A stretch of DNA of 64,000 nucleotides from Bernardetia sp. MNP-M8 (GTDB lineage: Bacteria; Bacteroidota; Bacteroidia; Cytophagales; Bernardetiaceae). Under the pieces are notes generated by a model. It made no database searches and had not been told where the DNA came from. It saw only the letters and a program-made list of their open reading frames with translations. A program made the position numbers and the translations under genes. Positions 1 through 64,000 of this stretch are shown here, piece by piece. The stretch lies in contig NZ_CP147012.1 of assembly GCF_037126285.1 (NCBI RefSeq), forward strand, positions 3,180,676 through 3,244,675, given 5' to 3'. Position 1 is the first letter of the stretch. Each line of letters begins with the position of its first letter.

Positions 1-952
1 AAATCTGTTCTTGAGCGATGTCTTTTACTGAGTATGCATTGACAAATTTTCCAACTTCTTCTTGCATCATTTTTTTGATACGCTTAATTTGAATGGCATC
101 AACTGATTTTTTTTCATCTAAAATACTGACTTCAATTCCTAAGGCATCTAAAAGTGTTTTTTCGTCTTGTGTTTTATTTCTTGTTGCTTTTGCTTTTAAA
201 TTGTCTTTCTTGTTTTGCTGTATTCGTAATTCTACTTCGCCACGCATTACATCTAGTGTTTCTTGTTCATGTGTCAAGATGTTTCTAGCTTTTTGTAAAA
301 CCTGTTTCGAAACATTTTTTCCTGCTGTGTATTCTAAAAGATAATTCTGAACACTTTCCATTTTTCGTGGAATAACTCCATAAAGTTCTAATAAAAGAGC
401 GTTAAATCCGATTGTATCAAAATTTTCTAAGTCTTTTTTGCTTACTTTATTCGATTTAAAATCTACTTTTTTAGTTAAGTTATCCAACACATTTTGGGCT
501 TCTTCTACTTGTGCCATTGTAACATCAGCAGCCGAAACTTGGTAATTATGATGAATCGAACGCTGTGCATACTGTGTCAGATGACGAAAAAGCTCACGAA
601 CTTCTCCATTTTTGATAGCTGACCAAGAGTTTAAAAAATTAGAAGAAGTTGATTTATTCTTTGATGATTTATTTTCCAGTTCTTCTAAAAATAAATGGGT
701 TACATCTTTATATCCTTTCCGTACTTTTTCTCTGTATTTGCTTTCCCATTGATACATTGAATATTCATTTATGGCTGCTCGCTGCCCTACTCTTCCATAT
801 AATACCGAAAAAATATCATCAGAAATCTGTCGCATTTCATAGTATTTATTGTTGTTGTGAGCTGTTACCATTACTAGTTTCGCTGTTTTGAATTTAGTAA
901 TAGGCACTTTTGGTAAATGAGAACCAGCAGGAATAAAATGTTGCTTAATCAT
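1..952 (-). CDS. WGR domain-containing protein, C-terminal part cut by the window edge (start codon at 950-952)
   Basis: The reverse-strand translation begins MIKQHFIPAGSHLPKV...KYYEMRQISDDIFSVLYGRVGQRAAINEYSMYQWESKYREKVRKGYKDV. This fits the WGR domain pattern (an aromatic run then GR[IV]G ... EK..KGY). The frame is open for the full 950 nt and runs off the window. The + strand ORFs 93..344 and 649..891 sit inside it and are judged spurious. Confidence 0.55.
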   Translation of the reverse strand, partial: MIKQHFIPAGSHLPKVPITKFKTAKLVMVTAHNNNKYYEMRQISDDIFSVLYGRVGQRAAINEYSMYQWESKYREKVRKGYKDVTHLFLEELENKSSKNKSTSSNFLNSWSAIKNGEVRELFRHLTQYAQRSIHHNYQVSAADVTMAQVEEAQNVLDNLTKKVDFKSNKVSKKDLENFDTIGFNALLLELYGVIPRKMESVQNYLLEYTAGKNVSKQVLQKARNILTHEQETLDVMRGEVELRIQQNKKDNLKAKATRNKTQDEKTLLDALGIEVSILDEKKSVDAIQIKRIKKMMQEEVGKFVNAYSVKDIAQEQI

Positions 953-1745
953 AATAGGTAAATTTGGTGTATAAGAGAATGATAATTTTTTTAGTAAAAT
1001 TGGTATTCTCTTCTTTTATGAAAGCTAATATACCAATTATTTGCTAAAAAAAATAGCAATTACTAATTATTTATACAACAAATTTACATGAGTAGGTCGT
1101 AACGTATATGAGGACTAAAAAAAATGGCAAAAAAAAGCTATCAACTTTTTAGAGTTAATAGCTAGAATTTTTAAATATACAGTTCTCAGAGAAATACAAG
1201 AAATGAAATGCAAATACAATTTTTGAAGAGAAATAAAATTATTTCAATAAATTTAATGAATATATAACTATCAGCAAATCAGAATATTACAATTTTATTT
1301 TTTGACTATTTAACTAATAATGAATCTGTTTTGTAAAATAAATACAACTTTTTTTAATCATAATGCAACTAAACTGCACTTATGCTGGGTCTTTAATAAA
1401 AATAGGTATTACAAATATTCTTAAAAACACAAAGCTGATTAAAACAAAAATGCAACTATTCGAAAATTCTTACTTACTCTTTTTTAGCACTCATCAGCTT
1501 AACAAACAATAAATATTTAAAATAATTGTACTATTCCTTTATTTATAGGATTTTATTTGAAAAAAGTATACAATATCAATCAAATAAATTTTTTGAAATA
1601 GTATTATATTAATCTATCTACTTTTTTTACATTATTACTTTGTTTTACCTTGCACCTCCAAAAAAAATAACCCTCCGATAATTATTATTTATTCAAAAAC
1701 CAAATACAATTAAATTTTTATTGTATCATTTAATCCTTTTTTATT

Positions 1746-2159
1746 ATGAAAATGAAATATTTATTTTTTGCACTCCTCACAGCAGCAAGTTTATTTGTTA
1801 GTTGCAAAGATGATGAGTTAGAAGACAGTAAAAAATCAAGTGACCTTTTACAACTTTGCAATTATCAAAAAAGCAGAATAGACGGCTTTTTAACTAATCC
1901 TTGTGAAGGTGATATTTTTATCAAACGTCTATCTGGAGAAGGAGTAGTAAAATATGACTCTACTCTAAACGGTTATACTGTTTCTAGTCATGTGGAAGGA
2001 ACTATTGATTGTATTATTATTACTCTTTTTTGTGAAGATTATAGTAATTTATTAGGTAAAGAAATTAGCTATTCTTGTGACTACTATGAATATAATGGGT
2101 TTTATGATTCTCCTCTAGCTGGTACAGAAGTATTCGTAGGAAAAAAACTCAATTACTAA
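1746..2159 (+). CDS. small secreted lipoprotein, paralog 1 of a tandem family
   Basis: Signal peptide plus lipobox (MKMKYLFFALLTAASLFVSC). The 5' end and upstream region are near-identical to those of paralog 2. The mature part is divergent and Cys-rich. Confidence 0.6.
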   Translation: MKMKYLFFALLTAASLFVSCKDDELEDSKKSSDLLQLCNYQKSRIDGFLTNPCEGDIFIKRLSGEGVVKYDSTLNGYTVSSHVEGTIDCIIITLFCEDYSNLLGKEISYSCDYYEYNGFYDSPLAGTEVFVGKKLNY

Positions 2160-2271
2160 AATATAATACAAATCTGAAAAACATTTACAGAGCCAACCCT
2201 CCGACAATTATTATTTATTTAAAAACCAAATACAATTAAAATTTTATTGTATTACTTAATCTTTTTTTATT

Positions 2272-2691
2272 ATGAAAATGAAATATTTGTTTTTTGCACT
2301 CCTCACAGCAGCAAGTGCGTTTACAAGTTGTAATGATAGTGCACCTGACCCTACTCCAAATGAACCTTGTGTTACTTGTGAGAATGAAACTATTGTAGAT
2401 TCGCTTTTTGAGTATGAGGCTGTTGTCAAGAAGCATATGCATGACCCAACAAGCACTCCTAAATATATACTGAGTATAAGTCAAAAAGATTTAACTAGTG
2501 GAGAGAGTTATACTATTGCTAATGACAGCTTATTTTTACCTTGTCCTGCACTTTCTCAAGAATATCAAGAAATCGGTCTAAGGGTAAAAATTACTGGTTA
2601 TACAAAAAGTTGTACAAATGTTATAGGCGATGCTGAAACACGTCCTTTTTATGGGAGAAAACTAGAACTTATAGAAATTAAAAAATATTAA
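2272..2691 (+). CDS. small secreted lipoprotein, paralog 2
   Basis: MKMKYLFFALLTAASAFTSC lipobox. Shares the blocks CVTCENETIVDSLFEYEAVVKKH and RVKITGYTKSCT with paralog 3. Confidence 0.7.
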   Translation: MKMKYLFFALLTAASAFTSCNDSAPDPTPNEPCVTCENETIVDSLFEYEAVVKKHMHDPTSTPKYILSISQKDLTSGESYTIANDSLFLPCPALSQEYQEIGLRVKITGYTKSCTNVIGDAETRPFYGRKLELIEIKKY

Positions 2692-2831
2692 TCATAGACA
2701 TAAATAGTTCAAAGAAAATTACTAAAATATAATCAATTTTTATATGAAAATAACTTTACAAAATTAATCTTCCGAATATTATTTATTTATCAAAAAATCA
2801 AATTTCATCATTTATTTAATTCATTAAAATT

Positions 2832-3260
2832 ATGAACATCAAACATTTAATCTTTGCTCTATTTACAGCAGCAACTCTAAGCTCACTAGTAAGCTGCGAC
2901 GAAAGCACACCACAACCCACTCCAGAAACTTGTGTTACTTGTGAAAACGAAACTATTGTTGATTCGCTTTTTGAGTATGAAGCAGTAGTGAAAAAGCATA
3001 CTTTTAATAGTGAAGGTACAAGTACAAGATATATACTTAGTATTAGAAAATTAGATCTAAACTTAGGAAATAATGATTATTCTTTAACAATAGATAGTTT
3101 ATTTTATCCGTGTCCACCTTTGTCTAAAGAATATGAGGAAATAGATTTAAGAGTCAAAATTACAGGCTATACTAAGAGTTGTACAGGTGTTTTAGGAGAT
3201 CCTATGTCTCGTCCTCATTACGGACGAAAGTTAGATTTAGTAAAAATCGAAAAATATTAA
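2832..3260 (+). CDS. small secreted lipoprotein, paralog 3
   Basis: MNIKHLIFALFTAATLSSLVSC lipobox. About 60 percent identical to paralog 2 over the mature region. Confidence 0.7.
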   Translation: MNIKHLIFALFTAATLSSLVSCDESTPQPTPETCVTCENETIVDSLFEYEAVVKKHTFNSEGTSTRYILSIRKLDLNLGNNDYSLTIDSLFYPCPPLSKEYEEIDLRVKITGYTKSCTGVLGDPMSRPHYGRKLDLVKIEKY

Positions 3261-3281
3261 TTAAAAATCTAAAACAAAAAA

Positions 3282-4364
3282 ATGAAAATATTATTTTTAA
3301 CCCTCATAATCACAATTATGTCGTGTACTATGAGTTTTTCACAACGTACTTGTGGAACAGAACTAGATTTAGAGCAAATTAGAAAAAATGAGCCTGAACG
3401 ATTTAGGCATATTATGGAAATAGAAAAATTCATTTCTGAGCATATTCCTAATGAAAATCAGCGAATCATTGATCCAAATGGAACAATTATTATTCCTGTT
3501 GTAGTGCACATTTTGCACGATGGTTCGACTGTTGGTAGTAAATTTAATCCTGCCATGCTTACTGTACAGACGCAAATAAATGTACTTAATCAAGATTATA
3601 ATCGTTTGAATGCTGATCGTACTCGTACACCTGATGTATTCCAAGGTGTAGCTGCTAGTATGGATATAGAATTTCGTTTAGCTTGTATTGATCCTAATGG
3701 AAATCCTACTACTGGTGTTACTCGTAAAAACGTGGGAAATAGAGAATTTACTACTACTACTAATGAAGTAGCTAATGGTATAAAATTTAATAGTACAGGA
3801 GGACAAGATGCTTGGGACACAAATAAATATCTTAATATTTGGGTATGTAAGTTGAGTGGAATATCTCTAGGGTATACTCAATCTATTGACAAATACTTGA
3901 CTAATCCAAATACTGATGGAGTTGTTATTAATACTACTAATTTTGGTTATGATGGAATTGTTCAAGCTCCACATGAGAGAGGACGTACTGCTACTCATGA
4001 GGTAGGGCATTGGATGGGTTTAAGGCATATATGGGGAGGTGATGAGAAAACCTGTAGTGATGATGATTTTGTAAATGATACTCCTGTCCAGTATTATTAT
4101 AATGACGTATGCCGACCATCAAGTTCTTGTGGTAATGAGCCAAATGGAGATATGTTTATGAATTTTATGGACTACACTCCTGATGCTTGTATGAATCTAT
4201 TTACAGAAGGACAAAAAGCTAGAGCAAGGGCAAACTTTATGAATGTAGGTGTTCGTGCTAGTTTTGCTAATGGAAACTTTAATCTTAGTGAGGTATCTTC
4301 TTCTAGGTCGTGTTCTTCTCTGACTGTTTCTTTGAGAAATCAGTCTTGTCTTCCTGTTACTTAG
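3282..4364 (+). CDS. M43 (cytophagalysin/pappalysin-like) zinc metallopeptidase catalytic region, ending at an in-frame TAG
   Basis: Signal peptide, then the metzincin motif HEVGHWMGLRH (HExxHxxGxxH). The ORF ends at a TAG, but the same frame stays open from 4365 to 5054. Confidence 0.8.
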   Translation: MKILFLTLIITIMSCTMSFSQRTCGTELDLEQIRKNEPERFRHIMEIEKFISEHIPNENQRIIDPNGTIIIPVVVHILHDGSTVGSKFNPAMLTVQTQINVLNQDYNRLNADRTRTPDVFQGVAASMDIEFRLACIDPNGNPTTGVTRKNVGNREFTTTTNEVANGIKFNSTGGQDAWDTNKYLNIWVCKLSGISLGYTQSIDKYLTNPNTDGVVINTTNFGYDGIVQAPHERGRTATHEVGHWMGLRHIWGGDEKTCSDDDFVNDTPVQYYYNDVCRPSSSCGNEPNGDMFMNFMDYTPDACMNLFTEGQKARARANFMNVGVRASFANGNFNLSEVSSSRSCSSLTVSLRNQSCLPVT

Positions 4365-5054
4365 TCGGTAGTAGGAGGAACAATAAGTAGTCAAAGCAAT
4401 ACACAAGCCACTATTAATGGAACTTCTGGAAATATAACGCTTACGGCTACTTCTGGAAATTATACAGATACAAAGACGTTTTATTTAGGACAAGCAGCTA
4501 TTACTACTTCTGATATAGGTAAGCAGTTTTGTAAAACAACTTACTACGAAACTCAAAACTACATTGAGTTTGAAGGAAATGGATTTGCTCCATTGGGGGC
4601 TAATTTTCAAATAGAAAAGAATACGAATAATTTTGCTTACTATCTAACAAACAATAAAATGTTTATTCAACCTCATACAGCAGGTTTTATTTCTTTTAGA
4701 GTGCGTGTACTGGGCTATTGTGGTTGGTCGGCTTGGAAACTTTTTCAATATCCTGTTACAAATTGTGGTGCTGGAGGTATTTTTTTCAAAACCTATCCAA
4801 ATCCTGTAAAGGAAAGCCTAACTATAGATTTTACTACTGATAGTAAGGAAAATCAAAAACAAGCAAGTTTGGAAGAAGTAAAAATAGAGTTTTATAATTC
4901 CTACCAAAAGCTAGTATTTGAAACTACATTTAAAGAAGAACAAAAAGACAGAAAAATTAATATTGATACCAACAAACTACCAAACGGAGTTTATTATCTC
5001 AAACTAATCAATAAAAAAGAAGTCTATACAGAAAGAATTGTGATAGAAAAATAA
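4365..5054 (+). pseudogene. in-frame continuation of the M43 peptidase ORF carrying a T9SS C-terminal sorting domain; this is either a gene disrupted by a single TAG or a sequencing error
   Basis: The frame is identical to 3282..4364 with no further stops. The C-terminal 90 residues (YPNPVKESLTIDF...NGVYYLKLINKKEVYTERIVIEK) match a Por/T9SS sorting domain. The only internal start is a TTG at 4593. Confidence 0.55.
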
Positions 5055-5085
5055 AAAAAACAGGAAAATCAATAAAAAAACAAAA

Positions 5086-5123
5086 GCCTTTATTAGAATT
5101 AGTCTAATAAAGGCTTTTTTGAC
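5086..5123. terminator. bidirectional rho-independent terminator between the convergent M43/T9SS ORF and msrA
   Basis: aaaagcctttattagaattagtctaataaaggctttttt forms a 10-bp stem with T/A runs on both sides. Confidence 0.6.
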
Positions 5124-5185
5124 GACTAAAAGTGTTTGAGAATAGATTTTATACTTTTCTGTTGCTCTGCTAAAGTAAGAAGTTT

Positions 5186-5935
5186 CTACTTACCATATTC
5201 CTTTTTGAGTTTATTAGGAAATACTTTTTTGAGTTTATCTACTTTCGGACTAATTATGAAAGAGCAATAGCCTTGAGTTTTATTATTGTTGTAATAATTT
5301 TGATGATAATTTTCGGCTACATAGAATTTTCCTAAAGGTGTAATTTCGGTAACGATTGGTTTATCAAAAACTTTTTCCTCTGTTAATCTTTTTAAGTAAA
5401 ACTCTGCTTTTTCTTTTTGCTCTTCGTTGTGGTAAAAAACGCCCGAACGATATTGTGTTCCGACATCGTTTCCTTGTCTATTAAGAGTTGTTGGGTCGTG
5501 TGTAGCCCAAAAAACTTCTAATAATTCATCAAAAGTAATTATTTCTGGATTGTATGTAATTTGTGCCACCTCTGCATGTCCTGTTGTACCAGTACAGATT
5601 TGTTTGTAAGTTGGGTTTGGCACTTGCCCCCCTGTATATCCTGAAATAACTGTATCAACGCCTTCTAAACGCTGAAAAACAGCTTCGATACACCAAAAAC
5701 ATCCTGCTCCAAAAGTAGCTTTTTCTAGTTTTGCATTTATGTCTGTCATAGTATTATTTTTTTCTGTTTTAGTTTTTGCTTGATTTGAGTCTATAGAATC
5801 TTTTGCATGAGCATTTTGTTTTGGCGAACAAGCACTTGCAAAAATGGCTGACAAACTCATCAGAAGTAAAATGAAGAAAGGAAGTGTAGTTTTATTTTTC
5901 ATTGAGATGTTTTTTATTTTATAAATGGCTGACAA
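5186..5935 (-). CDS. msrA: peptide-methionine (S)-S-oxide reductase MsrA with an N-terminal signal/lipoprotein leader
   Basis: Active-site motif GAGCFWC followed by IEAVFQRLEGV and YHQNYY in the same ORF. The first in-frame Met may not be the true start. Confidence 0.9.
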   Translation of the reverse strand: MSAIYKIKNISMKNKTTLPFFILLLMSLSAIFASACSPKQNAHAKDSIDSNQAKTKTEKNNTMTDINAKLEKATFGAGCFWCIEAVFQRLEGVDTVISGYTGGQVPNPTYKQICTGTTGHAEVAQITYNPEIITFDELLEVFWATHDPTTLNRQGNDVGTQYRSGVFYHNEEQKEKAEFYLKRLTEEKVFDKPIVTEITPLGKFYVAENYHQNYYNNNKTQGYCSFIISPKVDKLKKVFPNKLKKEYGK

Positions 5936-6365
5936 TTGACTCTAAATCAATAGTCATGCTTTTTTATCCTAAAACCTTCATTTTTAAGACTTTGTTAGAT
6001 GATTTATTAATTTTTGTGAGAATAAATTATACAAAAACACCATTTCATTTGCTCTAAAAAATATTTTTTTTATTCTGATAAGGAACTTCTTTTACTTTTT
6101 ATGTGGTTGGGTGGGTGTATCAAATAATTTTTTTCAACTGCAAACTTATACAAACAATGACGTATCGGAAAAATAACTTGTCTTTAGTATCAATGATAAG
6201 GTAAACCGTCTTGTTTCTATCTTCTTTCTTATTAATTTTTTTTGAGTGGGAGCGACTAGAAATAAGAAACCTTCTATTCGCTTTGAATTGCTTTCGTTTA
6301 CAAAAACAGCCGTTTTTGTACCTCCTTCGTATTGCCTTTTTGTTAGTAAAAACAGCCTAAAAAAA

Positions 6366-7667
6366 ATGTCAATTATGGCTTTGTCAAAACTCAAACTCAA
6401 AAAAATTAGAGAAGAACAAATTCTTCAAAATTATCAAAATACACTCAAAAAAAATAAAAACACACACGTAAAATCATTACGAAAAGTAGCCAAGCAACAT
6501 GCAAAAAATAGTGTTTTGCCAGTTTACACTAATGAAAGAGTAAACAAATTAGTTACCTTGATGAGTTCTGGAAGCCATCGAAAAGAGTTTTCAGAAATTA
6601 TAAATCTTATCGCTCAAAAAGGAAAAACTGAAGCACTTTTGCAAGAAGATTATATCTTAGATGCTTTGTCTTGTGTAGCAAAAGAACATTCTTTTTTCAT
6701 CAGAACTATTGAAGATTGGAAACCAAAAGGACGTAATTCTGAAAAATTGTTTGCTGATTTGGTGCGTCATCTTTTTGTAAAGTATGATATTCCTGCTTGT
6801 ATGACTTCACTTTGGTTTGATAGCGAAAATAAATTGTCTAGAAGTTGGTTTATTGATGTTGGACAAGGTAAAAATACTTCTAAATTGAATCATTTTCCTA
6901 CAATTCTTACCAAAAAAGAGGCACATTATTTTACAAAAGCTCCTTCAAAGTTTACTTTCATTGCAGCCATTCGTTACGGACAAGTAAAGGCAATAGGAGG
7001 CACAACAGGTTTTATAAATAATCTTGTTCAGACTGATTTAGGAAAATATTTGTATCCAAAAGAAGGTTTTTGGAAAGAAGTAATTGCTTTTTTGTTCAGA
7101 AATAATCCTACTGCTACAGCACATCAACTAGATATTGTTGTCGAATATATTTGGACTCAAAAGTTTGCTAGACTTTGGGGACAAAATACCAAAGGACAAG
7201 TAGTTCAGAAAAATCCCTCTGACCCAAATTTTGATTTGAAAGGCAGAACGTGGGATTCTCTTTGGAAAAAAGCCTTTGAATGGTTTAAAGTCGTTGGTTT
7301 TTCTCGTCAAACTCCTCAAGAATGGGCACATTTTATGATGGAAGACAATTATGTGAGAGCCAAAACAGGACAATGTTTTGTTTTTCAACAACTTCTTACC
7401 AAACAAGAGCTTTTTGAAGAAGGTAAAAATATGAATCACTGTGTAGGTTCTTATGTGAGTGATTGTAAAAATAGTAAATCAGCTATCTTTTCTATGCAAA
7501 ATGTCCTTTCAAGAAATAATTCTTTGGTAACGATAGAAGTAGATCCAAAAACACGAAAAATTGTACAAACAAGTCGTCGTTTCAATCATTTTCCTTCTGA
7601 TTTTGAAAAAGAAATTATAAAAGAGTGGGCAAAACAAAATGATTTGAAAGTGCCTAGCTATTATTGA
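6366..7667 (+). CDS. hypothetical protein, possibly PcfJ-like, with a conserved C-terminal HCVGSY motif
   Basis: A long ORF with K-rich N-terminal helices. The C-terminal block EEGKNMNHCVGSYVSD...LVTIEVDPKTRKIVQ resembles the PcfJ-like domain as I recall it. The ATG at 6366 (MSIMALSKLK) is preferred over the upstream TTG-started reading. Confidence 0.35.
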   Translation: MSIMALSKLKLKKIREEQILQNYQNTLKKNKNTHVKSLRKVAKQHAKNSVLPVYTNERVNKLVTLMSSGSHRKEFSEIINLIAQKGKTEALLQEDYILDALSCVAKEHSFFIRTIEDWKPKGRNSEKLFADLVRHLFVKYDIPACMTSLWFDSENKLSRSWFIDVGQGKNTSKLNHFPTILTKKEAHYFTKAPSKFTFIAAIRYGQVKAIGGTTGFINNLVQTDLGKYLYPKEGFWKEVIAFLFRNNPTATAHQLDIVVEYIWTQKFARLWGQNTKGQVVQKNPSDPNFDLKGRTWDSLWKKAFEWFKVVGFSRQTPQEWAHFMMEDNYVRAKTGQCFVFQQLLTKQELFEEGKNMNHCVGSYVSDCKNSKSAIFSMQNVLSRNNSLVTIEVDPKTRKIVQTSRRFNHFPSDFEKEIIKEWAKQNDLKVPSYY

Positions 7668-7672
7668 TTGAT

Positions 7673-7712
7673 AAAAAAGGTCTAATAAAAATTAATTTAT
7701 CAGACCTTTTTG
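7673..7712. terminator. bidirectional terminator between 6366..7667 (+) and rluB (-)
   Basis: aaaaaggtctaataaaaattaatttatcagaccttttt forms an 8-bp stem flanked by A and T runs. Confidence 0.5.
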
Positions 7713-7764
7713 TATTTTCATATATTTCAGTTCTAACTTCTAAAATCAGACTTCTAAATTTATT

Positions 7765-8940
7765 CTACTGTCCTCTTTTATTAAAGAAACGCAAACGAAT
7801 AATTTCCCGTTCGTTCAAAAGACGATATTGTCCACGCCCTAGCGTTTCTTTGGTAAGTCCTGCATAGACAGTTCTGTCTAATCTAATTACTTCATAGCCT
7901 AAGTGAGCAAACATGCGTCTTACAATTCTGTTTTTGCCAATATGAAGTTCTACTCCTACTGAAAGACCATCAGGTGATAAAATAGCTGCCCCATCTGCTT
8001 TGGCTAATCCGTCTTCAAGCTGTAAACCTTCTTTTAATTGCTCTACTTCTTCTTCCGAAAATGGCTTGTCTAATGTTACTCTGTATATTTTCTGAACTTC
8101 ATACGAAGGATGAGAAAGTTGTTTTGCCATTTCTCCGTCATTTGTAAAAAGTAAAAGTCCTGTAGTATTTCTGTCTAGTCTTCCTACTGGATAAATGCGT
8201 TCTGTGGTTGCTTTTTTGACCAAATCCATTACAGTTTTGCGTCCTTTTGGGTCACTTGTAGTTGTAATAAAATCTTTTGGCTTATTTAGAAGAACATACA
8301 CAGGTTTCTCTTTGCGAAGAACTTTACCTTTATATTTTACCTCGTCGGTTGGTCTTACTTTAAAACCTAATTCTTTTACTACTTTTCCATTTACACTAAT
8401 TTCTCCTTTTGCAATAAGTGTATCAGCTTCTCTACGAGAACACACACCTGAATTTGAAATGTAACGATTCAGTCTCCAAATTTCATTATTGCTGTTTGAA
8501 GAATACGAATTTTCTTTTGCTTTATCAGAGGTTATATTTTTTGCAGCAACACGAGTAGGACGTTCAAATTTTTTGTCCATTTTTTTGAAATTCTTGTCTT
8601 TACTTTTTCGATCTTCAAAACTTCTATCTTTTTGATAGGTTTTTTCAGTAGATTCTGTGCGCTCTGTTCTGTTTGGTCTTTCTGTACGTTCTGAATTAGT
8701 TGTTTTTTCTTGTCTTAATTTAGGAGCTGTTTTTTTTGAAATAGTTTTATTTTCTTCTTGCTTTAGTTTTTCATCTTGTTTCTTTTTCTCAAAATGAGGA
8801 TTAGGTTTGTTCTTCGCTTTTGCAAAACGATTACTTTTCAAGTTTCCTTTTTCAGCTGATTTGAGTTTAGGTTTGAAGGCAGAATTGTTATCTAAGTTAG
8901 AATCTTTTTTTTGATTTGGCTGCTTATCGTTATTTTTCAT
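7765..8940 (-). CDS. rluB: 23S rRNA pseudouridine synthase (RluB/RsuA family) with a long Lys/Glu-rich N-terminal extension
   Basis: S4 domain (RLNRYISNSGVCSRREADTLI) plus PseudoU_synth_2 motifs (YVLLNKP, PVGRLDRNTTGLLLFTNDGE). Confidence 0.85.
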   Translation of the reverse strand: MKNNDKQPNQKKDSNLDNNSAFKPKLKSAEKGNLKSNRFAKAKNKPNPHFEKKKQDEKLKQEENKTISKKTAPKLRQEKTTNSERTERPNRTERTESTEKTYQKDRSFEDRKSKDKNFKKMDKKFERPTRVAAKNITSDKAKENSYSSNSNNEIWRLNRYISNSGVCSRREADTLIAKGEISVNGKVVKELGFKVRPTDEVKYKGKVLRKEKPVYVLLNKPKDFITTTSDPKGRKTVMDLVKKATTERIYPVGRLDRNTTGLLLFTNDGEMAKQLSHPSYEVQKIYRVTLDKPFSEEEVEQLKEGLQLEDGLAKADGAAILSPDGLSVGVELHIGKNRIVRRMFAHLGYEVIRLDRTVYAGLTKETLGRGQYRLLNEREIIRLRFFNKRGQ

Positions 8941-9089
8941 TGAATATCTTTTCAGTTTGTTAATAAAATTACGAGCGCATCTCGCAATTGTTTTTAATGA
9001 TTGGCTTTTAGTGATTGATGAAATAACTTATCTTATTCAAATTTATTTGTTATGAAATTTTAGTTATATGCATCACTAATAATTAATCA

Positions 9090-9761
9090 CTAATCGTTAG
9101 TTTCTTCTTGATTTTTTTTGTCTTGAATAGCTTTTGTTCCTCGTTGAAATTTGAAGAGTGAAAATTCATCACCTTCTTCGTCTTCCAAATTCGATTGTAA
9201 TCTAGCTTGTTTTTGTGCAGATTCTACATCTTCAGCAGACAAATCTTCTGGCATTGGCAAATCATCTAAGGAATTAATTCCGAAATAGTGCATAAACTTA
9301 TCAGAAGTTCCGTACAAAATAGGACGACCAGCTGTTTTATCTTTTCCCTTAATTACTAAAAGTTCTTTTTCTAATAATTTCTGAACGGCATAGTCACAAC
9401 TTACACCACGTATGGCTTCTAGTTTTGATTTTGTAATAGGCTGTTTGTAAGCAATAAGAGCAAGCGTTTCGATAGCAGATTTTGAAAGTTTACGTTTTGC
9501 TCTTTGAGTAAGCAACAAACTTATACTACTCTGAAATTCGGATTTGGTCAAGAATTGGAATCCTCCTGCAATTGCTTTTATTTCGATTGCAAAATCAGCT
9601 TGTTCATAGCGTTTTTGTAATACTTCTATAGCATCATCTATATCTTGTTTTGGAACTTCTGTACCGAAAAGCTCCTCTAAAACCTTTTGAATTTCTTTTA
9701 CAGAAATAGGAGAGGGAGAACAAAAAATAAGAGATTCTATATGATTGAGTAAATATTGCAC
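9090..9761 (-). CDS. scpB: segregation and condensation protein B
   Basis: IESLIFCSPSPISVKEIQKVL ... RGVSCDYAVQKLLEKELLVIKG ... GRPILYGTSDKFMHYFG is the typical ScpB tandem winged-helix signature. Confidence 0.85.
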   Translation of the reverse strand: MQYLLNHIESLIFCSPSPISVKEIQKVLEELFGTEVPKQDIDDAIEVLQKRYEQADFAIEIKAIAGGFQFLTKSEFQSSISLLLTQRAKRKLSKSAIETLALIAYKQPITKSKLEAIRGVSCDYAVQKLLEKELLVIKGKDKTAGRPILYGTSDKFMHYFGINSLDDLPMPEDLSAEDVESAQKQARLQSNLEDEEGDEFSLFKFQRGTKAIQDKKNQEETND

Positions 9762-10248
9762 GATGAATTACGAATGGGTCACTTGTAGGGATACAAGCAA
9801 CAGATATTTTGTAAGAATAAATGAATAAGAAATTTTAAATTGAGATTTTTTATTTAAAAAATCTATTTTAAACCATTACTCGTGTCTACCACGAGTGATT
9901 TAGCTACTAAAAAATCAAGTAGGCAAAGGTACGACTTTTTCCACAACTTTCTGAAAAATAGAAGACTAGAAATTTATTTTTTTTCTCATAAAATAAATTT
10001 TTAAGGCTAAAATTCATTTCGGATGTTCGTTGTTTTTTATTTTTTTATTCTTGGAAAAACACAATGCTGTTTTACTTTTCATTTGGAACGGTTATTGAAT
10101 CTAGGAACAATAGTAACATTTAAATAAAATCCTGTCTTAGTACTTCGGTACGCTTTTAGTAACTATTTAATTAAAAGATAAATTAAAGACTAAAAACGAA
10201 TTCAAAATACATCGAAGTATTCAACAAAAACTTAATAATACCATCATA

Positions 10249-10896
10249 ATGAGAAAGATTTTTATAATTTTCATTGCTTTATTTTTTGCACATGTTGCAA
10301 CTAATTTTACTTATGCTCAAGATGCTCAAGCTCGTACACTTTTAGATGCAATGAGTAATAAGTATAAAAAATATAATTCATTTAGAGCTACTTTTACATC
10401 AAATTTAGCGAGTGAGTCTGAAAGCATTAATGAATCACTTACAGGAACAATTACTGTAAAAGGAAACAAATACCACCTTAAAACGCAAGGTCAAGAGATT
10501 TACAACGACCACAAAACAGTTTGGACATTTTTAGATGATGCCAACGAAGTAACTATTACAAGTTATGACGAAGCTGATGGTCTCAATCCAACTGATATTT
10601 TTGATATTTATAAAAAAGGATATAAATATGTAGTGGTAGAAGAAGTGAAAGTTGGTGGAAGAGCACACAAAGTAATTGATTTAGTTCCAGAAGATAAAAA
10701 CTTACAATTCTTTAAGGTTCGTTTGACTATTGATAAGGCAAATTATAGTCTTGCAAGCTGGAATATTTTTGAAAAAAATGGACGTGTTCATTCTTACAAA
10801 ATTGCTGATTTCCAACCTAATGTTTCGGTAACAGATGCTGATTTTCAGTTTAATAAAGCCAAACATCCAAATGTTGAAGAAGTAGACTTAAGATAG
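10249..10896 (+). CDS. LolA-like outer-membrane lipoprotein carrier/sorting protein
   Basis: Signal peptide, LLDAMSNKY...FRATFT..TGTITVKGNKYHLKT.... The size and beta-rich pattern fit the LolA family. Confidence 0.55.
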   Translation: MRKIFIIFIALFFAHVATNFTYAQDAQARTLLDAMSNKYKKYNSFRATFTSNLASESESINESLTGTITVKGNKYHLKTQGQEIYNDHKTVWTFLDDANEVTITSYDEADGLNPTDIFDIYKKGYKYVVVEEVKVGGRAHKVIDLVPEDKNLQFFKVRLTIDKANYSLASWNIFEKNGRVHSYKIADFQPNVSVTDADFQFNKAKHPNVEEVDLR

Positions 10897-11127
10897 ATAC
10901 TAGTTTGTTTCAAAACGGTTAAAGATATTAGATTTTCCCTATTTACTTTTATTATAAAGTAAGTAGGGAATTTTTTTTGAATAAGTTTAAATAAAAATGA
11001 ATTTTTTTTTCTATCAGATTAAACCTTCATTTTTACTTGGTATCTAACCTTACGAAAACGACTTAATCAAACTTCTTGATTGGGTTACTTAAATTAAATG
11101 TCACTAAACTTTTTTTATTTAAAAATT

Positions 11128-11571
11128 ATGAAAACTCAAAAAATCACTTTGAACATTATTGGCAAAATTGCTCTTTTATCACTTCTTTTCTTTTTTGTTG
11201 GAATGACTACAACTTTTGCTCAAAAACGAGGAAAACGTGACAATGATGCTACACCCACTGAAAAAGCAGAAAAACGCTCTCAAAAATGGAAAACTGAATT
11301 TGGATTGAATGATACACAAACTGCTCAACTCAAAACTGCTCTTATAACAAGAATTACAGCAACTGATGCAATAAAAAATGAGGGAAAAAGTCCTGAAAAA
11401 AGAGAGCAACGTAAAGCAATCATGACTGAGTTTGATACCCAAGTAAAAAGTATTTTTACAGATGCACAATATGCAGCTTACGAGAAAAAGAAAGCTGAGA
11501 AAAAAGATAAAATGAAAGAAAATAGAGGAAAGAGAGGGCAAGGAACAGATATGGACGATGACGGTTTTTAA
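11128..11571 (+). CDS. secreted Lys/Glu-rich hypothetical protein
   Basis: The ATG at 11128 gives MKTQKITLNIIGKIALLSLLFFFVGMTTTFAQ (signal peptide), followed by a low-complexity charged region. Confidence 0.45.
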   Translation: MKTQKITLNIIGKIALLSLLFFFVGMTTTFAQKRGKRDNDATPTEKAEKRSQKWKTEFGLNDTQTAQLKTALITRITATDAIKNEGKSPEKREQRKAIMTEFDTQVKSIFTDAQYAAYEKKKAEKKDKMKENRGKRGQGTDMDDDGF

Positions 11572-11580
11572 TGTAAATTC

Positions 11581-11680
11581 TGATGTTACTCAAAAGGCTG
11601 CTCTGTGTGCCACAGAGCAGGGTTGAAAAAAACTAAATCCGTGTTCTGTGGCACACAGAACACTAAACTGCGTAACATCA
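11581..11680. terminator. compound stem-loop element between convergent genes: two 10-bp hairpins inside a 9-bp outer stem, probably a bidirectional terminator or small structured element
   Basis: ctgctctgtg-tgc-cacagagcag (11598-11620) and gtgttctgtg-gca-cacagaacac (11641-11663) are enclosed by tgatgttac (11581-11589) and gtaacatca (11672-11680). Confidence 0.5.
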
Positions 11681-11768
11681 GTAAATTGTTATTTAAGACT
11701 ATCAAAGCAAAAACTTTAACTATTTATTCTCTAAGAATATTTAGTTAAAGTTTTTTTATGAGATTAGT

Positions 11769-12623
11769 TTATGTGTATAAAAATTCAATTTCTTTATTCT
11801 CAAAATAGCTAATTTTTCCATTTTGACCTGCTACCTCTAAGGCTAGTTTTCCTTCTGGGTTGATTCCCAAAATTTGTCCTGTAATTTTCTGATTTTTGAT
11901 TTTATCTTTATAATAATGCCATTCTTGATATCGAAAAAGATGAGAAAGATAATCAGCTCTAAGTATTTCTTTTTTTCCTGCCCTTAATTGCAAATAACGT
12001 TTTTCTATAAAAAATAGAATTTCAGTTAAAATATTTTCTTTATTCCATTCTTTTCCAGTTAGTTCCTGTAATGAAACAGCTCTATTGGTAGTGTCATTTT
12101 TATCAAAAATCTGATTGATATTAATTCCAATTCCTACAATACTTTGATTTATTGATTGTGAATTGATTTGATTTTCTATCAAAATCCCTCCAATTTTTTG
12201 GTCTTTGTATTCATTCCCAACTTGATGATTTATAAAAATATCATTTGTCCATTTTATCTGAAAAGAATCAGCAATATCTGGATAATTAGTTTTCATAACT
12301 TCCTCTAGCGCATCACGAACACCCAACGAAACAGCGATGGTAATCCAAAAAGATTCTTTTGGAGATAAAAAAGTAGGAGTAAGCAAAATAGAAAAAGTAA
12401 GATTTTGATTTTCTTGTGCTGTCCAACTATTTCCTCGTTGTCCTTTTCCTTGTGTTTGATGATTTGTCCAAAGAAGCGTTCCTTCAAAAAGTGTATTTTG
12501 TGCTTTTTTTTTCTGTTCGGTAGTATGAAAAGCCAAACTCTCGTTGGTAGACTGACAGCTTGGCAGATAAATTTGATTTTGTCCTATAAAAAGTCCCTTT
12601 GTATGAATTTTGTAATTGCTCAT
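11769..12623 (-). CDS. birA: biotin--[acetyl-CoA-carboxylase] ligase
   Basis: GTLLWTNHQTQGKGQRGNSWTAQENQNLTFSILLTP matches the BirA biotin-binding loop (GRGRRGR.W) and the following motif. Confidence 0.8.
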   Translation of the reverse strand: MSNYKIHTKGLFIGQNQIYLPSCQSTNESLAFHTTEQKKKAQNTLFEGTLLWTNHQTQGKGQRGNSWTAQENQNLTFSILLTPTFLSPKESFWITIAVSLGVRDALEEVMKTNYPDIADSFQIKWTNDIFINHQVGNEYKDQKIGGILIENQINSQSINQSIVGIGININQIFDKNDTTNRAVSLQELTGKEWNKENILTEILFFIEKRYLQLRAGKKEILRADYLSHLFRYQEWHYYKDKIKNQKITGQILGINPEGKLALEVAGQNGKISYFENKEIEFLYT

Positions 12624-12876
12624 TGTAAATGAATATTTTGACTATAATTTACTTATTAATACTGTATCTTTGTAGTTAAACTTTTGGCTACAGTATAGTT
12701 TTTAGATACTATAAATTTGATTTTATCTCAAAATTGGAACAAAATCTTTATCCTACTTGTAATTCAAGAGTGCAAATTCGTTAATAAGTAAAAATAAATA
12801 AAATCAAAATTATGAAAGCTGCTTAAAAAATAATCGCTTTCCTCTAATTTTTGAATAAAAATACTAAATCTATACT

Positions 12877-13251
12877 ATGACTCAAAAACAGTCTGTTACT
12901 TCACAAATGCTTTCTCAAGCTGTAGTGGCTGGTCTTCAAGACCGAAAAGGAAAATCAATTACTCTTCTTGACCTTCGTGATGTCAAAAATTCTATTGCAG
13001 ATTATTTTATTATCTGTACTGGAACTTCTGATACGCACGTAGATGCATTAAAAAGCTCGGTAGAAGTAGAAACCTACAAACAATATAAACAAGACCCTTG
13101 GCACGTAGAAGGTAGAGAAAATCGTCAATGGATTTTGATGGATTATGTAGATGTTGTAGTTCATATTTTTCAAGCTGAAAAAAGAGATCGATTTGGCTTA
13201 GAAGAACTTTGGGGAGATGCAAAAATTACTCAAATTCCTGATTTGGATTAG
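12877..13251 (+). CDS. rsfS: ribosome silencing factor RsfS (Iojap-like)
   Basis: DYFIICTGTSDTHVDAL....WILMDYVDVVVHIF is the RsfS signature, and the length of about 120 aa fits. Confidence 0.85.
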   Translation: MTQKQSVTSQMLSQAVVAGLQDRKGKSITLLDLRDVKNSIADYFIICTGTSDTHVDALKSSVEVETYKQYKQDPWHVEGRENRQWILMDYVDVVVHIFQAEKRDRFGLEELWGDAKITQIPDLD

Positions 13252-13484
13252 AACAGAATAGATATAAAAAATGGTAAAAATCAGAACAGAATTTTGAATA
13301 ATTCTGTTTTGTGCTTTTTTTGATAAAATGATTACAAACAATAGAACTAACTTTTCGTTTACATAACCGATAATTTAGATTCATAGTTGAATACAATTAG
13401 AAACCGAAATATAAAATAGATTTAGTATTTAGTTCATTCTAAAACAAATCCTATAAATTATACTACTTATATACTTTTTTATAA

Positions 13485-15530
13485 ATGGCGACAGAAAAAG
13501 ATACTAAAACAGAAAAAGACACCAAGGGAACAAAGAATACCAAAAACACGAAGAATCCAATTCGTAATAATATACCAAAAGGTACAGGAGGCAACTATCA
13601 AATTTGGTTGTCTGGTCTTCTGATTGCACTGATTTTGGGAGCATGGTATCTCAATCAAAGTACCACTATCAAAACTTATGAACAAGATTTTGATAAAATG
13701 GCTCGTGCTGGAGATATTGAAAGTGTAAAACTCATTACAAATAAAAATATTGTAGAGCTTACACTTACAGAAGAAGCTCTTAAAAAAGATAAATATGCAA
13801 ATGAGCTAAAACAAAAAAATCCTTTTGGCGCAATTATCGAAAAACCACCTCATTATTTTTTAAATATTACAAGTGGTGAGAGTTTTAAAGAAGATTTTGA
13901 TAAACTTCAAGCTGATTTGCCTGCTGATAAACGTATAAAATATGATGTAGGACAAGAAGCTGATTTTAGTGGAGTAATCTTCACTTGGGGATTCTTGATT
14001 CTTATTTTGGTAGCTTTTTGGTTTTTGATGCGTAGAATGACAGGTGGAGGAGCTGGTGGACAGATATTTAATATCGGAAAAGCTAAAGTTTCTTTATTTG
14101 ATACAGAAAATAAAGTAAAAATTACTTTTGAAGATGTTGCAGGATTAGATGAAGCCAAACAAGAAGTAGAAGAAGTAGTAGATTTCCTTCGTCAGCCAAC
14201 AAAATACACAGAATTAGGTGGAAAGATTCCTAAAGGTGTTCTATTAGTAGGCCCTCCAGGTACGGGTAAAACATTACTAGCGAAAGCTGTTGCTGGTGAA
14301 GCTGGCGTTCCGTTTTTCTCGCTTTCAGGTTCTGATTTTGTAGAAATGTTTGTAGGTGTTGGGGCTGCTCGTGTACGTGATTTGTTCAAACAAGCAAAAG
14401 AAAAAGCTCCTTGTATTATCTTTATTGATGAAATTGATGCAATTGGTCGTTCTCGTGGTGGTGGAAAGCAACCTGGTTCGAATGATGAGCGTGAAAATAC
14501 ATTGAACTCTCTTTTAGTGGAAATGGATGGTTTTTCTACCGATGCAGGTGTAATTATCTTAGGAGCTACCAATCGTCCAGATGTTTTGGATAGTGCTTTG
14601 ATGCGCCCAGGTCGTTTTGATAGACAAATTAGTATTGATAAGCCAGATATTAAAGGAAGAGAAGCGATTTTTAAAGTTCATTTAGAGCCTTTGAAAACTG
14701 CTCCTGAAATAGATGCGAAAAAATTAGCTGCCCAAACCCCTGGTTTTGCAGGTGCAGAAATTGCAAATGTTTGTAACGAAGCTGCTTTGATTGCTGCTCG
14801 TGAAAACAAAAAAGAAATTGGAATGATTGACTTTGAAAGTGCCATTGATAGAGTTATTGGTGGGCTAGAAAAGAAAAACAAAATCATTTCTCCAGAAGAA
14901 AAGAAAATTGTTGCTTACCATGAAGCAGGACATGCTGTGGCTGGTTGGTTCTTAGAGCATGCAGACCCATTGGTTAAAGTTTCTATTGTTCCTCGTGGAA
15001 TTGCAGCTTTAGGATATGCACAGTATTTACCAAAAGAACAGTTTTTATATACTGTCGAACAGCTTACTGATGAAATGTGTATGGCTTTAGGTGGGCGTGC
15101 AGCCGAAGAGCTTACTTTTGGTAAAATCTCAACAGGTGCATTATCTGACCTTGAAAGAATTACAAAAATGGCATATAGTATGGTTTCTGTCTATGGAATG
15201 AATCCAAAAATTGGTAATGTTTCATTTTATGATGCACAGCGTTCAGAGTTTTCAGGAAAACCTTACTCTGATGCAACAGCCCAAATTATTGATGAAGAAG
15301 TAAAAGAAATGGTAGAAAGAGCATATATTTTTACCAAAGAATTACTTTCAAAGCATAGAAATCATTTAGAATTAATTGCAAAAGAACTTTTGGAAAAAGA
15401 AGTATTATTTCAAAGTGATTTGGAAAAATTGATTGGCAAACGTCCGTTTGATAAACCAACAAATTATGAAAAACACACGAAAAATGGATTTGATGATGTT
15501 TTAGAGGGTAATTTAGACCCTTTGACATAA
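13485..15530 (+). CDS. ftsH: ATP-dependent zinc metalloprotease FtsH
   Basis: Two N-terminal TM segments, Walker A GPPGTGKTLLAKAVAGEAGVPFF, SRH region, and HEAGHAV zinc site. Confidence 0.95.
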   Translation: MATEKDTKTEKDTKGTKNTKNTKNPIRNNIPKGTGGNYQIWLSGLLIALILGAWYLNQSTTIKTYEQDFDKMARAGDIESVKLITNKNIVELTLTEEALKKDKYANELKQKNPFGAIIEKPPHYFLNITSGESFKEDFDKLQADLPADKRIKYDVGQEADFSGVIFTWGFLILILVAFWFLMRRMTGGGAGGQIFNIGKAKVSLFDTENKVKITFEDVAGLDEAKQEVEEVVDFLRQPTKYTELGGKIPKGVLLVGPPGTGKTLLAKAVAGEAGVPFFSLSGSDFVEMFVGVGAARVRDLFKQAKEKAPCIIFIDEIDAIGRSRGGGKQPGSNDERENTLNSLLVEMDGFSTDAGVIILGATNRPDVLDSALMRPGRFDRQISIDKPDIKGREAIFKVHLEPLKTAPEIDAKKLAAQTPGFAGAEIANVCNEAALIAARENKKEIGMIDFESAIDRVIGGLEKKNKIISPEEKKIVAYHEAGHAVAGWFLEHADPLVKVSIVPRGIAALGYAQYLPKEQFLYTVEQLTDEMCMALGGRAAEELTFGKISTGALSDLERITKMAYSMVSVYGMNPKIGNVSFYDAQRSEFSGKPYSDATAQIIDEEVKEMVERAYIFTKELLSKHRNHLELIAKELLEKEVLFQSDLEKLIGKRPFDKPTNYEKHTKNGFDDVLEGNLDPLT

Positions 15531-15563
15531 TTAATATTGAATCTTAAATCAGTTTTTTATACA

Positions 15564-15604
15564 AAAAAGCCTTTACTAATTCGTTTTAGTGAAGGCTTTT
15601 TTTG
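15564..15604 (+). terminator. rho-independent terminator after ftsH
   Basis: aaagcctttactaattcgttttagtgaaggcttttttt is a stem followed by a T-run. Confidence 0.6.
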
Positions 15605-15714
15605 AGTTCAAGAAAAAAGAATAGGTAAGCAATAATTTGAATTTATGGATTTTCTGAACTTATGACATCTAGTGAGTAAGTTAATTTAATCTCAACTTAA
15701 TAATTCTTACAAAA

Positions 15715-16461
15715 ATGAGTCGAAAAAAAAACTATTTATTCTGTTTTCTGCGTTGGAGTTTCAAAATGATTCTCTTTAGCATTTCTTTTTATCTACTCTT
15801 TGTGCTTATTGGAGGTTATATTTGGACTGTCAAACCAAAAGCATCAAACTCTAATTTAGAAAACAATGAGATAGAGATTTATGTGACCTCAAATGGATTA
15901 CATACTGATATTGTTATTCCTATTCAAATTGAAACTGATTTTTTCAAAGTTCTCAGTCAAGATTCTATCCTTAATTCTTATTTAGGAAAAACTAATTCTT
16001 ATAAATGGCTTTCTGTTGGTTGGGGAGATAAAGGTTTTTATAATGAATCTTATAATGGAGGTTTTCCCTCTGTTTCTGCGTGTTTGAATGCTGCTTTTGT
16101 TCCCTCTGAAACACTTATGCACTTAGATTTTTATAAAAATAACCTATTAGAAAATGAAAACTGTAAGAAAATAAAGTTAAAAAAAGAGGAATATCAGAAG
16201 TTATTGCAACATATTACAATGAGTTTCCGAACTGTAAGAGAAGATTCCGAAAGTAAAGTGCAGCATATAACTAATCAGACAAAATTTATTCGGTTACCAC
16301 AAAAAGGATATTCTAATTCTGACTATTTTTTTGAAGCAAAAGGTAATTATCATTTATTCTATACTTGCAATAGTTGGACAAATGAAGGCTTGCAAAAAGC
16401 AAATCAAAAAACAGCTCACTTTTCTCCCTTTGCACAAACAATTCTATATCATTTGAATTAA
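15715..16461 (+). CDS. conserved hypothetical membrane-anchored protein (TIGR02117/DUF2459-like)
   Basis: N-terminal TM, then IEIYVTSNGLHTDIVIP and WLSVGWGDKGFY blocks that I recall as DUF2459. The real start is possibly at the internal Met (MILFSIS..). Confidence 0.45.
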   Translation: MSRKKNYLFCFLRWSFKMILFSISFYLLFVLIGGYIWTVKPKASNSNLENNEIEIYVTSNGLHTDIVIPIQIETDFFKVLSQDSILNSYLGKTNSYKWLSVGWGDKGFYNESYNGGFPSVSACLNAAFVPSETLMHLDFYKNNLLENENCKKIKLKKEEYQKLLQHITMSFRTVREDSESKVQHITNQTKFIRLPQKGYSNSDYFFEAKGNYHLFYTCNSWTNEGLQKANQKTAHFSPFAQTILYHLN

Positions 16462-16636
16462 AAATATAAAAATCTAACATAAATCTACAACCAACCTAAC
16501 AAAAGGATATAAAAATCTATTATCTTAGTAGAATAAATTGACTAAAAAAATACTTTCAACATAATTATTGATTCAAAATTTTTTACTTAGAATGAAATTT
16601 TTGGTTAAATAAAAAGAAACACTAACTAAATAAGCT

Positions 16637-17353
16637 ATGAGCCAAATTGCAAATTTTACAAAAACTTCAATTAAAAACTCGATTCTAAAATATGGAATTA
16701 CTTTTCTAATTGTATTTATTTCTACTACTTATTTTTCATCTTTTTCCTTTGGACAAGGAGAGAATCAAATGGTTCGTTTTTCAGGAATTGTAGTGGAGGG
16801 CGATAGTTTGTATGGTGTTTCGGGCGTGCATATTTATATTCCTAGAGCAGGACGAGGAAGTGTAACAAATGCGCTAGGTTATTTTTCGATGCCAGCTATG
16901 GAAGGCGATACTGTTATGGTAAGTGCAGTAGGCTATAAAAGTTCAAAAATAGTGATTCCTAAGCGAGGAGAACCTTTATATTCTGTTGTGATAGATTTGA
17001 AAGAAAATATTCAGATGTTAAATGAAATTGTTGTTTTGCCATATAAAAATTCGACAGAGTTTAAAGACATGGTTTTGGCAATGGATACCTCTGACCCACT
17101 TATAGAACAAATGAAAGAAAATTTGGATAGTGAAAGGCTTAATCAAATGGCTGCAAATATGCCAATGAATGCTAATTCGAATTATAGATATTTGATGCAA
17201 CAAAATCTCAATTCAAGAAATAATAAGTTTTTTGCGCCTTCTATTCCTCTTCTAAATCCGTTTGCTTGGTCGAAGTTTATTGAATCAATTAGAAACAAAG
17301 ATTATAAAAAACCACTAAGGACAACAACAGGTGGAAGTAGTGGAGGAAATTAA
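16637..17353 (+). CDS. carboxypeptidase-regulatory-like (CarbopepD_reg) domain protein
   Basis: N-terminal TM, then VRFSGIVVEGDSLYGVSGVHIYIP...GSVTNALGYFSM..GDTVMVSAVGYKS, typical of the Bacteroidetes CarboxypepD_reg-like fold. Confidence 0.5.
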   Translation: MSQIANFTKTSIKNSILKYGITFLIVFISTTYFSSFSFGQGENQMVRFSGIVVEGDSLYGVSGVHIYIPRAGRGSVTNALGYFSMPAMEGDTVMVSAVGYKSSKIVIPKRGEPLYSVVIDLKENIQMLNEIVVLPYKNSTEFKDMVLAMDTSDPLIEQMKENLDSERLNQMAANMPMNANSNYRYLMQQNLNSRNNKFFAPSIPLLNPFAWSKFIESIRNKDYKKPLRTTTGGSSGGN

Positions 17354-17514
17354 TTTCCTCCAAACTTATAAAAAACTCTTTCTCAAAACTAATCAAAACT
17401 AAAAAGACAGTTTGGGAAAGAGTTTTTTTATGCGCTCATCAGTAAGGTAAGATAGATAAGTATAGTTCTAATTTGATTGATGTTAAATCTAGTCTTTTCT
17501 AGTCTTTATCTTCT

Positions 17515-18639
17515 CTATTCTTTCTCTTCATTTTTATTTTCTGTTTCTTCTTTAATCTTATTTTCTTCAGCTTCTATTTCTTTGTCTGGTTCTGCTTTTT
17601 GTGGTTCATTTATTATTTTTGCTTCTTCCTGTTTTTCCTTGTCTTGTAGTTCTAAATCTTTAGCTATGCTTTCTCGCCATACTCTACGCCTTCTGACAGC
17701 TATTTTTCGTGCTTTTTCTATGCTTACATTTATCTCAAAACCAAAAAGAATAACTAAAGAAATAACAAAGAGCCAAAACATAAATCCTACGAAAGTTCCA
17801 ATCGAACCATACAATCTATTATAAGTATTAAAGTAATTTATATAATACGAAAATCCTACTGAAACAGCAACACACGAAAAAGAAGCCAAAATTGCACCTA
17901 CACCATACGTACGCCAAGGAATTTTAAGAGCTGGTGCAAAACGATACAACATAGAAAGGGTAAGAAGAATAATTAAAAAGGCAACAATATATCTCAGAAT
18001 TTGAATGCTGTAATAGAGTCCATCTTGACTCATAAGGTCATGAAAAATCAAGAAATTGAGTAGGTATTCACCTACAATAATTAAGACAATGGTAAGCAAT
18101 AAAAGAACTGTAAAAATAAGTGTTAAGCTAAGAGCTGTAATTCTTTTTTTGATAAAATTTCGCTTATCAATAATTCGCTGTGAACGGCTAAAAGCATCCA
18201 TAAAACCAATTGTTCCACTTGTTGCAGCAAAAAGTGCAGCCACAAAACCAAAAGATAAAAGTCCTCCTCGCTGTTTGCTGACAATATCATAAATGGTTGT
18301 GTCTATAAAAGCGTAAATCCCATTAGGAACAATGGCATTGAGTTCTGTAAAGATACGTTCTTCTAAATCTGGAATTTGTAAATAAGGAATAAGAGTAAAC
18401 AAAAAGATTACAAATGGAAAAATAGCTAAAGTAAGATTAAAAGCAATCCCACTGGCACGGTCAGGAACGGCATCTTTTTGTATCTTAGAAAAAAAAATTC
18501 CTAAAATTAAATACAAATTAAATTCTGGGTTTTTCCTAAAATGAACATTCCCCAAAAAACGCTCAAAACCCTCTATTCGTCTGTGATTACGGATTCGATG
18601 AGAAGTTTTTTTGAGTCGTTCTCTAATTTTTTTACGCAT
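17515..18639 (-). CDS. YihY/BrkB family inner-membrane protein with charged low-complexity termini
   Basis: GIAFNLTLAIFPFVIFLFTLIPY plus six predicted TM helices, with a characteristic YihY layout. Confidence 0.7.
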   Translation of the reverse strand: MRKKIRERLKKTSHRIRNHRRIEGFERFLGNVHFRKNPEFNLYLILGIFFSKIQKDAVPDRASGIAFNLTLAIFPFVIFLFTLIPYLQIPDLEERIFTELNAIVPNGIYAFIDTTIYDIVSKQRGGLLSFGFVAALFAATSGTIGFMDAFSRSQRIIDKRNFIKKRITALSLTLIFTVLLLLTIVLIIVGEYLLNFLIFHDLMSQDGLYYSIQILRYIVAFLIILLTLSMLYRFAPALKIPWRTYGVGAILASFSCVAVSVGFSYYINYFNTYNRLYGSIGTFVGFMFWLFVISLVILFGFEINVSIEKARKIAVRRRRVWRESIAKDLELQDKEKQEEAKIINEPQKAEPDKEIEAEENKIKEETENKNEEKE

Positions 18640-19052
18640 AAATTCAAATTGGTTTAGCTAACAAACATAAATTAGCTAATAAAGTCTTTTAGTGAGTATG
18701 TGTTATCTATTTTAAAGCTGTTTTAAGAAGATAATTTTTCTATAAAGTTAGCTTGTAAAAATCTATTTTATAGAAAAATAATATAGTATTTGTTATGTTT
18801 GAGTGTGGCAATACCAATAAAAATAGTGCATCTATTAAGTGCATCTATTATTTATTCTTAAGTTACTTCTACTTCTTCAACTTTTAAGAAAAGCAAATAG
18901 TTTTAGTTTCAATTTAATCAAAAATCTAGTTAGAAAACGATTTATCTAAATAATTATTCAGATTTTTTAAATCTAAAACACTTACTTCTATCTTTTTCTG
19001 CTACATTTTTATAAATAATACTAAGCTAACTTAAAGATAGAGATAGATTTAG

Positions 19053-20450
<1,398 letters not shown>

Positions 20451-20493
20451 AAAATAGAGAATAATCAATAGGAGAAATATCAACTATAAAAAA

Positions 20494-20528
20494 ACCTTTT
20501 ACTCTCCTAAAGTAAAAGGTTTTTTGCT
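20494..20528. terminator. bidirectional terminator between eno and hppA
   Basis: aaaaaccttttactctcctaaagtaaaaggtttttt forms an 11-bp stem. Confidence 0.6.
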
Positions 20529-20580
20529 GAAAAGTCATACATCAAAAGCTTATCTCAGACTATTTCTAAACTATTTTAAA

Positions 20581-22833
20581 CTATTTCTTAAAATCAGAAA
20601 TAATAATTTTACTAGTATTAGAATTAAAAGCTAAATCAGATTTCTTTTGACTATTCTCTACTTGAATAATTTTTGGAACAGGAATTTCTAATTCTGAATG
20701 ATTTCCTTCATTTACGCTAATGTGAGGAGCAATAATCAAAGAAACAATAGACATAAGTTTAATCAAAATATTCATTGAAGGACCAGAAGTATCTTTGAAA
20801 GGATCACCTACTGTATCACCTGTAACGGCAGCTTTGTGAGGTTCAGAACCTTTGTAATACATTTTACCATCAATTTCAACTCCTTTTTCAAAAGATTTTT
20901 TAGCATTATCCCAAGCTCCACCAGCATTTGACTGAAACATTGCCATTAAAACTCCTGACGAAGTAACACCTGCTAAAAGTCCACCTAAAATTTCGGCAGA
21001 ACTCACATTTGCAAAAACGCCTTTAAATCCGAAACCGATAACAATAGGAACAATAATCGCAATCGCCCCTGGTAACATCATTTCACGAATGGCAGCCTTT
21101 GTAGAAATCTGAACACAACGGTCGTAATCAGGTGTTCCTGTTCCGTCCATAATTCCTTTAATTTCTCTAAATTGACGACGAACCTCCTTAACCATTTCCA
21201 TAGCTGCACGACCTACGGCAGAAATTGCCAACGCCGAAAACACAAAAGGAATCATCGCTCCTACTAAAAGTCCAGCCAAAACAGGAGCTTTATAGAGGTC
21301 AATCGCACTAATTCCAGAAATACCAACAAAGGCAGCAAAAAGAGCAAGTGAAGTAAGGGCGGCTGAAGCAATAGCAAATCCTTTTCCTACGGCAGCCGTA
21401 GTGTTTCCTGCTGCATCTAAAATATCTGTACGCTCACGCACTTCGGGAGCTAAATGACTCATTTCTGCAATTCCACCCGCATTATCAGCCACAGGACCAA
21501 ATGCATCAACGGCAAGCTGCATTCCTGTTGTTGCCATCATTCCTGCTGCTGCCATAGCAACACCATAAAACCCAGCTACTGCATAAGCTCCTACAATTCC
21601 ACCAGCCAAAACTAATGTTGGAAGTGTTGTAGAGTGCATTCCGACAGCCAAACCTGCAATAATATTTGTTGCTCCCCCTGTTGCAGATTGTTTAATAATA
21701 GAGTTTACAGGACCTTTTCCCATTGAACAAAAATATTCTGTAATATAAGACATGGCTGCTCCTACGGCAAGACCAATTGCAATTGCCCAAAAAACGCCCA
21801 TTGAAGAGAATGCAAAACCTCTAAAATTCATCGTTTGAGGAAGCATCCAAGTTACCAAGAAATAAGAAGCAATCAGAGTAAGCAGAATTGCAGCCCAGTT
21901 TCCAATATTTAGAGCTGTTTGTACATTTCCACCTTCTTTTACACGAACAAATGCAGCACCAACCATAGAAAAAATTGCTCCCAAGCCTGCTATCATCATA
22001 GGTAAAAGAATTGGAGAAAGTCCATTGAACTCATCAAAAACTTTAATTTCTCTACCCAAAATCATGGCAGCCAAAATAGTAGCTACATACGAACCAAAAA
22101 GGTCTGCACCCATTCCTGCTACATCTCCTACATTATCACCTACGTTATCAGCAATTGTGGCAGGGTTACGAGGGTCATCTTCAGGAATTCCTGCTTCTAC
22201 TTTTCCTACAAGATCAGCTCCTACATCGGCAGCTTTTGTATAAATTCCTCCTCCTACACGAGCAAAAAGAGCAATACTTTCAGCTCCTAAAGAAAATCCT
22301 GTCAAGACTTCAAGAGCCATTTCCATTTCTAAGCCATTTACTCCTACGCCTACACGCTGCACAAAATACCAGTAAAAAGCAATAAAAAGAGAGCCTACTC
22401 CCAAAATAGCCAAACCAGCAACGCCCATTCCCATAACTGCACCACCTGCAAAAGAAACATCTAAGGCTTTAGAAAGACTTGTTTTTGCAGCTTCTGCTGT
22501 TCTTACATTCGCTTTTGTAGCGATACGCATTCCGATAAAACCAGCTAATGCAGAAAAAAAAGCACCAATAATAAATGAACCTACAATAGCAGGATGTGAA
22601 TTAGCATTTGTCATTCCTAAGAAAAACAAACCCAAACAAGCAATGACTACAAAACCAGCCATAACTTTGTACTCAGCCTTTAAGAATGACATTGCACCTT
22701 CGGCAATGTAGCGAGCAATTGTGGTCATTCTTTCGTCGCCAGCAGGCTGTTTGCTGACCCAAGCCGAACGAATGGCTGTATAAATAAGCGCAAGAACCCC
22801 AAAAAGAGGTACTAGATAAATGATATTTTCCAT
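20581..22833 (-). CDS. hppA: membrane-bound proton/sodium-translocating pyrophosphatase
   Basis: 16-TM protein with [32 protein letters not shown] and EYFC motifs. Confidence 0.95.
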
Positions 22834-23192
22834 TAAAGAGGGATAAAATTAAATTGTAAATTGAATTTGTGCATTAGAACATCTAAAATTCTAATTTTTT
22901 ATGACAATTCAAACAAAAATTTTATTTTTCTTGTAAAAAGAAGTGAATTATATGGATTTGTGAGTATTTTTAAATAAAAACGTCAATTGTATTTTGTAAT
23001 ATATAGAGTTGAAAAAAATATAAATTATTCTGATACAGAAAACTCTTATTACCAATAAATGGTGGTGTTGTAAAAATTATGATAAGTTAGGCATTGTGGT
23101 CAGTTTGTTAAGGTCGGATTTGTAAATTCTTCTTTTTACAAAAAATGTCGCCTTTTTTAGCGTAATGACACTAATAAATTAAATGCACATAA

Positions 23193-23310
23193 ATAATTAA
23201 CTGAGCAAAATAAAACATATCTAAGAAAAAAATTAGAAAGTGGAAGTTTAAACTGTCAATACACCTTTGAGATGTCAGACAGATTCCATTTGTATATAAA
23301 TAATTTTGCT
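23193..23310. repeat. roughly 118-nt element bounded by 14-15 bp inverted repeats (MITE-like or long-range RNA stem)
   Basis: taactgagcaaaat at 23197-23210 and its reverse complement attttgctcagtta at 23294-23307. An inner IR ctgtc..gacag is also present. Confidence 0.35.
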
Positions 23311-23504
23311 CAGTTACTTAATATGATTTGATTTTAGTTTTTATAAAGTATTTTTTTAGTTTGGTGTTTAAAGCAAATATATCTTTTTTAGAAAAAACGT
23401 TTTATAGAATCTTGGTTTGAATCAGTTTTTTAAAATAAAAAATTCATTTGTTTCACAACAATTTATTAAATTGCTACTTCATTTAAACATTATAAAAAAA
23501 CACT

Positions 23505-24530
23505 ATGTCGACAGAACAGATTATTCTATTTAGTATTCTCGGTATAATCGTATTAGGACTTGCCTATGTTATCCGAACCTACATTCCCGTTAATTTATGG
23601 ATTACAGCTATTTTCTCAGGAGTTCGTTTGGGTTTATTAGAGCTAGTAGCGATGCGAATCAGAAATGTTCGTCCACGTAAAATTGTTTTGCCTCTTATTA
23701 ATGCTAGTAAAGCAGGATTAAAAGAAATTACAGCCTCTGACCTAGAAACCCACTTTTTGGCTGGTGGTAGCGTTGAAGAAGTTGTAAAAGCATTGATTGC
23801 AGCCGATAAAGCAAATATTGATTTGAGTTTTAAACAAGCTGCTGCAATTGATTTGGCAGGTAGAGATGTTTCAGAAGCTGTTCAAATCTCTGTTAATCCA
23901 AAAGTAATTACCACTAATGCAGTTACTTCGGTAGCACAAGATGGTATTCAACTGATCACAAAAGCTCGTGTTACACTTCGTGCAAATATTGCTCAACTTG
24001 TTGGTGGTGCAGGTGAAGAAACTATTTTGGCTCGTGTTGGTGAGGGTATTGTAACAGCAGTAGGTTCTTCTCACTCTCATAAAGATGTTTTAGAAAATCC
24101 TGATAGAATATCAAAATTGGTTTTAGAAAAAGGATTGGATGCAGGAACAGCATTTGAAATTTTGTCTATTGATATTGCAGATATTGACGTAGGAGAAAAT
24201 ATTGGTGCAAAACTTCAAATCGAACAAGCGAACGCAGACCTTAGAGTTGCCGAAGCAAAAGCCGAAGAAAGAAGAGCAATGGCGATTGCAGTAGAGCAAG
24301 AAATGAAAGCAAAAGCACAAGCATCAAGAGCAAAAGTAATTGAAGCAGAAGCAGAAGTTCCGAAAGCACTTTCAGAAGCCTTACGAAATGGTAACTTTGG
24401 AATTATGGATTATCAAAGACTTCGAAATATGCAAGCCGATACACTTATGCGAGAGTCAATAGCCAATCCAGAAGAGCAACCTCAAAAGCGTAGAAATGAT
24501 GATGATAGTTACAATCCTCCAAGAATCTAA
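23505..24530 (+). CDS. floA: flotillin-like protein FloA (UPF0365/YqfA family)
   Basis: N-terminal TM, then [38 protein letters not shown]. The length of about 340 aa fits. Confidence 0.8.
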
Positions 24531-24548
24531 AAAAATATGTAATGCAAA

Positions 24549-24585
24549 AATCCTATTTTCAGAAATGATGATAGGATTTTTTTTA
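24549..24585 (+). terminator. rho-independent terminator after floA
   Basis: aaaatcctattttcagaaatgatgataggatttttttt. Confidence 0.6.
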
Positions 24586-24754
24586 TGCTCATTATTTTGA
24601 GTTTTTTATCGAAAAGTAAGCCTGAATTGGACTAACTAATTTGATAATCAACAAAAAATTAGTATTATTGAATAGAATGATTTGCAGTTTTAGAGCTTAA
24701 GTTTCTGTCTACTAATATATAAAGAATAGATTGTAAGAACAATTACTTATTAAA

Positions 24755-27700
24755 ATGATAAATAGAGTATATTATATTAATTTTTTTACAGCTATTATAT
24801 TGTACTGCTGTCTGTCTGTAGTTTCTTATGCACAGCCACAGCTCAATACGACTGCCCAACAAGGACTTTTGCCTGATAAAAGTCTTACTCAATATATTCT
24901 TACCAACTGGACAACAGCCGAAGGATTGCCTTCAAATACAACAAATTACATTATTCAAGATGATATAGGTTTTATTTGGGTAACAGGATATGATGGACTA
25001 GTCAAGTTTGATGGCGCAAACTTTCAGACTTATACTAACTCTACTAATCCTGAATTTAATACCAATAGTTTTACAGCAATAGAAGTAGAATCAAATGAAA
25101 GTGGCAAAGAATCAGAAATTTGGATAGGCTCAGAAGGAAATGGACTTGTACACTATAAAAACCGTCAAATTGAATCTTTATTTGATACTTTATCCGTACG
25201 TATAGAAGCTATTTTTATAGAGAAAAGTAGAAATAATAAACCCAAACGAATTTGGTTAGGAACAAGAGGGAAAGGAATTTTTTTTGTAGAAAATGAAAAG
25301 TTAATAAAATGGGAAGGAATAACAGATGTAACAGGAGTTGTAACAGACTATAAGAATACTACTGTCAAAAAAATTGAAGGTGATCAACAAGGAAATATCT
25401 ATTTTGCCATTACTGGAGTAGGGTTAGTTCATTTTGATGGTAAAAAAGTAAAAGAATTTACTCAAAAAGAGGGTTTACCTACCAATAATGTCACTGAAAT
25501 TTTATACGAAGAAAATTATAAAAATCCGAAATTGTATATCGGAACGACCGAAGGAATTGCTATTATAGAAAATAACCAAGTCGAAACACTAGAAATTGCT
25601 TCTCAAGATTATATCAATTCTATGTATATAGATAATTTTAGTAGCCTTTGGATAGGAACGAATAATGGATTAATTAGAGTTACCCAAGATGAAAAAATAG
25701 AGAGATTGAATGAAGAAAATGGATTGCCTCATAATATTGTACGCAAAGTTATTCAGGATAAAGAAAAAAATATTTGGCTTACTTGTTACAAAGGAGGAAT
25801 TGTTCAACTTAAACAAGGAAAGTTTACAAACTATACCACAGAGGATGGATTTACGAATAACTCTATAAATGTATTAGAAGTTTTTGACGAAAATACTATT
25901 CTAGTAGGAGCAGACTTTCCACAACTCAATCTTATTCATAAAGGCAATGCTATGGCTTTTAAGTATCCTATCAAAAACCTAAAAGCTCGTATAAAGGCAA
26001 TTCAAAAGGCGCATGATGGTTCTGTTTGGATAGGTTCTGATAACGGAGTTGTGCAACTTCAAAAATTTGATCCATTAGCCAAAATACCCTATACAAAAGA
26101 AGTATTTTACAATGAAAAAAATGGACTTTCAAGTAATATTATCAGAACTATTTTTGAAGATACAAATCATAATATATGGATAGGAACACGAACAGGAGGT
26201 ATTACGATAATTTCTCCATCAGGTGAAATTTCTTATCACAATACAGAAACAGGTTTTCCTTCCAATTTTATAATGTCCATCAACCAAGATAAAGACGGAA
26301 TTATTTGGGTAGGAACAAATAATGCAGGTATCATAAAATTAAAAGAAAAAAAGCAAATAGAGCATCTTCTAACCGAACAAGGATTAGTGAGTGAACTTAT
26401 CTTTAGCACCTATATTGATGAAGAAAATACTGTTTGGGCAACATCTACACAAGGTATTAGTAAAATAAAAAACGGTAAGTTTACAAATTTTACTGCCAAA
26501 AATGGACTTCCTTTTTCAAGTGTTTTTGATATCTTAGAAGATAAATCTGGTAACTTTTGGTGTACAACAAGTCAAGGGGTTTTCGTAATTGCCAAAAAAG
26601 ACTTTGAAAAAATTACTACAGGAGAAATTGATAAACTTCCATTCGAACTTTTTAATAAAAGTGATGGAATGAAAGAAAATCAATGCTCGGGAGCTGCATT
26701 TTCATTAAAAACTTCAGATGAACATTTTTGGTTTCCTACAGTGGGTGGGGTTGCTTCTATTGACCCAAGTTCTATTCCGATGAATCAAACACCTCCTAAT
26801 ATAGTTATCAATAAAATGACGGTAGATGGAAAATCTATAGTCAATAACAAAGAACTTATCATACTTCCAGCAGGTACACAACGTATTATTTTTGACTATT
26901 CAGGACTTAGTTTTGTACGTCCTTCTGATGTAAAATTTAGATATAAAATGGAAGGTGTAGATAAAGATTGGATTTTAGCAGAAGAAGAAAGAAAAGCTAC
27001 TTATACAAGTCTTCCTCCTAAAAAATATACTTTTAAAGTAGAAGCATATAATGAAGAGGGACTAAAAAGTGAGGAAGTAGCTTCTCTTAGATTCGAAATA
27101 AAACCTCTGTTATATCAAACTATAACCTTTAAAATAGCTATATTTGTTCTGTTCATTCTTATTTTATATTTTGTTTATAGATGGAGAGTACAACGAATAG
27201 AAATAAGAAATCAAAAACTAGAAAAAACTGTAGAACAACGAACGGCTGAAATCAACCAACAAAAAGAGGAAATACAAGTCCAACACGAAAGGTTAGAAAG
27301 CTCATATAAGAATATTGATTTAGTAAGTAAAATAGGACAACAAGTTACAGCAGAACTAGACATCGAAATCATAATACAAACTATTTATACACAAGTAACT
27401 AACCTAATGCCTACTGATGGTTTTGGAATTGGTATTTATAATGAATTCAATAATACATTAGACTTTAAATATTATATAGAAAAAGGAGAGTTACAACCTA
27501 GCTCGTCAGATTCTTTGGAAGATAATACACTTTTGTCTGTAAAATCTTTTAATGAAAAAGAAGAGATTTGGATAAATGACATGGAGAGTAAGTACAAGCA
27601 TTATAAAGAAATCAAAGAAATTAGACAAGACGATTTGACGAGTTCTTTAATCTATGTTCCTTTATTTCTTAATAGCAAACCAGCAGGAGTTCTTACTGTA

Positions 27701-28585
27701 CAAAGTTTTGAGAAAAACGCATACACTCCAGAATCTGTTTCTGTTTTGAGAGCTTTAGCATCTTATATTACTATTGCACTTTCGAACGCAAAATCTTTTT
27801 CTACTATCCAAAAAAAGAATCAAGAAATTACTGACAGCATTCGTTATGCTCAAACAATCCAACACGCAGTTTTACCTGCAAAAGAAAAATTAGACGAAAT
27901 TTTGGGTGCAAATTTTCTTATTTATATGCCAAAAGATGTAGTAAGTGGTGATTTTTACTGGCTAAGTCATACACCTAGAGGTATCTATTTAGTTGTCTCA
28001 GATTGTACAGGACATGGCGTTCCAGGGGCATTTATGGCAATGATAGGCATTTCAGTTTTTAATGAACTCATCAATCTTCAAAAGATAGAAGAACCTGTCG
28101 ATATTTTAGAGAAATTAGACCAAGAAATACAAATTGCTCTACAACAACAACAAGCAAAAAATAGCGATGGAATGGATTTAGTGCTTTGTAGAATAGAGAA
28201 TCTGCAAAATGATGGAAAAACAAAAGTTACTTTTGCAGGCGCAAAAAATAGTTTATTTTATACCAAGACCGATAAAATAAAAAGACTAAAAGGAAGCAGA
28301 CGTTCTATTGGAGGACGAAGAAACAAAAGCAATAAAAGACCTTTCACTCAAACTTCCTTAGAATTAGAAAAAGGAGAAATATTATATTTAACAACAGATG
28401 GATATATCGATCAAAATGCTCCCAATGAACAACGCATAGGTACTCAAGCATTTATGGAAAGATTAGAGAGTCTACAACATTTACCTCTATCAGAACAGAA
28501 AGAAGTATTACTAGAAACCTTAAAAGATTTTCAAAAAAATGCACCTCAGAGAGATGATATAGCTATTATAGGAGTGAAAATATAA
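24755..28585 (+). CDS. large sensor: signal peptide, two-component-regulator beta-propeller repeats, Y_Y_Y, TM, coiled coil, GAF, and a PP2C/SpoIIE-type Ser/Thr phosphatase
   Basis: Repeated W[IL]GT..GL propeller blades, a TM at about aa 790, and the GAF-like middle region. The C-terminal PP2C block VVSGDFYWL...VSDCTGHGVPGAFM...DGMDLVLCRIE...TDGYIDQ is also present. It is a paralog of 61439..64000 (-). Confidence 0.8.
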   Translation: MINRVYYINFFTAIILYCCLSVVSYAQPQLNTTAQQGLLPDKSLTQYILTNWTTAEGLPSNTTNYIIQDDIGFIWVTGYDGLVKFDGANFQTYTNSTNPEFNTNSFTAIEVESNESGKESEIWIGSEGNGLVHYKNRQIESLFDTLSVRIEAIFIEKSRNNKPKRIWLGTRGKGIFFVENEKLIKWEGITDVTGVVTDYKNTTVKKIEGDQQGNIYFAITGVGLVHFDGKKVKEFTQKEGLPTNNVTEILYEENYKNPKLYIGTTEGIAIIENNQVETLEIASQDYINSMYIDNFSSLWIGTNNGLIRVTQDEKIERLNEENGLPHNIVRKVIQDKEKNIWLTCYKGGIVQLKQGKFTNYTTEDGFTNNSINVLEVFDENTILVGADFPQLNLIHKGNAMAFKYPIKNLKARIKAIQKAHDGSVWIGSDNGVVQLQKFDPLAKIPYTKEVFYNEKNGLSSNIIRTIFEDTNHNIWIGTRTGGITIISPSGEISYHNTETGFPSNFIMSINQDKDGIIWVGTNNAGIIKLKEKKQIEHLLTEQGLVSELIFSTYIDEENTVWATSTQGISKIKNGKFTNFTAKNGLPFSSVFDILEDKSGNFWCTTSQGVFVIAKKDFEKITTGEIDKLPFELFNKSDGMKENQCSGAAFSLKTSDEHFWFPTVGGVASIDPSSIPMNQTPPNIVINKMTVDGKSIVNNKELIILPAGTQRIIFDYSGLSFVRPSDVKFRYKMEGVDKDWILAEEERKATYTSLPPKKYTFKVEAYNEEGLKSEEVASLRFEIKPLLYQTITFKIAIFVLFILILYFVYRWRVQRIEIRNQKLEKTVEQRTAEINQQKEEIQVQHERLESSYKNIDLVSKIGQQVTAELDIEIIIQTIYTQVTNLMPTDGFGIGIYNEFNNTLDFKYYIEKGELQPSSSDSLEDNTLLSVKSFNEKEEIWINDMESKYKHYKEIKEIRQDDLTSSLIYVPLFLNSKPAGVLTVQSFEKNAYTPESVSVLRALASYITIALSNAKSFSTIQKKNQEITDSIRYAQTIQHAVLPAKEKLDEILGANFLIYMPKDVVSGDFYWLSHTPRGIYLVVSDCTGHGVPGAFMAMIGISVFNELINLQKIEEPVDILEKLDQEIQIALQQQQAKNSDGMDLVLCRIENLQNDGKTKVTFAGAKNSLFYTKTDKIKRLKGSRRSIGGRRNKSNKRPFTQTSLELEKGEILYLTTDGYIDQNAPNEQRIGTQAFMERLESLQHLPLSEQKEVLLETLKDFQKNAPQRDDIAIIGVKI

Positions 28586-28701
28586 TTCTATTTTATAAAA
28601 GTTGTTTAAGAGTAGGTTTGATGTATTTATTCGGTAGCATGACTACACTAAAACATCAAAAATGACCATGAATTTTCATTGAAAATAAATAATATGAAGC
28701 T

Positions 28702-29268
28702 ATGTGTAAACCAAAATCAGGAATTATATTTTGTACTTGTGAACATGAGAAAATTGATTCAGATATATCGTCTAATGTTAATTGGACTTTATATCGACAC
28801 ATTAAAGAAATTTTAGATGTACAAGAAAGTATAGTGATGGGTGTAGCTCTTATGTCTCAAGATATGCTTGAAGAAGGTCTAACTATTAATGGTGTACTTG
28901 AATGTTTGAATAATTCACATGCTTTCGATTTTGATTATCAACCTAAACAGGAAGATATTCTATGCTTGACTAAGAGAGAAGGAAAGTATGGAAAATCTAT
29001 GTTTTTTTGTTATGAAAGTTCTTCTTGGAAATCATATGATGGTGGTTTTTATGATTATATAGATATGACTGCTGGATATATTGGTAATTTGGATAAGAAC
29101 TCTGATTCTAACTTGAGTATAAAAAAATTACCTTGGACAGATAATGAGCTAATAGAAAAGGCTAAAGAACACATAAAAGAAAAAGAGCATCCTTTTACAG
29201 AACCAGCTCCCCCTCTTCCAAAGTTTAATATAAAGCGATTATTTAGACTTTTAGGAATCAATAGGTAA
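28702..29268 (+). CDS. hypothetical protein
   Basis: A single clean ORF in an otherwise empty gap, with no recognisable motif. Confidence 0.4.
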   Translation: MCKPKSGIIFCTCEHEKIDSDISSNVNWTLYRHIKEILDVQESIVMGVALMSQDMLEEGLTINGVLECLNNSHAFDFDYQPKQEDILCLTKREGKYGKSMFFCYESSSWKSYDGGFYDYIDMTAGYIGNLDKNSDSNLSIKKLPWTDNELIEKAKEHIKEKEHPFTEPAPPLPKFNIKRLFRLLGINR

Positions 29269-29331
29269 GCTATAATTCCAATGCTTTTCTTACCAATAAT
29301 AGTATCCTTTATTAGATTCTAAATTTAATTT

Positions 29332-30393
29332 TTACATCTCAAAATATTTTCTCCAAGTAGAAAAAGCAGGACGTTCTTTTCCAGTTTCATCCAAAAGACC
29401 TGTATCTCTCCAAATACTTCCTAAATCTTGGCTTTCTTTTGGAAAATAAGCTAACAGTTTGTCATAATCTCTATGCGCCCACCAAATTACAAATTCATAA
29501 TTATTGGTTTGAGCATTTTCTAAAAGAGTTTCTAAATAAACATTTTGTTCGACTTCTGACGAAGGAATAAACAAGTTATTCAGATTGGGAATATACAAAT
29601 CTTGTGCTAAAGCATTTGTTTCTACAAAAGCGATAGACTTAGAAGTTTGAGTGTGTAAAAAATCAAATGCACCTTGAAACTCTGCCTTTGTATGTTTTTG
29701 CATCACAAAAGCATAAAAACTAATCGCCAAAAAATCTGATTTTTCACTTTGTGTACGAACATCATTTATAAAATCCGTTGATTGTTGATACCAAGTATGT
29801 AAAGTAAACGATTCGGTTAATTTGAGAGTAGGATATTTTGACTTCAAACGAACTCTTAATTTATCTGATAAAAGTTTGTATTCATTCCATTTACTCGGAT
29901 TAGAACGTTTCAATTCATTTACTTCCATTGCCATTACCAAATAATCTGGTGAAAAGCGATCTACCAAATATTCCAAATAACGAAAATAAGCATTTTCTAT
30001 ATGTTCATCAGTTAAGGAATTGTAAATCGGAATTTGTTCATTATATCCCTCTTTTAAATCATTTCTAAAATCATTTAATAAACTTACAGAAAGCAGAAGT
30101 TGATGACTATTTATTTTTCGGCTAATCTTCCCATCTATATTTTCTACAAATTCAGTAGGAAAATCAGTTTGATTTAAAAGTGATTCCCAAGGAATTTTAT
30201 TGTCTATCTGTTCGGAATAAATATCGGCATTTTGTTCTATAAATAAGTACGTAGAATTTACAGCTTCCATACTAAAATCATAAGGAAAGGTAGTAAAACC
30301 CATTTTATAGTTACGTTTTTCTACTACAAGATCTTCTTTTGTACACGAAAAAAAGGAGAGAATAATTAAAATTAAATACAGATAATTTTTCAT
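29332..30393 (-). CDS. hypothetical lipoprotein (possibly a glycoside-hydrolase-like TIM barrel)
   Basis: MKNYLYLILIILSFFSC lipobox. The mature protein is rich in aromatic residues. Confidence 0.45.
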   Translation of the reverse strand: MKNYLYLILIILSFFSCTKEDLVVEKRNYKMGFTTFPYDFSMEAVNSTYLFIEQNADIYSEQIDNKIPWESLLNQTDFPTEFVENIDGKISRKINSHQLLLSVSLLNDFRNDLKEGYNEQIPIYNSLTDEHIENAYFRYLEYLVDRFSPDYLVMAMEVNELKRSNPSKWNEYKLLSDKLRVRLKSKYPTLKLTESFTLHTWYQQSTDFINDVRTQSEKSDFLAISFYAFVMQKHTKAEFQGAFDFLHTQTSKSIAFVETNALAQDLYIPNLNNLFIPSSEVEQNVYLETLLENAQTNNYEFVIWWAHRDYDKLLAYFPKESQDLGSIWRDTGLLDETGKERPAFSTWRKYFEM

Positions 30394-30766
30394 AAGGACA
30401 GGAGTTTAGGAAATTACGACCTATTAAAGCAGCGAAGCTAATTAAAAATTACAAATTTAATTCATTTATTATCAGCCAATTGTATGTTTGAAAATAGCAG
30501 CTTATTTAACTCTTCTTCCTTAGTCAAACAAATAGAACTAATTTTTTTAAATTAAAACAAAAATGCTGCTACTTTAAAAAAAATGAAACCTTTATTTATA
30601 AAGTAGCGTTAAGGAATATAAATATCTTATTGTATTTTTTACACTAACTAGGCTTATCCTTTGTAAAATTCTGATTTATTCTTATTTTGAGGAAGAATTT
30701 TATCACAAAGTATTCTATTCATAACCATCAAATTTATCTATCATTTTAACTTAACACCAATAACTT

Positions 30767-33235
30767 ATGTCTGACGTAAACCGAGAACGAGATTTAGTTT
30801 TAGCTCCTAATGAATACGCTTTTATTTCTGACCAAACAAAAGGAAACATAAATGTTTATGTAGGTCCTTACAAGACCAGTCTTGCCAATACTGACCGTCC
30901 TGTTATGTTTGACCCTGCTACAAAGCGTTTCGAAAAATGCAATTTAGAGGATTCTATGCGCTCTTTTATTATTGCTCCTGAAGGATGGTATGTAGTATTA
31001 AAAAATCCTTCAAAGGACACAAATCCTCCAAAGATTGGAACAAGTAATAATTTGGCAGAACTCAATGTAGGACGAAAAGTAAATATTGCAGGACCTATTT
31101 CTTTTGCGCTTTGGGCAGGACAAATGGCACGAGTTATTCGTGGGCATAATCTGAGTTCGAATCAATATTTGTTAGTTCGCATTTATGATGAAGAACAGGC
31201 ACGAGCAAATTGGGGAAAATCAGTCATCAAGACAAAAGAAGGAGAAGCAAATGAGGCAAAAGAACTAAACGAAGTAGCAGAAACCCTAACTATGGGACAA
31301 CTTCTGATTATTCGTGGCGATGAAGTTTCATTTTATATTCCACCAACAGGCATCGAAGTAGTCAGAGATGAGTATGCAGACGACGACGAATATGTACGTG
31401 AAGCAGTAACTTTAGAGCGTTTGGAATATTGTATTTTATTGAATGAAGACGGAAACAAACGCTATATTCAAGGACCAAAAGTAGTCTTCCCTGAACCGAC
31501 AGAGGTTTTTATTCAAAAAAATGGAATGCGAAAATTTAAAGCCATCGAACTCAATGAAATGAGTGGACTTTATATAAAAGTAATTGCGCCTTACAAAGAA
31601 GGAAAAAATGAGTACAAAGAAGGCGACGAACTTTTCATTACAGGAAAAGATCAAATGATTTATTATCCTCGTCCAGAACATGCCATTGTTCGTTACGGAA
31701 CAAAAGAACGCCATTATGCCATTGCGATTCCAGCAGGAGAAGGACGTTATTATTTGAATAGAAAAACAGGAACAGTTGCCCTTATGAAGGGTGCAGCAAT
31801 GTTTTTACCTGACCCTAGAGAATTTGTTTTGGTGCGTCGTGTACTTTCCAAAAAACAAACTTCGCTATGGTTTCCAAATAATAATGAAGCCTTAGAATAT
31901 AATTTAGCCTTACAAAATATTGCCAAAAATGATAATTTTGTAACTGATTTTGAAGTTCAAGAACAAAATCAAGCTCCTCAACAGTCTCAACAACTACGTA
32001 AGAAAGCAAAAATTTCAGATGAAATGGTAGGTGATGAGTTTAATCGTGATAATACGCACACGCCACCTCGCATGATTACATTAGATACAAAATATGAAGG
32101 AGCTGTTACGATTGCACCTTGGACAGGTTATGCTGTTTTGGTGGTCAGCAAGACTGGAAAACGAAAGGTTATTGAAGGTCCTCAATCCTATTTATTAGAA
32201 TATGATGAAGAATTGGAAGGAATTGAACTTTCAACAGGAACTCCAAAAACGACAGATAATTCTATTAAAACTGTTTATTTGAGAGTTTTGTACAATAAAG
32301 TTTCTGATGAAATAATGGCAGAATCAGCAGATTATACACAAGTAAGAATTCATCTTTCGTATCGTGTCAATTTTGAAGGAAGTTCGGATAAATGGTTCAA
32401 TGTAGAAAATTATGTCAAATTTTTGACAGACCACATGCGTTCGTATATTCGAAATACAGTCAGAAGATACCCAATTATGGAATTTTATGCCAATGGAATT
32501 ACTATTTTGAGAGATGCTATTTTGGGAGAATCAGATAAGAAAACAGGAAAACGAACAGGACGACTTTTTGAAGAAAATGGAATGCGTATTTATGACGTAG
32601 AAATTTTGGATATAAGTTTGGGAGATGCAAACATTGAAAATTTATTGATTTCTTCGCAGCAAGATACTGTTATGCAAACGTTGCGTATCAATTCTGAAAA
32701 AAGAAAACTAGAATTTACACAAGAAAGCGAAGCCATTACAAGACAAATTGCTGCTACACAATCCGAAACAAAACAGACCATTTATGAGCTTCAAAAACAA
32801 GAAACTCAAAAACTCTTAGAAGTAACTCTTACTAAAATTGAAAGCGAAATAATTAGTAAAGAACGTCATTTACAAGCACGATTAGACGAACAAAAATCAC
32901 TTAATCAAATCAATGATGACGAGCTTTCAAGACAAAAAGCTGTCAATAATGTAGAGTTAGAAAAAGCACAAAAAGAATTAGAACAGTTTATTTTGGAAGA
33001 GCAAACCGAAGTAGAAGCCGTTGTAGCAAAAGCAAAAGCCGTTTCTCCAGATTTGATTGCAGCTTTACAATCTTTCTCTGATAAAGAATTGGCTCAAAAA
33101 ATGGCAGATTCTATGGCTCCATTGGCTATTTTGGGAGGAAAATCAATCGCTGATGTCTTTGGAAATCTTTTGAAAGGAACGCAATTAAGTAGCGTTTTGA
33201 GTGGATTGAAATTGCCTGAGAATACGGAAGAGTAA
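30767..33235 (+). CDS. major vault protein (MVP) homolog
   Basis: The N-terminus LVLAPNEYAFISDQTKGNINVYVGPYKTSLANTDRPVMFDP parallels eukaryotic MVP [41 protein letters not shown]. Repeated units of about 55 aa (GD/GE..W.. beta repeats), a shoulder-like region, and a C-terminal coiled coil rich in Q/E/K (cap-helix-like). The 822 aa length is close to the 860-890 aa of eukaryotic MVPs. Confidence 0.7.
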   Translation: MSDVNRERDLVLAPNEYAFISDQTKGNINVYVGPYKTSLANTDRPVMFDPATKRFEKCNLEDSMRSFIIAPEGWYVVLKNPSKDTNPPKIGTSNNLAELNVGRKVNIAGPISFALWAGQMARVIRGHNLSSNQYLLVRIYDEEQARANWGKSVIKTKEGEANEAKELNEVAETLTMGQLLIIRGDEVSFYIPPTGIEVVRDEYADDDEYVREAVTLERLEYCILLNEDGNKRYIQGPKVVFPEPTEVFIQKNGMRKFKAIELNEMSGLYIKVIAPYKEGKNEYKEGDELFITGKDQMIYYPRPEHAIVRYGTKERHYAIAIPAGEGRYYLNRKTGTVALMKGAAMFLPDPREFVLVRRVLSKKQTSLWFPNNNEALEYNLALQNIAKNDNFVTDFEVQEQNQAPQQSQQLRKKAKISDEMVGDEFNRDNTHTPPRMITLDTKYEGAVTIAPWTGYAVLVVSKTGKRKVIEGPQSYLLEYDEELEGIELSTGTPKTTDNSIKTVYLRVLYNKVSDEIMAESADYTQVRIHLSYRVNFEGSSDKWFNVENYVKFLTDHMRSYIRNTVRRYPIMEFYANGITILRDAILGESDKKTGKRTGRLFEENGMRIYDVEILDISLGDANIENLLISSQQDTVMQTLRINSEKRKLEFTQESEAITRQIAATQSETKQTIYELQKQETQKLLEVTLTKIESEIISKERHLQARLDEQKSLNQINDDELSRQKAVNNVELEKAQKELEQFILEEQTEVEAVVAKAKAVSPDLIAALQSFSDKELAQKMADSMAPLAILGGKSIADVFGNLLKGTQLSSVLSGLKLPENTEE

Positions 33236-33259
33236 TTTTTAATATTTATTAATTTCTAT

Positions 33260-33302
33260 AAAACCATATTTGATTTTTGTCAGATGTGGTTTTATTATTT
33301 TT
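33260..33302 (+). terminator. rho-independent terminator after the MVP-like gene
   Basis: aaaaccatatttgatttttgtcagatgtggttttattattttt is a 10-bp stem (one mismatch) followed by a T-run. Confidence 0.55.
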
Positions 33303-33325
33303 AATCAAAAAAAACATTATACTTT

Positions 33326-34354
33326 ATGGAATTACAAGAAAATATTAACATTTTGACAAAAGATTTTAACTTAGATGAAATCACTCTTTTGGGTGTTCGT
33401 CTTAATCAAAATAGCAATATATTATTAGATAAACTATCTATAACAGAAAAAGAGATTACTGGGGATGGTTGGGTTAATACACACAATAACGATTTTTATT
33501 GTTATAGAACATCAGATAATAAGATTGTAGAATTTTTGATTAGAAAAGAAGGTTTAGATGCTTTGAAAATAACAGAGGCACAAGATATTGAGCGTTTATT
33601 TGGCAAAGCAGATTCTATAGAAAAGAAATATAGTTCGCATTATTACTTTTACTCTGATAAAAACTTAGTTGTTTCTTGGAATGATGCAAATAAAAAAATA
33701 TTGGGTATCTATATTGGAAATACTAGAATTACTCCTACATTTTATACAGTAAAAGATTTTTTAGATATTTATCTCCAATTTGTAAATCTAGTTCCAAATC
33801 GATCAGATTGGAATGAAGAAGCTACTTCTTCTCATCCTCCAGAACTTTATAGATTACAACAACTCAAATCTTTAATGAAAGCATTTGATATAGGAGAAGA
33901 TGTATCGAAAAATTTTAAAAACGGCAAATTTTTGAGAAATAGAAAGCCCTTTGAGTATAAACTAATTAATAACGATGTAGAAAGGTATGTTGATAATATA
34001 GAATCACAAAGCTATAAAAAACGAAAAAAAGAGCAATTAGAAGACTACAAAATGCAATGGGGAAGTTCTTTGTCATTTACGTTTACCAAATTTTTAGAAG
34101 TAATAGAACGAGCAGATAACCTTTTAAAAATTAATAGTGGAGTTATGGAAGCCAGTACACTTATGGGAGGTTATACTGTAAATAAAGTATGGGATTTAGC
34201 TCAAAGCATAGATAAAGAAAAGCTAGATGAAATAAAAGAATTATTATATTCTATGATAGACCCACAAGAAAAATCATTTTCAAGAAAGTTGTTGATAGAA
34301 AAGTATAATTTTCCAGATGTAGATTTAGAAGCTGTTGATATAGAATGGTACTAA
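33326..34354 (+). CDS. hypothetical cytoplasmic protein immediately downstream of the MVP-like gene
   Basis: A clean 342-aa ORF with no signal peptide and no recognisable domain. Confidence 0.45.
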   Translation: MELQENINILTKDFNLDEITLLGVRLNQNSNILLDKLSITEKEITGDGWVNTHNNDFYCYRTSDNKIVEFLIRKEGLDALKITEAQDIERLFGKADSIEKKYSSHYYFYSDKNLVVSWNDANKKILGIYIGNTRITPTFYTVKDFLDIYLQFVNLVPNRSDWNEEATSSHPPELYRLQQLKSLMKAFDIGEDVSKNFKNGKFLRNRKPFEYKLINNDVERYVDNIESQSYKKRKKEQLEDYKMQWGSSLSFTFTKFLEVIERADNLLKINSGVMEASTLMGGYTVNKVWDLAQSIDKEKLDEIKELLYSMIDPQEKSFSRKLLIEKYNFPDVDLEAVDIEWY

Positions 34355-34423
34355 AATTATTTCAAACAAATAAAAAAGGCTTTGCATCAAAAATGATACA
34401 AAGCCTTTTTTTATAAAACAAAG

Positions 34424-35827
34424 TTACAGAATATACTGGCTCAAATCTCTATTTTTAATAAGAGCTTTTAGCTTTTCTTGTACCATATCTTTGGTAATGA
34501 CAACATGAGCATTTGGAGGAATAGTATCAGGAATGTCAAATAAAATTTCATTGAGCAAATGACTCATAACTGTATGCAAACGTCTTGCTCCAATATTTTC
34601 AAGTTCTGAATTTATATGAAAAGCAATATCTGCAATTTCTTCTAAAGCATCTTCTTGATAGGTTAGTTTTACACCTTCAGAATCCAAAAGAGCAACATAT
34701 TGTTTACTAAGTGCATTTTTTGGATCTTTCAAGATTTTATGGAAATCTTCTTTTGTAAGAGAATTAAGTTCTACACGAATTGGAAAGCGTCCTTGTAATT
34801 CTGGAATTAAATCAGATGGCTTCGAAACATGAAATGCACCAGCAGCAATAAATAAAATATGGTCTGTATTGACAATTCCATGTTTGGTCGTAACAGCACT
34901 TCCCTCTACAATTGGCAACAAATCACGTTGAACACCTTCACGACTTACATCTGCTCCTCCTCCTTTGTTTCCAGAAGAAGCTACTTTATCAATTTCATCA
35001 ATAAAAATGATTCCTGAGTTTTCGGCTTTTTTGATGGCTTCTATTTTTACTTCATCCATATCAATGAGTTTGAAGGCTTCTTCTTCTAAAAGAAGTTTAC
35101 GAGCTTCTTCTATGGTAACTTTTCTCTTTTTTGAGCGAGAAGGCAACATTCCACTTAACATTTCTTGAAGGTTCATCATCGAAACCTCATCAATTGCACC
35201 ACCAACAACACCTACACCAGGGTTATTGCTAGACTCTAAAGTAATTTCAATTTTTCTGTCTTCTAATTCTCCAGCACGTAATTTTTCTCTAAAACGCTCT
35301 CTTGTTCTTTCGTTAAGTTCAGCATCTGAAGTAGGCATTTCATCATTTGAAAAGCCAACAGTAGAAGGCGTTGTGGAAGTAGAAGGTTGTCTGTTTTTTA
35401 AAGGTGGAATAAGCGCATCCAAAATAATATCTTCTACGGCTTGTTCTGCTTTTTGCTTGACAGCATCACGTTTTTCAGTTTGTATCAATTTGACAGCCTG
35501 TTCTACCAAGTCACGCACCATACTTTCTACATCACGTCCTACATAACCCACTTCTGTAAATTTAGAAGCCTCTACTTTTACGAAAGGAGCATTTGCTACT
35601 TTTGCTAAACGACGTGCAATTTCTGTTTTACCAACACCTGTTGAGCCAATCATCAAAATATTGTTTGGCATAATTTCACGTTGCATATCTGATTTGACAT
35701 GCATACGTCTCCAACGATTACGCAGCGCAATGGCTACATTTCTTTTGGCATCATGTTGTCCAATGATATATTTGTCAAGCTCCTCAACAATTTGTCGGGG
35801 CGTATAATAGATGTTATTGTCAATCAT
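34424..35827 (-). CDS. hslU: ATP-dependent protease ATPase subunit HslU
   Basis: IIGQHDAKRNVAIALRNRWRR, Walker A IGSTGVGKTEIARRLA, and IIFIDEIDKV. Confidence 0.9.
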   Translation of the reverse strand: MIDNNIYYTPRQIVEELDKYIIGQHDAKRNVAIALRNRWRRMHVKSDMQREIMPNNILMIGSTGVGKTEIARRLAKVANAPFVKVEASKFTEVGYVGRDVESMVRDLVEQAVKLIQTEKRDAVKQKAEQAVEDIILDALIPPLKNRQPSTSTTPSTVGFSNDEMPTSDAELNERTRERFREKLRAGELEDRKIEITLESSNNPGVGVVGGAIDEVSMMNLQEMLSGMLPSRSKKRKVTIEEARKLLLEEEAFKLIDMDEVKIEAIKKAENSGIIFIDEIDKVASSGNKGGGADVSREGVQRDLLPIVEGSAVTTKHGIVNTDHILFIAAGAFHVSKPSDLIPELQGRFPIRVELNSLTKEDFHKILKDPKNALSKQYVALLDSEGVKLTYQEDALEEIADIAFHINSELENIGARRLHTVMSHLLNEILFDIPDTIPPNAHVVITKDMVQEKLKALIKNRDLSQYIL

Positions 35828-36127
35828 AAATTTTTTTTCAGTTTTGTTGTTGGTAGGGATACTAACAACGGAAAAAACAGCGACTTGTTATTCTCCTCGC
35901 CATTGTCGATGTTCCCACCGACGATTTTTAGCTTATTAGATTTTAAATTTATCAGTTTATTGTTAATCTAACAAGTATCGTAATTTTTTATGAGAATAAA
36001 AATTGTTATTTCATTTTTATACTTGTTTTAGCTACTTTTAAATTACTTTCTAACAGTTGTTGAAAGGTTATCGAAAATAGTATTCCTTTCTTAACGAAAA
36101 AGAATGTTTTTAGTTTTTTTTTACTGG

Positions 36128-36165
36128 TTTTACTGGTTCAAGCGTCGACGCTTGAACCAGTAAAA
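36128..36165. promoter_or_regulatory. perfect 38-nt palindrome in the divergent hslU / LuxE-like intergenic region
   Basis: ttttactggttcaagcgtc|gacgcttgaaccagtaaaa has a GC-rich centre in an AT-rich spacer. It lies 57 nt upstream of the 36222 start. Confidence 0.4.
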
Positions 36166-36221
36166 TAAATAGTTAGTTCGTAATTTTTAATTAGCGACGC
36201 TGATTATTTCATAATTCGTCA

Positions 36222-37361
36222 TTGATTTATAATATGCATGAAAATTTTATAAAAAAGTATAAAGAGAGTATTTTCTCTATTCCAAAAAACGATTTTGAAG
36301 CATTTGAAAATAAAGCTTTGGAGTTATTTTATTTTCAATCAGAATACAATCCTGTTTATAAGCAGTATATAGAAAAATTGAATATTAATCCGTCAGAAAT
36401 AAATTCTATTTATAAAATTCCATTTCTGCCAATTCGTTTTTTTAAGTCACATACTGTACAGATAGAAGGTGTAAAGACAAATCAAATTTTCACAAGTAGT
36501 GGAATAACAGATTTGACACAGAGAAGTAAACATGCCATTTCGGATTTGCATTTTTATGAAAAATCAAGCCAATTTATTTTTGAAGAATTGTATAAAGAAT
36601 ACGGACAATTAAGTGATTTTCAGATTTTTGCGCTGCTGCCGTCTTACTTAGAACGTGATGGTTCTTCGCTAATTTATATGGTAGATTATTTTTTGAAAAA
36701 TGCACAACCCAATTCAAATTATTTCCTGTATGATTATGAAAAATTGAAGAATGAATTAGAAAAAGCAACTATAACAAATCCTACAAAACCAATTCTTTTG
36801 CTAGGTGTAACATTTGCACTTTTAGATTTTGCTGATTTTTTGAAAGAAAAATATCCTAACTATTGCTTACCTAAAACTAAACGATTTGAAAGTTTAGAAC
36901 CAACTCTCACTAAAAAGAATGAAATAATTGTGATGGAAACAGGAGGAATGAAAGGACGAAAAAAAGAAATGGTAAGAGAAGAGGTTCATCACATTTTAAA
37001 GACTGCTTTTGGTGTTTCTGCAATTGATTCAGAATACGGAATGACAGAGCTTTTATCTCAAGGATATGCAATTAAAAATCTAGAAAAAAATAATTTAGAT
37101 GATAATGAAATTTGGTTTCAAACTCCTTCTTACCTCAAAATTATTATTCGTGATACAAATGACCCTTTTGAATTGAAAAATATAGAAAATGAATCTGAAA
37201 TTCAAAGTGGAGCAATCAATGTCATAGATTTGGCTAATGTAGAAAGTTGTGCTTTTATAGAAACACAGGATTTAGGTAAAATAAATGCCAAAGGAGAGTT
37301 TCAAGTTTTGGGACGTTTTGATTATTCTGATGTGAGAGGATGTAATTTGTTGATTCTCTAA
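36222..37361 (+). CDS. LuxE-like acyl-protein synthetase / PaaK-fold adenylating enzyme (tentative)
   Basis: The N-terminal FEAFENKALELFYFQSEYNPVYKQY...IYKIPFLPIRFFKSHTV matches my recollection of Bacteroidetes LuxE-family proteins. Confidence 0.45.
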   Translation: MIYNMHENFIKKYKESIFSIPKNDFEAFENKALELFYFQSEYNPVYKQYIEKLNINPSEINSIYKIPFLPIRFFKSHTVQIEGVKTNQIFTSSGITDLTQRSKHAISDLHFYEKSSQFIFEELYKEYGQLSDFQIFALLPSYLERDGSSLIYMVDYFLKNAQPNSNYFLYDYEKLKNELEKATITNPTKPILLLGVTFALLDFADFLKEKYPNYCLPKTKRFESLEPTLTKKNEIIVMETGGMKGRKKEMVREEVHHILKTAFGVSAIDSEYGMTELLSQGYAIKNLEKNNLDDNEIWFQTPSYLKIIIRDTNDPFELKNIENESEIQSGAINVIDLANVESCAFIETQDLGKINAKGEFQVLGRFDYSDVRGCNLLIL

Positions 37362-37421
37362 TTTTCATATAAAAAAACAGCATAATTTCGAAGTGAAACT
37401 ATGCTATTTTTTTGATGGGAT

Positions 37422-37799
37422 TTATCTCTCATCTTTCCAAATTCTTTCTACAAACTCTGCTTTATCAAAATCTTCACAAACAAATCCTGCTATTCCACCC
37501 GAACGGCATACTACTTCACAGTCAGCGTTTATGATAGTGTACATTTTATCAGGGTACGTTTCTCCACCTTCTTCTAAGAAAAAGACATACTGACCTTTAT
37601 ATAAAAACTTGTCTATGTATGCTCTTGGTTTTTTAGGAGAATCTTGTAAAGTCATTTCTATAAAACTTTTGACAGATTCACATTTCAATACTTGATGTAG
37701 TGCATCTTTATTTTCTGACTCACTTGAAAACTCTTTTGTTTGGTAGCAAGAAGTAAATAATAATAAAATAAAGAGAGGATAAAAAAATAGTGTTTTCAT
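37422..37799 (-). CDS. small hypothetical lipoprotein
   Basis: MKTLFFYPLFILLLFTSC lipobox. Confidence 0.5.
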   Translation of the reverse strand: MKTLFFYPLFILLLFTSCYQTKEFSSESENKDALHQVLKCESVKSFIEMTLQDSPKKPRAYIDKFLYKGQYVFFLEEGGETYPDKMYTIINADCEVVCRSGGIAGFVCEDFDKAEFVERIWKDER

Positions 37800-37913
37800 T
37801 GCTTGGTAAATTTATGATTGAAAAAATAGAATCAAAAAAAAGAGTTTGATTTTTTCAAACTCTTTTTTTTATACCTCATTGACGGTTTCATTTGAACCTC
37901 AACAATGGTTAAT

Positions 37914-40259
37914 TTACTGTACTTGGTTCATAATACGGATAGCTTCTAGTAAATGAATATCTTTTTTGAGTTCTTTCTCAAATTTATTAAAACTAGCTTG
38001 CTTTACTGTATCTGCTTTATTCTCTTCCAAGTCTTTCTTTAGAGCTAAGATTTTAAGAGTTTCGTCTGCCTGTACCAAGTTTTCGTATTTCTTAGATTCT
38101 TCTTCTAAAGTACGTTGTAAGTCTCTATATTGCTGCAAGTTAAGCGAATAAAGCGTTTCGTTTCTTCGTTTATTCAGACGTTGTGCATTTTCATCAATAG
38201 AAGAGAAAATAGTGTTTTTAGAAACTCGTTTGTCTGTTTCTTTCTGAACTTTATCCAATTTGTAATTTGGAGACCATTCTTGGTATTTTGCTTTTCTAAT
38301 TTCATCCCATTTTAGTGCATATGGTTCTTGCTCTTCGCCAAAATCTATATACGAATACATATCTGGAAGTGTAATATCTGGAACAACTCCTTTAAGCTGA
38401 GTAGCTCCTCCATTAATACGATAATATTTCTGAATAGTGAGCTTTAAAGCTCCTAAAGGCTTAATACTAGCATATTCTTCGCCCAAAACTCTATCTAAAT
38501 CAAGGAAGTTTTGAACTGAACCTTTTCCAAAAGTAGGACTTCCAACGACAATACCACGATTATAATCTTGAACAGCAGCAGCAAAGATTTCAGAAGCCGA
38601 AGCACTAAATTCATTTACCAAAACAATCAAAGGTTTATCAAAAACTACTTCTTTGTCATTGTCAGAATAAACTTTTGGTAGACCACCACGAGCTTTCACT
38701 TGTACTACAGGACCTGTTTCGATAAATAAGCCGACAATATCAATCACATCTCCTAACGAACCTCCACCATTATTTCTCAAGTCCAAAATTAGGCTTTCTA
38801 CATTAGCTTCATTGAGTTTGATGAGTTCTTCTTTCATATCTCTTGAAGAAGTACGTCCATTTTTATCTTGAAAATTAGAATAAAAAGAAGGAAGTTTTAT
38901 ATAACCAATTTTCTTTCCTTTTTGAGGTTCTAAAACAACAGATTTGGCGTATGTTTCAGCCAACACAACTACATCACGAATGATTGGAATTATCTTTGTT
39001 GTTCCGTCTACTTTCTTAACTGTAAGACGAACTTCTGACCCTTTTTTTCCACGAATAAGCTGAACAGCATCATCTAAAGGCATATCAATAATAGAAACAG
39101 GTTCGTCATCTCCTTGTGCTACTTTTTGGATAATATCGCCTTCTTTTAGGTCGCCTTGTTTCCAAGATGCACTCCCTGGAACGATATTCATTACTTTTAT
39201 TTCGCCTTCACGTTCTTGTAGTGTTGCTCCAATTCCTTCAAACTGACCTGAAAACTGAATATCAAAATTTTCTTTGTCTTTTGGTGGATAATATTCTGTG
39301 TGTGGGTCGTAAGCACTTGTAATGCTGTTTAAATATAGATTTCTCCAATCTTTTTTCTTTAAGCGATACATGCGTTTAAAAAACTCATCTTGATTTTTTT
39401 GTACACGCTCACGAGCATCTTTTTCTAATTCAGCCAATGATTTTGCTTTATAGCCTTTTTCCTCTTTTTGTTTTTTCTCTTCGGCTTGTAACAAATCATC
39501 TAAACGAACCATCACCTGATATTTTAAAAGTTTGCGCCAAACCTCTTTTTGTTCGGCTTCATCTTTCGCATAAATTGCTTTGTCGCCATCTAATTCAATT
39601 GTCTCATCTTTAGTAAAATCAAAAGGTGTTTTGAGAACTTCTGTACTTATTTCTTCTGATTCTTTTAATCTTTGTTCGAAGATTTCATAAGCTGTATTAA
39701 AGAAGGCGTAATCGCCTTGTAGAGCTTGGTCATCGATTAGATTTTTTTGAGCTTCAATTTTCTTAAAGTCTTCTTGTGTAAAATAACGCTTGTTGTTATC
39801 CATTCGCTTCAAAAACAAATCAAATGTTTTGGCTGCAAAATCGTCATCTAAGGCTAAAGGCTGATAATGTTGTTGTGTTAGAGCTTGCACTAAAAGAGTA
39901 AGCAAAAAGCGATTTTTCTCTTCATTATCTTCATCTGGATTGTCTAAAGTAGCCAAATTTGGATATTGCAAGGCTACATTCTGAGCAACCATCTCTATTG
40001 GAACTTGATTAGAATCTAACTCTTGAGCTTCAGCAGTATTTTGATTTTGATTACAAGAAGACAAAACCAAAAGAGCAAAAGCTCCTACATAGCCAAATCT
40101 GAAAGTAGATTTAATTTTGGAGTTAATGGATTGCTTTGTTTTCTGAAAAAGTGTGCTATCATTTTCAGTAGTTGAATATATATTTTGAAGGTATGTTTTC
40201 ATGTATAAATTAGTAATGTTGGATAACTTGAATGAAAGCGAATAAAAATGGTAAATCAA
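37914..40259 (-). CDS. ctp: carboxy-terminal processing protease (S41, Tsp/Prc-like) with PDZ domain
   Basis: PDZ (GDLKEGDIIQKV) and S41 catalytic region (LILDLRNNGGGSLGD ... ASASEIFAAAV). The true start is probably the internal Met at about 40202. Confidence 0.85.
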   Translation of the reverse strand: MIYHFYSLSFKLSNITNLYMKTYLQNIYSTTENDSTLFQKTKQSINSKIKSTFRFGYVGAFALLVLSSCNQNQNTAEAQELDSNQVPIEMVAQNVALQYPNLATLDNPDEDNEEKNRFLLTLLVQALTQQHYQPLALDDDFAAKTFDLFLKRMDNNKRYFTQEDFKKIEAQKNLIDDQALQGDYAFFNTAYEIFEQRLKESEEISTEVLKTPFDFTKDETIELDGDKAIYAKDEAEQKEVWRKLLKYQVMVRLDDLLQAEEKKQKEEKGYKAKSLAELEKDARERVQKNQDEFFKRMYRLKKKDWRNLYLNSITSAYDPHTEYYPPKDKENFDIQFSGQFEGIGATLQEREGEIKVMNIVPGSASWKQGDLKEGDIIQKVAQGDDEPVSIIDMPLDDAVQLIRGKKGSEVRLTVKKVDGTTKIIPIIRDVVVLAETYAKSVVLEPQKGKKIGYIKLPSFYSNFQDKNGRTSSRDMKEELIKLNEANVESLILDLRNNGGGSLGDVIDIVGLFIETGPVVQVKARGGLPKVYSDNDKEVVFDKPLIVLVNEFSASASEIFAAAVQDYNRGIVVGSPTFGKGSVQNFLDLDRVLGEEYASIKPLGALKLTIQKYYRINGGATQLKGVVPDITLPDMYSYIDFGEEQEPYALKWDEIRKAKYQEWSPNYKLDKVQKETDKRVSKNTIFSSIDENAQRLNKRRNETLYSLNLQQYRDLQRTLEEESKKYENLVQADETLKILALKKDLEENKADTVKQASFNKFEKELKKDIHLLEAIRIMNQVQ

Positions 40260-40571
40260 CGTTATGGTATTTTACTGTTCCTATTTTTATATCATTTGAA
40301 CTTGAATAAACTAGTCTAAAAAATTAAGCCAAAATACACACTATTTTTCAAAAAAAGCTATTCAGAGGTTTTAATTTGCTTTATTTTTGATTTAACAGAT
40401 TAGAAATAACATTTGTTAGTTTTTCAATCAAAAAAAGACCTTCTCTAATAAAGTTACCCAAAAACAAAGTATATCTGATAAATAAAATTTTATAGGCTTA
40501 TTTTTTGCCTTTAATTTTTGTGTTATCGTTATAATAACAGAACTTTGTCATTTCATTCTAAACCTCATCAC

Positions 40572-41249
40572 ATGTTATTTAGAAAAGCAAAACCCTCTGA
40601 AAAAGAGTTGCATCAAAAAGTCAGTTATTCACAATCGGGAGAAGATTTGATTATAGATTTTTTCTTTACTGCTCGTAAGATAGATAAGCCTTCTTATATT
40701 GATATTGGTGCATACCATCCTTACAAAATAAGTAATACAGCACTTTTTTATGAAAAAGGTTCAAGAGGAATTATTATCGAACCTAATCCTGATGGGTTTG
40801 AAAAATTTACTAAATATCGTCCAGAAGATACAAATTTGAATATTGGTATTGGTAACGAAGAATCTGTTTTGGCTTATTACTCAATGAATTCGCCTACACT
40901 AAATACTTTTTCTGAAGAAGAGGCTAAAAGATATGAGGAAAAAGGTTCAGCACGCATAGAAAAAGTAATAGATGTACAAGTAAAAACATTGACGTATGTT
41001 CTTGAACAATATAATAAAAGTGTTTTTCCAGATTTCTTATCATTAGATGTGGAAGGTTGGGATTATCAAATATTGGAATCTCTAAAGCAATTTCAAACCA
41101 CTCCTAAGCTGGTTTGTGTAGAAACATATAGCTATACAGAAGGCTATATCTACAAAGAACGATTTGATAACTTAATGAAAGAGTTAGGTTATACAATCTA
41201 TGGAACGACAACTATTAACACTATTTATGTAAAAAATGAATTATTTTAA
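40572..41249 (+). CDS. FkbM-family methyltransferase
   Basis: SQSGEDLIIDFFF....YIDIGAYHPYKISNTALFYEKGSRGIIIEPNP matches the FkbM MTase signature. The ATG at 40572 is preferred over the TTG at 40518. Confidence 0.5.
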   Translation: MLFRKAKPSEKELHQKVSYSQSGEDLIIDFFFTARKIDKPSYIDIGAYHPYKISNTALFYEKGSRGIIIEPNPDGFEKFTKYRPEDTNLNIGIGNEESVLAYYSMNSPTLNTFSEEEAKRYEEKGSARIEKVIDVQVKTLTYVLEQYNKSVFPDFLSLDVEGWDYQILESLKQFQTTPKLVCVETYSYTEGYIYKERFDNLMKELGYTIYGTTTINTIYVKNELF

Positions 41250-41258
41250 TATCAATTT

Positions 41259-42080
41259 ATGAAAAATATACAAAAAATAATATATATCCTTCTTTGTCTA
41301 TCTGTGTTTACATCTTGTATGATGCAAGCAGAATTAGACTCTATACAACCTAATTCTGTACAGGTAAAACAAGGAACAGCTCCTATGCAAAACCAATCTA
41401 CACTAGTAGAATATGGTACATTGAGAATTTTGAAAGATTCTGTAACCAAAAGTTATACACTTACAAATACAGGTGAACAAATGCTTTACTTTAGTCAAAT
41501 TACGAGTGATAGCCCAGATTTTTTTGTGAAACTAGAAAAAGATACAGTTGCTTTACTCCCTAAACAAAGCCTAAAATTTTCTGTTACTTTTGCGCCCAAA
41601 TTAGGAGGAACAACAATAGGAAAGATTAGTTTTTCTACAAATGACCCTGCTTTTCCTGTATTTAGTTTTGGTGTAAAAGGACAAGCTGTTGCCCCTCCTG
41701 AGATTATAGGAAGTGGTTCTCCTCAATTTAATGAACTAAATACAGTAGATTTGGGAACAAATGATTTGGGTGAAGATTTGGGAAATGCAACTCGTTTTAC
41801 TATCGAAATTAATATTGACGACCCTTATGATAGAATAAACGCATCAGGACTTAGTGTTAAGTTAGTACCTATTTTTAGTAATGGAGATAGACCTGAGCCT
41901 ATCACAAAAACTCCTAGTGAAATTACGCTAAGCGAGGACAAAAAACGCCTTATTTATAGTATTCCTATTCAATTTGGAAGTAGCACTTTTCTAGACATAG
42001 AGACAACACTTATTCTTTCAAACGGAGATGTATCTAATGTGTTTACAACTCGTGTAGAAAAACCAGCAGCAGCAGAATAA
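41259..42080 (+). CDS. hypothetical lipoprotein (DUF1573/PapD-like beta-sandwich suspected)
   Basis: MKNIQKIIYILLCLSVFTSC lipobox. Confidence 0.45.
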   Translation: MKNIQKIIYILLCLSVFTSCMMQAELDSIQPNSVQVKQGTAPMQNQSTLVEYGTLRILKDSVTKSYTLTNTGEQMLYFSQITSDSPDFFVKLEKDTVALLPKQSLKFSVTFAPKLGGTTIGKISFSTNDPAFPVFSFGVKGQAVAPPEIIGSGSPQFNELNTVDLGTNDLGEDLGNATRFTIEINIDDPYDRINASGLSVKLVPIFSNGDRPEPITKTPSEITLSEDKKRLIYSIPIQFGSSTFLDIETTLILSNGDVSNVFTTRVEKPAAAE

Positions 42081-42102
42081 ATAAGTTCAGCTTCAAAACA
42101 AG

Positions 42103-42144
42103 AAAAAGACATTTACTATTTTTATAAAAGTAAATGTCTTTTTT
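42103..42144 (+). terminator. rho-independent terminator
   Basis: aaaagacatttactatttttataaaagtaaatgtctttttt. Confidence 0.6.
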
Positions 42145-42223
42145 ATGGATTATAAAATCTCTCAAAAAATCAATACATTTGAACGACTAAAAATAAATTC
42201 TTTTTCTATTTGACTTCTTTTTA

Positions 42224-44152
42224 ATGAATCCTTCTAAATGGCTTTGGCTTGCTAGTCTTGCTTTTCTTCCCTTCTTATTTGCCAAAAATGGACAAACTCA
42301 AATTGATTCTGTTCTTTTCAGAACAACAGTTTGGAGTGTGGTCAATTTTTTAATTTTGGTTTTTAGCTTTAAAGAAATACCTTTTTCCATATTCAAAAAA
42401 ATAGGTATCGTTTCTTTTTTAGGTTATGCAGCAATCGGAATTTTTAGTTATTTCCTAGTTCATTTTTTATATGCTCCTTTTCAGCTTGAAGGAATTTCAG
42501 AGATTATACGACTGATTAATTGTTTTTTTTCCATCATTTTTTCTATTCATTTTATCAAAAAAGAAGAAAAATTACTGTCTTTACTTACCAAAATTATTTC
42601 GTTGCAAGCCGTCATTTTGGCAGTAATAGGGATTTTGCAATATATAGGAGCTTTGCAGAATTGTGCTGATGGAGTTGCTCCTTGTGGCTTTTTGGTCAAT
42701 CGGAATCTTTTTGGTTCATATTTGGTGTTAGGACTTCCTTTTGCTCTCTTGGGCTTTCAGAATGCAATTAAGAAGCAAAATAAAGAGGAAAATAATTTTA
42801 TTACCAGTATTTCTTATTTAGTTGGAATAATTTTTATTCTAATAGGAATTTATCTTTCTCAAACTCGTAGTGCTTATGTGGCAACAGCTTTTATAGGGCT
42901 TTTTTATGTGCTTTATTTCTTGCTCAATCTTCGCTTTTTGTATGTTGCGCTTACTGTTTTGGTTTTGGGAAGTGTTGGTGGTTTTGTGTTTTATAAATAT
43001 TCAATTTTAAATACTGGAAATTTTGACCAAAACTCTAAAGAAAAAAGTTGGAGAGATTTGACACAAACAGATAGCCAAGCAGAACGACTTTTACTTTGGG
43101 AAAAAACACTTTCAATGATAAAAGAAAATCCATTTTTAGGAGTAGGTTTTCAAAATTGGAAATATCAAATTCCCAAATATAGTTTGGAAGGACTCAGAAG
43201 TGAAAAAAATGAAGTTAATGTACAACGTCCTCACAATGATTTTCTGTGGATAGCTGCCGAAAGTGGAATTATTACACTGCTTTTTTATCTTTTTTTGATG
43301 AGCTATTTGGTTTATGTCGGAATAAAGAACAAAAATATTTTGGTGCTTGTTGTTTTTGCTTTTCTAATTGATTCTGTTTTTTCTTTTCCAAAAGAGCGAA
43401 TTGTCCATACACTAATTTTGGCTACCAGTATTGGAATTATTCTGATAGATGATAGAAAATTATTTAGTAAAAATTCTCTTTCAGAATCTAATACAAAGAA
43501 GGAAATTGATAAAATAGAAGAAATTAAGATAGAAGAAAAACCGATTATACAAAACTCAAAAAATAAGAAAAAAATTAAATCTAAAAATAAAAAAACAGGT
43601 TCAAAATCAGTTCAAAAACACATTGAAAAACCTAAAGTTATTCTTCCTACTTTCAAAACAATTCCTACTTATTTAGCCTATTTAAGTCTATTTGTATTAG
43701 CTATTTGTGTTTATATTTCCTTTGTTCAGAACCGAGATAAAGCCAAAACAATTGATTTACTTATCAATAATCAAAACCGAAATTTTAATGCTGTTTTGCC
43801 TTTGGCTGACCAAATAAATGACTATTTTGTGCCATCTGATTATTTTATCAATTCGGTTTATATGCATAAAGGTTATGCATATCTTAACTTAAAAAATCCC
43901 AAAGCTGCAAAAGAAAATTATCTAAAAGGATTAGAACAAATGCCTTATAGTATTGCACTTTTGAAACAAGTAGCTGTTCTTTATCAATCTGAAAAAAAAT
44001 ATGACAGTGCTATTTTTTATTACGATAAAATGCAAAAAATAATCCCTCATTTGCCTGAAACTTATCAACAGATGTATAATAATTATCTTCTGAAAAAGGA
44101 TACATTGAGTGCAAAGGAAATGATAGAAAAATGCCCTGCTCCTTGTAAGTAA
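42224..44152 (+). CDS. O-antigen ligase (Wzy_C) family membrane protein with C-terminal TPR region
   Basis: Multi-TM protein with NRNLFGSYLVLGLPFAL and PHNDFLWIAAESGIITLLFYLF (Wzy_C-like), plus TPR-like repeats at the C-terminus. Confidence 0.6.
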   Translation: MNPSKWLWLASLAFLPFLFAKNGQTQIDSVLFRTTVWSVVNFLILVFSFKEIPFSIFKKIGIVSFLGYAAIGIFSYFLVHFLYAPFQLEGISEIIRLINCFFSIIFSIHFIKKEEKLLSLLTKIISLQAVILAVIGILQYIGALQNCADGVAPCGFLVNRNLFGSYLVLGLPFALLGFQNAIKKQNKEENNFITSISYLVGIIFILIGIYLSQTRSAYVATAFIGLFYVLYFLLNLRFLYVALTVLVLGSVGGFVFYKYSILNTGNFDQNSKEKSWRDLTQTDSQAERLLLWEKTLSMIKENPFLGVGFQNWKYQIPKYSLEGLRSEKNEVNVQRPHNDFLWIAAESGIITLLFYLFLMSYLVYVGIKNKNILVLVVFAFLIDSVFSFPKERIVHTLILATSIGIILIDDRKLFSKNSLSESNTKKEIDKIEEIKIEEKPIIQNSKNKKKIKSKNKKTGSKSVQKHIEKPKVILPTFKTIPTYLAYLSLFVLAICVYISFVQNRDKAKTIDLLINNQNRNFNAVLPLADQINDYFVPSDYFINSVYMHKGYAYLNLKNPKAAKENYLKGLEQMPYSIALLKQVAVLYQSEKKYDSAIFYYDKMQKIIPHLPETYQQMYNNYLLKKDTLSAKEMIEKCPAPCK

Positions 44153-44348
44153 TATTCGTTGTTGGTGTCGCTACGCTAAAACACCAACAACAGCATAATA
44201 AACCAACTATTCAACACACAACCTGCAACAATTGAAAATTTTAGGAAGTAAATACTTTGTTGAAAATGACTAAATTTTCATTAAAATGCCTTTTTTGTGA
44301 AACAAAAAATTATCTATTACGTTCATCTGTTCTAAATACTTTTTATAA

Positions 44349-45524
44349 ATGAAAAAAAAATCACTTAAAAGGTCTGAAAAAACCTTTAAACAAAAATTGA
44401 AAATGTTTTTCAAACGAACTTTCTATACTCTTTTAGTTTTAACTATTATGCTTACAATTGCTACAAATCTTATTTTACGACAAGACAAATTTGGAAAACT
44501 TCCTGATGGAGAGCGTTTGGAACGCATCAAAAAATCGCCTAATTACAAGGATGGAGCTTTTCAAAATATTCATCATACCCCAGACCTTAGTGAAGATGCC
44601 AATTATTATACAGTTTTGAAAGAATTTGCTTTTGGAGATAAAAGCCGTGTTTCACCTGTCGATAAAATTCCTTCTACCAAAATTGATTTATTTGCTTTAG
44701 ATGCAACTGAAAATGTTTTAATTTGGTTTGGGCATTCGTCTTATTTTATGCAGCTTGACGGAAAAACGATTTTAGTTGATCCTGTTTTTAGTGGTTCGGC
44801 TTCTCCTTTTTCATTTACAGTAAAGGCTTTTAATGGAACAGATGCTTACACAACTGATGATATTCCAGAAATAGATTATCTCTTTATTTCGCATGACCAT
44901 TGGGATCATGTAGATTATGAAACGCTTTTAAAATTAAAACCAAAAATCAAGAATGTATTTTGTGGTTTAGGTGTGGGAGCACATTTTGAACATTGGGGAT
45001 TTGATTTGAATAAAATTCATGAAGAAGATTGGAATACAGAAATTAAGTTAGATGACAATTTTGAAGTTCATGTTATTCCAACTCGTCATTTTTCTGGTCG
45101 TGGTTTTAAGCGTAATCAAGCTCTTTGGGCTTCGTATGTTTTGAAAACGCCTACCATGCAAATTTATATTGGTGGAGATAGTGGTTATGATACACATTTC
45201 AAAGAAATGGGCGATAAATTCGGAGTTTTTGATTTGGTAATCTTAGAAAATGGACAATATGATAAAAGTTGGAAATACATTCATATGATGCCTGAGGAGG
45301 TCTTAAAAGCTGCTAAAGATTTGAATGCAAAACGTTTATTTCCTGTTCACTCTTCCAAATTTGCTCTTGCTAATCATGCTTGGGACGAACCTCTAACAAA
45401 AGTTTCCACACTGAATCAAAGTTTAGAAAAACCATTTTCTTTAGTAACTCCAATTATTGGAGAGAAAGTAGAAATTCAAAATAGCAATCAACCTTTTGAA
45501 AATTGGTGGAAAGGACTGCAATAA
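44349..45524 (+). CDS. MBL-fold metallo-hydrolase (NAPE-PLD-like)
   Basis: N-terminal TM plus ISHDHWDH metal-binding motif. Confidence 0.7.
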   Translation: MKKKSLKRSEKTFKQKLKMFFKRTFYTLLVLTIMLTIATNLILRQDKFGKLPDGERLERIKKSPNYKDGAFQNIHHTPDLSEDANYYTVLKEFAFGDKSRVSPVDKIPSTKIDLFALDATENVLIWFGHSSYFMQLDGKTILVDPVFSGSASPFSFTVKAFNGTDAYTTDDIPEIDYLFISHDHWDHVDYETLLKLKPKIKNVFCGLGVGAHFEHWGFDLNKIHEEDWNTEIKLDDNFEVHVIPTRHFSGRGFKRNQALWASYVLKTPTMQIYIGGDSGYDTHFKEMGDKFGVFDLVILENGQYDKSWKYIHMMPEEVLKAAKDLNAKRLFPVHSSKFALANHAWDEPLTKVSTLNQSLEKPFSLVTPIIGEKVEIQNSNQPFENWWKGLQ

Positions 45525-45595
45525 ATGAAGTTGTTTAAAAGTAAAAAAGGCTTTTTTCTATTCTTAAACAACTTCAATAAATATTTATCACTTAT

Positions 45596-46054
45596 TTATT
45601 CGGCAATTGAAACTACATTGTTTTTATGTGTTACCCAATCTTTAGCTTCTTGCAATTGGTCAGGATTAAAAAAGTCGATATGAATATTAGGTTTAAAACT
45701 TGTTATTGAATTTTTAATAATACTTGTAACAGCTTTTTCTAGTGCATTAGATGAACTTATAACAGCACAATAGATATTATTTTGGCTTAAAATAGAATGA
45801 GCTTTTTTAGTCACATAAGAAACAAACCAAATTCTGCTTTTTACTTGAGTAGATTTTTGCTTACTCAAATCGAAAATGATGCTATTATATTTGTATTCTT
45901 CGACTACTTCTAAAAACTTAAGATTTGTAGTAGTATGAAACTCTTGAGTAATATCACCTCCTGTACTGATAAGAAGATATTTCTTTTGTTCATCAATATA
46001 AATTCTGTAAAAAGCATTTTGCTTTTCGTCTTTGTTTTGGTAAATCAGTTTCAT
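45596..46054 (-). CDS. hypothetical protein
   Basis: A clean ORF with no recognisable motif. Confidence 0.35.
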   Translation of the reverse strand: MKLIYQNKDEKQNAFYRIYIDEQKKYLLISTGGDITQEFHTTTNLKFLEVVEEYKYNSIIFDLSKQKSTQVKSRIWFVSYVTKKAHSILSQNNIYCAVISSSNALEKAVTSIIKNSITSFKPNIHIDFFNPDQLQEAKDWVTHKNNVVSIAE

Positions 46055-46241
46055 AAAAGTTAAAAGTAAAATTAGAGTTAAAATAAAAAGAGAATTTTTT
46101 TAAAAAGGAAGTTTACCTTTTTTGTTATCTTAATTTTAGTGTTTTAGCAAATTAATAACAGCACCAAGTTTTCACTGTGTGAACTCGTTTTTTTCTAGTT
46201 TAGGGTTTATAAACTCTAAGCAAAATAAAATACTCTTTGGT

Positions 46242-47510
46242 CTAACAAATATTTTTTGAAAGTCCTAAATTTGTAAAATGAATTTCTTTCTTTTCCTCAG
46301 TAAAATTTTCTTTTAGTTTTCCGATTGGTAAAATATTACCTTTACATTGAAGGGTTGCAGCACTTAAATTAAACCTTTCAAAGGCATTATAATAAACATT
46401 TATCTGCTCTGATGATGGTATTCCCAAAATTGAAGGCAGACTATTATCCAAATGTTTCAAGAGTCCTTCTGCCATACAACACCACGAAGTAGTTGTTCCA
46501 TTTTCATCATGATTAGCAAAATCAAAAGGAAAATCTGACAAATAACCTATAGTAGAGCAATCTATTAGACCTGCTTCACAAGGAACTATATCATTTTTTT
46601 CAATTACTCTCCCCCACGCTTCTTCTCTGTTCCAACAGTAAGGCTGACTATCATCTATCAATATTCTATTGGCAGGAATATCAGCAATTTGTATTACATC
46701 TTTACTGCTTACAGCACTGATTAATACCTTACTCTCATAAATAATACTGTCCTCTTTAATAGTCCCATCGTTATTTGTTGTCTCTAAAAGAACAGGAATA
46801 TTAGTTATTAATTCTAATTCTTTTTTCAGATTAATTAATTCTGTTTCTTTACTAGGCTTATCTATGAGCAGCAAATAGTTGAGTTTCTTTTCTTTATTTA
46901 TTAAAAGTCTTGCAAAAGCAGTTCCTACACTTCCTACTCCAAGTAGAGATATACCTTCATTTTGCATATCTACACCTAATTCATCTATCACTTTTTTATA
47001 TGTCTTGTAGATAGAAATTGATGTAAGAGCATGCCCAGTAGTAATCTGGATTGGGTAATCCTTAAGAGCTTTTTTGAGATGTCTTCCATACCCTAATAGA
47101 GATGCTGTTAAGCCTCCTAAACAAACTATTTTTGTTTGTGACACAATTAACATTCTTACTACTTCACTCTCTATTAATAATCTTACCTTGCTTCTTGTAA
47201 CAGGGTTGATTATTTTCTCAGCTAAACTAGGTATAAATAAAATTCCTACATTCAAATTATTAGTTCTGATTACCTCTCCAAAAACAGGTCTCATACATCC
47301 TAATAATTCAGCTTTTTCTTCAAGAGAAATTTTGTTTGCCCAAGGCAATAAACGAACTACATCTTCTTCATCTCTAGGATGAGTAAGAAGAACTACATCT
47401 AATTCTTTTGGTATATCATTGTACATAAGGCAATTTGAGCTTATTGTTTTTTTGTAAGTAATTGTTGGTTGTGTAGTAAAATTGTTTTTTATGTGGTTTG
47501 AAAAGTACAA
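46242..47510 (-). CDS. putative NAD(P)-dependent oxidoreductase with a shikimate-dehydrogenase-like fold, resembling cyanobacterial acyl-ACP reductase (AAR)
   Basis: VLLTHPRDEED, IVCLGGLTASL and LLGVGSVGTAFARLL parallel the AAR blocks GLIGHLTS, ISALGGFTSI and VVGATGDIGSAV. The true start is probably the Met at 47426. Confidence 0.3.
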   Translation of the reverse strand: MYFSNHIKNNFTTQPTITYKKTISSNCLMYNDIPKELDVVLLTHPRDEEDVVRLLPWANKISLEEKAELLGCMRPVFGEVIRTNNLNVGILFIPSLAEKIINPVTRSKVRLLIESEVVRMLIVSQTKIVCLGGLTASLLGYGRHLKKALKDYPIQITTGHALTSISIYKTYKKVIDELGVDMQNEGISLLGVGSVGTAFARLLINKEKKLNYLLLIDKPSKETELINLKKELELITNIPVLLETTNNDGTIKEDSIIYESKVLISAVSSKDVIQIADIPANRILIDDSQPYCWNREEAWGRVIEKNDIVPCEAGLIDCSTIGYLSDFPFDFANHDENGTTTSWCCMAEGLLKHLDNSLPSILGIPSSEQINVYYNAFERFNLSAATLQCKGNILPIGKLKENFTEEKKEIHFTNLGLSKNIC

Positions 47511-48139
47511 TAAGGTTTGTGTTTTGTAAAATAACTAAAAAGCCATACCTTTGACCTTATTGATAGTTCTCAAAAGTAATAAAAAATGACTTCTCTAACA
47601 AATTAAAAATACAATATTTTATTGAAAAGGTTATAAATTTTAAAAAATGCTTGTTTTTCGACTGTTTGTAATCTTAGTATGTTTATAATTTTGCTGCAAG
47701 TCGCAATCTAAAGAAGATAGTTTTGGTGATTTTTGAAGTTTTATAATCAATAAATGTAATTTAATTTATTGATTTACAGGTTTTTGTGGATTCTGAGAAG
47801 ATATTTTAACTTGTGAAAGAGGGGAAAAAAGTGTTCAAATAAATCATATTTGTATAGACCTAATTGAAAGATTTTACTAAATAAGCAAAACAGTTTGCTA
47901 AAATCATAACATAAAATAATACCATAACTAGAATGCATAAATATATAGCAATCTAAAATAATCTTTTTGTGAAAAGACTAATTTGTTACAAAAAAAATCT
48001 GTATAAATTTGTGATGTATAGCCAACGAAAAAAGAGCCAAAAATTTAACTTGAACTTATTTGGATTCAGATAAATAGGTAAAATAAATACAATTTTTAAA
48101 AGAGTTTGTGTAGTATTTTTATAATACAAAAAAAAATAT

Positions 48140-49576
48140 TTATTTATGTTCCAATTCTACCACAAAAAAAGCAGCTGTTCCTTTTAGCGAACTAGTAGAA
48201 AATTTTACTTCATTTTGAGAATAAGCAACTTCATTTGTACTGACTAATTTATTTCCTAAAACTTGCTCTAAACCTTCTTTAAGTGTGCCTTTTCGCTGTC
48301 CTAACTTCTGATAAATATCATTTATATCTAAAGGATAACGAGAATAAATAACACAAAAGTAATCTGTTCCAGCTACATTATCCATCGTTAGATAATGTTT
48401 TTCATCTGGAAAAGCAATTTCGCCATTATGATAAGGCAAAAATGGACTTATATAAGCTTTATGAGGAAAAACAACTTGTACGTTTTTGGTTTTATCAGTT
48501 GCAAAAGCATATACATAAGCAGGTTCGAAATTAGAAAGATAAAGACGGAAATTTGTGCCTCCACTAAAAGGTTGAGGTGTTTTGTAAGTAGCAACTCCGT
48601 TCTTTTTTAACTCAATTTTGTTTCCATTGGCAAGTTCAAAACGCAGACTCCCAGCTAGTAAAGGACGTTCTTTTTTAGGTTTATAATAAGGCACAAGTTC
48701 ATACGCAAAACGCACAAAATCAGTAAACGTATCATATTCTATCCACGTAAAACCACCATTTGCCCAGCCTGTTCCCCAACTGTTCATTATTTCAAAAGAA
48801 CCTTTTTCTCCTTTTTTATCATCAAAGCCAACGACACAAATAGCGTGTCCTCCCCATCCTTGACCAGCTATTTCAGTAGGTCGCCAAAATTCTTGTGCTT
48901 GATAAATTGAAGGAGGTGCTTCCATTCCTACTACAACAGGATTTCCTTCTGTCAAACTTTTTTTGAGTGCCAAAATTCGTTCTTCTTGTGTAAAACCAAT
49001 ATTCCACAAACGTACATAATCTTTTAGTTTATACTCTTCGGCTTCTTTGTAGGTTCTCTCAGGGACATAATCGACACATTGCTCAGGAAAACTACTGCGT
49101 TTTGCTACGCCATGAACCTGCATTTTTTTGAGTGCATCGGTCATAATTGCACCATACGTACAATCTTGGTCTTCTTCTTCTTTTACTAATTTATAAATAA
49201 ATCCAGGGGAAAAAATGAGTTTGTCAATTTCGGCTTGTGAACGCAAATCTAATTGACGAGCTTCTAAAATCGTTCTTGCTGCATACGCTGTCGTCCAACC
49301 TACACATGTTCCATAACTTCCTTGGTCTCCAGGGGTTGGACAGTATTGTTTGAGTGAAACAGCAGAAGGTAGACCACGATAACTTTCTTCTGTTTGCTGA
49401 GATTTTAATTGAATTTTTTGACTTTCCTTTACTTCTTCTTCTAATAACAAACCTCTTCCATGATTATCAGCATTTGGCTTTTGTTGAGCAAAAAGTGAAA
49501 TAGAACTAAAAAAAGCAATCAAAAACAAACTTAAAAAAGCATATTTTGAACTATATTTATAAAATAAAACTTTCAT
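48140..49576 (-). CDS. secreted papain-like (C1) cysteine peptidase with a C-terminal extra domain
   Basis: Signal peptide, the catalytic Cys block QGSYGTCVGWTTAYAAR, and the His block GWGGHAICVVGFDD. Confidence 0.75.
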   Translation of the reverse strand: MKVLFYKYSSKYAFLSLFLIAFFSSISLFAQQKPNADNHGRGLLLEEEVKESQKIQLKSQQTEESYRGLPSAVSLKQYCPTPGDQGSYGTCVGWTTAYAARTILEARQLDLRSQAEIDKLIFSPGFIYKLVKEEEDQDCTYGAIMTDALKKMQVHGVAKRSSFPEQCVDYVPERTYKEAEEYKLKDYVRLWNIGFTQEERILALKKSLTEGNPVVVGMEAPPSIYQAQEFWRPTEIAGQGWGGHAICVVGFDDKKGEKGSFEIMNSWGTGWANGGFTWIEYDTFTDFVRFAYELVPYYKPKKERPLLAGSLRFELANGNKIELKKNGVATYKTPQPFSGGTNFRLYLSNFEPAYVYAFATDKTKNVQVVFPHKAYISPFLPYHNGEIAFPDEKHYLTMDNVAGTDYFCVIYSRYPLDINDIYQKLGQRKGTLKEGLEQVLGNKLVSTNEVAYSQNEVKFSTSSLKGTAAFFVVELEHK

Positions 49577-49909
49577 TTGGATAGAATTTATACGTAAAAC
49601 AGACTTCCTAGTCTGTTGGGAATACTATATTTTGCACAGACTGGGAAGTCTGTGATACATTTTATACCAAAACGCAAAAGTAATGCCTTCATTGTATTCC
49701 TGTAGCTGACACTTTTCAAGTGTCATAATTGTAATAGCTCTCTCCTGCTTGAAATTTTTGGTCAAGTTTTTTTTAGATTTGCAGAGATAATAGTAAATAA
49801 AAAAGACCCACACTTGCAAGTCTGAATATCTGCTAAACTGATAAATCAACGCTTAACAGCTTGTTTTTTCAATTTACTCCAACGAGTGAAGTGAGGTGTA
49901 GATTTTCTT

Positions 49910-50233
49910 TTATTTATTGTTTTCATTAATCTCAACAGCTTGACCATTGATTACTCTGTATGTTTGAATTGGAGTTAAAGTAATAATATCATATCCTTTT
50001 CTTGTTGCGATTGTCTTAAAAGTCGAACCCTCTTTTAAACTACCAGTCCAATTTCCTAAGTATTGATAACTATCTTCAATCTCGTCTATTTCTTCAACGA
50101 ATGTTGAATCTTTATAGAGTTTTAAAATTTTATGTTCAACATCTGTATCTATTTGAAATACTTTTATTGGTTTTTCACAAGAAGTTAATGTCAAAATCAC
50201 CAAGGTAAATATTGAGAATAAGTATATTTTCAT
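49910..50233 (-). CDS. small hypothetical lipoprotein
   Basis: MKIYLFSIFTLVILTLTSC lipobox. Confidence 0.45.
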   Translation of the reverse strand: MKIYLFSIFTLVILTLTSCEKPIKVFQIDTDVEHKILKLYKDSTFVEEIDEIEDSYQYLGNWTGSLKEGSTFKTIATRKGYDIITLTPIQTYRVINGQAVEINENNK

Positions 50234-50476
50234 AGTGGTAGTGTATATGAAATATCGCAGATTTTATGTGCTAAATTTGTAATTTGTTTGAGAATGTACT
50301 TTTGTTTCTCGTTAGGTTTCATGAATTTGTATTTTGCTGTTACAAAACAATAGATACAAATCTAAAAAATAATGTAGTAGAAAAACACTAGAAAATCTAA
50401 AACTGAACTTAAATTTACATTTATTTGCTTTGATGGGGTGATTTTCCTTATTCTTTAAAAAACATTATTACAACTT

Positions 50477-51550
50477 ATGATAAACCTAGAAACACTAAAA
50501 AAAGAAAATTTAATCCTCTTAGAAGCACTTGCAGGAAGTAAAGCCTACGGAACAGATTTGCCTACTTCTGACACAGATATAAAAGGAATTTTTATTCTAC
50601 CAAAAGAAAAATTTTATGGTTTGGAGTATATTCCACAAGTGAGCGATGAGAAAAATGATGTTGTTTTTTATGAAATAAAACGTTTTATAGAACTTTTATC
50701 AAAAAATAATCCGTCTGCGATTGAGATTTTTCATACTGCCAAAGAAGATATTATCTACAAAAACCCAATTCTTGATCTTATAAAGTCAGAAGACATTTTA
50801 TCAAAATTATGTAGAGATACCTTTGCTGGTTATGTCCTTACTCAAATCAAAAAAGCAAAAGGACTAAAAAAGAAAATTTTTAATCCGATGCCAAAAGAAC
50901 GAAAAAAGGTATTAGATTTTTGTTATATCCTAACTGATAACGGAAGTATTTCTCTTCAAAAATGGCTCAAAACAAACGATTACAAACAAGAAAATTGTGG
51001 TCTTTCGTCAGTAAATCATATCAAAAATACGTATTTACTTTTTTATCATAATCAAAATGAACAAAATGACTTTTATTATAAAGGAATTCTGAAAAATATA
51101 GATTCGAATGAAGTCAGTTTGAGTAGTATTCCGAAAGGAGAAAATCCGATTGCTTATTTGTATTTCAATAAAGAAGGCTATGCAGCACATTGTAAAGAAT
51201 ACAAACAATATTGGGAATGGGTAGAAAAGCGAAATGACACACGCTATGAAAACACACTTGAACATGGCAAAAATTATGATGCAAAAAATATGATGCACAC
51301 TTTTCGTCTTTTAGATATGGCAATTGAGATTTTAGAGAAAAAAGAAGTCATTGTAAAACGTCCAAATAGAGAAGAATTACTAAAAATCCGAAGTGGTTTT
51401 TTTACGTATGAAGAACTGATTGAGAAAGCAGACCATAAAATTGAACTCCTAGAAAAAGCCTATCAAAATTCTACTTTACCAGAATTTCCAAATGTAGAAA
51501 ATTTAGAAAAGGCTTTGATTGAAATTAGAAGTAAGTTTTCCCACGAATAA
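50477..51550 (+). CDS. predicted nucleotidyltransferase (RlaP / PF10127-like minimal NTase) with a C-terminal extension
   Basis: LLEALAGSKAYGTDLPTSDTDIKGIFILP is the G[SG]..Y(x)nD.D NTase signature. Downstream, DVVFYEIKRFIELLSKNNPSAIEIF matches my recollection of PF10127. Confidence 0.6.
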   Translation: MINLETLKKENLILLEALAGSKAYGTDLPTSDTDIKGIFILPKEKFYGLEYIPQVSDEKNDVVFYEIKRFIELLSKNNPSAIEIFHTAKEDIIYKNPILDLIKSEDILSKLCRDTFAGYVLTQIKKAKGLKKKIFNPMPKERKKVLDFCYILTDNGSISLQKWLKTNDYKQENCGLSSVNHIKNTYLLFYHNQNEQNDFYYKGILKNIDSNEVSLSSIPKGENPIAYLYFNKEGYAAHCKEYKQYWEWVEKRNDTRYENTLEHGKNYDAKNMMHTFRLLDMAIEILEKKEVIVKRPNREELLKIRSGFFTYEELIEKADHKIELLEKAYQNSTLPEFPNVENLEKALIEIRSKFSHE

Positions 51551-51742
51551 ATTTGTGGGTTTTATTTAGATAATCAAAAATAAATGTTATTTTTTTTGGC
51601 AATGCCCTTTTAAAATGCGTTTTTTGTTAGAATTATGATTTGATATAAAAGTTGTTTCGTTTTTATGAATCATCAAATTAAAATTGTAATTAGATACACT
51701 GATTATTTCATAATTCGTAATTTTTAATTCGTAATTGTTACC

Positions 51743-52747
51743 ATGGCAGCTACCAAACTCGCTTTTTTTCGCTATTTGCTTATCGACCAAATGTTACGCA
51801 GCAAATTCAAACCTTTTCCTACCAAAGATGAATTGTTGGAAGCCTGTCGTGAGCGTTTTGGAGTTTCATCGGCTTCTACCATCGAAAAAGATTTGGCTGC
51901 TATGCGTGACGAATTTGATGCACCAATTGAGTACAGCAAAAAAATGAGAGGTTATTCGTATTCAGATACAAAGTACAAATTTTTGTCTGTCAATCTTTCT
52001 GACGATGAGCAACTGGCTATGGCTTTTGTAGAATCTCTTTTGGGAGAGTTTAGAGAACTTCCTATTTTTAATGAGTTTTCAGGGGCAGTAGATAAAGTCT
52101 TGGACGGAATGGAAATTGCCAAAAGCTCTGAAATACAAAAAAATGTACAGCGAATTATTCAAGTCGAACAATCGATTTATAAAGGAAAAGGAACGCACCA
52201 ACTCAAAGATTTAATTTATCATATTTCAGAGCAGAATGTCATCAAAATATTCTATCAAAAACACAACGAACCACACACAAAACCATACAGCATTCATCCT
52301 TATTTGCTCAAAGAATACCGAAATATGTGGTATTTGATTGGTTGGGTACGCAAATATAACGAAGTCAGAACCTTTGGTTTGGATAGAATAATGGACATAG
52401 AACCCTCCGATGAAACTCTTTTTATGACTCCAGAACAAGCTCATTTTAATCCAGAAGAATTTTATCATTATTGTATTGGCGTTTCGGCTCTCAACCAAAA
52501 GCCAGAAGATGTAATTTTGAGTTTTGACCCTTTTCAAGGAAAATATATCAAATCACAACCTATTCATCACACCCAAGAAGTTTTGATAGAAGATGATAAT
52601 GAATACAGAATCCGTCTGCATTTGATTGTCAATTACGAACTCAAAATGTTGATTTTGGGCTATGGCTCGTCCGTTCGTGTGATTAGTCCTTCTCCTCTTG
52701 AAAAGCAAATTCGTGCAGAGCTTCAAAATACATTGCAGCAGTATTGA
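51743..52747 (+). CDS. WYL-domain transcriptional regulator (HTH-WYL-WCX; BrxR/CapW-like architecture)
   Basis: N-terminal HTH (LAFFRYLLIDQMLRSKFKPFPTKDELLEACRERFGVSSASTIEKDLAAMRDEF). The WYL core is IHPYLLKEYRNMWYLIGW. Length is 334 aa. Confidence 0.75.
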   Translation: MAATKLAFFRYLLIDQMLRSKFKPFPTKDELLEACRERFGVSSASTIEKDLAAMRDEFDAPIEYSKKMRGYSYSDTKYKFLSVNLSDDEQLAMAFVESLLGEFRELPIFNEFSGAVDKVLDGMEIAKSSEIQKNVQRIIQVEQSIYKGKGTHQLKDLIYHISEQNVIKIFYQKHNEPHTKPYSIHPYLLKEYRNMWYLIGWVRKYNEVRTFGLDRIMDIEPSDETLFMTPEQAHFNPEEFYHYCIGVSALNQKPEDVILSFDPFQGKYIKSQPIHHTQEVLIEDDNEYRIRLHLIVNYELKMLILGYGSSVRVISPSPLEKQIRAELQNTLQQY

Positions 52748-52877
52748 TTTTTTATAAAACTTTGTCAGTCGTTTTTTTTGGTAATCCAAAATAACTCTGA
52801 CGTAGGGTGTTCAGAATTTCAAAAATTTTTCCTGCAAAAAATGATTCGTTGAAATCATTTTATTTTCTTAGAAATTT

Positions 52878-53056
52878 AGCTGCGTAGCTGCGTACTATTT
52901 GTAGTCATGAAGAAAATACATTATCAAAAAGCTGCGTAGCTGCGTAATATCGCTTTTTGATGTTTGAAAATCATAAAATTTCAATGTTTCGCAGCTACGC
53001 AGCTCTAAATTACATCTTAATTTATTCTTCTACCAATATTACGCTGCGATGCAGCT
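52878..53056. repeat. four copies of a GC-rich 16-17-mer (AGCTGCGTAGCTGCGTA) arranged direct, direct, inverted, inverted at 51-60 nt spacing inside a 680-nt gene-free region
   Basis: Copies at 52878-52894 and 52930-52946 are direct. Copies at 52990-53005 and 53041-53056 are inverted, the last with 3 mismatches. The arrangement allows nested long-range pairing. Confidence 0.5.
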
Positions 53057-53426
53057 AAAATACACTACATTTCTAAAAAATAAATTTCAAAAATTGAGGG
53101 AAAAAATAAACAAATTCTAAATACCCTAACTCTGACAATAGTTGAAACTAATGATAGTCTTATGAAAGGAGTGTCAAAGTTTCTCAAAAAGTAATTAAAA
53201 TTTATCTTGTATTTATCATACAAATCATAAAAATCACTCGCTAATCCTACCTAGTATTCCCCTCAAATTCCTCAAAAATAATTCTTCCTTTTTCTGATAA
53301 AAATAATGAATGAAAAACAAGCATTGAAAGAGTTAGATAAAAACACTATTTTTGTATAAAATTTATTCCAAAATTTAGATACCTCAACAACGACGAAGTC
53401 TCGTTGACGGTTAAAATACAAAAAAA

Positions 53427-54248
53427 GTGAACCGTACTAAACTTATTTCCCAAATAAAAGCCAAAAATTCCTATCTCTGTGTAGGTCTGGATAGCGACAT
53501 CAAAAAAATTCCATTTCATTTATTAAATGCAAAAGACCCTATTTTTGAATTTAATAAAAGAATTATTGATGCGACAGAAAAATATGCCGTTTCTTACAAA
53601 ATCAACACTGCTTTTTATGAAGCTCTAGGAACAAAAGGCTGGGAAAGTCTTCAAAAAACGATTGACTTTTTACCTCATGATGTCTTTATTATTGCAGACG
53701 CAAAACGTGGCGATATTGGAAACACATCTTCACAGTATGCAAAAGCATTTTTTGAAAATCTAAACTGTGATGCCGTTACGGTTGCGCCTTATATGGGTGA
53801 AGACTCGGTAAAACCTTTTTTAGAAATAAAAGATAAATGGACAATTTTGTTGGCTCTAACTTCCAATTCTGGAGCGCAAGATTTTGAAATGTTAGAACTC
53901 AAAAATGGTAAAAAAGTCTATGAAGAAGTGTTAGAAAAAAGCCAAAACTGGGGAACAGACGAAAATCTAATGTATGTAGTAGGCGCAACAAAGGCAGAAT
54001 ATATTGAAAACATTCGTAAAATAATTCCAAATCATTTTCTATTAGTTCCAGGAGTAGGAGCGCAAGGAGGAAATTTAGCAGAAGTTTCGAAAGCAGGACT
54101 TACAAAAGACTGTGGGCTTTTAATAAACTCTTCCCGTCAGATTATTTATGCCAGTAAAGACCGAGATTTTGCAGAAAGGGCAGGAAAAAAAGCACAAGAA
54201 ATTCAAGAAGAAATGGCGATTCAGTTATCAGTTATCAGTGACCAGTAA
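53427..54248 (+). CDS. pyrF: orotidine-5'-phosphate decarboxylase (type 2)
   Basis: [12 protein letters not shown]...[12 protein letters not shown]...VPGVGAQGG. The last 9 codons are supplied by a (CAGTTAT)n repeat. Confidence 0.9.
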
Positions 54249-54386
54249 CCAGTTGAATAAAGTTAGAAGTCGGAAGTTAGAATTTAGATTTAATGAAATT
54301 GCTTATTTTCATTCTCTATGTTCTCCGTAACTCTGTGTTTAAAAAATGTATTCGTATTTTCCTAATTTCCAATCCCTAATCCCGAT
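54222..54386 (+). repeat. heptamer-repeat element: (CAGTTAT)2-CAGTGAC-CAGTAAC-CAGTTGA followed by degenerate 7-nt periodic blocks (TAGAAGT-like, AATYYCC-like)
   Basis: Read directly from the sequence. It is homologous to the element at 61322..61438. Confidence 0.6.
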
Positions 54387-55463
54387 TTGCAACATTTCAA
54401 ACATCATCAAATCGATAAGAAAAAATGGGATAAATGTATTTCTTCATCAAAAGAAAATATTATTTATGCCTTTTCTTGGTATTTGGATTGTGTTTCTCCA
54501 AATTGGGAAGGATTTATTTTAGAAGATAATGAGCAAAATTATGAGGCTGTCATGCCACTTCCTGTCAAAAAAAAATATGGAATTTCATTTTTGCAGCAAC
54601 CTCTTTTTGTACAACAATTAGGTGTTTTTTCTACTAAAAAATTATCTACTTCGGAGTTTAAAACCTTTTTGATTTTACTTCAAAAGAAATTCAAATTGGT
54701 TTCGAATTACCCTTTCAATACTACAAATTGCGAAGAGTTTTCAACTGAATTTGAAGAGGTATTTCATCACAAAGTAGATTCTAATTTAAAAAACTTTAAA
54801 AATCATCATCTTTCTGTACAGCAGAATTATCTTAAAATTCGTCAAAACTATAAGAGAGATACAAAATACAGAATCAACCAAGCTCAAAAACAGAATTTTA
54901 AAATTATCAAAAAAACAAAAGTTGATGATATAGATTTGGTTTGGCAGTTTTTTGAAGAAAGTGTTTTTTTAGAAAATGGAATTTCAAATCAAGCAAAACC
55001 AGTTTTAAAAAAACTTTTCCATATTCTGAAAGAGAAAGAACTTGCAGAGTTAGTTTACATTCAAAATAATGAAAAGAAAATTGTAAGTGGAGTTTTGTTG
55101 GTAAAAAGCAAATCATTGTATCAAGAAAATTCTATTACAAAATGGATTTATTTATTCAATGCAGCCAAACCAACTTATAAAAGAGATGAAAGTAGAAGAT
55201 GGTTTTTAGATAAATTTATTCAAGAAAAAAGTAATCAAGAGGAGTGTTTTTTAAATGGAAATAATTTTGATATTCAAAGTGAAGATATAACTTATGAAAC
55301 AATTTTAGATTTTGAATCGGCACAAGAGAAAGAAGTTGCTCGTTTTTATGCTAGTTTTGGAAGTGAAGAAAAGACTTTTTTTGTGGTAGATTATAATGAA
55401 TTACCATTTTATATAAAACTTGCCCAAGAAATAATTCAGTTTATTAATAGAAAAATACTATAA
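54387..55463 (+). CDS. hypothetical protein (GNAT/FemAB-like acyltransferase fold suspected)
   Basis: A clean ORF. The N-terminal IIYAFSWYLDCVSPNWEGFILEDNEQNYEAVMPLP resembles Acetyltransf_6-like proteins. Confidence 0.35.
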   Translation: MQHFKHHQIDKKKWDKCISSSKENIIYAFSWYLDCVSPNWEGFILEDNEQNYEAVMPLPVKKKYGISFLQQPLFVQQLGVFSTKKLSTSEFKTFLILLQKKFKLVSNYPFNTTNCEEFSTEFEEVFHHKVDSNLKNFKNHHLSVQQNYLKIRQNYKRDTKYRINQAQKQNFKIIKKTKVDDIDLVWQFFEESVFLENGISNQAKPVLKKLFHILKEKELAELVYIQNNEKKIVSGVLLVKSKSLYQENSITKWIYLFNAAKPTYKRDESRRWFLDKFIQEKSNQEECFLNGNNFDIQSEDITYETILDFESAQEKEVARFYASFGSEEKTFFVVDYNELPFYIKLAQEIIQFINRKIL

Positions 55464-55830
55464 AGTAAGTTTCAAGAAAATAATTTTAAATTTTTCTCCT
55501 ATTTTTTCAATGTTTTTATAGATTTAATTCTCTTTACTATCGTTTAATAGATTTTTTTTATATTTTTGTAAACGGTCATTAAATATCCACTTTTACCAAA
55601 CCCTTTGGTATTTTCCTTAGTTACGTGCTGATTTAGCCTATGAAAAAAACTTTTACTTGTCTTTTATTTTGTCACAACTAGTTTATTCAAAAAAATATAA
55701 TTTTATCTTAACTAATTAGGATAGAAATGTTATTTTATTAAAACAAAAAAAAGATTTAATGAGGCTTAATCCCTTCAGCTTTTAACTAAATTAGATTCGA
55801 AATTTATATTCTTAAAAATTAAATAATTGT

Positions 55831-57021
55831 ATGCAAATACGTAAAGTTCTTGCAGCCGTTTTGGGTTGCTTAGTAGTGAGTTTTTTTTACTCACATTTTA
55901 ATACAGTTTCAGCTCAAATTGGTATTGATTCTACTGGACGTAGAGTTATCACAACTGCTGTTCCTATTTTATTAGTTGGTCCTGATTCTCGTGCTGCTGG
56001 TATGGGAGATTTGGGAGCTGCTACTTCACCTGATGCAAATGCTGCACATTGGAATCCTTCAAAATTAGCTTTTATAGAAAATGATTGGTCTTTTGGTGTT
56101 TCTTATTCTCCTTGGTTACAAAAATTGGTAAATGATATGTGGTTGGGCTATGTAAGTGGCGTAAAACGCATTTCAAAGACGCAGACAGTAGGTGTTTCTT
56201 TTCGTTATTTTGATATGGGAAGTCTTCAATTTACAGATGCTAGAGGAGAACCTCTAAGAGATTTTAACCCTCGTGAAGCAGCTATTGATGCAACTTTTGC
56301 TCAACAGCTTTCTAAAAAATTAAGTATTGCAGGTACGTTTCGTTATATTCACTCTAATTTAGCAGGAAATGTAACCAACAACGGACCAGTAGAAAATGTT
56401 AAACCAGCTAACACAGGTGCAGTAGATGTGTCGATGTTTTATAAGAGCAAACTAAACTTTAAAAGTTTTGAAGGAGATTGGGCATTAGGTGTAAATATTT
56501 CAAATATTGGTGCGCCAGTAACTTATAATGATGCAGCACAACAAGATTATTTGCCTGCCAACTTACGTATCGGAACGGCTTTTAATGCAGAGTTTGATGA
56601 GTTTAATAAACTAACTCTTGCTTTTGATGTAAGTAAATTACTTGTGCCTACTCCTGAAAACACAGCCTCTAATGGAAAAAATGATCCAGTTTTATCTTCT
56701 ATCTTCAAATCTTTTGGAGATGCGCCTGATGGTTTTGGCGAAGAAGTAAAAGAAATGATTTTTGCTGTAGGTGCAGAATATTGGTATGCCGATTTGATTG
56801 CGCTTCGTGGAGGATATTTTCATGAAAACCAAGAAAAAGGAAATCGTCGTTACTTTACAGTAGGTTTGGGCTTGCGTTATCAAGTTTTTGGTTTTGATTT
56901 CGCTTATCTTATTCCAAATCAACAACAACATCCACTTGCTGATACAATTCGTTTTTCTCTTTTATTCAATATGAATAAAGGGGATAAATTAGATGCGCCC
57001 GAAGACGGAGTGACAAACTAA
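55831..57021 (+). CDS. porV: PorV-like T9SS outer-membrane channel/shuttle protein
   Basis: Signal peptide, then ITTAVPILLVGPDSRAAGMGDLGAATSPDANAAHWNPSKLAF matching the conserved PorV/LptO N-terminal block as I recall it. Beta-barrel-like alternating pattern, about 390 aa. Confidence 0.6.
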   Translation: MQIRKVLAAVLGCLVVSFFYSHFNTVSAQIGIDSTGRRVITTAVPILLVGPDSRAAGMGDLGAATSPDANAAHWNPSKLAFIENDWSFGVSYSPWLQKLVNDMWLGYVSGVKRISKTQTVGVSFRYFDMGSLQFTDARGEPLRDFNPREAAIDATFAQQLSKKLSIAGTFRYIHSNLAGNVTNNGPVENVKPANTGAVDVSMFYKSKLNFKSFEGDWALGVNISNIGAPVTYNDAAQQDYLPANLRIGTAFNAEFDEFNKLTLAFDVSKLLVPTPENTASNGKNDPVLSSIFKSFGDAPDGFGEEVKEMIFAVGAEYWYADLIALRGGYFHENQEKGNRRYFTVGLGLRYQVFGFDFAYLIPNQQQHPLADTIRFSLLFNMNKGDKLDAPEDGVTN

Positions 57022-57120
57022 TTATTAGTTATAAATAATTAATGTCCTAATCTAGCAAAAAACAAAAAGCCATTTCTAACTAAGTAGAAATGGCTTTTTG
57101 TTTTTTTAGGTATAAAAAAA

Positions 57121-57588
57121 TCATCTCAAACGGTCTGCACTACGCACCATATCTTCGTCTTTTTTGATAAAACGAACAGAAAGCCAATTAAATAAAATGG
57201 CTGCCACAGGTAAGTAATAACCGTACGCCATAGTTCCTCCTACCTCAGGAGAAAAAATGTCTTGTGCTTGGAAGGTTATGAAGGTAGCAATACCAATAAA
57301 AGCAGCGATGAGAAGAGTACAAAAGAGTGCAATTTTCATCTGAAAACGACGATTTTTGAAATTAAAAATATTCCAAAGAGCTAAAATAGCTGTCAGACCT
57401 GCAATAACGGCGAGGTAAACTGTTGTTTGTTGCATAACTGTTTCCCCTGCTGAAGTTTGTATCATTTCAATAGCATTCATCTCAATTTTGTTTGTACCAT
57501 CTACTTTTCCCCAAATAGGAAGAAAAACAGTAAGTCCCATTAAGATAGAAACCATCAATAAAAAAATACTTTGAATACGCTGAATCAT
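57121..57588 (-). CDS. small integral membrane protein (DUF4293-like)
   Basis: Four predicted TM helices, 155 aa. Confidence 0.45.
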   Translation of the reverse strand: MIQRIQSIFLLMVSILMGLTVFLPIWGKVDGTNKIEMNAIEMIQTSAGETVMQQTTVYLAVIAGLTAILALWNIFNFKNRRFQMKIALFCTLLIAAFIGIATFITFQAQDIFSPEVGGTMAYGYYLPVAAILFNWLSVRFIKKDEDMVRSADRLR

Positions 57589-57620
57589 AATTTTATGAAT
57601 TTTATGAATGAATCAAAGAC

Positions 57621-57648
57621 AATTACGAGTTACGAATTACAAATTAAT
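57621..57648. repeat. degenerate (ATTACGA)n heptamer tract upstream of the 57588 start
   Basis: aattacg-agttacg-aattaca-aattaat. It is preceded by a 9-mer doublet (aattttatg x2). Confidence 0.5.
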
Positions 57649-57852
57649 CTAAGTAAATAAATTTTTTTATTAGTTAATAAGTCGTTCAAAATTTGAAAGT
57701 ATTTTTAGTAAAACGTTGTCCTTTGTAAATTAAATAAATTATTTTTGTGGCTGCAAAATTACAGAACTTAGTCTAAAAAGTGGTATTAGATTCTGAAATC
57801 TTTTTTATTTAATCCTTAAAATCTCTTTTTTATTTATTTTATCTCCTCTATT

Positions 57853-58329
57853 ATGAAGATTCAGCTTTTTGATTCAACAGCATTAGAAAATTTAGAACGT
57901 GCTTTTTCTATTCGTAGAATTGTTTTTATTGAAGGACAAGATGTTCCTGAAGAAGATGATTTTGATGGACTAGATGAAATCGCAACTCATATTCTAGCAA
58001 TAGATGAAAGTAATTATGATAATGAGAAGACAGTTGGAACAGCTCGTTTTAGAGTAACTGAAAAACACAAAGATAATTCTCCAAAAAAAATAAAATTAGA
58101 GCGTTTTGCTGTTTTGGAAGAAGCTAGAGGAAAAAAGATAGGACAAAAAATGGTAGAATTTGCATTAGAACAAATCCAAAAAAAGGAAGAGTTCAAGACC
58201 GTAGAAACAATTTATTTACACGCTCAACTTGCTGCCGTTTCATTATATGAGCGTTGTGGCTTTAAAAAAGACGGAGATATTTTTGAAGAAAGTGGAATTA
58301 TGCACTACAAAATGATTTATAAAGTTTAA
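57853..58329 (+). CDS. GNAT family N-acetyltransferase
   Basis: LERFAVLEEARGKKIGQKMV is the acetyl-CoA binding motif A (R/Q-x-x-G-x-G/A). Confidence 0.75.
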   Translation: MKIQLFDSTALENLERAFSIRRIVFIEGQDVPEEDDFDGLDEIATHILAIDESNYDNEKTVGTARFRVTEKHKDNSPKKIKLERFAVLEEARGKKIGQKMVEFALEQIQKKEEFKTVETIYLHAQLAAVSLYERCGFKKDGDIFEESGIMHYKMIYKV

Positions 58330-58350
58330 ATTACGAATTACGAATTACGA
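58330..58350 (+). repeat. perfect (ATTACGA)3 tandem heptamer immediately after the GNAT stop codon
   Basis: attacgaattacgaattacga. Confidence 0.7.
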
Positions 58351-58570
58351 ATTTTTCTTATTGTAAAACCTTTATTAATGTATTAGTAGAATCGTACTAC
58401 TCTACTATTTTTAAAAAGTAATTTTTAGTTGCGGCATGACGTAATTTTTGAAATTTTTAAAAAAAATGTCAATATTTTTCACAGTACCTTTTACTTTTTC
58501 TACATTGTGTTTTATTTGTAAGTGAAGTGATACAATTAATTTGCTTTAGTGCTTATTTCAACTTATAATT

Positions 58571-59251
58571 ATGATAAATACATTCAAAATTCATCCTAGA
58601 ATACAAGAAACTTTATTTTTAGGATTTGTTACCTTAATATGCTTCGGACTTTCTGTATTTCGTTATTCTTACACAGGTTCAAAAGTGTTTTTATTCTTGA
58701 ATTGGAATTTATTTTTGGCGTGTGTTCCTTGGTTGCTGACCAGTTTTGTAGCAATTACTCCCAAGATTGGAAAAAGTAAAATTATTTTAGCTATTCTTTT
58801 TTTTGTTTGGCTTGTATTTTTTCCTAACGCCCCTTACATTCTGACTGATTTGTTTCATCTACGTCTTAAAACTTCTATGCCTGTTTGGTTTGATTTGTTT
58901 CTGATTCTTTGTTTCGCTTGGGCAGGTTTACTTTTTGGTTTTCTGAGTCTTTGGGATATAGAACAGCTCCTAAAAAATCAAACAAAAAATAAAGTTTCTT
59001 CTTTTTGGATAACTGCTACAACTATATTTTTCCTGTTTTTAAGTGGTTTTGGAATTTATATTGGCAGATATTTGCGTTGGAATACGTGGGATATCATCAA
59101 TCAACCTTCTGCTCTTTTTAATGATATTACTCTTCGTTTTACTAATTTAACAGAATATCCTCGGATGGTGGGAATGACAATTTTGATGGGCATTTTTCTA
59201 AATATTCTTTATTTTTCTTTTCGTTTTATTAGAGAAAGAAAAAATTTTTAA
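58571..59251 (+). CDS. multi-pass membrane protein (DUF1361-like)
   Basis: Six or seven predicted TM helices with W-rich loops. Confidence 0.45.
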   Translation: MINTFKIHPRIQETLFLGFVTLICFGLSVFRYSYTGSKVFLFLNWNLFLACVPWLLTSFVAITPKIGKSKIILAILFFVWLVFFPNAPYILTDLFHLRLKTSMPVWFDLFLILCFAWAGLLFGFLSLWDIEQLLKNQTKNKVSSFWITATTIFFLFLSGFGIYIGRYLRWNTWDIINQPSALFNDITLRFTNLTEYPRMVGMTILMGIFLNILYFSFRFIRERKNF

Positions 59252-59310
59252 ATATAAAAAAACCTATTTTACATACATTGTAAAATAGGTTTTAATCATA
59301 TAGGTATAAA

Positions 59311-60483
59311 TTAAGGAGTCAATACAACCTTAATACATTTGTCTTGTTTGTCTCTAAATGTTTTATAAGCCTCTGGAGCTTCATCTAATTTTAGACGGTG
59401 TGTAATGAGGAAAGACGGATCAATTTCTCCTCGTTCTACTTTTTCTAAAAGTGGTTTAAGATAATGTTGTACGTGTGTCTGACCCATTTTGAAGGTAAGC
59501 CCTTTATTCATAGCAGCACCAAAAGGAATTCCATCTACTACACCCACATAAACTCCTGGTATAGAAACCGTGCCTCCTTTTCTACAATTTTTAATAACTT
59601 GCTGTAATACATAAGGATGAGGGCTATGTAAATTAACAGCTTTTTCTATCTTATCTTTTGCATTCTCCAACATTGTTCCATGTGCTTCTGCTCCTACTGC
59701 ATCTATACAACTTGCAGGGCCAAAACCATCTGTCATGTCTTGTAAACGTTCATACACTTCTTTTTCATTAGTAGTGCGAATTACTTCTGCCTTTCCATAT
59801 TTTTCTGCCATATCTAATCGTTCTTCTACATCATCTATAGCAATTACCCGTCCTGCTCCCATCATCCATGCGCTCTGAATAGCAAACTGACCTACAGGAC
59901 CACAACCCCAAACAGCTACTGTACTTCCTTTTTTAATTTGGGCGTTTTCAGCTGCCATATATCCTGTTGGAAAAATATCAGATAAGAATAATACTTGATC
60001 ATCACGAAGCGAATCTGGTACTTTTATAGGACCATAATCAGCAAAAGGGATACGTACATACTCTGCTTGTCCACCAGCATAGCCACCTAACATATGAGAA
60101 TATCCAAAAATACCCGAAATACTATGTCCTAAGTTTTCTTTAGCTTGCTCTGCATTTCGGTTTGAGTTGTCACAAAGCGAGTATAAATCATCATCACAAA
60201 AATTACAATGTCCACAAGCAATAGTAAAAGGAACAACAACTCTGTCTCCTTTCTTAAAGTTTTGTATAGATTTTCCAACTTCTACTACCTCACCCATAAA
60301 CTCATGACCTAAAATATCTCCTTCTTTCATTGTAGGAACCATTCCTGCCAATATATGCAAATCAGAACCACAGATTGCTGTTGCAGTTACCTTTATAATA
60401 ATATCGCCTTGATCTTCAATAATAGGATCATCTACCCTATCAATTCGAACATCGTTTTTACCATGCCAACAAAGAGCTTTCAT
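59311..60483 (-). CDS. zinc-dependent alcohol/formaldehyde dehydrogenase family (MDR) enzyme
   Basis: Catalytic zinc site [21 protein letters not shown], structural zinc [15 protein letters not shown], and the Rossmann fold GCGPVGQ. Confidence 0.85.
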
Positions 60484-60772
60484 AAAAATTGGTTTTTATA
60501 AGTTTAAAAAATGATTGAATAATATGATTATTTTAATAATCAATTATAGAACAAACTTGCTTTGTTTAAGAATGTTTTATATGAGAAGTGCTTTTTTGGA
60601 AAAAGCTAAACAAGACATAATTAGGATTATTCGTAAAGAGTCTATTTTTTCTTATGTTATTCTATCAGAAAAGAGAATACCAAGTAGTTTATTTATTAAT
60701 ATTTGAGACTTATTACTACGCTGGAAAATAGTATGCGAGAAGAATTTGATAAAAATAAAGAAAAAATAATTT

Positions 60773-61318
60773 TTAAAATACCTCAAGTCGATTCATTTTT
60801 ACTTGAATAGAAAAGTAAGCCATTTTTTCATTTTTTTCTGAAACAGTAAATTCAGTTTCTAATGGATTATTAGATTTTCTGACCATTTCTATAAAGCCAA
60901 TATTTCCTCCATAGTGTCCGTCCTGACGAGTAGCTCTTCGCTGTGAACGATAAAAAACACGCAAGTCTTTAGGGTTTAGTGAATTGATATGTTCACAATG
61001 TTTTTTCATTTTTTTTATTTTTCCAGCTTTTATCTTGTTGGCAGCTGTAAAAATATAATGTGTGTCTGTTTTTTGTACGACAAACATTCCATAGCCTACC
61101 TCTCTTCTGTCAGCAACAGAAAACTCTCTTTTTTCAGAATAATGATTGATATTCTGTCCTAGTTCGATAATGATAGCAAAAAGACGTTTACTAACTAAAT
61201 AATCTTCTTCAGCTTCACGCAATCGTTTTGCCATCGTTGCCAAAATAGTTTGAGACATTGCCCCTTGATACATCAAAATGACATCTTTATGAGCTAAGGA
61301 AGGATATAAATCAAGCAT
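60773..61318 (-). CDS. SiaB-like / RsbW-like GHKL Ser/Thr kinase (partner-switching kinase), tentative
   Basis: A Bergerat N-box-like ELGQNINHYS and a G-box-like DGHYGGNIGF. It is 181 aa and sits directly downstream of the PP2C sensor gene on the same strand. Confidence 0.5.
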   Translation of the reverse strand: MLDLYPSLAHKDVILMYQGAMSQTILATMAKRLREAEEDYLVSKRLFAIIIELGQNINHYSEKREFSVADRREVGYGMFVVQKTDTHYIFTAANKIKAGKIKKMKKHCEHINSLNPKDLRVFYRSQRRATRQDGHYGGNIGFIEMVRKSNNPLETEFTVSEKNEKMAYFSIQVKMNRLEVF

Positions 61319-61321
61319 ATT

Positions 61322-61438
61322 CAGTTATCAGTTATCAGTTATCAGTTACCAGTTAAATACTGTATCTGAATTCTGTAATTCGTAATCATTAATTTGTAAT
61401 TCTCCATTCTCTAATTCCCAATCTCCAATTTCCAGTTA
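61322..61438 (+). repeat. heptamer-repeat element: (CAGTTAT)3-CAGTTAC-CAGTTAA, then TCGTAAT-like and AATYYCC-like degenerate heptamers
   Basis: It starts 4 nt from the ATG of 60773..61318 and ends at the stop codon of the sensor gene. It is homologous to 54222..54386. Confidence 0.6.
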
Positions 61439-64000
61439 TTAAAGTCTAATTCCGATAAGGGTAATATCATCACGTTGTTTTTGATTTCCTTGATGACGAT
61501 CCAAATCTTCTTCTAAAATAGTTTTTTGTTCACTCATATCAAAATCTGAATTCTGATTTAATAATTGATGTAAACGTTTCGAACCATATTTTGCACCTGC
61601 AATATTATTTTGATCAGTTATTCCATCAGTAAATAAGTAAAGCGCATCCCCTTTTTTGGCAGTCATTTGAAGTTGAATAAACGGACGTTTTTTGCTTTTT
61701 CTCCAACCACCAATAGATTTTTTATCGCCTTTCAAAATATGTGATTCTCCTCTGCTTATCCAAACGGCATGACGTTTTGCCCCTGCAAAAACAATTTCTC
61801 TTTCTAGTGTATCTTCTTCTAAAGCATCAATTCTACATAGAGAAACATCCATTCCATCATCATTTTTAGAATCTTCTTGTTTTAAAGCTGTTTTCAAACG
61901 AACGTGTAATTCGTCTAAAATTTTTGCAGGTTCAAGAACATTTGCTTCATTGATAATTTCATTGAGTAACCTACTTCCAATCATAGACATAAATGCTCCT
62001 GGTACTCCATGTCCTGTGCAATCAACAGAAGCAATAAAAGTGCGTCCTTCAATTTCTCTAAGCCAATAAAAATCTCCAGAAACCACATCTTTTGGTTTGA
62101 AAATCATGAATGAATCATCAAAACTATTTTTAAGCATATCATCAGTAGGCAAAATGGCTTGTTGAATCGTTTGTGCATAACGCAGACTGTCCATAATACG
62201 CACGCTACTTTCCTGAATCGTATTTTTAGCCTGACCCAACTCTGAATAATTTTGGATGTTATCTAAGGCAATCGAAACATAAGAAGCTAACCCTTTTAAT
62301 AACGTCAAATGACGATCAGAATAAGTGTTTTTTTCTAAAGATTGTACTGTCAGAACACCAACAGGACGATTTTTGATAGCCAACGGCAAATAAATAAGCG
62401 ATTTTGGAATTGTAGTCCCTACTGCTACTACTTCTCCAGCTACATACTTTGCATATTCACTTTGAAGGTCTCCGATTTTTACTTCTTTTTGATTACGAAT
62501 TGCCCAAGCAGAAAGTAATGTTTTATCTCTAGCTGCATTAAAATCATACTTTAAGGGGTTTCCTTCTACTGAATATCCTCTAAATTCTATCAAACTGCTT
62601 TTCTCATTCAAAACACCAATTCCGAAACCTGGGGCATTCATTAAACTATTGACGTGTTGATAAAGAACAGCTACCATTTGGTCAAAATCTAAAGTAGCTG
62701 TTACTTGTTGCCCAATATCTGAGAGTATACGTACATTTTGATACGAATTTTCGATTTCATTTCTTTGTTTTGAAAGGTCATCACGTTGCGCCATTACTTC
62801 AGCTTGTTTTTGTTTCAAAACAGCATTCATATCTAAAATCTGACGACTTTGATTAGAAATTTCGTTGTAAGCAATCTGTAATTTTTCTTTTTCTCCTTCT
62901 AGTTCATTTGTTCTTTGATGAACTTCCATAGAAAGACGGCTTTTTTGTTTTTGCATTTCCCCATTTCGCCAAAACCAAAATGAAGCTCCAGCACCAATCA
63001 AAAGCATAGCTAATGCAATTTTGAACCAAATTGCTTCCCAGTAAGGAGGATTAATATAGATACGTAAAGTAGCACCACTTTCATTCCAGTATCCATCATT
63101 ATTGGCAGCTTTTACTCTCAAAATATACTCTCGTCCTTCTGGTAAGTTGGTATAAGATGCAGTATGATTACGATAAGATGTATAATGCCATTCCTCATCA
63201 AAACCTTCTAATTTGTACATATAGACTGTTTTTTTAGGAAGGCGATAATTTAGGGCGACAAAATCAACCGAAAAACTATTTTGTCCGTGAGCAAGCGTTA
63301 TCATGTCTGTTTGAGCAATATTTCTACTCAAAATTCCTGTTTCATCATTTGCACGAATATCTCTACCCAAAATCTTTAAATTAGTAAGATAAACAGGTGG
63401 AATATAATTATTGTCCTTAATGCTATCTGGATGAAAGACAGTAATTCCATACACTGTACCAAAGATAAGTTCACCATTTTTTGTTCTTTCTATGGCATTG
63501 TGATTAAAGCGATTGCTTGGAAGTCCATCATTTACATCATAATTCCTAAAAACTTGCGTATCAATATTAAACCTTGACAGACCTCTATTTGTACTAATCC
63601 ATAAATGACGACTGTTGTCTTGTTCGATGGCATAAATTACACCATCAGGCAAACCATCTTTTTCGGTATAATGTGTAAAATTGTCAGCTTCTTTATGGAA
63701 ACGATTAAGACCTCCTCCATGTGTACCTGCCCAAAGTACGCCTGTTTCATCTTCGAAAAGAGTAACAATATAACCATTACTAAGTCCACCAGAATTATCA
63801 TTGGCTTGATTGTAGGTAATAAAATCATTACTTTGTTTTCTAAAACGATTAAGTCCATTGCTCGTTCCTACCCACAAAATGCCATATCTATCTTGTAATA
63901 ATGCCCATACTGAATTATCACTTAATCCTGAGCCATCTCTTTCTGTATATTTATATACTTTTTCAGTTTTGTCTTTTATGGCGTACAGTCCATTATTTGT
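61439..64000 (-). CDS. paralogous beta-propeller / Y_Y_Y / TM / GAF / PP2C (SpoIIE) sensor phosphatase, N-terminus beyond the window
   Basis: The architecture and C-terminal block (VVSGDFYWL...VDCTGHGVPGAFM...DGMDVSLCRID...TDGITDQ) match 24755..28585. The minus-strand frame stays open from 63878 to the window end with further propeller repeats. Confidence 0.8.
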   Translation of the reverse strand, partial: TNNGLYAIKDKTEKVYKYTERDGSGLSDNSVWALLQDRYGILWVGTSNGLNRFRKQSNDFITYNQANDNSGGLSNGYIVTLFEDETGVLWAGTHGGGLNRFHKEADNFTHYTEKDGLPDGVIYAIEQDNSRHLWISTNRGLSRFNIDTQVFRNYDVNDGLPSNRFNHNAIERTKNGELIFGTVYGITVFHPDSIKDNNYIPPVYLTNLKILGRDIRANDETGILSRNIAQTDMITLAHGQNSFSVDFVALNYRLPKKTVYMYKLEGFDEEWHYTSYRNHTASYTNLPEGREYILRVKAANNDGYWNESGATLRIYINPPYWEAIWFKIALAMLLIGAGASFWFWRNGEMQKQKSRLSMEVHQRTNELEGEKEKLQIAYNEISNQSRQILDMNAVLKQKQAEVMAQRDDLSKQRNEIENSYQNVRILSDIGQQVTATLDFDQMVAVLYQHVNSLMNAPGFGIGVLNEKSSLIEFRGYSVEGNPLKYDFNAARDKTLLSAWAIRNQKEVKIGDLQSEYAKYVAGEVVAVGTTIPKSLIYLPLAIKNRPVGVLTVQSLEKNTYSDRHLTLLKGLASYVSIALDNIQNYSELGQAKNTIQESSVRIMDSLRYAQTIQQAILPTDDMLKNSFDDSFMIFKPKDVVSGDFYWLREIEGRTFIASVDCTGHGVPGAFMSMIGSRLLNEIINEANVLEPAKILDELHVRLKTALKQEDSKNDDGMDVSLCRIDALEEDTLEREIVFAGAKRHAVWISRGESHILKGDKKSIGGWRKSKKRPFIQLQMTAKKGDALYLFTDGITDQNNIAGAKYGSKRLHQLLNQNSDFDMSEQKTILEEDLDRHQGNQKQRDDITLIGIRL

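Follow-up and report, generated by a model that had tools for sequence, protein, structure and literature searches.

The 822-aa ORF at 30767..33235 on the forward strand of the Bernardetia sp. MNP-M8 window (the whole 64-kb stretch of DNA that was analysed) encodes a true, full-length bacterial representative of the MVP (major vault protein) family. Taken as a whole, it is probable that this MVP-family ortholog is a self-assembling unit made by a single gene, that the gene downstream of it is unrelated and that the spacer upstream of it is an ordinary promoter region. A bacterial MVP homolog is real and interesting biology, but it is already known. The Flexibacter litoralis protein I4AHY9 was named as a putative bacterial MVP, together with Microscilla marina A1ZGE7, Saprospira grandis H6L4P8 and myxobacterial and Herpetosiphon proteins, and favourable pairwise docking was reported for the F. 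litoralis ortholog (Daly et al., 2013). The Microscilla protein was also named in a later preprint (Sokolskyi, 2019), and bacterial MVPs average 822 aa in length (Santos et al., 2023, preprint).

I4AHY9, from the sister species B. litoralis, is 94% identical to the 822-aa protein, and the M. marina protein is 66% identical over its full length. The Bernardetia protein belongs to the same family, clade and length class as these published proteins, from which it differs in nothing essential, being from another strain of Bernardetia, a genus of the Cytophagales. The novelty seen in it by the original prediction is therefore lost, as in silico descriptions of MVP homologs from bacteria go back to 2013 and include the 94% identical ortholog. 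The accompanying statement that such proteins are uncharacterised structurally and functionally still appears to be true, with no experimental report on any bacterial MVP homolog found in the literature.

Identity of the MVP-like protein

The ATG that opens the MVP-like CDS has an in-frame TAA ahead of it, at 30761, and the product matches a protein of Bernardetia sp. MNP-M8 at 100% identity; the limits first proposed for this ORF and for the 342-aa ORF downstream of it (33326..34354) were both exact. In a Pfam scan, the MVP_shoulder profile (PF11978) matched aa 509–620 over profile positions 2–118 of 118 (E 3.6e-32; 111 bits, where the cut-off is 25) and Vault_3 matched aa 462–505 (29.9 bits against a cut-off of 28.8, E 6e-7), with no sequence-level detection of PF01505, PF17794 or PF17796. 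The single sequence matched MVP chains of the PDB at 1.5e-16 (HMMER), and a 78-sequence family profile matched rat MVP with an E of 6e-42 in a co-linear alignment pairing aa 456–771 with rat 458–802 and aa 229–352 with rat 294–409. Significant homology to MVP is confined to aa 215–350 and 456–771. An N-terminal match to eukaryotic MVP, originally drawn by eye, was recovered in the same register by HMMER (query 12–50 with rat MVP 10–47), but it is not significant on its own (−3.8 to 0.4 bits).

An AF2 model was built from a 150-sequence alignment (mean pLDDT 62.7, below 50 at aa 214–310) and superseded an earlier model from 28 close homologs (mean pLDDT 50.8), in which the N-terminal half was uninterpretable. 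A Foldseek search with this model matched 12 vault entries at 6e-26 to 8e-19 and the murine MVP R1–R7 crystal fragments at 5e-8 to 1.5e-7, followed by a second tier of flotillin, HflK/C, prohibitin and stomatin, with SPFH cages at about 3e-5 to 1e-3. Pfam, profile comparison, AF2 and Foldseek together bear out the predicted MVP homolog of bacterial type, in which repeats, a shoulder and a cap-helix are all present: the shoulder and vault-repeat profile matches are significant, and the model has the MVP repeat fold and a cap-helix. The protein is of a soluble type and net acidic (maximum Kyte-Doolittle 19-residue window 1.18), and no TM segment or signal peptide was found by hydropathy.

Domain organization

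From the N-terminus, seven beta-repeat modules, of which the sixth and seventh are separated by a variable linker, are followed by an SPFH-type shoulder, a helix of ~135 residues and a conserved tail, an arrangement co-linear with that of rat and human MVP. The first six beta-rich modules occupy aa 8–360 (30788..31846, forward strand, as are all features below), as placed by AF2 strands, Foldseek and alignment to rat, with approximate limits at aa 8–60, 61–128, 129–205, 206–260, 261–312 and 313–360. Comparison of module against module with HHalign, using a diverse alignment, resolved two interleaved repeat classes (M1 with M6, E 6e-7; M3 with M5, E 2e-5); the self-comparison of the N-terminal half with a shallow alignment gave a weak repeat signal (E 0.018). 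This stack is the best-conserved portion of the family, and its first repeat, which has invariant residues, is among the better-conserved parts. The count of about seven repeats, against nine in rat, is uncertain because of the pLDDT below 50 at aa 214–310.

A Q-rich variable linker follows at aa 361–433 (31847..32065), helical and then disordered, with the family minimum of conservation (0.6–1.1 bits at aa 381–420) and a pLDDT of 30–46 across most of aa 391–433. The last repeat module, aa 434–508 (32066..32290), is equivalent to rat R9; it contains the Vault_3 match and was aligned to rat MVP 458–519. The SPFH-like shoulder domain defined by PF11978 (32291..32626) has a pLDDT mostly between 72 and 89, and directly after it comes a single, long cap-helix at aa 621–757 (32627..33037), aligned to rat 647–802 in the profile alignment. 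The helix is unbroken in AF2 (pLDDT 72–87) and rich in E, Q, K and L, in agreement with the Q/E/K-rich C-terminal coil originally proposed. The remaining aa 758–822 and the stop codon (33038..33235) form a helical tail specific to the bacterial clade (AVSPDLIAALQ...MAPLAILGGKS...), kept across 150 bacterial homologs and modelled with a pLDDT below 50. No similarity to the eukaryotic cap-ring was found in this tail, the alignments stopping by rat residue 802–810.

Comparison with eukaryotic vaults and SPFH assemblies

The Bernardetia protein shares the beta-repeat stack, SPFH shoulder and long cap-helix of eukaryotic MVP (rat 4V60/4HL8, human 9BW5, rabbit 9Z4W) at ~18–20% identity. It differs in having approximately seven modules and a variable linker where eukaryotic MVP has nine repeats, and in a C-terminal tail unrelated to the eukaryotic cap-ring; its assembly is predicted by analogy. 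None of the minor vault components TEP1/TROVE, PARP4 and vault RNA was evident near the gene in the window, and no neighbour of any kind is conserved across 80 loci. Nor, to our knowledge, do all eukaryotes have these components.

Most residues of the human NAD+/ADP-ribose pocket, which lies in the shoulder, are replaced in the Bernardetia protein. Of the 12 human residues mapped by HMMER alignment (R504, K506, R507, P508, H509, R511, L517, D521, F522, W545, P565 and K573), only K506 is kept, as K494, which all 78 sequences share; the rest of the mapped sites carry T, T, T, N, I, R, N, K, V, E and D. Some basic residues are present elsewhere, and there may be a different pocket.

Asgard archaeal MVP homologues are likewise prokaryotic and have been modelled with repeats, shoulder and cap-helix; their repeats number about five, and some of these proteins cluster with the eukaryotic ones (Nat Microbiol 2026, PMC12962969). 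The bacterial clade is longer and far more widespread than these.

The canonical SPFH/Band-7 cages (HflK/C, QmcA, stomatin, flotillin, prohibitin and erlin) share with the Bernardetia protein the SPFH domain and a long helix which drives ring or dome formation, but the Bernardetia protein lacks their membrane anchor and has an N-terminal repeat stack of ~500 aa, and the Foldseek matches to them are ~20 orders of magnitude weaker than those to MVP. No N-terminal TM or hairpin anchor was found by Kyte-Doolittle analysis and AF2, the N-terminus being hydrophilic and followed by beta repeats, and neither an NfeD operon partner nor FtsH was found near the gene in the window or among the conserved-neighbour clusters.

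It is expected that lateral contacts of its repeats, shoulder and helix would let the MVP-like protein self-assemble in the cytoplasm as a closed dome or barrel, homo-oligomeric in make-up, and that no dedicated partner gene would be required. We infer cage assembly by analogy with eukaryotic MVP and with all SPFH proteins of solved structure. It is unlikely, though deserving of weight, that the protein instead acts as a prokaryotic SPFH scaffold, forming a single half-cage on the cytoplasmic membrane, for example via its C-terminal tail. All solved prokaryotic SPFH assemblies known to us (HflK/C, QmcA) are membrane-bound domes, and such domes appear among the second-tier fold matches of the model. 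The conserved, clade-specific tail is partly hydrophobic at MAPLAILGGKS, and in Dictyostelium, vaults attached to membranes through the cap side were recently observed (PMC13100048). The protein has neither a TM segment nor a signal peptide, however, and the MVP repeats replace the SPFH N-terminal anchor. In eukaryotic vaults the two halves meet at a waist formed by the first repeat, and the good conservation of this repeat also argues against a half-cage, as does the lack of an adjacent NfeD or FtsH gene.

Transcription unit

A putative promoter of the MVP-like gene, TGAAAC-N17-CGTT, was located at 30584..30610, 157 nt 5′ of the ATG. It is ECF-sigma-like, AAC/CGT being the hallmark of ECF sigma promoters. 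The motif is invariant in five of five upstream regions of the Bernardetia lineage, B. litoralis included, and was absent upstream of the MVP-like gene in the other 75 loci (background 0.013 per 350 nt); regulation by it is hence not shared across the family. Only two matches lie within the window, and two or more were obtained in 9 of 100 shuffles. The ECF sigma assignment is suggested by the match to the consensus, within one genus-level lineage. From this promoter the Bernardetia gene would be transcribed alone, ending at the terminator described below. The MVP-like protein would then be a stress-regulon product in Bernardetia, as would follow from an ECF-sigma-like promoter, and stress conditions are suggested as those under which particles should be sought in this genus.

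The 373-nt spacer in which this promoter lies (30394..30766) separates divergent genes. A five-sequence comparison revealed a second conserved non-coding block in it, CTTATTGTATTTTTTACACTAA (30626..30647), which contains TGTA-N5-TACA and is nearly invariant in the five Bernardetia-lineage sequences, with indels of ~45 nt in its flanks. A small RNA had been proposed for this spacer, which is fairly long and has two conserved blocks, but such an RNA, analogous to vault RNA, is now very improbable. Rfam gave nothing at gathering score over the whole window, with only chance-level matches in the spacer (E ≥0.36) and no vault or Y RNA in the window, and the predicted fold of the leader is not superior to those of shuffled sequences (z = +1.3). 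Conservation is limited to the promoter-like block and the stretch immediately preceding the ATG, close relatives differ by an indel of 45 nt, and a spacer between divergent genes must accommodate two promoters. The 373-nt spacer is an ordinary divergent promoter region.

An intrinsic terminator follows the MVP-like gene at 33258..33303, consisting of a hairpin (33258..33295) and a T-run, where one had been predicted at 33260..33302. The hairpin has a 17 bp stem and a dG of −20.8 kcal/mol (z = −5.5), and none of 200 shuffles was as good. Loci L001 and L002 have a different hairpin at the same position 3′ of the MVP-like gene, so the function of the terminator is conserved and its sequence is not. 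It should also be noted that the GC content of the MVP-like gene is 0.356 and that of the surrounding 2-kb windows 0.31–0.33.

The downstream 342-aa gene

The 342-aa ORF at 33326..34354 adjoins the MVP-like gene, lies outside the MVP unit and is lineage-restricted. No match to its product was found in Pfam, NCBIfam, PHROGs or PADLOC, in keeping with the earlier view that it has no recognisable domain. The protein has 11 homologs in total among 5.8 billion proteins, in a modular family of which the C-terminal 210 aa are conserved. The original prediction had regarded it as a candidate partner or cargo, and a functional pair of shell and cargo would agree with the adjacency of the two genes, kept with a 90–92 nt spacer in Bernardetia sp. 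ABR2-2B, L001 and L002. The two genes are not co-distributed, however: the 342-aa gene is restricted to a few Bernardetia-like genomes, and its 11 homologs compare with over 6,600 of the MVP-like protein. B. litoralis DSM 6794, with its 94% identical MVP, has LRR genes, a PIN-domain gene and a gene of 116 aa in the slot in place of the 342-aa gene, and the distant relatives P0130 and P0131 lie >8 kb from any MVP gene, one of them in a mobile or defence-like island. The strong terminator between the two genes and the lower GC of the 342-aa gene (0.278 against 0.356) also speak against a pair, which is considered highly improbable. The 342-aa gene is an unrelated, fast-evolving accessory gene in a variable slot.

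Distribution and origin of the family

The MVP-like gene was found in at least 234 species-level genomes assigned to ~12 phyla by record title or label, at 57–60% identity, a very strong conservation between phyla. More than 6,600 homologs were counted among 5.8 billion proteins, and there are ~1,320 clusters at 50% identity. A homolog search with a diverse profile again returned only proteins 54–73% identical, and the clustering at 50% identity includes representatives at 42–54% identity. Some family members match Pfam Band_7. Three phage records of 462–735 kb carry full-length homologs at 42% identity. No conserved neighbour gene was found across 80 MVP-like loci with 10 kb flanks. The description of bacterial MVP homologs as rare is true in relative terms, but it sits poorly with these counts; the family is broader than the literature states, and its spread and conservation go well beyond the "few bacteria" that were still being cited in 2026.

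What vaults do has been an unanswered question ever since 1986. It is possible, though somewhat short of an even chance, that bacterial MVP-like proteins self-assemble into true vault-like cages, that they are ECF-induced in Bernardetia, and that they form an ancient, mobile family, invented by bacteria, of which the eukaryotic vault is a derived branch. If so, they would be single-gene protein organelles of a strongly constrained, horizontally mobile family with members in huge phages and, going by record labels, in at least 12 phyla, and a culturable bacterium would offer a tractable model for the decades-old question of the vault's role. The cultured B. litoralis DSM 6794, with its 94% identical copy, could be a simple system for studying cage formation without eukaryotic partners, and the contents of the cage. 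Publications have offered this opening since 2013, and the Bernardetia window is not its source; the additions made here are modest, namely the wide distribution, the lack of synteny or partners, carriage by huge phages, the promoter motif and the dismissal of the adjacent gene as a partner.

That the gene was recently acquired from a eukaryote, or is a contaminant of the assembly, has a negligible probability. Transfer from eukaryotes to bacteria has been raised for cyanobacterial MVPs (Daly et al., 2013), but the Bernardetia gene lies within a 5.3-Mb chromosome among housekeeping genes (hslU, tail-specific protease), there is no composition anomaly in the surrounding 2-kb windows, and the protein, at ~18–20% identity to animal MVPs, falls in a large, coherent bacterial clade. 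Eukaryotic contamination, the neighbour gene as cargo and an upstream small RNA were all three considered and rejected.

A phage-derived gene or an anti-phage defence component is improbable as well. The huge-phage homologs (LR756500/501/503) have the full-length bacterial-type MVP architecture with MVP_shoulder and Vault_3 matches, phage-encoded MVP-like proteins are also known from a preprint (Santos et al., 2023), two gut phages had been reported earlier, and the eukaryotic vault has an NADase link to bacterial immunity. Against such an origin, the PADLOC and PHROGs libraries gave zero matches for the 822-aa protein, the window has no defence-island or prophage context, no neighbours are conserved in the 80 loci and the human NAD+ pocket is not conserved. 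The phage copies lie on viral genomes beside phage protease genes, whereas the Bernardetia copy is chromosomal, among housekeeping genes.

Identity of the 822-aa protein

The ORF at 30767..33235 (+ strand), which starts with ATG and has an in-frame stop at 30761 before its start, encodes an 822-aa protein. Database entries include an identical (100%) hypothetical protein from Bernardetia sp. MNP-M8 and, at 94% identity, the 'Shoulder domain protein' annotated in Bernardetia litoralis DSM 6794, a species formerly placed in Flexibacter. Many relatives of the 822-aa protein are labelled 'major vault protein' by JGI. Pfam detected MVP_shoulder at aa 509–620 with the whole model covered (E 3.6e-32) and a Vault_3 repeat above the curated cut-off at aa 462–505. 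In a sequence search of the PDB, significant matches were to major vault proteins (MVPs) only, with E-values of 1.5e-16 for the single sequence, 1.4e-24 for a 28-sequence profile and 5.9e-42 for a 78-sequence diverse profile. The order of domains is that of MVP, the profile alignment being co-linear between aa 456–771 and rat 458–802 (repeat 9, shoulder and cap-helix) and between aa 229–352 and rat 294–409 (middle repeats). The N-terminal match made by eye in the original prediction was recovered in the same register by HMMER, but alone it did not reach significance.

When AlphaFold was run on a shallow alignment, only the shoulder and helix were modelled with confidence. A second model using 150 homologs (mean pLDDT 62.7) showed beta-rich modules at aa 9–80 (pLDDT 74–86), a well-supported shoulder and an uninterrupted helix spanning aa 621–757. 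With this model, Foldseek returned 12 vault entries at 6e-26 to 8e-19, and, independently, crystal structures of the murine R1–R7 repeat fragment at 5e-8 to 1.5e-7. Only matches of 3e-5 or weaker followed for flotillin, HflK/C, QmcA, prohibitin, stomatin and erlin. The predicted modules (M1–M7, aa 8–508, 30788..32290) are true internal repeats. Profile comparison placed M1, M4, M6 and M7 in one class (best E 6e-7) and M2, M3 and M5 in another (best E 2e-5), the two classes being interleaved; this suggests that the repeat stack grew by duplicating a two-module unit. Based on these results together with hydropathy, the protein is almost certainly a member of the MVP family, and the readings as a generic SPFH scaffold or as another beta-repeat family were rejected. 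The observation of a bacterial MVP homolog was thus real and its central interpretation correct, having held in every refutation test named with it.

The protein is acidic and soluble, with no hydrophobic segment detected (maximum KD 1.18). The eukaryotic vault shell is built from MVP alone, and by analogy with eukaryotic MVP and with every solved SPFH assembly the 822-aa protein would probably form a homo-oligomeric cage. The main alternative, a half-cage docked to a membrane, is considered unlikely. It should also be noted that the protein differs from its eukaryotic counterparts in several respects. Identity to animal MVPs is approximately 18–20%, and where eukaryotic MVP has nine repeats the model and alignment offsets give about seven modules, a count that is uncertain because aa 214–310 were modelled at a pLDDT below 50. 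A Q-rich, helical or disordered and poorly conserved linker (aa 361–433) lies between the sixth and seventh modules, and the last 65 residues are conserved in the bacterial clade while lacking similarity to the eukaryotic cap-ring. Of the twelve residues of the human NAD+/ADP-ribose pocket (PMC12280208), one is kept when mapped via the alignment, namely K506 (equivalent to K494).

In silico, the homolog is already known. Daly et al. (2013; PMC3762200) catalogued putative bacterial MVPs, among them I4AHY9 of Flexibacter litoralis and A1ZGE7 of Microscilla marina, the latter sharing 66% identity with the 822-aa protein, and predicted that they fold and dock as MVP does; the same clade was analysed by Sokolskyi (2019). 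A preprint reports a mean bacterial MVP length of 822 aa (Santos et al., 2023), and a 2026 paper describing Asgard MVP homologues still cites 'only a few Bacteria'. The prediction that such proteins have not been characterised structurally or functionally holds for experiments, with no experimental study of any bacterial MVP homolog found in the literature, but not for the homolog itself. As a discovery it is of moderate to low interest; the underlying biology is an attractive and unexploited experimental opportunity.

Distribution and conservation

Pattern scanning of a single genome for each GTDB species revealed relatives encoded in at least 234 genomes; the best 80 are 57–96% identical along their full length. 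According to record titles, the carriers belong to Bacteroidota, Riflebacteria/Ozemobacteraceae, Chloroflexota, Myxococcota, Desulfobacterota, Sericytochromatia, Vulcanimicrobiota, Planctomycetota, Gemmatimonadota, Synergistia and Moduliflexus, with one Bacillota MAG, these assignments being MAG labels to be read with caution. Clustered at 50% identity, the hits of an exhaustive HMMER search form 1,320 groups, and 635 of these have E ≤ 1e-30. Conservation is strong, being highest in the repeat region and shoulder and lowest in the linker and helix. Identity to other phyla (57–61%) is close to that to non-Cytophagales Bacteroidota (57–63%), a pattern that points to horizontal spread, very strong constraint or a combination of the two. 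Among the 80 best-matching loci, full-length identity was 57–60% between phyla as far apart as Bacteroidota, Chloroflexota, Myxococcota, Riflebacteria and Planctomycetota and no higher within a phylum. Filamentous or gliding taxa account for many of these carriers (Desulfonema, Caldilinea, Saprospiraceae, Aureispira, Moduliflexus), echoing the correlation with gliding motility reported by Sokolskyi (2019).

No plasmid-borne homolog was found in PLSDB. Full-length homologs of 42% identity are encoded by three 'uncultured phage' genomes of 462–735 kb (LR756501.1, LR756503.1 and LR756500.1), where they adjoin genes for phage proteases. The 809-aa protein of LR756501.1 (17179..19608) matched MVP_shoulder (1e-28), Vault_3 (5e-11) and Band_7 (9e-6); its gene is flanked by a putative phage metallopeptidase, and a few kb downstream a prohead core protease is matched weakly, below the threshold. 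The accessible part of the 2023 'first viral MVPs' preprint (Santos et al., 2023) describes two phage MVP copies and does not mention those of LR756500.1, LR756501.1 and LR756503.1.

Gene layout and the downstream gene

Both predicted ORFs were present at their exact coordinates, the second (33326..34354, + strand) encoding 342 aa. The predicted terminator between them was also recovered, as a strong 17-bp hairpin at 33258..33295 with a T-run behind it; its folding energy is −20.8 kcal/mol (z = −5.5 relative to shuffled sequence). Upstream, an AT-rich spacer of 373 nt separates the MVP-like gene from a divergent 353-aa ORF, which has no Pfam family match and an N-terminus resembling, by eye, a lipoprotein signal peptide. 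Typical chromosomal genes make up the wider neighbourhood (hslU, a tail-specific protease and a Reg_prop/Y_Y_Y-GAF-SpoIIE sensor phosphatase), and upstream neighbours vary among close relatives, with hslU in the relative L001. GC content around the locus is unremarkable (0.31–0.33 in 2-kb windows; 0.356 in the MVP-like gene itself). The 1276-aa sensor (24755..28585), on the same strand 2 kb upstream, carries Reg_prop beta-propeller repeats, Y_Y_Y, GAF and, at the C-terminus, SpoIIE/PP2C phosphatase; nothing was found to connect it with the MVP-like gene.

The 342-aa protein had been proposed as a partner or cargo. It had no matches in four profile libraries and 11 homologs in 5.8 billion proteins. 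The family is modular: its C-terminal region of roughly 210 aa is conserved and terminates with YNFPDVDLEAIDxEW(W/Y), whereas the N-terminal domain is swappable or absent. When every ORF in the 10-kb flanks of the MVP-like gene was clustered over 80 loci, no neighbour family was conserved across lineages; the MVP-like gene lacks conserved partner genes, and the 342-aa family occurred near it only in the window and in the two close relatives L001 and L002. The adjacency is kept in Bernardetia sp. ABR2-2B. In B. litoralis DSM 6794 (L081, 8590..9398) the slot instead holds a 116-aa gene and a PIN-domain gene, which appear toxin-antitoxin-like, followed by LRR genes; the 3' side of the MVP gene is thus a site where insertions vary within the genus. 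The remotest two members of the 342-aa family have no MVP gene nearby; one follows a MoxR ATPase and the other lies among DnaB_C, PDDEXK_4, AAA_14, DUF559, HSDR_N_2 and WYL genes, a neighbourhood that suggests a mobile or defence island. Given this distribution, the intervening terminator and the lower GC content of the 342-aa gene (0.278 vs 0.356), the partner or cargo reading was rejected.

In the relative L002, an extra insert of about 600 nt (12560..13140) separates the MVP-like gene from a 208-aa homolog of the 342-aa protein. It contains several GC-rich palindromes, e.g., GCTTCCTCAGAAGCG / CGCTTCTGAGGAAGC, and may be a small repeat element.

Upstream region and putative promoter

An upstream small RNA had also been suggested. 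Rfam gave no families at the gathering score in the entire window and a permissive scan of the spacer gave chance-level matches only, while the leader folded no better than shuffled sequence (z = +1.3). Alignment with four relatives limited conservation to a block of about 65 nt and a stretch just before the ATG, with a 45-nt indel between the two. On these grounds the small RNA, like the partner gene, is not supported.

ECF-sigma promoters are characterized by an AAC/CGT hallmark. The conserved block contains a putative promoter of this type, TGAAAC-N17-CGTT, at 30584..30610, 157 nt upstream of the MVP-like gene. From it the gene would be transcribed as a single-gene unit, which could imply a stress-related role for the protein. 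In the other 75 loci the MVP-like gene has no such motif upstream, so the regulation it predicts is lineage-specific. A second conserved element of 22 nt, CTTATTGTATTTTTTACACTAA (30626..30647), contains TGTA-N5-TACA; its block is nearly invariant in five Bernardetia-lineage upstream regions, with indels around it, and could be an operator or leader element. TGAAAC-N16/17-CGTT occurs twice in the 64 kb, both times intergenic and on the coding strand, and at least two matches were obtained in 9 of 100 shuffles. The other copy (44298..44323) lies 26 nt upstream of a metallo-beta-lactamase-fold gene (44349..45524), and the two copies may mark a shared regulon of this gene and the MVP-like gene.
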